From assembly GCF_000012285.1 (NCBI RefSeq), contig NC_007181.1:643370-667369 (forward strand): DNA of 24,000 nucleotides, given 5' to 3'. The notes beneath the pieces were generated by a model. That model did not search any database. It was not told the DNA's origin and saw only the letters and a program-made list of their open reading frames with translations. This DNA comes from Sulfolobus acidocaldarius DSM 639. Lineage in GTDB: Archaea; Thermoproteota; Thermoprotei_A; Sulfolobales; Sulfolobaceae. This document shows, piece after piece, positions 1-24,000 of this stretch. The first letter of the stretch is position 1. Every line of letters starts with the position of its first letter. Position numbers and translations under genes: made by a program.

Positions 1-99
1 ATAACCACTGGATTTTAAGAGAAAACCTATCGAAGCAACTATAGTACCCTTTCCCACACTAGATAGAACTCCTCCTGTAACTATAATGTACTTAGTCAA
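1..99 (-). CDS. pyrG: CTP synthase, N-terminal 33 codons (gene continues beyond the left edge)
   Basis: Reverse-strand translation from TTG (99..97) gives [33 protein letters not shown], the canonical PyrG N-terminus (VTGGVxSSxGKG). The frame is open to the window edge. It is absent from the ORF track because it is truncated. Confidence 0.75.
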
Positions 100-169
100 G
101 GGAAATCACAGCTATAATTTTATGAACACCAGTTTTAAAAGTCAATTGTTTAGTTTAAGAGTATGAGTT

Positions 170-856
170 ATGTATGAGGCGATTATGATGAGACTTATCT
201 CTAATCTAAAAAATGCGAAGCTTATACAGGTTGCTTTAGATTTTATAAATATTCAAGATGCTGAGAAAGTTGCTATTCAGGCAATTAAAGCTGGTGCTGG
301 TATAATAGAAGCAGGCACTCCTCTTGTAAAAGCAGAAGGGATAAGGGGTTTAAAGAGATTGAGAGAATTAAATCCAAATGGTATAATTCTTGCTGATACG
401 AAAACTGCTGATGCTGGAGACGTTGAAGTCGAAATAGCAAAGGCAGGGGATGCTAATATTATGACAGTTCTAGGGATAATGGACGACGCTACAATAGAAA
501 GCGCAGTTAAAAGGGCTCATGAATTAGGTCTTCTGGTACAGGCAGATCTTATAAATGTAAGAGATGTTATAGGAAGAGCTCAAGAACTGAAGAAATTGCA
601 AGTTGATATAATCGGTCTACACGTTGGGCTAGACGTTCAGAAAAAGAGAGGTATAAGTATAGTAGATTTAAAGAATGAAATAATGGAAATAAGTAATTTG
701 AATGTAATTATTTCTGTTGCAGGTGGATTAAATAAAGATAGAATAAAAGAGCTAGTGAATTTACCTATAAATATATTCGTGGTAGGCGGAGCTATTACGA
801 GGGCTCATGATCCATTCAAGGCAACGGAAGAAATAGTTAAAATAATTAATGCCTAA
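170..856 (+). CDS. 3-hexulose-6-phosphate synthase / KGPDC-family (OMP-decarboxylase-fold) barrel protein
   Basis: Motifs [15 protein letters not shown] and [10 protein letters not shown] are typical of the HPS/3-keto-L-gulonate-6-P decarboxylase family. The real start may be ATG 185 or 188, preceded by GAGG at 176..179. Confidence 0.65.
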
Positions 857-863
857 TTAGTAT

Positions 864-1337
864 ATGAATTATCGAGGTGTTGTTTTGTCTCAGCCTGGTC
901 AGACTAAATCAAAAGATGTTAAGATGGTTAATAGACAAGTGATAACTCCCGACGCATTAAAGGAAGATAAGAAGAAAGTATTATTATTATATTTCCTAAA
1001 AACTGTAGGCGGAGTATCTGAAAAAGCACTAGTTGCAGCTCTTAATGATTTGAAGCAAAAGGGGCTAGATCTAGGATATCAATTTAATGTCCTTGGGAAT
1101 AACGTGTATAGTCCAGTACTAAAGGAAGACCTAACTACATTATTGTACCTGGGTTTCATCGAGACTGATCCACAAAGTAAGAAGCTTAAATTAACCAATA
1201 ATGGTCTAGAATTTCTAGACTCACAACAGATAGAGGAAGATTTTAAGAATAATTTAACACAAAAAATAAATGATATTAAATCTAAAATAACTGCAATTGA
1301 TGAAGAAAATAGATTAAGATCAAGGAGAAGATATTAA
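864..1337 (+). CDS. hypothetical protein, possible winged-helix-like core with a charged coiled C-terminus
   Basis: 157-aa ORF with no antisense competitor and no motif I can name. Alternative in-frame start at ATG 924. Confidence 0.45.
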   Translation: MNYRGVVLSQPGQTKSKDVKMVNRQVITPDALKEDKKKVLLLYFLKTVGGVSEKALVAALNDLKQKGLDLGYQFNVLGNNVYSPVLKEDLTTLLYLGFIETDPQSKKLKLTNNGLEFLDSQQIEEDFKNNLTQKINDIKSKITAIDEENRLRSRRRY

Positions 1338-1394
1338 TTTTTAAATTAGAATATAATAATTTTTGATAAATTTTCAGTAAAAGTTAGACTAATT

Positions 1395-1817
1395 TTACAT
1401 TGGCATAAATCCTCTTCTAGTTTGCTGAGGTTGCTGTCCTTCTTCTACTGGTCTACTCCATATTAATGGATCTAGTTTTCCTTCCTTGCTTAATTTGACT
1501 ACTAAGTCCTTAAATTCACTGGTATGTCTTATATCAAGTTCTAAAAGATTCTCTAGTAACTCCCAAGTTGTTTTCATTACATCTTCAAGCATCTCTTTGG
1601 GCATATGTTTTATTATCTGGGGATCCTGTAGCCATTGATCGAAAGCTTTTATTGTCCTTAATATATGTTGAAAGGCTACCCTAGTTGCAAGTATTAAGTC
1701 TAATCTATCAGAGCTAGAATTCTGATACTTCTTCTCTAACTCCTTCAATGTCGCAAGAAGGTTTTTCTGCATTTTTATCCATTCGTCAAGGTTTGAGAGA
1801 TAATTACTACTTTCCAC
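1395..1817 (-). CDS. conserved hypothetical all-helical protein
   Basis: Clean 140-aa ORF with helical heptad-like composition and a Gln/Pro-rich C-terminal tail. No recognisable catalytic motif. Confidence 0.5.
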
Positions 1818-1870
1818 CTATTACACCAATAAATCATATGTGATTGCAGATTAATAAACATATGTTAGGG

Positions 1871-2266
1871 TTATTTTTCTTTCAGATTAAATGGCAATCC
1901 TTCCTCAACTATGTTTGTTGGTATCTTATCCTTATACCTCTTAAGAAAATCTATTTCTTCTTCTTTTTTCCTAAGTTTATCGGGTAACATTCTAGGTATT
2001 TCGTCTATGACTGGATACCATCTTTTACAATTAGGACAATAGAGCAGGGCATCTACGATCTCATATTGGTAACATTCATCACATGGTAGATCTGATGATT
2101 TAGCTTCATTAATATTTATGTTCTTAAATGAGCAGAAAATTTCGCATAATGGTTTCTTTTCATCCTTTATCTCTCTTTGTATTTTCTTGTATGAAAAAAT
2201 GTGGTATTGCAAGGGAAAGTGTTTACAAATAGGACATGCTAATAGGTCTAACAGCCTATACTTCAT
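1871..2266 (-). CDS. Trm112-like zinc-ribbon protein (extended form)
   Basis: The N-terminus [15 protein letters not shown] and the later [19 protein letters not shown] are the two halves of the Trm112/UPF0434 zinc knuckle. The extra cysteine pairs CEIFC and CDEC lie in an insert. The stop overlaps nothing. The start is overlapped by the glmM stop (4 nt, 2263..2266). Confidence 0.6.
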
Positions 2267-3627
2267 TTGCTTTCTACAAATTTTTTTAATTCTTCAGCTA
2301 AAAGCATTGCTTTACTTTCGTCTTTAGCCTCTACTATTATCCTAATGATAGGTTCTGTACCACTCTTTCTGACCAGGAACCAAAAGTCTTCTCCTATTAT
2401 TTTAACACCATCAATAGTAATCACTTTTCCCCTATTACCATAGGACTTTATAAGATCTCCATATAACCCCTGTATGTCATATTGTGGTTTCAAATTTACC
2501 TTAGTTTTAACTAGATAATATTTAGGTAATCTATCAAATAGTTGGGCTGAAGATAAATTCTCACTTGCCATAAATTCTAGCATTAAGGCAAAGCTCATTG
2601 CACCATCTCTAACGTATTGATGTGGTGGATATATGAAACCACCGTTTTCCTCAAAACCTGCTAATCCTTTCTCGTCCTGTAGCTTATGTGCAATGTCAAC
2701 ACTACCTACTTTTGTCCATAAAACCTCAAGACCATATTTTGCTAAATACTCCTCTGTGAGACTAGAGCTGGATACCGCAGTAACAATTACTCTACTACCC
2801 TTAGGGTTCTTCACATGACTCCAATATGATAATAAGGTCCCACTTCTGTCTCCCCACTGGACTCTGCCTTCGGAGTCAAGAAAAATTGCTCTGTCAGCAT
2901 CTCCATCATGGGCTATGGATAGATCGGCTTTTAGTGTTAATGCAATTTTTGCGGTTTCTTTTAGAGATTCAAATGTGGGTTCAGGCATTCTCGCTGGAAA
3001 TAACGGATCTAAATTTCCATTTAGGGTATATACTTTACATCCTAACTCTTTTGCTACTAATGGACTTGTTAACCCTCCTACACTATTTGCAGAATCAATT
3101 AATACAGTATATCCTTTTTTAGATATCTTCTCAGTATCTACATGCTGTAATATCCCCTTCACATAGGTTGGGATCACTCTATCTTCTTTTTTTACGTCAT
3201 TAGTAAGAGCTTTCCATTCAATGCTATTAAACCTCTCACTAAACAAAATTTCCTCTATTTCATTTTCTTTCTCTCTTCTTATTTCAACTCCGTCCTTATC
3301 TATTACTTTGATTCCATTATACTCTGGCGGATTATGACTTGCGGTAACAATTACACCCGCATCATATCCTAACGTTTTTACAGCATACTGTAAAGTAGGA
3401 GTAGGTGCTAGTCCGCCATAAAAAACGTCTACTCCTGTGCTTAATAGTCCCGCTTCAACCAGTTTAACATACATATCTCCTCCAGCTCTAACATCTCTAC
3501 CTACCAGCAGTTTACTGCCCTTACCAAAGAACGAGCCTATGGCTCGGGAAAGTTTAAGGACAAGCTCTGGAGACAGATCCTTATTTATCAAGCCTCTAAC
3601 TCCATCAGTGCCGAATAATTTACCCAT
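2263..3627 (-). CDS. glmM: phosphohexomutase (phosphoglucosamine mutase / phosphomannomutase family)
   Basis: N-terminus [12 protein letters not shown], active-site serine loop [13 protein letters not shown], metal loop HDGDADR and sugar loop GFEENGG. Full length, 454 aa. Confidence 0.85.
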
Positions 3628-3646
3628 ATTTTTAACTAGCTTACCA

Positions 3647-3657
3647 AATTATATAAA
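3647..3657 (-). promoter_or_regulatory. TATA box of the glmM promoter (near-leaderless transcript)
   Basis: The reverse strand reads TTTATATAATT, centred about 25 nt upstream of the glmM ATG (3627). This is the usual Sulfolobales TATA-to-start spacing for leaderless mRNAs. Confidence 0.5.
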
Positions 3658-3780
3658 CGTAATTCTTCTATTAATTTTAAGGGTCAAAAATCCTTCATAA
3701 ATTTTGTACAACGAAGACTATTTCGAAAACAGTTATGTTATGAAAAACTATGTTTTTTAAGTCAGCATTCGAAGACATGG

Positions 3781-3835
3781 AAAATCAAAAATGTGTAATC
3801 TTAGTTGCCTAAGTCTTATACTAATGGCTAAGATT
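3781..3835 (-). terminator. hairpin plus T-tract downstream of the glycosyltransferase gene
   Basis: AATCTTAG (3797..3804) pairs with CTAAGATT (3828..3835). An alternative inner hairpin is CTTAG-TTGC-CTAAG (3800..3813). On the minus strand these are followed by TTTTTGATTTT (complement of 3781..3791). Confidence 0.35.
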
Positions 3836-3862
3836 TGTCCTGTGATGTCATGGACATAATTT

Positions 3863-4921
3863 TTAACTTAAACTTTTATAGAGCTCAAGCACCTTTAAAG
3901 ATACATTCCTCCATCTCCATTCTCTAGAAATAGAGATATTATTCTCCCCTATCTCTTTCCTTACTTTAGGGTCTCTAAGCTTCTCCACAGCATCCTTCAG
4001 GTCCTGGCAACTGGAAATCACGAATCCGTTTACCCCATCCTTTACTATTGTCGATAAAACCTTAGCTTTATTACCGACTATCACTGGGACTCCCCTGACC
4101 ATCGCCTCCTTTATGACGATACCTTCTGCTTCTATATCTGAAGTAAGAATAACAGCCAATGACTTATCCATCAGGGAGTACTTCTCCTCCTCAGTGACTA
4201 CGCCTAAATATCTCACTTTGTCCTCAAGACCCAATTCACTAACTCTTGTCATAATCTTCTCTAGATAGTCCTTATCCCTAACTTGTCCTATCAGGATAAG
4301 CTTCACGTTCAGGTTTTTAATACATTCAATGGCGAAGAGCTGGTTTTTCTCAGGACTTATTCTACCAATATAAAGTAAATAGTCTTCAAAACCTTCGGAT
4401 TTGGGATAATTAAATGCCATATCATCAACTCCGTTCGGGATTACGACTATCTTAGAGCCGTCATACCCAAGGTTTATCATTTCCTCCTTCTCCCATTCAC
4501 TTACTGCAATTAATTTATCGACTCTCTTTCCTATGTTTCTCTTTAACCAGTTTATAACTCTACCCTGATCACTTACAAAAATGTGGTGTGGAGTCATTAC
4601 TAATGGTGCTTCTACCGACGGTAAAGAGAAAAAGAGAAAAGTGTAGAGGTTCCACGTACTGAACTTCCTCCCTAAATTATGAAAGTGGAGAACGGAAGGA
4701 GAATCTCTATAAATCCATGTTCTTTTATGTCTTACTACTTTTATTCCATCCATAATCTCGAATGGAATGAGCTTCTCTCTTTCAGTGTACGTATCTCTCG
4801 TTGTATGAACTTCAACGTCTATAGACATTTTAACTAGTTCCCTACTTAAATTGAACACATGGACTTCTGTACCTCCTCTCACTGGAAGAAAGAGTGGGGT
4901 CAACATCCAGACCTTATACAT
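3863..4921 (-). CDS. GT-B fold glycosyltransferase, family 4-like
   Basis: 352 aa. The N-terminal GGxxxH-type motif ([16 protein letters not shown]) and the C-terminal [19 protein letters not shown] (E-x7-E region) are typical of GT4. A GGATGAT SD-like element lies 3 nt before the ATG. Confidence 0.8.
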
Positions 4922-5209
4922 GAATCATCCTTTCCTTATCAATAACATGAAGTATAACATTAAAACCCTTACAGTATTTCAAAAATCCTCTCAATCTGAT
5001 CTATGTATCTTTCCGATAAATTAGCAGAGAACAACAATTTAAAGGCATAAACTGATTTTTATGCAGAATATCCGATAAAAATTCAATAATTTTATGCTAA
5101 TCATATTTGATTGTCTTCTTTCAACTAAATGCATATTTCTATTTCAAAAATTAATGTTTACATAGTCTATAACTCCTAATTATAACTGTAGTATTGGGTG
5201 TGAAGATAG

Positions 5210-5434
5210 CGAAAAATAAGACGCGTTATTAAATACGACGACTATATTATACGTGAGATTAAAGGGTGGTATTATGTGTATAAGCCAGGGAATATGAACT
5301 ATGAGATAAGGGAAACTTACGTTGGTTCCTTAATTGATGTAATTAAGACTTACCTAAAATTGAAAGTTGGGGTATTAGGGGATACCCCTAACCCCACAAC
5401 GCCGGGGGTGGGATTTGAACCCACGCAGGGATAA
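5210..5434 (+). pseudogene. SSV-type (partitioning) integrase N-terminal fragment, int(N), reading into the tRNA-Ser 3' half
   Basis: The open frame from 5210 reads [74 protein letters not shown]. There is no ATG until 5294. The tail GVGFEPT is the reverse complement of the tRNA T-arm translated. The YYVY...YVGxLxDVxxTY pattern resembles what I remember of fusellovirus-type integrase N-termini. Confidence 0.5.
5351..5399 (-). terminator. imperfect hairpin plus T-tract immediately 3' of tRNA-Ser
   Basis: The inner stem TTAGGGG (5375..5381) pairs with CCCCTAA (5385..5391) around an ATA loop. It is extended by GGGG (5369..5372) pairing with CCCC (5392..5395). On the minus strand it is followed by TTTCAATTTT. 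Confidence 0.35.
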
Positions 5435-5483
5435 CCCTACTGGCTCTCAAGGCCAGCCCCTTGGACCGCTCGGGCACCCCGGC
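5400..5483 (-). tRNA. tRNA-Ser (anticodon UGA), class II, no intron, CCA not encoded
   Basis: Hand-folded cloverleaf. The acceptor GCCGGGG pairs with CCCCGGC, with discriminator G. The anticodon stem is CUGGC/GCCAG with loop CUUGAGA. The long variable arm is AGGG-UUAU-CCCU. The T-arm is GUGGG-UUCAAAU-CCCAC. Confidence 0.93.
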
Positions 5484-5510
5484 AGCATTATATAGATACT
5501 TTTTCACCCT

Positions 5511-6074
5511 TTAATACTTAACCGCTAGAACTAGTGAATAACCCTTGGCTCTCTTATAAACCTTCACTTCATTTAGAAACTTAGAAAATTCCGTAATAAC
5601 ATTTGCCTCTCCCTTATATACCACTACCTCTATTATTCCTCCAATTTCCAAACGTCTTCCTGCTTCTTCAGAAAGTCTTTCTATGAATTCTTTTCCTGCT
5701 TTTAAGGGAGGATTAGAATAAATTCCATTAAATTTTAGATCATTTGGCACATTTTCAAACAGATTACTTTTAATCACTGTTATTCTATTACTAAGATTGT
5801 ATTTACTAACATTTTTCGACGTAAAGTATATTGCTTTCTTATCAACATCGATCATGTAGACTTTAAGGTTCTGGTTTACAAGAGCAATGTATATACCTAT
5901 TGGTCCATATCCACATCCTATATCGGCTACAATTCCATGGTTAGGCAAAACTAAGTTCTCTAGCAAGATTCTTGTACCTAGATCTAGCTTATCTTTGGAA
6001 AATAAACCTCTACTACTTTCCAGGCTTAGAGGTATTCCGTTTACTACATCATTCACTATTATCTTTTCGCTCAT
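5511..6074 (-). CDS. class I SAM-dependent methyltransferase, RsmC/RlmG-like (MTS domain)
   Basis: SAM motif I VADIGCGYGPIG and motif IV NPPLKAG (the NPPxxxG of N2-guanine/N6-adenine methyltransferases). The start is 1 nt after the cbf5 stop, so it is co-transcribed with rpl14e-cbf5. Confidence 0.8.
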   Translation of the reverse strand: MSEKIIVNDVVNGIPLSLESSRGLFSKDKLDLGTRILLENLVLPNHGIVADIGCGYGPIGIYIALVNQNLKVYMIDVDKKAIYFTSKNVSKYNLSNRITVIKSNLFENVPNDLKFNGIYSNPPLKAGKEFIERLSEEAGRRLEIGGIIEVVVYKGEANVITEFSKFLNEVKVYKRAKGYSLVLAVKY

Positions 6075-6075
6075 C

Positions 6076-7102
6076 TCATTTCCAACTTTTTGGGTATATG
6101 TCTCTTTCCATAAAAATTCTTTTAGGCCTTATAACTTCGCCTTTTTTACCAGATTCTAATTGCTTACTTTCTACAATACTCTCTCCTATAGCCACAAGTT
6201 CACCCTTAAGAGTTAGAACCGCTACGTCTTGATTTTTACGAAAGTTCTGATAAGCCAGTATACCAGGTAGGTTTAATTTAGCCCCATATGTTATTGCGTT
6301 TACTGCCGTATCGCTCACTATAACTTTTGGAATTCCGCACACCCCGTACTCCATAGGGAGCAGAATTCTTCTCAACTCACTTTCATCTTTACAGTTTCTG
6401 TATAGGTATAATGATTCTGAAACTTCTTGGAGTGTAACCATATTAGTTTTTTCTGTAAATATACCAGACCTAATTCTTCTCAACTCTCTCATATGTGAAC
6501 CACAGCCTGCTATAACACCCACATCATGACACAATTTTCTCATATAAGTTCCTGCGTCAGACTGGACTCTTAGTAGTATTAGTTTATCCTGCATATCTAA
6601 AATATCGATAGCATAAATTCTCCTTTTTCTTATCCTTCTTTTCACTGAGGATCTTACTGGCGGTTTCTGATATATTTCACCTACGAATTGACTTATTATT
6701 TCTTTTAACTCCTTTTGGTCTACATTACAGTGCATTTGCAATAAGCAAATGTATTCCTTTCCACTCTTACTTATGTAATTCATTAATTTTGTTGCGTTCT
6801 CTAATCCTATCGGTAATACTCCTGTAACCTTGGGATTTCCCCACCCGTTATACGGGTTCTAGGGTTCCTCCATGTCCTGCTTTGGTAATGTTAAAAAGCT
6901 TTTTTACCCAATAAGCTACCTCATGGCTTGTTGGACCAGGTGGTTTATCTAAATTGATTATGGAGTTTTTTATCAAAGATTCGATTGGTCTCTTATCTGC
7001 ATAATAGCCAAATTTCTCTTCAGTGTCTTCTTCTCTCAAGATTTTCCATCTATTTTCATAACTACAAAAAGAATCTATCTTGTTTATAAATTCATAAATC
7101 AT
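6076..7102 (-). CDS. cbf5: H/ACA RNP pseudouridine synthase Cbf5 (TruB family), two exons joined by removal of a 22-nt intron
   Basis: Exon 1 (7102..6858) ends at ...LDKPPGPTSHEVAYWVKKLFNITKAGHGGTL. Exon 2 (6835..6076) begins DPKVTGVLPIGLENATKLMNY... and carries a C-terminal PUA-like region. The exons total 245+760 = 1005 nt, giving 334 aa plus a stop. Confidence 0.88.
6836..6857 (-). other. mRNA intron in cbf5 (archaeal splicing-endonuclease type); boundaries can slide by 1 nt
   Basis: The mRNA segment ACCCGUAUAACGGGUGGGGAAA (22 nt, not a multiple of 3) contains an in-frame UAA. Removing it restores GGTLDPKVTG. It contains the internal hairpin ACCCG-UAUAA-CGGGU. Confidence 0.7.
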
Positions 7103-7103
7103 A

Positions 7104-7394
7104 CTAAATCACAGGTATTTTCGGTTTAACTGCCTCTTTTATAAAATCAGTCAAACCTGATTGCTCTATAGCCTGTTTTACCTCTTGATCCGTTGCTCCT
7201 TTATTTATTTCTACTTTCTTGTCTGTTGGTTCAATATGAAGTATATTGACTCTTCTCCTTTTGACTCCATTAATCTCTTTTGGTCCTGTTACTAGAACAA
7301 AATTACTATCTATAATATCTACAATTACACATTTTTTACCAGCTTCTCTGCCTCTAGTTTTTACACAAATCCTACCAATCTCTATTGCAGGCAT
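7104..7394 (-). CDS. rpl14e: 50S ribosomal protein L14e
   Basis: MPAIEIGRICVKTRGREAGKKCVIVDIID...GVKRRRVNILHIEPT is the archaeal L14e (KOW-containing) sequence pattern. 96 aa. Confidence 0.9.
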   Translation of the reverse strand: MPAIEIGRICVKTRGREAGKKCVIVDIIDSNFVLVTGPKEINGVKRRRVNILHIEPTDKKVEINKGATDQEVKQAIEQSGLTDFIKEAVKPKIPVI

Positions 7395-7438
7395 ATTCTA
7401 CCTAACCTAAAAAACAAGAGTTGTATAAAAATATAAAC

Positions 7439-10174
7439 TTACTGCCAGTACTTGCGTGTTCTTAAAAACTTTCTTTCCTCCTCAAGTAGACTCTCAAAAA
7501 ACCTGTCCTCTCCATCGCTGAGCTTATTAAGGACTTTCCCAATGTTATTTATTCCTACTCCTCTTGCACTCAATCCTATGGCAACATATTTTTTGTAAGT
7601 TGAAAACATTGATGAAATATTCTGAAGTATTTCAAATTTCTTTTTTTCGTTCTTCGAGATCTTTGAACCTTTAATGACCTTTTTAATAATTTCCACACTT
7701 TCTTTATCATCCTCATCAGTTACGGTTAAGAATATTGAGCCACACTTGGTACACCTATCCGGTACCTCAGCAGCATAATATATATTATTCCACCCGCACA
7801 CCATACAAATTATTTTAACCTTATTATTTAACAATTTACGTCTAAATATCTCTATCATTACTCCTTTTTCATCTGAATGTGCTGCAACAAATAGTTTGTT
7901 AAGGAATTCTTTAGCTAGTGGGGAGAAGCCTGGTACTTCTATACATTCCCAAGTAAGTCGAGTTAGGAATTCCCTAAGTGTTACATCATAGTTTTTATAC
8001 ATAAGTTCTTTCACTGCTTCTTCTCCAACTAAGGTATCAGTATAAGCTTTAAGGAGAGTCTGGGAGAATGTTATATCGGTTTTTTGTTTGTCTATAAGAC
8101 CGAATCTTTCCGCCTCAATCAAGAGTTTCCATTTATACTGTGGACTTTCTTTTATAGCCCTCTTCAGAAGGTCTTCAAATTCACTAGAACTTAGACTATT
8201 TAGTATTTTTATTGCCTTTGTAAATTCCTCCTTTGATACTGGAACTAAGGAGGCTATTGCTATATGATAGGGATCAGACCTATACGTAGTTCTCACTCCT
8301 TTTACTTGGGTTAATAAAAGTGATAATAACGCACCTAGGGTATTATTACCTCTACTTCCTAATCCTGCATGTAAAACTATTAGATCATTATTTATTTCTA
8401 CAAGGATTTTACTTTTAGTTGGAACAGGGTATCCTCGCCTTTTTTGTTCTTCTAGTAACGAAGAGATCTTTTCAAGTATTTCTTTCGGTAGGTCTATTTG
8501 ATCTCCTCTTTCTATTCTTTCAATATAATCATACACCTTAATGGAAATTTCTCTTTCAACTGGAATTGACTCACCAAACCAGCTTGGCAAGACTCCGCTT
8601 TTCAGTTGTGCGTTTTCGACATAAATACGATTTTCCTCTATTGATACTACTCTCCAAATTTTTCCTCCCAGTATGAATACGGTATTTTCATCCAGTGTAG
8701 CCACGAATTCATAGTCTAACGTTCCTATTTTAGTGTTAGAAATATGGTCTATGACTATGTAATCTTTTATAGAGTCTGGTATCATATTCGTACTATAATA
8801 ATATCTCCATAATCTTCCTGCCGGTGATATCTTATCTTTATTCTTTCTAATTATTCTTGCAGATTCAAGTATACTTAATGTTTCTTCAAATTCCTCTTCT
8901 GTTAAGTCGTTGTATTGAAATGATGATTTGATTAAGTTAAAGATTTCTTTCTTATCTGTAATGCCTTCTAGTACTAGACCTGCAATTTCGTGTGCCATAA
9001 CATCATAAGGTTTAGGTTCTACTATTGGTTTTTCTAGGTATCCTTCCTTTAAATTGTCAATTATACTTTTACATTCTAATATGTCAAAAATATCATGAGA
9101 AGGTAATAGAAAACCACTAGAAACTTTATTTATTGAATGTCCACTTCTTCCAATTCTTTGTACAAGTCTTATAACTTGCTTTGGAGAGGTATATTGAATT
9201 ACTGCATTAATTGTTCCTACATCTATTCCAAGTTCTAAGCTTGAAGTGGCTATTAATGCGTCAAGATTGCCAGTCTTAAATTCTTTTTCAGCTTCTAATC
9301 TTATTTCTCTCGATAGAGAGCCATGATGTGTTCTCACTTTTAGTTGAGACAATTTTGACAATTCGGAGGCTAGAAATTCTGTACTCTCTCTAACGTTAGT
9401 GAAAACAAGAACTGGTTTATTCTCTTTTATCAATTTTTCAAGTTCTCTTATTCTAGCCAGCGTATCTGGATGTAAGCCTGTCTTATATGATAACTCAGCA
9501 AGATCCTTTGAAACTGTTGGTATGACCAACTCTATTTTTACATCTTTTCTGGTATTGTATTCGGCGACCTCTACGTTCCTTCCAATAAACCTCTTCGCTA
9601 ATTCAATATCGCCTATTGTTGCTGAAAGTCCAATCAGTTGAATCTCATACTTACTTAACCTCTTTAATCTTTGAATAGCTAAAAGTAATTCATAACCCCG
9701 TTTCTCATCAAGCATTTCTTGTAATTCATCTATAATGATCCATCTTATATTTCCTAATAATTCTCTCATTTTCTGGTTTACTAGTAAATAGAGCAATGTT
9801 TCAGGTGTTGTTAGAAGTAAATCAGGTGGATCTTCCAAGATCCTTTTTCTTTGCCTCTCCGTTGAATCTCCGTGTCGAATCGCTATTTTTATTCCTAATG
9901 CGCTACCTATCCTACTTAATCTATCTTCAAGATCTCTATTTAATGCTCTTAATGGAGTAATATATATAGCAGAAATTTTCTCAGCATTTGAGCTTAGTAT
10001 TTTATAAAAAACTGGGAAAATAGCAGTTTCTGTTTTTCCAAAGCCAGTCGGTGCAATAACAATAGTGTTCTTACCCTTGAGTATAATTGGTATTCCTATT
10101 TTTTGTATAGGGGTAAGACTCTTATAGCCAAGTTCGTTCAACTTATTGATAAATGTCTGAGAAACACTTATCAT
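7439..10174 (-). CDS. lhr: Lhr-type large SF2 helicase with C-terminal zinc ribbon
   Basis: Motif I PTGFGKT, motif II IIIDELQ, motif III LSATIG, then HHGSLSREIRLEAEKEFKTG, ATSSLELGIDVG and motif VI QRIGRSGH. This is the Lhr-family order. It is followed by a long Lhr-associated C-terminal region and CMVCGW...CTKCGS. Confidence 0.85.
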   Translation of the reverse strand: MISVSQTFINKLNELGYKSLTPIQKIGIPIILKGKNTIVIAPTGFGKTETAIFPVFYKILSSNAEKISAIYITPLRALNRDLEDRLSRIGSALGIKIAIRHGDSTERQRKRILEDPPDLLLTTPETLLYLLVNQKMRELLGNIRWIIIDELQEMLDEKRGYELLLAIQRLKRLSKYEIQLIGLSATIGDIELAKRFIGRNVEVAEYNTRKDVKIELVIPTVSKDLAELSYKTGLHPDTLARIRELEKLIKENKPVLVFTNVRESTEFLASELSKLSQLKVRTHHGSLSREIRLEAEKEFKTGNLDALIATSSLELGIDVGTINAVIQYTSPKQVIRLVQRIGRSGHSINKVSSGFLLPSHDIFDILECKSIIDNLKEGYLEKPIVEPKPYDVMAHEIAGLVLEGITDKKEIFNLIKSSFQYNDLTEEEFEETLSILESARIIRKNKDKISPAGRLWRYYYSTNMIPDSIKDYIVIDHISNTKIGTLDYEFVATLDENTVFILGGKIWRVVSIEENRIYVENAQLKSGVLPSWFGESIPVEREISIKVYDYIERIERGDQIDLPKEILEKISSLLEEQKRRGYPVPTKSKILVEINNDLIVLHAGLGSRGNNTLGALLSLLLTQVKGVRTTYRSDPYHIAIASLVPVSKEEFTKAIKILNSLSSSEFEDLLKRAIKESPQYKWKLLIEAERFGLIDKQKTDITFSQTLLKAYTDTLVGEEAVKELMYKNYDVTLREFLTRLTWECIEVPGFSPLAKEFLNKLFVAAHSDEKGVMIEIFRRKLLNNKVKIICMVCGWNNIYYAAEVPDRCTKCGSIFLTVTDEDDKESVEIIKKVIKGSKISKNEKKKFEILQNISSMFSTYKKYVAIGLSARGVGINNIGKVLNKLSDGEDRFFESLLEEERKFLRTRKYWQ

Positions 10175-10214
10175 AAACTACATAATAACCTTATTTCTGA
10201 GACTAATATAAGAT

Positions 10215-11915
10215 ATGTTGAGAAAACACGTTATAATAATAGTCTTTTTAGTCCTTGAATTTCTCATATTTACGTATTTAGTTAATACTGGATATTTGAA
10301 TATTTCAAATATAAACCTATATATATTCACTTTATATCTCATAAGTGTTATTATAGCTATAAATGGAATAATAATCTTTATTTTGACTGGTTCCTTAATT
10401 ATTTCATTTTCCTATTTTCCTGTCCAATTATTCATTTATCAGCTTATAGCAGGTAATATTACAATTTCATTTCTAACAGATGTTCTATTGCCGAGTCTAA
10501 TAGGATATTTTTATCTTTTATTTTTCATTTCAATAATTACGTGGATTATAAGAAGGAATATATCAGATTCATGGTTGGATCAGATAAGAACTTACGGTCA
10601 CAAGTTTTCTATCAAGAGACTCGCTATTTCTTTGGTCATAAGTTTAGTTGAATTAATTCTTCTTAAAAATTATTATTTATTTTTTGGTTCACTCCTTTCT
10701 TCTATAGGTTTTTCATTTTTTGGAGAGATTACAGATGTTCCGTTGGTTCTTCTTTCATGGATAATCTTTCCTTATTCGATTTCTCCAAAAATTCGGACTG
10801 AAAATAAGGGTATATGCATAGGTAAAATAGTTGGAGTTTTATCTAAGGGTAGTATCCTAGATTCTTCTTTAGGGAATATCACAACAACTTCTAAGTACAA
10901 ATGGATAAAATTAAATCAGGATTTTTGTGTTAACTTTAGTAATTCTAAAAATTTCAACTCAATAATTATAGGTACAAGCGGATCGGGCAAGTCAAGTCTG
11001 GCTACTCTGATTTCAAAAAAGCTTAACGTGTCATTTACCATATTTGATCTTCATGGAGAATATTCTATTCCTAATGCAGTTAAGATTGATATGTCAAAAG
11101 TTACCATAAATCCACTAAGTCTATTTGGTCGAAGTCCAAAGGAAAGAGCATTAGAAGTAAGTTACATGCTCAAGAGTCTCTTTAATCTAGGCAATATCCA
11201 GACAATTGAGCTATCTAACCTAATACTTGAGGCTTATATGGAGAAAGGAATAGATCCTGATGATATGGACACATGGAAGAATCCTACGCCAAATTTTAGG
11301 GATTTGCTTCTCTTGCTCGAACGTAAGAAAAAAGCTGCCATAACTTCGCAGGATATATCCAAATATCAGTCAATAGAACCTTATTTGATATTTCTTTCCT
11401 CCACAATATTTACCCAAAATAACGTCAATATTATTGATATCCTAGAAAAGAATTGTGTACTTGATTTTTCTACTATACCAACCAATGAGGTTAAACACAT
11501 AGTAATGGAGACTATTCTTAAGGGAATACAGAGCTACATGTATTTGGAGAAGTTTCCTGATATAAGGAAAATGATAATCATAGATGAAGCACCATTTCTG
11601 CTGAGTAAAGATTCATCAAGGGAGTTGATTAATAGATTATTTTCAGAAGGGAGAAAGTTCGGGTTTGGTTTTGTGGTAATTTCGCAAACAGTAGATTATG
11701 TCAAAGATCTGTTTGGAAATGCATATCTCACTTTTGTATTAAATGTATTAGAACCTAGAGAATCAGAATATTTAAGTAGATATTTTGGTGGACAAGATAA
11801 CGATATGTATTTAGCTGTATATGAGACTTTACAAAAATTACCCAGAGGATTTTTTATTGTAAGGGATTTATTAGGTAGATTTATATATTTAGTTCAGGCT
11901 GACTTTGGTGAGTAA
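10215..11915 (+). CDS. membrane-anchored HerA/VirB4-like (DUF87, FtsK-HerA superfamily) P-loop ATPase
   Basis: Residues 1 to about 195 contain roughly 6-8 hydrophobic helices. Then come Walker A IIIGTSGSGKSS, the family hallmark FDLHGEY, INPL, Walker B MIIIDEAPFLL and EGRKFGFGFVVISQ. Confidence 0.8.
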   Translation: MLRKHVIIIVFLVLEFLIFTYLVNTGYLNISNINLYIFTLYLISVIIAINGIIIFILTGSLIISFSYFPVQLFIYQLIAGNITISFLTDVLLPSLIGYFYLLFFISIITWIIRRNISDSWLDQIRTYGHKFSIKRLAISLVISLVELILLKNYYLFFGSLLSSIGFSFFGEITDVPLVLLSWIIFPYSISPKIRTENKGICIGKIVGVLSKGSILDSSLGNITTTSKYKWIKLNQDFCVNFSNSKNFNSIIIGTSGSGKSSLATLISKKLNVSFTIFDLHGEYSIPNAVKIDMSKVTINPLSLFGRSPKERALEVSYMLKSLFNLGNIQTIELSNLILEAYMEKGIDPDDMDTWKNPTPNFRDLLLLLERKKKAAITSQDISKYQSIEPYLIFLSSTIFTQNNVNIIDILEKNCVLDFSTIPTNEVKHIVMETILKGIQSYMYLEKFPDIRKMIIIDEAPFLLSKDSSRELINRLFSEGRKFGFGFVVISQTVDYVKDLFGNAYLTFVLNVLEPRESEYLSRYFGGQDNDMYLAVYETLQKLPRGFFIVRDLLGRFIYLVQADFGE

Positions 11916-11917
11916 TT

Positions 11918-12235
11918 ATGTCTGAGGACGATTCTAAAAAGGAGCCTGAGCCAGAGGAAACTGAGGCAGAAATAAAGCATGAAGAAATTAGCAGAGAAGA
12001 GGATGACGAGGGGGGAGAGTTTTCTACAGTTACTATTTCAGATATCGAGATGTTACTAAAAGATACAGAAATATGGGACAAACTGTTAAGGAACGAATTA
12101 AGTATTGAGGAAGCTAAAAAAATGTTTGATGATGTAGCTAGGTCGTACTCAAAAGCCGATAAGAAGAAAAGAAGAGTAGAGAAAAAGCCTAAAAAAGGAA
12201 AAGTGACTAAGAAATCTGATGAGGAAGAAGAATGA
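11918..12235 (+). CDS. rpo13: small charged protein, probably RNA polymerase subunit Rpo13
   Basis: 105 aa with an acidic N-terminus, a short helical core (TISDIEMLLKDTEIWDKLLRNELSIEEAKKMF) and a Lys-rich tail. Size, architecture and position immediately upstream of PCNA1 match my memory of Sulfolobus Rpo13. Not verified by search. Confidence 0.55.
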   Translation: MSEDDSKKEPEPEETEAEIKHEEISREEDDEGGEFSTVTISDIEMLLKDTEIWDKLLRNELSIEEAKKMFDDVARSYSKADKKKRRVEKKPKKGKVTKKSDEEEE

Positions 12236-12984
12236 TTAAAGCAATATATGGTAGTGCTAAAGATTTTTATGATATTATTCAAGGCGTATCTAATGTAACA
12301 GATTCTATAACTTTATACTTTACCGAAGAGGAAGTAATGTCAAGATACTTAACTGAAGATAAAACATTGATGGTTTTACTCAAAATATCCAAGGAGTACA
12401 TGGAAGAATATATTATAGAAAAACCACTGGGGATAAAAATACAATTAAATGAATTGAAGAAAGTTCTTAATAAAGCTAAGAGTAAGAGCGCAGTAATAAA
12501 TATAGAAGAGACAGATGCTGGGATGAAGATAACAGTAAGAGATGAAAAAACTGGACTTAAGAGTTCTATTTACCTCAAGGGCGAGAAAATAACCAATATA
12601 GAAAATGTGGTTGAACCAAAAGTTGGCTTAACTATATCTTTCACTTGCAGTGGAAATATAATAAAAAATGTTGTGGACGAAGCCAGTAGTATAAGTGAGC
12701 AGATTCAGATTGAAGGTGATGATAACCAAATAATCTTTAGCACAGAAGAGAGTGGAAGAGGGTACAAAGCTTATTTGGTGATGGATAAGCCTCTAAAGGG
12801 GCTTGAAATACAATCAAGTGGAAAGTCAACATATGGCGTTGAAGTACTAAAAACTGCACTTAAGGCTTCTGCATTCTCTGAAAACTTAACAGTTAGATTT
12901 GGAAATAATATTCCGATGAAAATAGAAGCTCCAGTACAGTCTGGTGGTCAGCTTATATTCTGGATAGCACCCAGATTATCGTAG
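12232..12984 (+). CDS. pcna1: DNA polymerase sliding clamp subunit PCNA1
   Basis: MIKAIYGSAKDFYDIIQGVSNVTDSITLYFTEE...GGQLIFWIAPRLS aligns along its length with the Saccharolobus solfataricus PCNA1 sequence as I recall it (MFKIVYPNAKDF...MIFWIAPRL). The ATG overlaps the upstream stop (ATGA). Confidence 0.9.
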   Translation: MIKAIYGSAKDFYDIIQGVSNVTDSITLYFTEEEVMSRYLTEDKTLMVLLKISKEYMEEYIIEKPLGIKIQLNELKKVLNKAKSKSAVINIEETDAGMKITVRDEKTGLKSSIYLKGEKITNIENVVEPKVGLTISFTCSGNIIKNVVDEASSISEQIQIEGDDNQIIFSTEESGRGYKAYLVMDKPLKGLEIQSSGKSTYGVEVLKTALKASAFSENLTVRFGNNIPMKIEAPVQSGGQLIFWIAPRLS

Positions 12985-14051
12985 ATGAGATTACCAGAAG
13001 CTCTCTTAATAATAGCTATATGTTTATTTACAGCATTAAATATTGTATTTCCACTTATAAGTACAAACTTAGCTTCTTTTCCTTCTTCTATACCCCAATT
13101 TAAGTTAAATTGTTTATACGCATTATATGTAGCTCCTCTCAAAATTTCTTTTGAATAATCGGACATTGGTTCTTGAATCCTAGTTATTAATAGACCTAAT
13201 TCTAGGTCTAGCCATAAGTTTGGAGAAAGAAGACCTGCATTATCTGTACCAAAAAGGATATTTACGTTTGCATTTATTGCGTCTACTATTCTAGGAACTC
13301 CCACACCAAACCACATGTTACTCCTTGGGCAAAATACTACGGACGTTTCTAATTCACGAAAGTCAGGATATTTAAAATGAGTTGCATGAATTAAGAGATT
13401 AGGCTTATAGGATTCAGTTATGTATCTAAAGTCATCCAAAAGATACTGTTTTAAGGTCTCAGAAATATGAACTGCTCTTATTTTGGTTGAAAAAGCATTA
13501 AAAATTTCAACTAATTCCTGTTTACTATTTGAGGAAATTGAAGGGAGTCCATATCCATCGGTAATTTTAGACAATTCATTCAATTCATAAGTATCAAAGA
13601 AATCCAATCTTCCTAAGATAATGTACTTAATGTCATTTCGTCTTCTGAGTTCACTGACCAATTTGGCACCATTTATACCTTGTTCTCTAAAATCTACTAT
13701 TGCTAAGACTCCAAACTTCTGCGAATCTATTATAAAATTCTCTATGCCTTTGCGTATAATACTTGGATCTATTGACTTAAAATAAGTGTATTTTTGACTT
13801 AATGGGTCACCTACGACTTCCTTAATACTTTGTCTAATACCGTACTCAGGGAATGAATAATCAGCTGTATGTGTATGTGAGTTTACTAATGGTGGAAATA
13901 GAATGAAATTTCTAAAATCTTTTGCATTAGTGTCATATCCGTGACCTATGTGAGATATTATTCCATCAGAAATTTCAACGTTTACCTTTTCAACGTAATC
14001 AAATTCAGACCCTAAGAAAGCAGCACCTACATTTATTCTAAAATTTTCCAT
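12948..14051 (-). CDS. amidohydrolase-superfamily enzyme of the deaminase (ATZ/TRZ, MtaD, guanine-deaminase-like) branch
   Basis: Metal and catalytic motifs appear in the canonical order: HxH (VNSHTHTAD), HxxE (AVHISET), a His pair (LIHATH) and GTD (LFGTDNAG). The start overlaps the arfA stop by 19 nt. Confidence 0.8.
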   Translation of the reverse strand: MENFRINVGAAFLGSEFDYVEKVNVEISDGIISHIGHGYDTNAKDFRNFILFPPLVNSHTHTADYSFPEYGIRQSIKEVVGDPLSQKYTYFKSIDPSIIRKGIENFIIDSQKFGVLAIVDFREQGINGAKLVSELRRRNDIKYIILGRLDFFDTYELNELSKITDGYGLPSISSNSKQELVEIFNAFSTKIRAVHISETLKQYLLDDFRYITESYKPNLLIHATHFKYPDFRELETSVVFCPRSNMWFGVGVPRIVDAINANVNILFGTDNAGLLSPNLWLDLELGLLITRIQEPMSDYSKEILRGATYNAYKQFNLNWGIEEGKEAKFVLISGNTIFNAVNKHIAIIKRASGNLIYDNLGAIQNIS

Positions 14052-14692
14052 TTTATTTCCCTATTTTTTCTTACGTATTCCAATGCAGTAGTTGCTTTCA
14101 TTAAGGCTTTTCTGGGATTCTCTGCTATTCCAATTCCAGTCTTCACGTTATCATTTAAATTAGCAATAGTAAGCATTGAATCTAAATCTTTCTTGCTGGC
14201 AAAGAGACCTACATTATCTCCACCAAAATAATAAGCTATTCCGCCAACTTTTTCCGACAAGGAAAACACATTAGCTTTTAGTTCTTCAATTTCTTGCATA
14301 GCTGTTCTTTTATCTAATCTTGTTATACCATTGATATCATAATGTGCTACAACTATTTTATCATCAGGCTTATCCTCTAATGTATCTACGCAATTGAATA
14401 TTGATTCATAGATTGTTTCACCATATCCTTTACAAATTTGCATTTTCGTTGGTGAATATTTTTCACTTACTTCTCTAATTACATGAAGCACTTCTTTCTC
14501 TTTTACGCCATCAACTAATATAATGTAAGAGTCATATCTAATTGGTATGGGGAAAGCATTAACGTCAGCTAATTTACTGTATAGAATGGATGCAAAATAA
14601 TGCTGAAAAGCTTGTATTCTCCATTCCCTATCGCATCCCAGACTTTCTGTCCATTCCTTATATCCCACTAAATCTAATATTATAGTTTTCAT
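14033..14692 (-). CDS. arfA: GTP cyclohydrolase III (archaeal riboflavin/F420 pathway entry enzyme)
   Basis: The N-terminus [13 protein letters not shown], then [15 protein letters not shown] and [13 protein letters not shown] parallel the MJ0145-type GCH III motifs (QIDNYGPWT, AHVDINDITG, GGDNF, KAGIGIG). Confidence 0.8.
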
Positions 14693-15165
14693 TCTATGCT
14701 CACGTTAGTTTCCTTTGTAAGGTCTATTTCTCTTAGTTTTTTTAATCTTTTAATTAATTTAACAGCACTTTCTACTGCCCTCATGGAGTATTCTTCTATT
14801 CTTTCAACAGCCTGCTCATGGGTAACTCCATGACCTATTATTCCTAAAGTGACAGGTTTACCATATTCTACCGATAAATCCATTAGTTTTCTTGCAGTCT
14901 GCGTTGCAACTATTTCATCGTGTTTAGTTTCACCCTTAATTACAGCTCCTAAAGTTACTACTCCGTCTATTTCATCTCTCTTTAGTAGTTCTTTAACTAT
15001 TACAGCCATATCGTAGCTTCCAGGAACTTTCACTACGACTTTCACTGTAACTCCAAGAAACTCTGCATGAGATAAGGCTCTCTGCAACATTAAAGATGTT
15101 ATATCGTAATTAAATTCACTTACTACTATACCTAAATTAATCTTCGATTGGTCCTGCATTTCCAT
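14689..15165 (-). CDS. ribH: 6,7-dimethyl-8-ribityllumazine synthase
   Basis: [13 protein letters not shown]...VPGSYDMAV...[18 protein letters not shown] is the lumazine synthase signature. 4-nt overlap with arfA. Confidence 0.9.
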
Positions 15166-15607
15166 AACCCTGTCTTAAACCTTTTCCTGCAAAAGGTGTT
15201 AGTGAATTTTTACCATCTCTTATTAACTTAACTAAGTTTATCGAGTGCTTGGTTACTCTGTCTATTGCTATATTTTTAAGTTGCTCCTCGTCCTCTGCTT
15301 CATCTTCATGAATTGTAACGTCTATTACGTGCTTACTTGTAATTATTTGAGTTGTTATCAAACCTATACTTGCTGCTAAATAACTATATTTATCTAACAT
15401 ACTTTTTCCAACCCACCCAAGTGTAATTACCCCATCACAGCCACTGTCAAGTAATCTCTTTGCAGCAACAGGTAAATCCTTGATTCCTGGTACCGTATAT
15501 CTCACTATTTCTGCGTCAGGGTCTTCCTTTGTAATAGTTTTAATTGCAATTGCACCCATATCTATTCTAGAAAATGTAGTATCTGCTACGCCGTATTTTC
15601 TCCTCAT
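15137..15607 (-). CDS. ribC: archaeal-type riboflavin synthase
   Basis: [14 protein letters not shown]...[15 protein letters not shown]...HEDEAEDE...[14 protein letters not shown] closely follows the MJ1184-type archaeal riboflavin synthase. Confidence 0.87.
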
Positions 15608-16266
15608 AGTCCTACCACCTCCTTAATAATCTCTTTTCCATCTATCAGAGGAAACCCATTATTTCGAGAATAAATAAGCGATTTGTCTTTTGATAAACTT
15701 ATATTGTTATCTAGCATCTCTGCTATTATAGCGCTTTTCTTTAATCCTAAATAACTGAATAAAGCCATTGTTAGTTCAGTATGTCCTTTTCTTGTCGATA
15801 AACCCCTAGAAAGTAAAATTGGTACATGACCTGGCGAATAAAATTCATTGTAGAATTTTTGAATAGCTTCATCTATGTTATTATTCTCAACTAATTCTAC
15901 GACTGCATGTAATTCTCTTATAGTTTTAGCCCTATCTTCATCACTTATTCCTGTCTTTGTATCGATGTGGTTTACCCATAGCGAGAATGCTGGCTCATCC
16001 CCATATTTTGGTCTTTTATAAAGTTTTGGGTAATTACTTTTTATTATTTCGGAGATAAAAGTAATGCCAATCTGTTGTCCTATATCCTTGCTGGTGACAT
16101 AACATATTAATCCGCCTGCCTGTGTCCTTAGAGTATTAATTACTTTCCATGTCACTTTCTCCCCGTAGAAAACCATATCTGTTTCCTCTTCTCTACCATC
16201 AAAATCATATATTAAAATTGGAAGACCTTGCTCTAAATGCCTCCTTAAAGTGATCTTGTCCAGCAT
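15604..16266 (-). CDS. ribB: 3,4-dihydroxy-2-butanone 4-phosphate synthase
   Basis: DFDGREEETDMV (the acidic metal/substrate loop of archaeal DHBPS) and GHTELTMAL. It is the first gene of the minus-strand rib operon. Confidence 0.9.
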   Translation of the reverse strand: MLDKITLRRHLEQGLPILIYDFDGREEETDMVFYGEKVTWKVINTLRTQAGGLICYVTSKDIGQQIGITFISEIIKSNYPKLYKRPKYGDEPAFSLWVNHIDTKTGISDEDRAKTIRELHAVVELVENNNIDEAIQKFYNEFYSPGHVPILLSRGLSTRKGHTELTMALFSYLGLKKSAIIAEMLDNNISLSKDKSLIYSRNNGFPLIDGKEIIKEVVGL

Positions 16267-16284
16267 TGTTTAATACATAATAAT

Positions 16285-16298
16285 CTAAAATATTTAAG
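16285..16298 (-). promoter_or_regulatory. TATA box of the rib operon promoter
   Basis: The reverse strand reads CTTAAATATTTTAG, centred about 26 nt upstream of the ribB ATG (16266). Confidence 0.45.
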
Positions 16299-16306
16299 CG
16301 TATGTA

Positions 16307-16870
16307 CTATCTGTTTTTATATCTCCTTAATGTTAAAAATACTATTATACCAATCACAGCTACAATAATAAAAGTATAATCTGTGTTTAATATACCAGCA
16401 CTTTCTATATTATATGTAGTTTCGTTTCCTTGCTGAAAATTAGAACTATTGTATTCACTTTCGCTACCGGTAAAATAAATAATAATAGTAGCGTTCTGAA
16501 GGTTACTTACAATATCTATATTTGTTTCATTATTTTGACTGAAATAGCTTACGATTGCATTACCAGTTAATATAATATCCAAAGTTGAATTCTGGCTATT
16601 GATAATTAAAGTTAGATTTTTAGGGTAGATGATACGCAATGGAGATACGTTATTAGAGATTAACAACACTATATTTCCAGACGGGGCTATAGAGTAGTTT
16701 ATATCTAGTGGTTTATAAGTGAAATTTTGAATTATCTTAATCTCGAACTCAGGTAATCCAGGATAAGATATCGTGTTTGAGTATAATGAAGTAGACCCAA
16801 ATAGGATATCACATCTCAACGGCAATATGATTATGGTTAAGAGTATTAGCGGGAGGATTTTTTTGCTCAT
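16307..16870 (-). CDS. secreted, C-terminally anchored, sequon-rich putative surface glycoprotein
   Basis: N-terminal signal-like MSKKILPLILLTIIILPL, a C-terminal TM helix YTFIIVAVIGIIVFLTL followed by RRYKNR, and nine N-x-S/T sequons in 187 aa. Confidence 0.6.
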   Translation of the reverse strand: MSKKILPLILLTIIILPLRCDILFGSTSLYSNTISYPGLPEFEIKIIQNFTYKPLDINYSIAPSGNIVLLISNNVSPLRIIYPKNLTLIINSQNSTLDIILTGNAIVSYFSQNNETNIDIVSNLQNATIIIYFTGSESEYNSSNFQQGNETTYNIESAGILNTDYTFIIVAVIGIIVFLTLRRYKNR

Positions 16871-16931
16871 TTATAGTTCAGTTTATTTTAACGTATATTT
16901 TATTAGCTTTGATAAATAGTGTATAGTTGAT

Positions 16932-17696
16932 ATGTCTAATCAAAATCAGCCTTACAATCCATACAACTGGAAAATGATTTTGCTATCACAAACTTCTATA
17001 GTTATAATATCTTTCGTACTATCTCTTTATTCGCAGTATTTCTTGCCAGTGTATATTGCATATTTGATAATTTACTTCATAATAATGACTACTATAATGG
17101 CTAGAAGTAATCCTATGCTATCTGAGAGGAAATACCTTTCAGAGATAGTTAATGCACGAACTATACTTGAAGAGAAAAAGGCTGGTGAGTTAATACAAAA
17201 TGATGAGGAGTATATTAAAAAGTTCCAAGCAATAACCAGTGCTAATCTAAAATCATTTGGAATAATGTTTGTTTACTTGATAGTCATACTAATATTCTAT
17301 AATTTTGTGGTTCTCAGATATGTTAGTAGCGTGACTCAGATACAAAAATTGATAGTATTCCTAGTCTATTCAGAAGCATTATTCCTATTTGGTATGTTTG
17401 TTAACAGAAGAATAATGAGGGTTCAAATGATGGAAGTAATGGCACCATTTACATACAAGATAACTGAAAAAGGGATAGTTTCAACTGATAGAAGTGCAGT
17501 ATTTTTGCACTCTAGACATCTCGTAAACGCATCTATAGTAGAGAACAGGGATAAGAAGTACGTTGAAATATCTCCTACTACTCTAAAACTTCCATATAAA
17601 TTAAGACTATATAGTAATGATATAGATAGGATATTAGACGCAATAAACAGAGTAAAGAGATTAGAGTTAAAAAGACAGCAATCTTCTAGTTCTTGA
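16932..17696 (+). CDS. hypothetical integral membrane protein
   Basis: 254-aa ORF with about four hydrophobic helices and a soluble C-terminal domain. No recognisable motif. Confidence 0.55.
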   Translation: MSNQNQPYNPYNWKMILLSQTSIVIISFVLSLYSQYFLPVYIAYLIIYFIIMTTIMARSNPMLSERKYLSEIVNARTILEEKKAGELIQNDEEYIKKFQAITSANLKSFGIMFVYLIVILIFYNFVVLRYVSSVTQIQKLIVFLVYSEALFLFGMFVNRRIMRVQMMEVMAPFTYKITEKGIVSTDRSAVFLHSRHLVNASIVENRDKKYVEISPTTLKLPYKLRLYSNDIDRILDAINRVKRLELKRQQSSSS

Positions 17697-18971
17697 AAAG
17701 TGAAAGTGTGAGTAAGATCCTAAACTATTCTCCACGTAAACTCCATCTTTTCCATTCCATATACCCTTTCCGTGTTTATTTTTGAAGGCAAAATTTACAT
17801 CCCCAACACTTACAGCTTTTGACACGTGAAATTCATGTCCTCTTATACTTTCTCCTTTGCTGGAAAGTAAGTTATCCTTTTCCGTCTCAAGTTCGGTATA
17901 GCCAATAGTGAGTTTATCCTTTGCCTTTATCTGTATATCGTATAGTCCTATCATTCTGTAACTTTTTTCATTTATTATTTCGTTCGACAAAAACATGAAT
18001 CCACCACATTCCGCTAAAAGCTTTACTCCTTTCTCCACGTTTCTCTTTATCCAATCTTTAGTTTTAGTAGAATTTTCGAGTTCCTCTAAATGTAACTCTG
18101 GATATCCACCACCTATGTAAATAAAGGATGGTTGGTCAGCTGGGGCATCATTATTAAGTGGGCTAAAGAATTCCACGTCATACCTCTTTTTTAAAATATC
18201 TATATTCTCGTCGTAATAAAACGAAAACGCTGAATCATATGCCACATAAGCCTTACCTACTACATTTCGTTCCTCAATTTCATTTGACTCCTGTAGTTCA
18301 TTTGCTTCCTCTGCAATTTCCACTATTTTGTCAACATCTACATTCATTTCAATCAAGTTAGCTGTTGCATTAATGACATCCTTTGCGTTCTTAAAATCCT
18401 CAGTTGTATAAAGACCTAGATGTCTACTGGGTACAGAAAGACTCTTATCTATAGGGAGATACCCAAGTACTTCAACGTTTTCAGGTATCGATTTTTTGCA
18501 GTAATCTAGATGTTTCTCAGACGCAATGTAGTTGAATATTACACCTCTCACGTTAGCGTTTCTGTATTCTCTCAATCCTTTAACTATAGCACCAACTGTA
18601 GAAGATAGATTGCTACAGTTGATCACAAGGATCAGAGGTGTATGAGTCAATTCAGACAATTTATATGTACTATAATCTTCGTATAATCCGTCATAAAGAC
18701 CCATCACTCCTTCTATGATTCCCAAGTCAAAGTGCTTACCATATTTTGCAAGACTCGAATATACCCCTGATTCTCCCATTAACCATAAATCAAGGTTTAT
18801 CACTGGATGTCCACTAGCTATTTTATGATACATAGGGTCGATAAAATCTGGACCTACTTTATATCCTCTTACCTTATATCTCTTCGATAGTACTTTGATT
18901 AGCCCGGCTGTAACTAACGTTTTACCTGAGTTACTTCTATCAGAGGAAATAATAATACGGGGAAACCTCAT
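17667..18971 (-). CDS. cbiA: cobyrinate (or related tetrapyrrole) a,c-diamide synthase, CbiA/CobB family
   Basis: N-terminal dethiobiotin-synthetase-like P-loop SDRSNSGKTLVTAGL, and a C-terminal glutamine amidotransferase domain with the nucleophile elbow AECGGFMFL and the His of RGHEFH. Confidence 0.85.
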   Translation of the reverse strand: MRFPRIIISSDRSNSGKTLVTAGLIKVLSKRYKVRGYKVGPDFIDPMYHKIASGHPVINLDLWLMGESGVYSSLAKYGKHFDLGIIEGVMGLYDGLYEDYSTYKLSELTHTPLILVINCSNLSSTVGAIVKGLREYRNANVRGVIFNYIASEKHLDYCKKSIPENVEVLGYLPIDKSLSVPSRHLGLYTTEDFKNAKDVINATANLIEMNVDVDKIVEIAEEANELQESNEIEERNVVGKAYVAYDSAFSFYYDENIDILKKRYDVEFFSPLNNDAPADQPSFIYIGGGYPELHLEELENSTKTKDWIKRNVEKGVKLLAECGGFMFLSNEIINEKSYRMIGLYDIQIKAKDKLTIGYTELETEKDNLLSSKGESIRGHEFHVSKAVSVGDVNFAFKNKHGKGIWNGKDGVYVENSLGSYSHFHFSRTRRLLSF

Positions 18972-19008
18972 GATAAAAAATAAAGTTATGTCAGATAAAT
19001 TGTTAATT
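18972..19008. promoter_or_regulatory. 37-bp divergent promoter region between cbiA and PCNA3
   Basis: A/T-rich AAAAATAAAG (18975..18984) lies about 29 nt before the PCNA3 ATG. TTTAT on the other strand lies about 25 nt before the cbiA ATG. There is room only for leaderless transcripts. Confidence 0.35.
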
Positions 19009-19752
19009 ATGCGTATAGTTTATGATGACGTAAGAGACTTGAAAAACATAGTAGAGACTTTGACTAAGTTTATAGATGAGGGTTTGTTTGAAATAGGTCA
19101 GGACGGCATAAGACTAGTGGCTGTAGACAAAGCGCATGTATCCTTAATTAATATCGAATTGTATAAGGAGCTATTTAAGGAGTATGAAGTAGAAGATGAG
19201 TTTAAATTTGGTTTTAACAGTCAGTATCTAGCTAAAATTTTAAGTATCGCCAAAAGAAAAGAGGAAATTTCAATAGAGTCCGATTCTCCTGAAAGGGTTA
19301 AAATAACATTAGGCGGTGCCTTAAATAGGGTGTTTATAATAAATAATATTCAGGTATCCCCGCCTGAGGTTCCTGAAGTTAATTTGGAATTTGAAGTTAA
19401 AGCCTCATTGTCATCAAAAGCGTTTAAGACTACAATTAACGAGATATCTGCAGTAACAGATACAGTGGATATTATTGCAGTGGAGGATAAAGTTATTTTG
19501 AAAGGGGAGGGAAAGGAGGGTAGTCAAATAGAAAATGAATTTAGCAAGGATACTGGAGCTATTTCTGATATGGAGTTTAAGAACGAGGCTAAATCTCCAT
19601 ATGATGTAAATTACCTCAGTGATATTTTATCTTTGACAAATCTTTCAGATTATACTAGGTTAGCATTCTCTACCGAGAAGCCTTTAGAATTGGAATTTAA
19701 TATGGAAGGAGGAGGGAAAGTTACTTATTTACTTGCACCCAAACTATCTTGA
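19009..19752 (+). CDS. pcna3: DNA polymerase sliding clamp subunit PCNA3
   Basis: From ATG 19009 the sequence MRIVYDDVRDLKNIVETL...NDEFKFGFNSQYL...FNMEGGGKVTYLLAPKLS matches the S. solfataricus PCNA3 pattern as I recall it (MKVVYDDVRVLKDI...FNMEGGGKVTYLLAPKV). The track ORF start at 18895 is an upstream read-through overlapping cbiA. Confidence 0.9.
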   Translation: MRIVYDDVRDLKNIVETLTKFIDEGLFEIGQDGIRLVAVDKAHVSLINIELYKELFKEYEVEDEFKFGFNSQYLAKILSIAKRKEEISIESDSPERVKITLGGALNRVFIINNIQVSPPEVPEVNLEFEVKASLSSKAFKTTINEISAVTDTVDIIAVEDKVILKGEGKEGSQIENEFSKDTGAISDMEFKNEAKSPYDVNYLSDILSLTNLSDYTRLAFSTEKPLELEFNMEGGGKVTYLLAPKLS

Positions 19753-20726
19753 TGAAATTTTATACAGCATTAGTAGGAAGCTACCCTAAACCTGTAAAGA
19801 TAGCTAAGGTAATATCTAGGCTCAAAAGTGGCAAGATAGAGAAAAGTAAGGCATATGAGGAGCTAATGAAGTTTGAAAAAAGAATTTTAGAAGAGGTAAA
19901 GGAATACGAGCTAGATTATACTACAGACGGTATGGTAGGATGGGATGATATTGCTGATCTCACAACATCTTTTCTAGAGGGTGTAGAAAAAGGCGCTTTA
20001 GAGAGGTTTTTCGATAATAATTTCTACTATAGAAAGATTGTGATAAATCAAAAGTTAGGTTATAAATCTCAAAATGACTATGTACAGTATTTTAAGCAAG
20101 TAAAAGAAATTTCTAAGGATCTAAAGTCAAAAATTAAAATAGTAATATTAGGTCCATTAACTTTCCTACAGCTGGCTGAAAACAATTATTATGACGATGT
20201 CGGAAACATAATTGACGATTACGCTAAAAGCACTAATAGCTTATTGAGAGACTTAATTGACTATTACGATGTTGTAGAGGTTCATGAACCTTCATTGTTT
20301 CAGAAAGGGATTAAAGGAGCATTACTTCAAAGTTCTCAACAAGTATATGAAAAACTGTTTAATGGAATTAATAAGGAGAAACACGTTTTAACATATTTTG
20401 ATATTAGGTTTGATAGAATTCAGTATTTACTAAACTTGCCCGCTGATTATTTTGGATTTGATGTAACAGAACAGAACAAGACTAAACTTGGAAGATTATA
20501 CGGTTATATGAAAGATATGAATGTCTATCTAGGAGTAATAGACTCAAGAAATACTAAAATGGATAAAATATCTACCATTAGAAGGATAATTGAAAAAGTT
20601 CATGAGAAAGGTGCTAAAAGTTTGATTATTGGTAATTCGAGTTTCAATGATTTCATACCTGAGATTGTGGTGAGGAGAAAGCTTAAATTACTTCAAAAAA
20701 CTAAGAGGTTGGTCGCAAATGTCTGA
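19752..20726 (+). CDS. MetE N-terminal-barrel-like protein (zinc site absent)
   Basis: VGSYPKPVK and VEVHEPSLF parallel the catalytic paralog ([18 protein letters not shown]). However, HxC is replaced (HVLTYFD) and PDCG is replaced (GNSSFND). ATG 19752 overlaps the PCNA3 TGA by 1 nt. TTG 19749 is an alternative start. Confidence 0.7.
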
Positions 20727-21738
20727 TGAAATCACTATTTTACCTACCACAGTTATTGGAAGTTATCCTAGACCAAAGTGGCTAAGGGAAACTATCAGAC
20801 TACACAGAGCTGGAAAAGTTAACCAGGAGGATCTTGAGGAAGCATTTAATGATGCAGTTGTAACAGTAGTTAGGGATCATCAAGAGGCAGGGATTGATGT
20901 TCCAACTGATGGTGAAATGAGAAGAGACGAAATGGTGGAGTTTTTTGCAGAGAGACTGTCAGGATTTAAATTTTATGGTCACGTTAGAGTTTGGGGAGAT
21001 CATTATTATAGGAAACCTTCAGTTACTGGAAAAATAAAGTACAACAATCCTATGCTTTTAGATGAAGTAAACTTTGCTAAAAGCGTATCTTATACCCAGA
21101 ATCTTAAAGTAACAATTACTGGACCATATACCATTTCAGAATGGTCTTATAACGAGTATTATAAAACTCAGAGGGACATGGCTTTCGACCTCGCTAAGGT
21201 TATAAATCAAGAAATAAAGAACTTAGTTGATATAGGAATAAAGGTTATTCAAGTCGATGAGCCTGCTATACATACGAGAAAAGAAGATGTTGAATGGGCT
21301 ATTGATTCAATAAATGAGTCTATTAAAGGTGTAAATGTTAAAGTAGTCTTACATGTATGCTATGGTGAGTATTCGTATTTAGAACCCCACTTGGACAAAT
21401 TGAAGGTTGATCAAATTAATCTTGCCCTAAAGAACTATAATTATACACCTGTGAAATTATTTAAGAAATGGGATAGGGAGATCGGAGTAGGAGTAATAGA
21501 TGTCCACAACAGGAAAATCGAAAGTGTGGAAGAAGTAGCTGAAGATCTGAGAAAATTACTCGAGTATTTTAAACCTGAAATGGTATGGGTAAATCCTGAT
21601 TGTGGTTTAAAGTTACTTCCAAGAAAAATAGCTCTCCAGAAACTTATTAATATGGTAAAAGGTACGCTGATTGTAAGAGAAGAACTTAAAAAGAAAGGTT
21701 ACACAAATACTACACTCAAGCCATTAATTAATAGGTGA
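20719..21738 (+). CDS. metE: cobalamin-independent methionine synthase, catalytic (C-terminal-type) barrel
   Basis: [24 protein letters not shown], the zinc ligands H-x-C in LHVCYGEY and Cys in NPDCGLK. There is an 8-nt overlap with the upstream paralog and GAGGTTGG before the ATG. Confidence 0.85.
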
Positions 21739-21743
21739 GCTGA

Positions 21744-22205
21744 TTGAATAAGAAGAGGGCAAAGGGAAACTCACACTCAATAAGACCTGTTAGGAGCGGA
21801 CCTCCTAAGTGGGTGAGGTTCACAAGAGAGGAGGTAGAGCTATTAGTAGAGGAGTTAGCAAAGAGAGGTTATCCACCTAGCATGATAGGAATGGTGTTGA
21901 GAGATCAGTATGGCGTACCTTTGGTAAAACAAATAACAGGGAGGAAGCTTACGGCAATTCTTCAGGATAGGAATATGAAGCCGAAGATACCTGAAGATCT
22001 ATTTAATCTTATGAGAAGGGCAGTAAACATTAGACGTCACTTATTTGAATACCCTAAGGATAAAAGTGCTAAACGTGGATTGGAGGAAGTCGAATCCAAG
22101 ATAAGAAGATTAGCAAGTTATTACAAAGAAACAGGCAAGTTACCACAAGAGTGGAGTTACGATCCAGCCAAAGCCGAACTATTGGTAACTGGTTCCCTCT
22201 ACTGA
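21744..22205 (+). CDS. rps15: 30S ribosomal protein S15 (uS15, S13e-type)
   Basis: [41 protein letters not shown] is the archaeal uS15 pattern. The TTG start is preceded by AGGTGA (21733..21738). Confidence 0.92.
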
Positions 22206-22550
22206 TAAAGCCTTTTCTGCTTTTTCCTTAAGTATATCTACTATTCTTTTATCGAATCCTATTGGTTCTGCTATAATGATCTTAGCTTTATTAGAAGTCT
22301 CCTTTAGTTGATTTGGTATATCCCTTTTGAAATGCATACCAGCAGCAAACAGTAATGGAACTACAACAATTGTATCAGCACCTCTCTCTACTAACTTTTT
22401 AGCAGCTTCATCAATTTTAGGCTCATTAATTTCTATGAATCCATACTCTACCAGTGGGAAATGTCGTTTTAGTTCCTCTGCATAATTAATTACAATTTCT
22501 TGCCACTCTTTTATCTTGCTTCCATGAAGCACTAATAATAATCCTATCAT
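22179..22550 (-). CDS. cbiX: small sirohydrochlorin chelatase CbiX(S)
   Basis: 123 aa. [12 protein letters not shown] carries the catalytic/metal His of the class II chelatase half-domain, and [22 protein letters not shown] is the second conserved His region. Confidence 0.8.
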
Positions 22551-22613
22551 AGATAAACTTTCGACTTCGATTTTAAATACTTGTTTTTTAATTTACCTTA
22601 ATAGTGGTAAATA

Positions 22614-23255
22614 TTGCCTGACTTTAAGATTGTGGTATCTGATCCCAAAACGAAAGAGGATAAGAAGGAAAAACTAAAAGTGAAAGTTTCCGATAAGGTT
22701 AAATCAAATCAGGGTGAGAAAGAAGGAAAAGCCATACCTTTGGCGAGAATTAATGATAAAATCAAACAGGCTTTAAACTTAGATGATTTTCTGACGCTGG
22801 AAATAACTAAGCAAGAAGGAGATAAAAAAGTAAAGATTAAAGGTCATTTTAAGATAGAAGTAGATAACACAGTGCCTGACGGAGAAGTGTGGATATCAAA
22901 ATCTATGGCAGAAAAATTTGGTGCTGAAGAGTTTGAGGCTTTGGCATATAGGACTAGAGCCTTTCAATTATCTTTAGATCAGTCTAAATTACCTAATTTG
23001 GTTGGAACCAAAATCGGTGATGTTATAGATATTAATGTATCAGGTGTTAATCTTAAATTAAAGATAACCGGAGGTTCCGATAACTCAGGCTTCTCTATGA
23101 GATTTGACGTAGGAGGCGGAGCCAAGAGAAAAATACTAGTTAGTGGTCCACCAGGCTATTATCCCAAAGAAGATGGATTAAGGAGAAAGAGAACTGTCAG
23201 GGGAAATATGATAACTCCTGAAATAGTTCAAATTAATACTATAATGATTAGGTGA
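22614..23255 (+). CDS. rps6e: 30S ribosomal protein S6e
   Basis: [13 protein letters not shown]...[18 protein letters not shown]...[21 protein letters not shown] is the archaeal S6e pattern. TTG start. Confidence 0.92.
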
Positions 23256-23263
23256 TGATCCGT

Positions 23264-24000
23264 TTGGCATGGCCAAGAGTACAACCTGAAGCCAATATAG
23301 GTGTTGTGGGTCATGTAGACCATGGTAAAACTACTTTAGTTCAGGCTCTAACTGGAATTTGGACTTCGAAACATTCTGAAGAGTTAAAAAGAGGTATGAC
23401 AATCAAACTGGGATATGCTGAAGCTAACATAGGTTTATGTGAGTCTTGTAAATTACCAGATGGTTATGTAACTGAACCATCATGTTCACAATGCAATTCT
23501 AGTGAAGAACCAAAATTTTTAAGAAAGGTCTCATTTATAGACGCACCAGGTCATGAGATATTAATGGCTACTATGCTTTCTGGAGCTGCATTGATGGATG
23601 GTGCAATTTTAGTTGTGGCTGCAAATGAACCATTTCCTCAACCACAAACTAGGGAACACTTTGTCGCTCTTGGTATAGTTGATGTTAAGAGATTGGTAAT
23701 AGTTCAAAATAAGGTAGATGTAGTAAGTAGAGAAGAAGCTATAAAGCAGTATAAACAGATTAGGGAATTTCTGAAGGGTACGTGGGCTGAAAATGCGCCT
23801 ATAATTCCCGCAAGTTCACTACATAAGATTAACATAGATGCTGTTATTGGTGCATTGCAAGATCATATACCTACACCTGAGAGAGATTTGAGTAAAGATC
23901 CGATAATGCTGATAATAAGAAGCTTTGATGTAAACAAGCCAGGAACCAGTTATGATAAGTTGAGCGGCGGTGTTATAGGTGGCAGTATAATCCAAGGTAA
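23264..24000 (+). CDS. eif2g: translation initiation factor aIF2 gamma subunit, N-terminal about 245 codons (continues beyond the right edge)
   Basis: (M)[30 protein letters not shown] (G1), DAPGHE (G3), NKVD (G4) and the zinc-knuckle cysteines CESC...CSQC. The TTG at 23264 lies 8 nt after AGGTGA (23250..23255). The gene is absent from the ORF track because it is open-ended. Confidence 0.92.

Follow-up and report, generated by a model that had tools for sequence, protein, structure and literature searches.

The question raised by this locus is why a plus-strand reading frame runs into the 3′-end of an intact tRNA gene encoded on the opposite strand. The window, the 24,000 nt stretch of the Sulfolobus acidocaldarius chromosome analysed here, includes a single tRNA gene, tRNA-Ser(UGA), located on the minus strand at 5399..5484 according to ARAGORN and at 5400..5483 according to Rfam, where RF00005 is matched over the full model with 58.7 bits. 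The gene is intact. The converging frame is open from 5210 to a TAA stop at 5432..5434 and predicts a product of 74 aa. The in-frame starts within it are a GTG at 5276 and, as the earliest ATG, that at 5294. From 5400 to 5434 the frame, here its final 11 codons and the stop, is the tRNA gene read in reverse complement, with the acceptor 3′ strand, the T arm and the start of the variable arm, the last of which contains the TAA. An initial annotation had described this 74 aa frame at 5210-5434, its lack of an ATG before 5294 and its overlap with the tRNA at 5400..5434, and all of these hold, with the overlap consisting of 11 codons and the stop. Rfam searches and promoter and terminator scans of 3600..5600 found the tRNA only, though the promoter scan is of the sigma-70 type and not informative for archaea.

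The feature at 5206..5434 (plus strand) is the N-terminal fragment, int(N), of an SSV-type (type I, self-partitioning) integrase. The 74 aa translation matches Pfam PF07935 (SSV1_ORF_D-335) with an E value of 1.4e-19 and 70.5 bits against a cut-off of 22, and the match spans profile positions 3-66 of 68. It also matches phrog_5127, which is annotated as an integrase in PHROG. In tblastn searches of phage records, 44 fusellovirus records were matched, and the best match was the int gene of SSV1 (E 8e-15), over the part annotated there as the 'integration site'. Pairwise BLASTP aligned residues 8-71 with residues 9-71 of SSV1 Int at 59% identity (E 2e-21), and a plasmid search gave a single match, the integrase of pSSVi (52%). 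The proposal in the initial annotation that this is an integrase N-fragment is therefore borne out by the profile matches and the identity to SSV1 Int, and the BLASTP and HMM comparison suggested there found similarity to SSV-type N-termini.

The SSV1 integrase (ORF D-335) consists of an N-terminal PF07935 domain and a catalytic PF16795 domain, and its gene is whole, encodes 335 aa and targets a tRNA-Arg, whereas only the first 75 or so codons, in broken form, are left here and the target is tRNA-Ser(UGA). The two are alike in a YVGxLxDVxxxYLK segment and in a GFEP peptide encoded by the T loop of the tRNA. A GFEP peptide and a YVGxLxDVxxTY-like segment had been named in the initial annotation as typical of such fragments, and both align in SSV1 Int. 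In the present fragment the overlap with the tRNA starts at residue 64, and the integration site annotated for SSV1 runs from Int residue 64 to residue 78, so att lies at the same protein position in both, in line with the earlier statement that these integrases carry attP inside their own gene. Int(N) and the tRNA gene converge, and the int(N) frame runs on into the 3′-end of the tRNA. The segment at 5400..5431, which is common to the 3′ part of the tRNA and the int(N) coding frame (an overlap read directly, with no strand of its own), is the surviving att copy. As a TAA at 5432 would be impossible in an intact int gene, the crossover core must end by 5431, and this segment would be the largest possible extent of the old core inside the tRNA, at most 32 nt.

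Lesions in int(N) were read from a mafft alignment that also included four int(N) paralogues from this genome. Positions 5206..5208 are ATA where the paralogues carry ATG, and an extra T at 5229/5230 is a 1-nt insertion relative to all four, causing a +1 frameshift at codon 9. The original N-terminus lies in the other frame (..KIAKNKTRY) and joins the 5210 frame at KYDDYIIRE. On this alignment the gene starts at 5206 and not at 5210, and it enters the frame open from 5210 only via the insertion at 5229/5230; that frame is thus the downstream part of a frameshifted gene. In nucleotide BLAST searches similarity to the paralogues begins at 5209, and 5209..5285 is approximately 91% identical to the four copies. 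In the paralogues a TTATAAA box precedes the ATG by about 40 nt, and 5161..5205 (plus strand) aligns weakly with the stretch that contains it. This piece is probably what remains of the promoter and other sequence upstream of int, and it would be the leftmost recognisable part of the element; the assignment is tentative because BLAST similarity starts only at 5209. With the start codon lost, the frame broken and no purifying selection detected (see below), int(N) is now a non-functional pseudogene drifting at the neutral rate.

In the geometry of SSV-type integration the element is expected to the left of the tRNA, and its far end should show another copy of att and then, on the plus strand, int(C). 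The orientation of int(N) agrees with the initial placement of the element on that side. No second att copy was found in the window, where a 20-nt T-arm probe occurs once with 3 mismatches allowed and no direct repeat involves 5385..5445; the initial annotation had likewise seen neither a second att nor an int(C) there. Genome-wide searches, which it had suggested, covered the single contig of 2,225,959 bases and gave neither for tRNA-Ser(UGA). Matches of at least 19 nt to the 47-nt att half all fall within other genuine tRNA genes. Three int(C) matches to PF16795 above the cut-off were detected in the genome, at 427, 1232 and 1305 kb, all at least 200 kb away from the scar (648 kb). As a positive control the same att-probe design was applied to all int(N)-linked tRNAs of the genome. 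It recovered the distal att of an element at tRNA-Arg(GCG) (44/44 nt, 5.7 kb off and beside int(C)) and that of an element at tRNA-Glu(TTC) (46 nt, 32.5 kb off). The probe so validated found no distal copy for tRNA-Ser(UGA) anywhere in the genome. Neither the partner int(C) nor the att direct repeat of an excisable element is found at this locus. The fragment is a solo int(N), because searches that find the partner ends of three other elements find none for this one.

Int(N) fragments are frequent in this genome. PF07935 matches above the cut-off are carried by 16 of the 47 tRNA genes, all convergent on the tRNA 3′-end, and their states vary from intact small ORFs to stop-bearing and 5′-truncated forms. 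Only 3 of the 16 have an int(C) partner and the other 13 are solo. The three partitioned elements, each with int(C) and an att partner, are located at tRNA-Arg(GCG) (genome positions 1300342..1306072, 5.7 kb), at tRNA-Glu(TTC) (395126..427658, 32.5 kb) and between two tRNA-Gln(TTG) copies (1231711..1240470, 8.7 kb). An older, stop-riddled int(N) lies beside the last of these (1231530..1231739), and the tRNA-Gln(TTG) locus suggests tandem integrations. The element at tRNA-Arg(GCG) carries an int(N) of the same family as that at tRNA-Ser(UGA); the first 77 nt are approximately 90% identical at the nucleotide level, and the geometry at the tRNA is the same. It differs in still having int(C) (PF16795, E 1.3e-58) and a distal att that is exact over 44 nt, both of which the tRNA-Ser(UGA) copy lacks.

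In the att-proximal half the closest paralogue is instead the int(N) at tRNA-Ser(GGA) (542383..542565), with YVGSLADVVETYIKLK against a 16-residue counterpart. It differs in its locus and tRNA and in having kept the ATG. The tRNA-Ser(GGA) and tRNA-Ser(UGA) genes are 85% identical, and the closest att-proximal paralogue being located at such a similar gene indicates that the int(N) tail tracks the tRNA target. At 499997-500100 a further int(N), with an internal deletion, runs straight into a tRNA 3′ half that is not part of any tRNA gene. The tRNA-Leu(UAA) gene, which carries an int(N) of its own, is about 500 nt away. Over its first 54 nt the deleted copy shares 91% identity with the tRNA-Ser(UGA) fragment.

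The same scar is present in the one other species of the genus that was compared. In this sister species a segment corresponding to 4922..5510 (589 nt) is matched at 88% identity and the gene context is kept, so the integration predates the split of the two species. The sister int(N) retains the ATG and does not have the extra T, though it shows a 1-nt deletion of its own and another two indels near the tRNA; the lesions are thus lineage-specific. Between the two species int(N) has 28 substitutions in 186 aligned sites (0.151), with 13 gap columns. At 1017 four-fold degenerate sites of ten flanking genes the divergence is 0.101, and by this comparison int(N) is drifting at a rate at least as high as the neutral one. 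The most variable part is the 33 nt adjoining the tRNA (5366..5398). The tRNA itself has a single change in the 86 positions of the ARAGORN span, at 5399, which is outside the Rfam span, and none in 5400..5483. Comparison of the locus among relatives had also been proposed at the outset; it revealed an occupied site in the sister species, and the sequence up to the tRNA is not strictly conserved. The reading of a solo int(N) left after decay fits the two inactivating lesions and the neutral divergence.

In eight other genera unrelated sequence begins exactly at the 3′-end of tRNA-Ser(UGA), and in one genus (genomes G003 and G015) about 20 codons of int(N) are left at the same tRNA. The full scar, the vestige of about 20 codons and the unrelated sequence look like successive stages of erosion, which may go back to one or to several integrations. 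On the 5′ side of the tRNA the genes for a methyltransferase, Cbf5, L14e and an Lhr helicase are kept in 8 genera. The cbf5 gene (6076..7102, minus strand) is present as two ORFs, 6848..7102 and 6076..6783, and tblastn found the same split in all relatives examined. The 3′ side of the tRNA is a synteny breakpoint (loci L025-L040), with the downstream genes of every genus examined mapping to a different region of the S. acidocaldarius genome. No empty site was found within the genus, where the only congener is occupied, and with a different downstream gene order in the other genera the comparison gave no left boundary for the insertion.

The fragment is thus, with high confidence, the attL-side scar of a lost integrative element, a fusellovirus-like virus or plasmid. 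The element would have carried an SSV-type tyrosine integrase with attP within the int reading frame. Recombination with the 3′ part of tRNA-Ser(UGA) would have rebuilt an intact tRNA gene and split int in two, leaving int(N) reading into the tRNA 3′-end and int(C) at the far left end in window coordinates, beside the duplicated 3′ segment of the tRNA. Deletion and decay would later have removed the main part of the element together with int(C) and the distal att. This succession of steps is inferred, and so is a loss by deletion instead of rearrangement. With neither an integrase nor a second att, excision would have been impossible and the element trapped. About 230 bp of int(N) has persisted; the final 32 nt belong to the tRNA and are therefore safe from loss, which explains why this end remains, and the remainder is still eroding. 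No intact donor with an attP for tRNA-Ser(UGA) was found in the phage, plasmid and IMG/VR collections, and IMG/VR gave no relative. The best phage match, SSV1 (59%), and the only plasmid match, pSSVi (52%), are not close enough to name the type of element.

Other explanations are less satisfactory. A chance ORF antisense to the tRNA and unrelated to integrases would fit the short length of the frame and nothing else, and it is ruled out by the PF07935 match, by the 44 fusellovirus records recovered by tblastn and by the four int(N) paralogues that 5209..5285 matches at approximately 91% nucleotide identity. Little credence is given to the possibility that an inversion or translocation at the element or at att moved the int(C) end away, where it later decayed. 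Inversions driven by SSV-family integrases are reported in Thermococcales (PMC5495485), and such an event could be read from the gene order, which is kept on the 5′ side of the tRNA in 8 genera and differs on the 3′ side in every genus. Sulfolobaceae genomes are, however, heavily shuffled, which makes a break in synteny at one tRNA weak evidence, and no orphan 3′ half of tRNA-Ser(UGA) or unpaired int(C) occurs anywhere in the genome. With 13 of the 16 int(N) solo, routine decay also fits better than 13 separate rearrangements.

Almost no credence is given to the remaining possibility, that the fragment was retained for a function, either as a 52 aa protein starting at the GTG at 5276 that might, for example, block related integrases, or as a 3′ trailer or terminator of the tRNA. 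The N-terminal domain of SSV-type integrases is reported to mediate oligomerisation (Zhan et al. 2012, 2015), and this would suit a blocking protein. Inside the scar, some 45 nt beyond the end of the tRNA, the tRNA strand has a T-rich tract that would suit a terminator. Against a function, the 33 nt beside the tRNA are the most variable part of the region and eight genera have unrelated sequence there. Public assemblies include 104 contigs on which the 52 aa ORF (5276..5434, plus strand), located within the pseudogene, is annotated as a gene; these contigs, however, reflect near-clonal strains (PMC5554439). The lost start codon and shifted frame, the different frame-breaking indels in the sister species, and a divergence at least equal to that of four-fold sites with 13 gap columns all argue against a retained function of either kind. 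The 90%-identity cluster of the 52 aa ORF also holds 394 aa proteins (P0002-P0004), which are unrelated P-loop proteins placed there by a clustering artefact and not a full-length integrase. For annotation, the 52 aa ORF produced by gene callers is a pseudogene remnant and not a gene.

Adjacent to the lost-element scar, on the element side and between it and the core genes, is agl16 (3863..4921, minus strand), with spacers of 235 nt and 288 nt. Its product is a GT4 glycosyltransferase that matches the NCBIfam Agl16 equivalog with 639 bits (cut-off 575), and Agl16 acts on the S-layer N-glycan, where it is the enzyme that adds the terminal glucose (PMC8993221). Orthologues were found in 8 of 25 other genomes of the family, at 44-59% identity, and the distribution is patchy. 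Compared with the sister species, agl16 is the fastest-evolving gene of the neighbourhood, with a four-fold divergence of 0.198 against a mean of 0.10. This rate, the patchy distribution and the position between scar and core genes would support agl16 being surviving cargo of the lost element, an origin that nevertheless appears unlikely. The window probe and direct-repeat scans gave no att or int(C) trace to the left of agl16, its G+C content is not distinctive, no homologues were found on Sulfolobales plasmids or viruses, and none of the orthologues in five other genomes is near an int(N). The closest Agl16 orthologue outside the genus (59%; locus L043, G034:C19:407238-411290) also lies on the integration side of a tRNA gene, here tRNA-Leu(CAA), with its end 32 nt from the tRNA 3′-end and no int(N) nearby. 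If agl16 were cargo, a step of N-glycan synthesis would have been gained in this lineage by integrase-mediated gene capture at tRNA-Ser(UGA).

Beyond correct annotation the fragment has little significance. It preserves the trace of an integration at tRNA-Ser(UGA) that is older than the split of two Sulfolobus species. The lesions that arose independently in the two, and the shorter vestige in another genus, provide an example of the erosion of such scars. The genome has been regarded as poor in mobile elements (PMC5554439); scars at 16 of its 47 tRNA genes point to heavy use of tRNA genes as landing sites.

Features of this kind are already known, ordinary, common and well documented in Sulfolobus-type archaea. 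The same explanation, an element trapped and degraded with int(N) left behind, has been given for Sulfolobales (PMC3119797, section 9), and solo intN fragments are listed at several tRNAs of S. islandicus (PMC3718332, table 5). Gene capture and solo intN overlapping Sulfolobales tRNA genes are attributed in these two papers to She et al. (1998, 2001, 2004). In Sulfolobales such a solo intN converges with an intact tRNA and overlaps its 3′-end, occurs without int(C), a second att or element genes, and is read as what is left of a vanished element. The fragment at tRNA-Ser(UGA) is an instance of this group and shows no difference of substance from it.

Follow-up and report, generated by a model that had tools for sequence, protein, structure and literature searches.

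A cbf5 gene split between two frames

The window, by which we mean the whole 24,000-nucleotide stretch of Sulfolobus acidocaldarius DSM 639 DNA that was analysed, carries cbf5 on the minus strand as two open reading frames (ORFs). According to the ORF list and its translations, one spans 6848..7102 and encodes 84 amino acids (aa), and the other spans 6076..6783 and encodes 235 aa. The initial annotation had read them as the N- and C-terminal parts of Cbf5, and matches to the NCBIfam Cbf5 equivalog NF003280 bore this out, with the 84-aa ORF covering profile positions 3-68 and the 235-aa ORF covering positions 86-319. On the Cbf5 family model, the two pieces abut at profile position ~68. The 84-aa product ends in ...AGHGGTLEPV, followed by a TAA stop at 6850-6848 (-), and the upstream extension of ORF 6076..6783 (-) in its own frame reads PKVTGVLPIGLENATKLMNY.

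Deleting 22 nt (6836..6857) joins exons of 245 and 760 nt into a 1005-nt coding sequence (CDS), which encodes a 334-aa Cbf5 with the motif GGTLDPKVTG. This recomputation returned what had been proposed from the letters alone, namely a 22-nt insert within the codon of the catalytic Asp, the removal of which leaves a 1005-nt CDS with that motif. Deleting 6837..6858 produces an identical mRNA because an A flanks both junctions; the splice register is indeed fixed to within 1 nt, as had been claimed. The coordinates below follow the bulge-helix-bulge (BHB) cleavage rule, which is given in the next section.

6859..7102, minus strand: cbf5 exon 1, 244 nt, from M1 through GGTL to the start of the Asp codon (ends CUAG); based on the ORFs, NF003280 and structure 2aus
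6837..6858, minus strand: 22-nt BHB intron, AACCCGUAUAACGGGUGGGGAA; register from the cleavage rule, with 22 bp also listed for DSM 639 in PMC2738675
6076..6836, minus strand: cbf5 exon 2, 761 nt including the TGA stop; based on NF003280 positions 86-319 and Cbf5 structures

The in-frame UAA at 6850-6848 (-) lies inside the 22-nt intron. The first base of exon 2, an A, follows the final G of exon 1 and, together with U6835, forms GAU (Asp). Exon 2 then codes for PKVTGVLPIG... and continues through the C-terminus, the PUA domain included.

Comparison with solved structures located the split precisely. In 2aus, a structure of P. abyssi Cbf5, exon 1 aligns with residues 25-83 and reaches as far as the GGTL Leu; read unspliced, it places its Glu opposite the GGTLDP Asp. 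The Pro after this Asp is where exon 2 starts, and exon 2 aligns from residue 83 in the Pyrococcus Cbf5 structures and from residue 103 in 2apo. Because exon 1 stops at Leu and exon 2 begins at Pro, the split codon supplies exactly one residue, the catalytic Asp. Set against uninterrupted Cbf5 proteins of four lineages in the same order that have no intron, the spliced Cbf5 is collinear and 48-50% identical, and none of the four alignments has a gap within 40 residues of the junction. An insert at the GTL-D-P codon that leaves a collinear product on removal is one of the features that place this element among the crenarchaeal cbf5 BHB introns.

Several observations were made on the neighbouring genes. 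A tight operon on the minus strand is formed by 7104..7394, cbf5 (6076..7102) and 5511..6074. The gene at 7104..7394 encodes a 96-aa KOW-motif protein, with its stop 1 nt before the cbf5 ATG (7102); it is probably ribosomal protein L14e, the KOW motif being the feature on which this was judged. The gene at 5511..6074 encodes a 187-aa MTS-type small-domain methyltransferase (PF05175, 1e-33), and its ATG lies 1 nt after the cbf5 stop. All three operon genes relate to the ribosome or to RNA modification. Directly upstream of the L14e-cbf5 operon, 7439..10174 (-) encodes a 911-aa Lhr-type large helicase with DEAD, Helicase_C, WH_Lhr and DEAD_assoc domains. On the other side, 5399..5484 (-) is a tRNA-Ser(UGA) scoring 58.7 bits in Rfam, in which ARAGORN called no intron.

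RNA fold, predicted cut sites and splicing enzymes

The structural elements identified around the insert are as follows.

6865..6868, minus strand: outer helix, 5' strand GGAA (GGGA in most relatives); 83% of cells are paired across relatives
6861..6864, minus strand: central BHB helix, 5' strand CCCU, inside ACC CUA (Thr-Leu); partner strand GGGG, 6842-6839
6858..6860, minus strand: 5' bulge AGA; predicted cut between G6859 and A6858; AGA invariant in 20 of 20 genomes
6843..6857, minus strand: inner hairpin ACCCGU-AUA-ACGGGU, 6 bp, from folding; all five counted pairs doubly changed among relatives
6839..6842, minus strand: central BHB helix, 3' strand GGGG, intronic and non-coding; from fold and alignment
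6836..6838, minus strand: 3' bulge AAA; predicted cut between A6837 and A6836; NNA in 20 of 20 genomes
6832..6835, minus strand: outer helix, 3' strand UCCC, at the start of exon 2; from alignment and folding

The minimum-energy fold of 6820..6875 contains the 4-bp CCCU:GGGG helix, the AGA bulge and the inner hairpin. Directly 3' of GGGG lies an unpaired AAA (6838-6836), followed by UCCC, which is able to pair with the GGA(A) upstream of CCCU. On the cbf5 strand (-) this gives the BHB layout, with one 3-nt bulge on each side of the stem and 4 bp between the two. The outer helix of S. acidocaldarius is imperfect; it contains an A.C mismatch unless GGA:UCC pair in a shifted register, which leaves a 1x3 or 4x3 internal loop; these outer-helix alternatives were estimated at -15.7 and -16.1 kcal/mol, against -13.1 kcal/mol without the outer helix. 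In this species the outer and central helices do not run on from one another, so that AAA falls short of a clean canonical 3' bulge. Owing to this imperfect outer helix, the S. acidocaldarius cbf5 motif is a relaxed BHB. The elements of a BHB, strict or relaxed, were found at the site: two 3-nt bulges, the 4-bp helix between them, and inner and outer helices, of which the outer one is weak.

The initial annotation had suggested folding the region around the site as a check, and the fold of 6820..6875 yielded a relaxed BHB there. Its 5-bp hairpin ACCCG-UAUAA-CGGGU is present, and the fold extends it to 6 bp; its placement of the 5' junction in a bulge between CCC:GGG and that hairpin agrees with the AGA bulge. 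It had found no canonical BHB foldable by eye at the 3' junction, a conclusion we revised, since AAA (6838-6836) is the second bulge of the relaxed motif.

BHB introns are cut between the second and third bulge residues (Yokobori et al. 2009, PMC2738675), and cbf5 introns have been described with a relaxed BHB (PMC2738675). Applied to this fold, the rule cuts at AG/A and AA/A, removes 6837..6858 and joins CUAG to AUCCC, giving CUA GAU CCC (Leu-Asp-Pro); the predicted spliced junction reads ...CCCUAG-AUCCCAAGG... The interval 6836..6857 of the initial annotation describes the same mRNA, but the rule sets the intron at 6837..6858, one base upstream. In S. acidocaldarius, and likewise in all 20 of the related loci compared below, the cut sites between the second and third bulge residues coincide with the exon borders that restore the frame.

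We also estimated how often such a motif arises by chance. A loose BHB geometry, defined as a 4-bp helix, a 3-nt bulge and a further helix of 4 bp or more, was not enriched in the 24-kb window (605 matches versus 745 +/- 35 in shuffles). Chance yields this loose geometry in abundance, so the geometry by itself carries no weight as evidence. A strict definition demanded a central helix with three or more G:C pairs, an inner helix of 5 bp or more, three or more of them G:C, and a length of up to 40 nt. The strict scan of the window returned two matches, against 0.175 in shuffled windows: the cbf5 site, which was the only sense-strand match, and the antisense of the tRNA-Ser. For a fixed site and length, the chance of a match is ~3e-4 under the loose and ~1e-7 under the strict definition. 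What matters is that the motif coincides with the only register that restores both the frame and the Asp. The local fold energy was unexceptional relative to shuffles (z = -1.5 and -0.6) and gives no support for the motif. A separate observation concerns the antisense tRNA-Ser match, at 5401..5444 (+), in which the tRNA's own stems are read backwards; it is a false positive for BHB scans.

A search of 6700..7000 against the Rfam families returned no match at E <= 1 at the cbf5 site. A self-splicing group I or group II intron, or another described RNA family, was rejected on this result, and a 22-nt intron is also far below the size of a ribozyme.

The genes expected for this type of splicing are present in the genome, all of them outside the window. 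EndA alpha, the catalytic subunit, is a 181-aa protein with PF02778 and PF01974 that matches TIGR00324 at 83 bits (cut-off 59.6). EndA beta is a 91-aa protein that matches NF007086 at 163 bits (cut-off 101), and RtcB was found through PF01139 at 580 bits. As judged from these profile matches, the three proteins supply both subunits of a heterotetrameric endonuclease of the crenarchaeal kind, and the ligase. The host hence encodes a hetero-oligomeric endonuclease (alpha and beta) together with an RNA ligase.

Conservation in Sulfolobaceae and across the order

A DNA search of 40 relatives provided 20 Sulfolobaceae loci, S. acidocaldarius itself counted. In all 20, the Asp codon is interrupted between GA and Y, at one and the same nucleotide, by an insert of 18-32 nt, and the same BHB layout recurs in each. 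The third base of the 3' bulge, which is the second base of the Asp codon, is always A (20/20).

Among 19 distinct sequences the central helix is paired in 100% of cells, and a single locus (L017) carries a double compensatory change, to CUCU:GGAG. Across the 20 loci the inner helix varies freely in sequence yet stays paired, through A-U, G-C, U-A and C-G exchanges. RNAalifold, run with no structure supplied, recovered both the central and the inner helices. Pairs were counted on a MAFFT alignment of the 20 genomes (A1), in which 93% of cells are paired and six pairs are changed on both sides. The covariation score of A1 was 0.266 versus 0.115 for shuffled alignments, with 0 of 500 shuffles reaching 0.266, and when the pairing partner was slid by 1-3 columns only 33-63% of cells remained paired. 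The structure is kept by compensatory change in the related genomes. The initial annotation had also proposed aligning the site with the cbf5 introns of other Sulfolobales; in the 20 Sulfolobaceae this alignment revealed the shared site, the shared layout and the covariation.

Longer introns, of 31-32 nt, occur at three loci: L013 and L014 (genomes G008 and G018, genus g8) and L004 (G007). The interior of these introns folds into an extended hairpin or a second one, as in GAGGGUU-AAACCCUC. These three loci show that the interior of the intron can grow and shrink with the BHB core fixed.

We then considered the order as a whole through a profile search for cbf5 across 91 of its genomes. In about 50 of the 91, cbf5 is split at profile position ~67-68. 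A full-length cbf5 with one or two in-frame stops was found in 17 of the 91, a pattern that would fit introns with lengths divisible by three. The remaining pattern, an uninterrupted cbf5, was seen in 21 of the 91 genomes, namely every genome sampled from families f2 and f10 and some of those from f7 and f8. The distribution agrees with the published picture of one intron gain followed by lineage-specific losses.

One genome of this set, G029, has two full-length cbf5 matches of equal score, at G029:C2:34093-35082 (+) and 36791-37780 (-), in inverted orientation and ~1.7 kb apart on a single contig. Each of them contains one in-frame TAG. An inverted duplication could account for the pair, as could an error of assembly.

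A published intron and its alternatives

The cbf5 insert is almost certainly the published pre-mRNA intron of S. acidocaldarius, of the tRNA-splicing type. Under this explanation, the transcript would carry the 22-nt insert, with its UAA stop, inside the catalytic Asp codon, and the RNA around it would fold into the outer helix, CCCU:GGGG, the bulges AGA and AAA and the inner hairpin, that is, a relaxed BHB. The alpha2-beta2 EndA, which also removes tRNA introns, would cut after the second base of each bulge, a cleavage that we take from the literature. RtcB, which we infer to be the ligase in this case, would join ...CUAG to AUCCC... and so create the GAU (Asp) codon. Translation would then give a single Cbf5 of 334 aa, which serves the H/ACA RNP as its pseudouridine synthase. 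The BHB layout, the covariation and the EndA genes upheld the proposal of the initial annotation that cbf5 carries an EndA-type (BHB) pre-mRNA intron.

We weighed three other accounts of the two frames. A naive reading does break the frame, with a UAA after GGTLEPV, and could suggest that cbf5 is a pseudogene killed by a 22-bp insertion in this strain. However, all 20 Sulfolobaceae loci share the insertion site to the nucleotide, the exons on both sides are intact, and the helices of the insert show compensatory changes; no second copy of cbf5 was seen in the genome, where the other NF003280 matches are weak and partial, and a cDNA of the spliced form has been published (PMC2738675). The probability of a pseudogene is in our estimate vanishingly small. 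The ribosome might instead bridge the frames by programmed frameshifting or translational bypassing, without RNA splicing. The ORFs overlap or abut in different frames, and the stable hairpin in the gap could in principle act as a recoding signal, but a simple frameshift cannot yield the catalytic Asp; it would give GTLEP... or extra residues. Exact removal of the 22 nt alone makes the product collinear with the intron-free homologues. The length of the insert, 18-32 nt among the relatives and multiples of three elsewhere in the order, suits excision rather than a fixed frameshift, and the arrangement of bulges and helices fits an EndA substrate with its cut sites in the right register. Recoding of this kind is consequently very improbable, if marginally less so than the pseudogene.

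Split genes occur in some archaea, for example in Nanoarchaeum. With this precedent, and with an internal ATG at 6783 in the second ORF, cbf5 could be imagined as a truly split gene from which an 84-aa and a ~235-250-aa polypeptide assemble into an active enzyme. Both pieces, however, would be without the catalytic Asp: exon 1 ends ...TLEPV*, and the ORF that starts at the ATG begins 17 residues past the motif. At the break there is no conserved ribosome-binding or promoter logic, and the conserved feature is an RNA structure. We attach practically no weight to such a split enzyme.

The intron explanation is also the one already in print for this strain. Yokobori et al. (2009; PMC2738675, Additional file 1) list a 22-bp cbf5 intron and the cDNA AB245526 for DSM 639. 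As reported in PMC2738675, Yoshinari et al. (2006, BBRC 346:1024) had shown that splicing takes place in S. acidocaldarius and that the hetero-oligomeric endonuclease carries out the cleavage. Two primers given as specific to S. acidocaldarius, P-1663 and P-1747 (PMC2738675, Additional file 2), match the window exactly, at 6720-6749 and 6416-6445, and over its legible stretch the S. acidocaldarius row of the Cbf5 alignment in PMC2738675 agrees with the Cbf5 of the window. A Cbf5 intron is also mentioned in the S. solfataricus circular-RNA data of Danan et al. (2012, PMC3326292). The intron was thus already known, having been published for DSM 639 between 2006 and 2009. The initial annotation was right that the class is known (Watanabe et al. 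2002), but the precedent is not confined to other species, since it includes DSM 639.

Compared with the published DSM 639 intron (AB245526), the insert is in the same organism, gene and Asp-codon site, with the same length of 22 nt, the same relaxed BHB and the same cut sites; we found no difference, and the two are the same object. The other cbf5 introns of Sulfolobales and Desulfurococcales (Watanabe et al. 2002, FEBS Lett 510:27; PMC2738675) share the insertion point, CCCU:GGGG, AGA and the dependence on a heteromeric EndA. Published cbf5 intron lengths range from 16 to 44 nt (PMC2738675), against 18-32 nt in the 20 Sulfolobaceae examined here. The S. acidocaldarius intron differs from the others in the sequence and length of the inner hairpin and in having GGAA in place of GGGA, which makes for a weaker outer helix. 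Archaeal tRNA and rRNA BHB introns have the same motif, two 3-nt bulges 4 bp apart, and depend on EndA and RtcB, as relayed in PMC2738675 from Marck and Grosjean (2003). Unlike them, the cbf5 intron resides in an mRNA without a tRNA body, and it interrupts coding sequence, so that splicing decides whether the active-site codon exists.

The cbf5 intron is a textbook archaeal protein-coding intron in the strain in which it was demonstrated, and it is not a discovery. For annotation, it warns that cbf5 in Sulfolobales is prone to being split or "pseudogenised" by gene callers. It also offers a clean positive control for BHB-intron scans of other archaeal mRNAs, and the 20-genome alignment A1 exemplifies genuine covariation.

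A further reading, speculative and in our judgement quite unlikely, is that the splicing that creates the Asp acts as a checkpoint. Active Cbf5, and with it rRNA and tRNA pseudouridylation, would then be coupled to the EndA/RtcB capacity of the cell; the relaxed outer helix would tune the efficiency of splicing, and unspliced mRNA would give the 84-aa fragment. If this were true, the cbf5 intron would be more than a tolerated relic.

What the first reader, a model, noticed from the sequence alone, without database searches (positions are those of the whole stretch)
10215..11915. Multi-TM HerA/VirB4-like ATPase embedded in a replication/transcription gene cluster
Architecture:
- The protein fuses a roughly 195-aa, very hydrophobic N-terminal domain (about 6-8 helices by eye) to a DUF87/HerA-type motor. 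The motor has Walker A GTSGSGKSS, the FDLHGEY hallmark, Walker B IIIDEAP and EGRKFG...ISQ.
- Canonical archaeal HerA is soluble and paired with NurA, Mre11 and Rad50. None of these is here.
- Membrane-bound members of this superfamily are typically DNA or substrate translocases. Examples are VirB4/TrbE-like conjugation ATPases of Sulfolobus plasmids and CedB of the crenarchaeal DNA-import (Ced) system.

Context:
- The gene starts 40 bp from the divergently transcribed Lhr helicase.
- It is followed after 2 nt by the putative rpo13, and then by PCNA1.
- This places a membrane translocase-like motor in a DNA-metabolism neighbourhood.

Its function is not evident from the sequence. It could be a chromosomal DNA-transfer or repair-associated translocase paralogous to CedB, or something unrelated.
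Basis: partly seen in the sequence, partly recalled or inferred. Interest (0 to 1): 0.6.

Follow-up and report, generated by a model that had tools for sequence, protein, structure and literature searches.

The report
Membrane-anchored DNA-pump-type ATPase, Ced-linked
This Sulfolobus gene (Saci_0815) joins a six-helix membrane anchor to a DNA-pump-type motor; it is an unstudied family that sits beside a repair helicase and, in many related archaea, beside their DNA-exchange machinery, so it is a testable candidate for a missing part of that system.

Summary
ORF 10215-11915 (+) is Saci_0815 of S. acidocaldarius DSM 639. It encodes 566 aa: six predicted TM helices plus a juxtamembrane helix (N-in, motor cytoplasmic), then an intact FtsK/HerA-superfamily P-loop motor.

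It is not HerA, CedB or CedD. All three are encoded elsewhere in the genome and pass their NCBIfam cut-offs, whereas the target scores 41-50 bits. The closest characterised relative of the motor is the C-terminal domain of DndH/DptH (PDB 7es4), by sequence and by fold.

The family (arCOG00285) forms one clade and is confined to class Thermoproteia:
- It was found in 34/34 Sulfolobaceae sampled and in many other families.
- Almost everywhere it lies head-to-head with Lhr and upstream of rpo13-pcna.
- In most non-Sulfolobaceae families and four Sulfolobaceae genera, this block lies 0.6-19 kb from cedA1-cedA(-cedB).
- 86 of 87 genomes with the gene also have CedA.

My best reading is a membrane-anchored hexameric DNA translocase that works with the Ced DNA-exchange pathway. 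It may be the "unknown ATPase" of DNA export. This is inference, with no experiment behind it.

The S. islandicus orthologue is non-essential, and the gene is not in the UV/TFB3 regulon. The scan has noted this family before in other genomes, with similar conclusions.

The parts
10215..11915 (+). Saci_0815: 566-aa membrane-anchored FtsK/HerA-superfamily ATPase (arCOG00285 family)
   Evidence: ORF and translation. Pfam DUF87 30.3 bits and AAA_10 30.1 bits, both above cut-off. Gene table in PMC8578740. 32-sequence alignment A1.
10215..10784 (+). N-terminal membrane domain (residues 1-190): six TM helices plus a juxtamembrane helix at 172-188. Conserved RR(113-114), G158, W182 and P186.
   Evidence: Hydropathy. 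AF2 helices. Positive-inside analysis over 32 orthologues. No match to any NCBIfam model, including CedA, CedA1 and CedE.
10785..10949 (+). Neck (residues 191-245): two long beta-strands (200-211, 228-239) with invariant G203 and W230
   Evidence: AF2 secondary structure and alignment invariants.
10950..11912 (+). RecA-like P-loop motor domain (residues 246-566), DndH-C/VirB4-C-like fold
   Evidence: PDB profile search: 7es4 DptH E 8e-28. Foldseek: 7es4 TMt 0.74, VirB4 4ag5 TMt 0.72-0.74, HerA 4d2i TMt 0.51. PADLOC DndH 93 bits.
10971..10994 (+). Walker A, GTSGSGKS (residues 253-260)
   Evidence: Translation. G253, S255, G256, G258, K259 and S260 are invariant.
11574..11594 (+). Walker B, IIIDEAP (residues 454-460)
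   Evidence: D457, E458, A459 and P460 are invariant.
11646..11663 (+). EGRKFG (residues 478-483): candidate arginine finger/sensor region, followed by S490-Q491
   Evidence: E478, R480, K481, F482, G483, S490 and Q491 are invariant. The role is assigned by analogy with HerA/FtsK motors (inference).
10175..10214 (.). 40-nt divergent intergenic region with two interdigitated A/T boxes. ACATAATAA lies about 30 nt before the ATPase ATG. TAATATAAG (read on the minus strand) lies about 30-38 nt before the Lhr ATG.
   Evidence: Sequence. The same two boxes recur in orthologous loci of other genera. Promoter function is inferred.
7439..10174 (-). Lhr-type helicase (Saci_0814), the conserved head-to-head partner
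   Evidence: Pfam DEAD, Helicase_C, WH_Lhr and DEAD_assoc. Synteny in 14/14 Sulfolobaceae loci and most distant loci.
11918..12235 (+). rpo13 (Saci_0816), the conserved downstream neighbour
   Evidence: Pfam PF12136 66 bits. PMC2675907 names Saci_0816.
11880..11890 (+). TTTATATATTT inside the 3' end of the ATPase gene, about 30 nt before the rpo13 ATG: likely own promoter for rpo13-pcna1
   Evidence: Sequence. Consistent with Tn-seq tolerance of insertions upstream of the essential pcna1 in S. islandicus. Inferred.
12232..12984 (+). PCNA subunit (Saci_0817), the conserved downstream neighbour
   Evidence: NCBIfam NF002218 316 bits, above cut-off. Synteny.

Best explanation
Saci_0815 encodes an integral membrane ATPase. 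Six N-terminal TM helices (N-terminus and loop 113-132 inside) hold a catalytically intact FtsK/HerA-superfamily motor on the cytoplasmic face of the membrane.

Its structural relatives (DndH-C, VirB4, HerA, FtsK) work as ring hexamers that thread nucleic acid through a central pore. By analogy, it most likely forms a membrane-anchored hexamer that uses ATP to move DNA at the membrane.

It belongs to a separate, vertically inherited family of class Thermoproteia (arCOG00285), distinct from HerA, CedB and CedD. Its gene is fixed head-to-head with the Lhr helicase gene and upstream of rpo13-pcna. In most other families of the class this block adjoins cedA1-cedA-cedB.

I therefore propose that it works with the Ced chromosomal DNA-exchange and repair pathway. 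The most specific version is that it acts as a coupling or export-side motor, taking Lhr-unwound DNA to or from the CedA/CedA1 conduit.

- Shown: architecture, intact motifs, family identity, phyletic pattern, synteny.
- Inferred: hexamer, DNA as substrate, link to Ced, direction of transport.
For: **Architecture**
- Six TM helices plus the motor are supported.
- Walker A, Walker B and EGRKFG are invariant across orthologues at 34-53% identity.

**Motor type**
- PDB profile search: DptH 7es4 at E 8e-28, against 72 bits for HerA.
- Foldseek: 7es4 TMt 0.74 and VirB4 TMt 0.72-0.74, against HerA 0.51.
- PADLOC: DndH at E 3e-27.

**Not HerA, CedB or CedD**
- The target scores 42, 41 and 50 bits against cut-offs of 800, 700 and 600.
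- The genome encodes true HerA (858 bits), CedB (823) and CedD (732) elsewhere.
- In the tree the TM family is one clade (92/89) and CedB is a separate clade (100/99).

**Distribution**
- 34/34 Sulfolobaceae sampled (33 plus this genome) and 87/151 genomes of the class have it.
- Only 1 of about 173 genomes outside the class has a match.

**Synteny with Lhr, rpo13 and pcna**
- Lhr<>ATPase-rpo13-pcna is found in 14/14 Sulfolobaceae loci and in most distant loci.
- The other window genes are not syntenic in those distant loci.

**Link to Ced**
- CedA1 (121-127 bits, above cut-off), CedA-like (138-171 bits) and CedB-like (90-277 bits) genes adjoin the block in families f2, f8, f16 and f17. In f11, cedA1 and cedA adjoin it by ORF and tblastn and a CedB-like gene by NCBIfam.
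- The distance from the ATPase to CedA is 0.6-19 kb in f2 (7 genomes), f4, f8, f12, f15-f17, about 20 f11 genomes and 9 Sulfolobaceae genomes of four genera.
- 86 of 87 target-positive genomes have CedA. Both are missing together in one f11 genus, in 3 of 4 f12 genomes, and in f14 and f18.

**Open niche in the literature**
- CedB and CedD are needed only for import, and export is ascribed to 'unknown ATPases' (PMC11868833).
Against: - There is no experimental datum on this protein.
- In S. acidocaldarius itself the gene lies 193 kb from cedA and 54 kb from cedB.
- It is not among the UV/TFB3-induced genes listed with the ced and ups genes (PMC11823120, Table 1).
- The 40-nt promoter region lacks the A(N)TTTC UV motif.
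- Families f5, f9 and f10 have CedA (37/37 genomes) but no clear orthologue (0/9, 2/25 weak partial matches, 0/3). Ced can therefore work without it.
- The S. islandicus orthologue M164_1755 is non-essential. This neither supports nor refutes the proposal.
- Conserved neighbourhood could be inherited gene order rather than shared function. Genomes within a family are not independent samples.
- The nearest characterised motors, DndH and Mad8, are defence proteins, not transfer proteins.
- Neither a hexamer model nor pore charge could be computed here.
Confidence: 0.45

Rival explanations
1. It is a Lhr-partnered genome-maintenance motor unrelated to Ced. In this reading it is a membrane-anchored translocase that works with Lhr, and perhaps PCNA, on the cell's own chromosome. 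Examples would be repair, or replication/transcription conflicts, on membrane-proximal DNA. The ced genes would then be near only through old gene order.
For: - The tightest and most widespread linkage is to Lhr (head-to-head, 40 nt, shared A/T boxes) and to rpo13-pcna.
- In the window's own genome no ced gene is near.
- The gene is not UV/TFB3-induced.
Against: - No conserved PIP box was found, so there is no sign of direct PCNA binding.
- rpo13-pcna1 probably has its own promoter.
- The gene occurs almost only in CedA-bearing genomes (86/87) and is lost together with CedA in several lineages.
- Lhr itself sits directly upstream of cedA1-cedA in f2 and f5. Lhr may therefore be Ced-linked too.
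Confidence: 0.2
2. It is a VirB4-like assembly ATPase. In this reading the motor does not pump DNA but extracts or inserts CedA1/CedA2 pilin subunits, or otherwise energises assembly of the Ced conduit.
For: - The fold is as close to the VirB4 C-domain as to DndH-C (TMt 0.72-0.74).
- The best NCBIfam hit is TraC (53 bits).
- cedA1 pilin genes lie near in many lineages.
Against: - It lacks the VirB4 N-terminal domain, which CedB and CedD are reported to share between them (PMC11868833).
- Those lineages already have a CedB-like gene next to cedA.
- Sequence similarity is highest to DNA-tracking motors, DndH and Mad8.
Confidence: 0.12
3. It is an FtsK-like chromosome-clearing or segregation motor that acts at the division site of Cdv-dividing crenarchaea.
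For: - It has a polytopic membrane anchor plus an FtsK/HerA-superfamily motor, as FtsK and SpoIIIE do.
- It neighbours a replication gene.
- It is non-essential, as the FtsK motor domain is (general knowledge of E. coli FtsK).
Against: - The target has no Pfam FtsK_SpoIIIE match, and there is no gamma-like DNA-recognition domain.
- It was not found in families f5, f9 and f10 of the same order.
- Recent work on Sulfolobus segregation does not mention it.
- No cell-cycle expression data exist for this gene. Its head-to-head neighbour saci_0814 is listed as non-cyclic.
Confidence: 0.1
4. It is a defence-type DNA surveillance motor (DndH/Mad8-like) placed at the membrane to inspect or expel incoming DNA.
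For: The closest characterised motors are DndH/DptH and Mad8 of defence systems. The soluble sister group scores 102 bits to Mad8.
Against: - It is a core, single-copy, vertically inherited gene in fixed synteny, unlike defence islands.
- No dptF/G, dnd or nuclease gene is adjacent.
- It lacks the roughly 1300-residue N-terminal part of DndH.
Confidence: 0.08

Closest known systems
DndH/DptH C-terminal motor domain (PDB 7es4; DNA phosphorothioation-dependent restriction, DndFGH/DptFGH)
   Same: - It is the best match by sequence profile (E 8e-28, end to end over the motor), by fold (TMt 0.74) and by PADLOC HMM (E 3e-27).
- It shares the NPLSLFG and FNLGxxQ motifs and the W...PT..DV stretch.
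   Different: - DndH is a soluble protein of about 1,700 aa with a long N-terminal region, encoded with dptF/dptG next to dnd genes.
- The target has a 6-TM anchor instead and no such partners.
- In the tree, DptH-C is a long branch of unresolved position.
CedB (Saci_0748) and CedD (Saci_0667), membrane-bound ATPases of the crenarchaeal Ced DNA-import system
   Same: - All belong to the same superfamily.
- All have an N-terminal membrane anchor and occur in the same organisms.
- In many lineages the target's gene lies near cedA1-cedA-cedB.
   Different: - The target scores 41 bits (CedB) and 50 bits (CedD), against cut-offs of 700 and 600.
- Bona fide CedB and CedD are encoded elsewhere in the genome.
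- The target forms a separate clade.
- It has six TM helices, whereas a hydropathy scan gives about two hydrophobic segments for the CedB-like ORFs in relatives; CedD's membrane domain was not analysed here.
- It has no VirB4-NTD-like domain.
- It is not in the UV/TFB3 gene list.
- CedB and CedD have genetic proof of function. This protein has none.
VirB4/TraC/TrbE conjugation ATPases and VirD4/TraG coupling proteins (T4SS)
   Same: - The motor fold matches the VirB4 C-domain (TMt 0.72-0.74).
- There are weak TraC, P-loop_TraG and TrwB_AAD_bind hits.
- The membrane-anchor-plus-motor layout resembles a coupling protein.
   Different: - It has no VirB4 N-terminal domain and no all-alpha domain.
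- Scores are far below family cut-offs (TraC 53 versus 567).
- It is chromosomal and vertically inherited.
- No Sulfolobus plasmid homologue was found.
HerA (archaeal DSB-resection helicase, with NurA/Mre11/Rad50)
   Same: Same superfamily. Pfam DUF87 is above cut-off. Databases label the family 'HerA helicase' (arCOG00285).
   Different: - It has no HAS-barrel N-domain and no nurA/mre11/rad50 neighbours.
- NCBIfam HerA_Thermprot scores 42 bits against a cut-off of 800.
- Fold match is poorer (TMt 0.51).
- The true HerA lies at about 40 kb in the genome.
FtsK/SpoIIIE
   Same: Polytopic N-terminal membrane domain fused to a ring-motor ATPase of the same superfamily.
   Different: The target has no FtsK_SpoIIIE Pfam match, no linker and no gamma domain. 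The motor subfamily is different.

Membership tests
FtsK-HerA superfamily (Pfam DUF87/AAA_10 level) | P-loop motor with Walker A, Walker B and a conserved Arg/sensor region; Pfam DUF87 or AAA_10 above the gathering score | tested here: met
   DUF87 30.3 bits (cut-off 23.2) and AAA_10 30.1 bits (cut-off 27.5). Motifs are invariant in 32 orthologues. The fold matches DndH-C, VirB4 and HerA.
HerA (DSB-repair helicase) | NCBIfam HerA_Thermprot/helicase_HerA above cut-off | tested here: not met
   42 bits against 800, and 18 bits against 970. The genome's real HerA scores 858 bits.
HerA (DSB-repair helicase) | N-terminal HAS-barrel and a gene cluster with nurA, mre11 and rad50 | tested here: not met
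   The N-terminus is six TM helices plus a two-strand neck. The neighbours are Lhr, rpo13 and pcna.
CedB | NCBIfam NF041017 above 700 bits; membership of the CedB clade | tested here: not met
   41 bits. CedB lies at G000:597897-599666 with 823 bits. It forms a separate clade with 100/99 support.
CedD | NCBIfam NF053655 above 600 bits | tested here: not met
   50 bits. The genome's CedD (546-aa ORF at about 529 kb) scores 732 bits.
Ced system (functional membership) | Required for DNA import or export in exchange assays; UV/TFB3-induced | not testable with these tools
   No genetics is available. The gene is not in the published UV/TFB3 table. Genomic linkage to cedA1-cedA holds in other lineages only.
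VirB4/TraC/TrbE | Family HMM above cut-off and a VirB4 N-terminal domain | tested here: not met
   TraC scores 53 bits against 567 and matches only motor residues 407-494. The N-terminal domain is replaced by TM helices.
VirD4/TraG coupling proteins | N-terminal TM anchor, a nucleotide-binding domain and an all-alpha domain; Pfam T4SS-DNA_transf/TrwB_AAD_bind above cut-off | tested here: inconclusive
   A TM anchor is present. P-loop_TraG scores 26.7 bits (cut-off 25.8) but covers only positions 205-295 of 413. TrwB_AAD_bind scores 15.8 bits, below the 20.5 cut-off.
DndH/DptH | Full-length protein of about 1,700 aa encoded with dptF and dptG | tested here: not met
   Only the C-terminal motor aligns (HMM positions 1332-1615 of 1678). 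No dptF/G is nearby. Compare the Massilia dptFGH locus.
FtsK/SpoIIIE | Pfam FtsK_SpoIIIE domain and a gamma domain | tested here: not met
   The target has no FtsK_SpoIIIE hit at E <= 0.01.
arCOG00285 (uncharacterised 'HerA helicase' arCOG) | Orthology to M164_1755, which lies between rpo13 and Lhr | tested here: met
   S. islandicus protein P0090 is 39% identical over full length. The gene order is the same: pcna1 M164_1753, rpo13 M164_1754, M164_1755, Lhr M164_1756.

The most novel reading that the evidence does not exclude
Saci_0815 and its orthologues could be the missing donor-side motor of crenarchaeal chromosomal DNA exchange. In this reading it is a coupling-protein-like hexamer that receives DNA unwound by the divergently encoded Lhr helicase and drives it into the CedA/CedE-CedA1 conduit. 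It would complete a relaxase-free, conjugation-like export pathway whose ATPase is explicitly unknown in the literature.
Probability: 0.2. Interest if true: 0.85.

Novelty: new variant of a known kind. Interest (0 to 1): 0.62.

Why it matters
Sulfolobales repair UV damage by exchanging chromosomal DNA. The import side (CedA, CedA1, CedA2, CedB, CedD) is defined genetically. How DNA leaves the donor, and which helicase or ATPase prepares it, is an open question stated in the 2025 papers.

This gene family meets the criteria for a candidate:
- It is conserved and membrane-anchored.
- Its motor is of a DNA-tracking type.
- It occurs almost only in Ced-bearing genomes.
- It is ancestrally clustered with cedA1-cedA-cedB and Lhr.

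It is also non-essential in S. islandicus. Deletion mutants and the existing export/import assays could therefore test the idea directly.

Even if the Ced link fails, this is an unstudied membrane motor present in every Sulfolobaceae genome sampled. Its architecture, six TM helices joined to a DndH-like motor, has not been described in the papers I could search.

Tried and rejected
**Tools or sources that were unavailable**
No RNA-seq check of expression, transcription start sites or UV response was possible.
- The UV RNA-seq supplements of PMC6101591 are not held.
- van Wolferen 2016 (PMC4780597) is not held.

**Searches that found nothing**
- Literature searches for Saci_0815, SSO0395, Msed_0053, ST0397 and arCOG00285 gave no paper discussing the gene.
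- The TM domain alone matched no NCBIfam model, so it is not CedA/CedA1/CedE-like by sequence.
- No conserved PIP box was found.
- No aCcr1/ccr-2 box (AGTATTA or TGTATTAT) and no A(N)TTTC UV motif was found in the 40-nt intergenic region.

**Tests that were uninformative**
- The bacterial VirB4 model TIGR00929 is too insensitive for archaeal VirB4. The planned VirB4-versus-target complementarity test therefore told nothing.
- The CedB tally at E <= 1e-40 under-counts divergent CedB-like genes. Re-searches at E <= 0.001 showed this.

**Readings rejected**
- 'It is CedD or a CedD variant': rejected because CedD is a different gene of this genome.
- 'It is HerA': rejected on domain content, partners and scores.
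- 'Plasmid-derived conjugation ATPase': rejected on the plasmid search and on vertical inheritance.
Full report
**Observation**

The window is G000:C1:643370-667369 of a single 2,225,959-bp contig. ORF 10215-11915 (+) therefore lies at 653584-655284. A published gene table gives those coordinates for SACI_RS03900/Saci_0815 of S. acidocaldarius DSM 639, annotated 'DUF87 domain-containing protein'.

The ORF is open and encodes 566 aa. These are Walker A GTSGSGKS (253-260), FDLHGEY (277-283), Walker B IIIDEAP (454-460), EGRKFG (478-483) and SQ (490-491).

- Lhr lies at 7439-10174 (-), 40 nt away.
- Rpo13 lies at 11918-12235, 2 nt after the stop (Pfam PF12136, 66 bits). It is named Saci_0816 in PMC2675907.
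- A PCNA subunit lies at 12232-12984, above its NCBIfam cut-off.

**Membrane domain**

Hydropathy analysis and an AlphaFold2 model built on the family alignment (pLDDT 86.3, pTM 0.77) give these elements:
- Helices at 2-24, 33-58, 61-79 and 84-113.
- A short helix at 119-127.
- Helices at 133-150, 153-169 and 172-188.
- Two long beta-strands at 200-211 and 228-239.
- A RecA-like core.

Across the 32 orthologues, lysine and arginine concentrate at three places. The extreme N-terminus has a mean of 1.3, loop 113-132 has 4.6 and the segment after residue 189 has 1.7. Every other loop has fewer than 0.4. Helix 172-188 is much less hydrophobic than the rest (0.96 against about 2).

The consistent topology is N-in, four TM helices, a basic cytoplasmic loop, two more TM helices, an interfacial helix, and then the motor in the cytoplasm. 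The membrane domain matches no NCBIfam model, including CedA, CedA1 and CedE. One public gene call (539 aa) starts at residue 28 and would delete TM1. The conserved N-terminal K/R-H motif in orthologues supports the ATG at 10215.

**What the motor is**

Pfam places it only weakly in DUF87, AAA_10 and P-loop_TraG. NCBIfam gives TraC 53 bits, CedD 50, HerA 42 and CedB 41, all far below cut-offs of 567-800.

The same genome encodes genuine HerA (858 bits), CedD (732 bits, about 529 kb) and CedB (823 bits, 597.9 kb). These agree with the published assignments CedD = Saci_0667 and CedB = Saci_0748. The target is therefore a further paralogue.

Three independent comparisons point to the C-terminal motor of DndH/DptH as the closest characterised relative:
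- A family profile against PDB sequences gives 7es4 at E 8e-28, aligned across the whole motor and sharing NPLSLFG and FNLGxxQ. HerA scores 72 bits in two pieces.
- Foldseek gives 7es4 at E 5e-17 and TMt 0.74, VirB4 4ag5 at TMt 0.72-0.74, and HerA 4d2i at TMt 0.51.
- PADLOC gives DndH at E 3e-27 over HMM positions 1332-1615 of 1678, against 49 bits for HerA.

A tblastn search of 72,556 plasmids found DptH (best E 3e-16) and cyanobacterial DUF87 proteins. It found no Sulfolobus conjugative-plasmid ATPase.

In a maximum-likelihood tree of motor domains:
- The TM-anchored proteins form one clade (92/89). It includes Sulfolobaceae and the syntenic distant orthologues.
- Their sister is a group of soluble 540-600-aa proteins, which score 102 bits to the defence protein Mad8.
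- CedB is a separate clade (100/99).
- CedD, a VirB4-like paralogue and DptH-C are long branches of unresolved position.

**Distribution**

About 100 close homologues in the 5.8-billion-protein set are all from Sulfolobales. After them the E-value drops to 1e-12. An exhaustive profile search found 251 representatives at E <= 1e-30. Roughly the top 70 keep the multi-TM N-terminus.

In genome samples:
- All 34 Sulfolobaceae sampled have one copy.
- 87 of 151 genomes of the class have a match at E <= 1e-20. These include three families from other orders (E 1e-94 to 1e-109).
- Families f5, f10, f14 and f18 have none, and f9 only weak partial matches in 2 of 25 genomes.
- Outside the class, 1 of about 173 genomes has a match.

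**Conserved neighbourhood**

tblastn with the window's proteins shows Lhr<>ATPase-rpo13-pcna(-amidohydrolase) in all 14 Sulfolobaceae loci fetched. It shows Lhr, the ATPase and PCNA in most loci from distant families. In eight 15-20-kb loci from distant families, these were the only window genes that remained syntenic. This is therefore not general conservation of gene order.

The 40-nt intergenic region carries two A/T boxes. One lies about 30 nt upstream of each start codon on its own strand. The same arrangement recurs in other genera. I read this as interdigitated promoters for two leaderless genes, which is an inference.

A TTTATATATTT element at 11880-11890, about 30 nt before the rpo13 ATG, suggests that rpo13-pcna1 has its own promoter. 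That would explain a Tn-seq result in S. islandicus M.16.4. There the orthologue M164_1755 (arCOG00285, 'HerA helicase') and rpo13 tolerate insertions, although the downstream pcna1 is essential.

**Link to the Ced system**

In distant lineages the same block adjoins a ced cluster.
- G075 (f2): CedB-like, CedA-like, CedA1 and Lhr are co-directional, then divergently the ATPase, an Rpo13-like protein and PCNA.
- G021 (f11): cedA-cedA1, a 656-aa PAPS-reductase/4Fe-4S protein, Lhr<>ATPase, a small basic protein, PCNA.
- G130 (f16) and G128 (f17): cedB-cedA-cedA1, a few genes, Lhr<>ATPase.
- G029 (f8): the ATPase and one gene lie divergent from cedA1-cedA-cedB.

NCBIfam confirms CedA1 (121-127 bits, above cut-off), CedA-like (138-171 bits) and CedB-like (90-277 bits).

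Coordinates from two class-wide searches give the following ATPase-to-CedA distances:

| Group | Distance |
|---|---|
| f2 (7 genomes) | about 4 kb |
| f8 | 3 kb |
| f4 | 6 kb |
| f12 | 0.6 kb |
| f11 (about 20 genomes) | 6-15 kb |
| f16 (7/7 genomes) | about 7 kb |
| f17 | 12 kb |
| f15 | 19 kb |
| Nine Sulfolobaceae genomes of four genera | 4-15 kb |
| Window's own genus | 173-193 kb |
| Other Sulfolobaceae genera | 50-260 kb |

Complete genomes of f11 and f2 hold three separate ATPases. These are a divergent CedB-like gene beside cedA, a CedD-like gene elsewhere, and the target orthologue.

Co-occurrence is nested in the class sample:
- Target and CedA both present: 86 genomes.
- Target only: 1 genome, a 130-contig assembly.
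- CedA only: 39 genomes.
- Neither: 25 genomes.

Both are missing together in one f11 genus, in 3 of 4 f12 genomes, and in f14 and f18.

Where the target is missing, parts of the block persist. In f5, Lhr-cedA1-cedA remain adjacent. In f10, the PAPS-reductase-like gene lies divergent from cedA-cedB with PCNA nearby. The ancestral arrangement thus appears to be cedB-cedA-cedA1-(x)-Lhr<>target-rpo13-pcna, later dispersed in several Sulfolobaceae, including S. acidocaldarius.

**Literature**

- Recalde et al. 2025 and the S. islandicus study of 2025 define CedD, CedE and UpsC.
- They show that CedB and CedD are needed only for import.
- They state that DNA is exported 'by unknown ATPases'.
- Beltran et al. 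2023 describe the Ced and Ted pili and note HerA-like genes in Ted loci.
- None of the papers I could search mentions Saci_0815, its orthologues or arCOG00285.
- Saci_0815 is not in the published table of UV/TFB3-induced genes.

**Interpretation**

- Shown: a catalytically intact, membrane-anchored motor of a distinct Thermoproteia-specific family. It is vertically inherited, paired with Lhr and ancestrally clustered with ced genes.
- Inferred: a hexameric ring, by analogy with all structural relatives; DNA as substrate, because the nearest relatives track DNA; and a role in the Ced exchange and repair pathway.

I put about 0.9 on the family and architecture statement and about 0.6 on 'DNA translocase'. 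I put about 0.35-0.4 on a Ced-related role and about 0.2 on the specific donor-side export motor.

The main counter-evidence is as follows:
- There is no UV induction.
- Several CedA-bearing families lack the gene.
- In this genome it is not close to any ced gene.
- Related genomes are not independent samples.

Rivals are a Ced-independent Lhr-partnered repair motor, a VirB4-like assembly ATPase, an FtsK-like segregation motor, and a membrane-placed defence motor.

**Earlier scan notes**

The scan has flagged this family in at least five other genomes. One follow-up reached the same reading: DndH-C closest, and next to the DNA-exchange genes in distant relatives. One called it a CedD variant, which my data contradict. 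I tested these points independently here. Those notes are not counted as evidence.

Noticed in passing
window 10215-10295: A public protein record for this gene (539 aa) starts at residue 28 of the ORF and would remove the first TM helix. Orthologue alignment and promoter geometry favour the ATG at 10215.
   Followed up: yes
window 11880-11890: A TTTATATATTT element lies inside the ATPase coding region, about 30 nt before the rpo13 start. Similar A/T-rich stretches occupy the same place in other genera. It is probably an internal promoter for rpo13-pcna1, overlapping codons for the conserved I-Y-L-V C-terminus.
   Followed up: partly
window 18895-19752 (+): A 285-aa ORF with a TTG start cross-matches PCNA genes of distant genomes in tblastn (E 1e-8 to 1e-17). 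A second PCNA paralogue therefore lies about 6 kb from the first.
   Followed up: partly
L056:2072-4042 (+), L053:6800-8809 (+), L054:11711-13699 (+), L058:9591-11582 (-), L067:10481-12370 (+): A protein of about 650-680 aa with a Zn-ribbon-like N-terminus, a PAPS-reductase domain (Pfam 138 bits) and a 4Fe-4S domain sits between the ced cluster and Lhr/ATPase in several families. S. acidocaldarius has no orthologue (best hit E 3e-10 to a PAPS-reductase paralogue). Its domain make-up recalls DndC-type enzymes, which is curious given the DndH-like motor next door. This is unexplained.
   Followed up: partly
L057:3504-6669 (-), L065:8450-13084 (-): In families f2 and f5 the Lhr gene lies directly upstream of, and co-directional with, cedA1-cedA. 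Lhr itself may therefore belong functionally with the Ced system.
   Followed up: partly
G000:C1:424334-425845 (L009:937-2448 +): S. acidocaldarius carries a further VirB4-like ATPase of 503 aa (NCBIfam VirB4_plasma 73 bits, CD1110-type 66 bits). It may be a remnant of an integrated conjugative element.
   Followed up: no
window 10175-10214: The S. islandicus Lhr promoter (SiL_1597) is reported to carry an aCcr1 (ccr-2) box and to be repressed by aCcr1. The S. acidocaldarius intergenic region has no exact AGTATTA or TGTATTAT, and Saci_0814 is listed as non-cyclic.
   Followed up: partly
window 6076-7102 (-): Cbf5 is encoded in two ORF fragments (DKCLD domain at 6848-7102; TruB_C/PUA at 6076-6783).
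   Followed up: no
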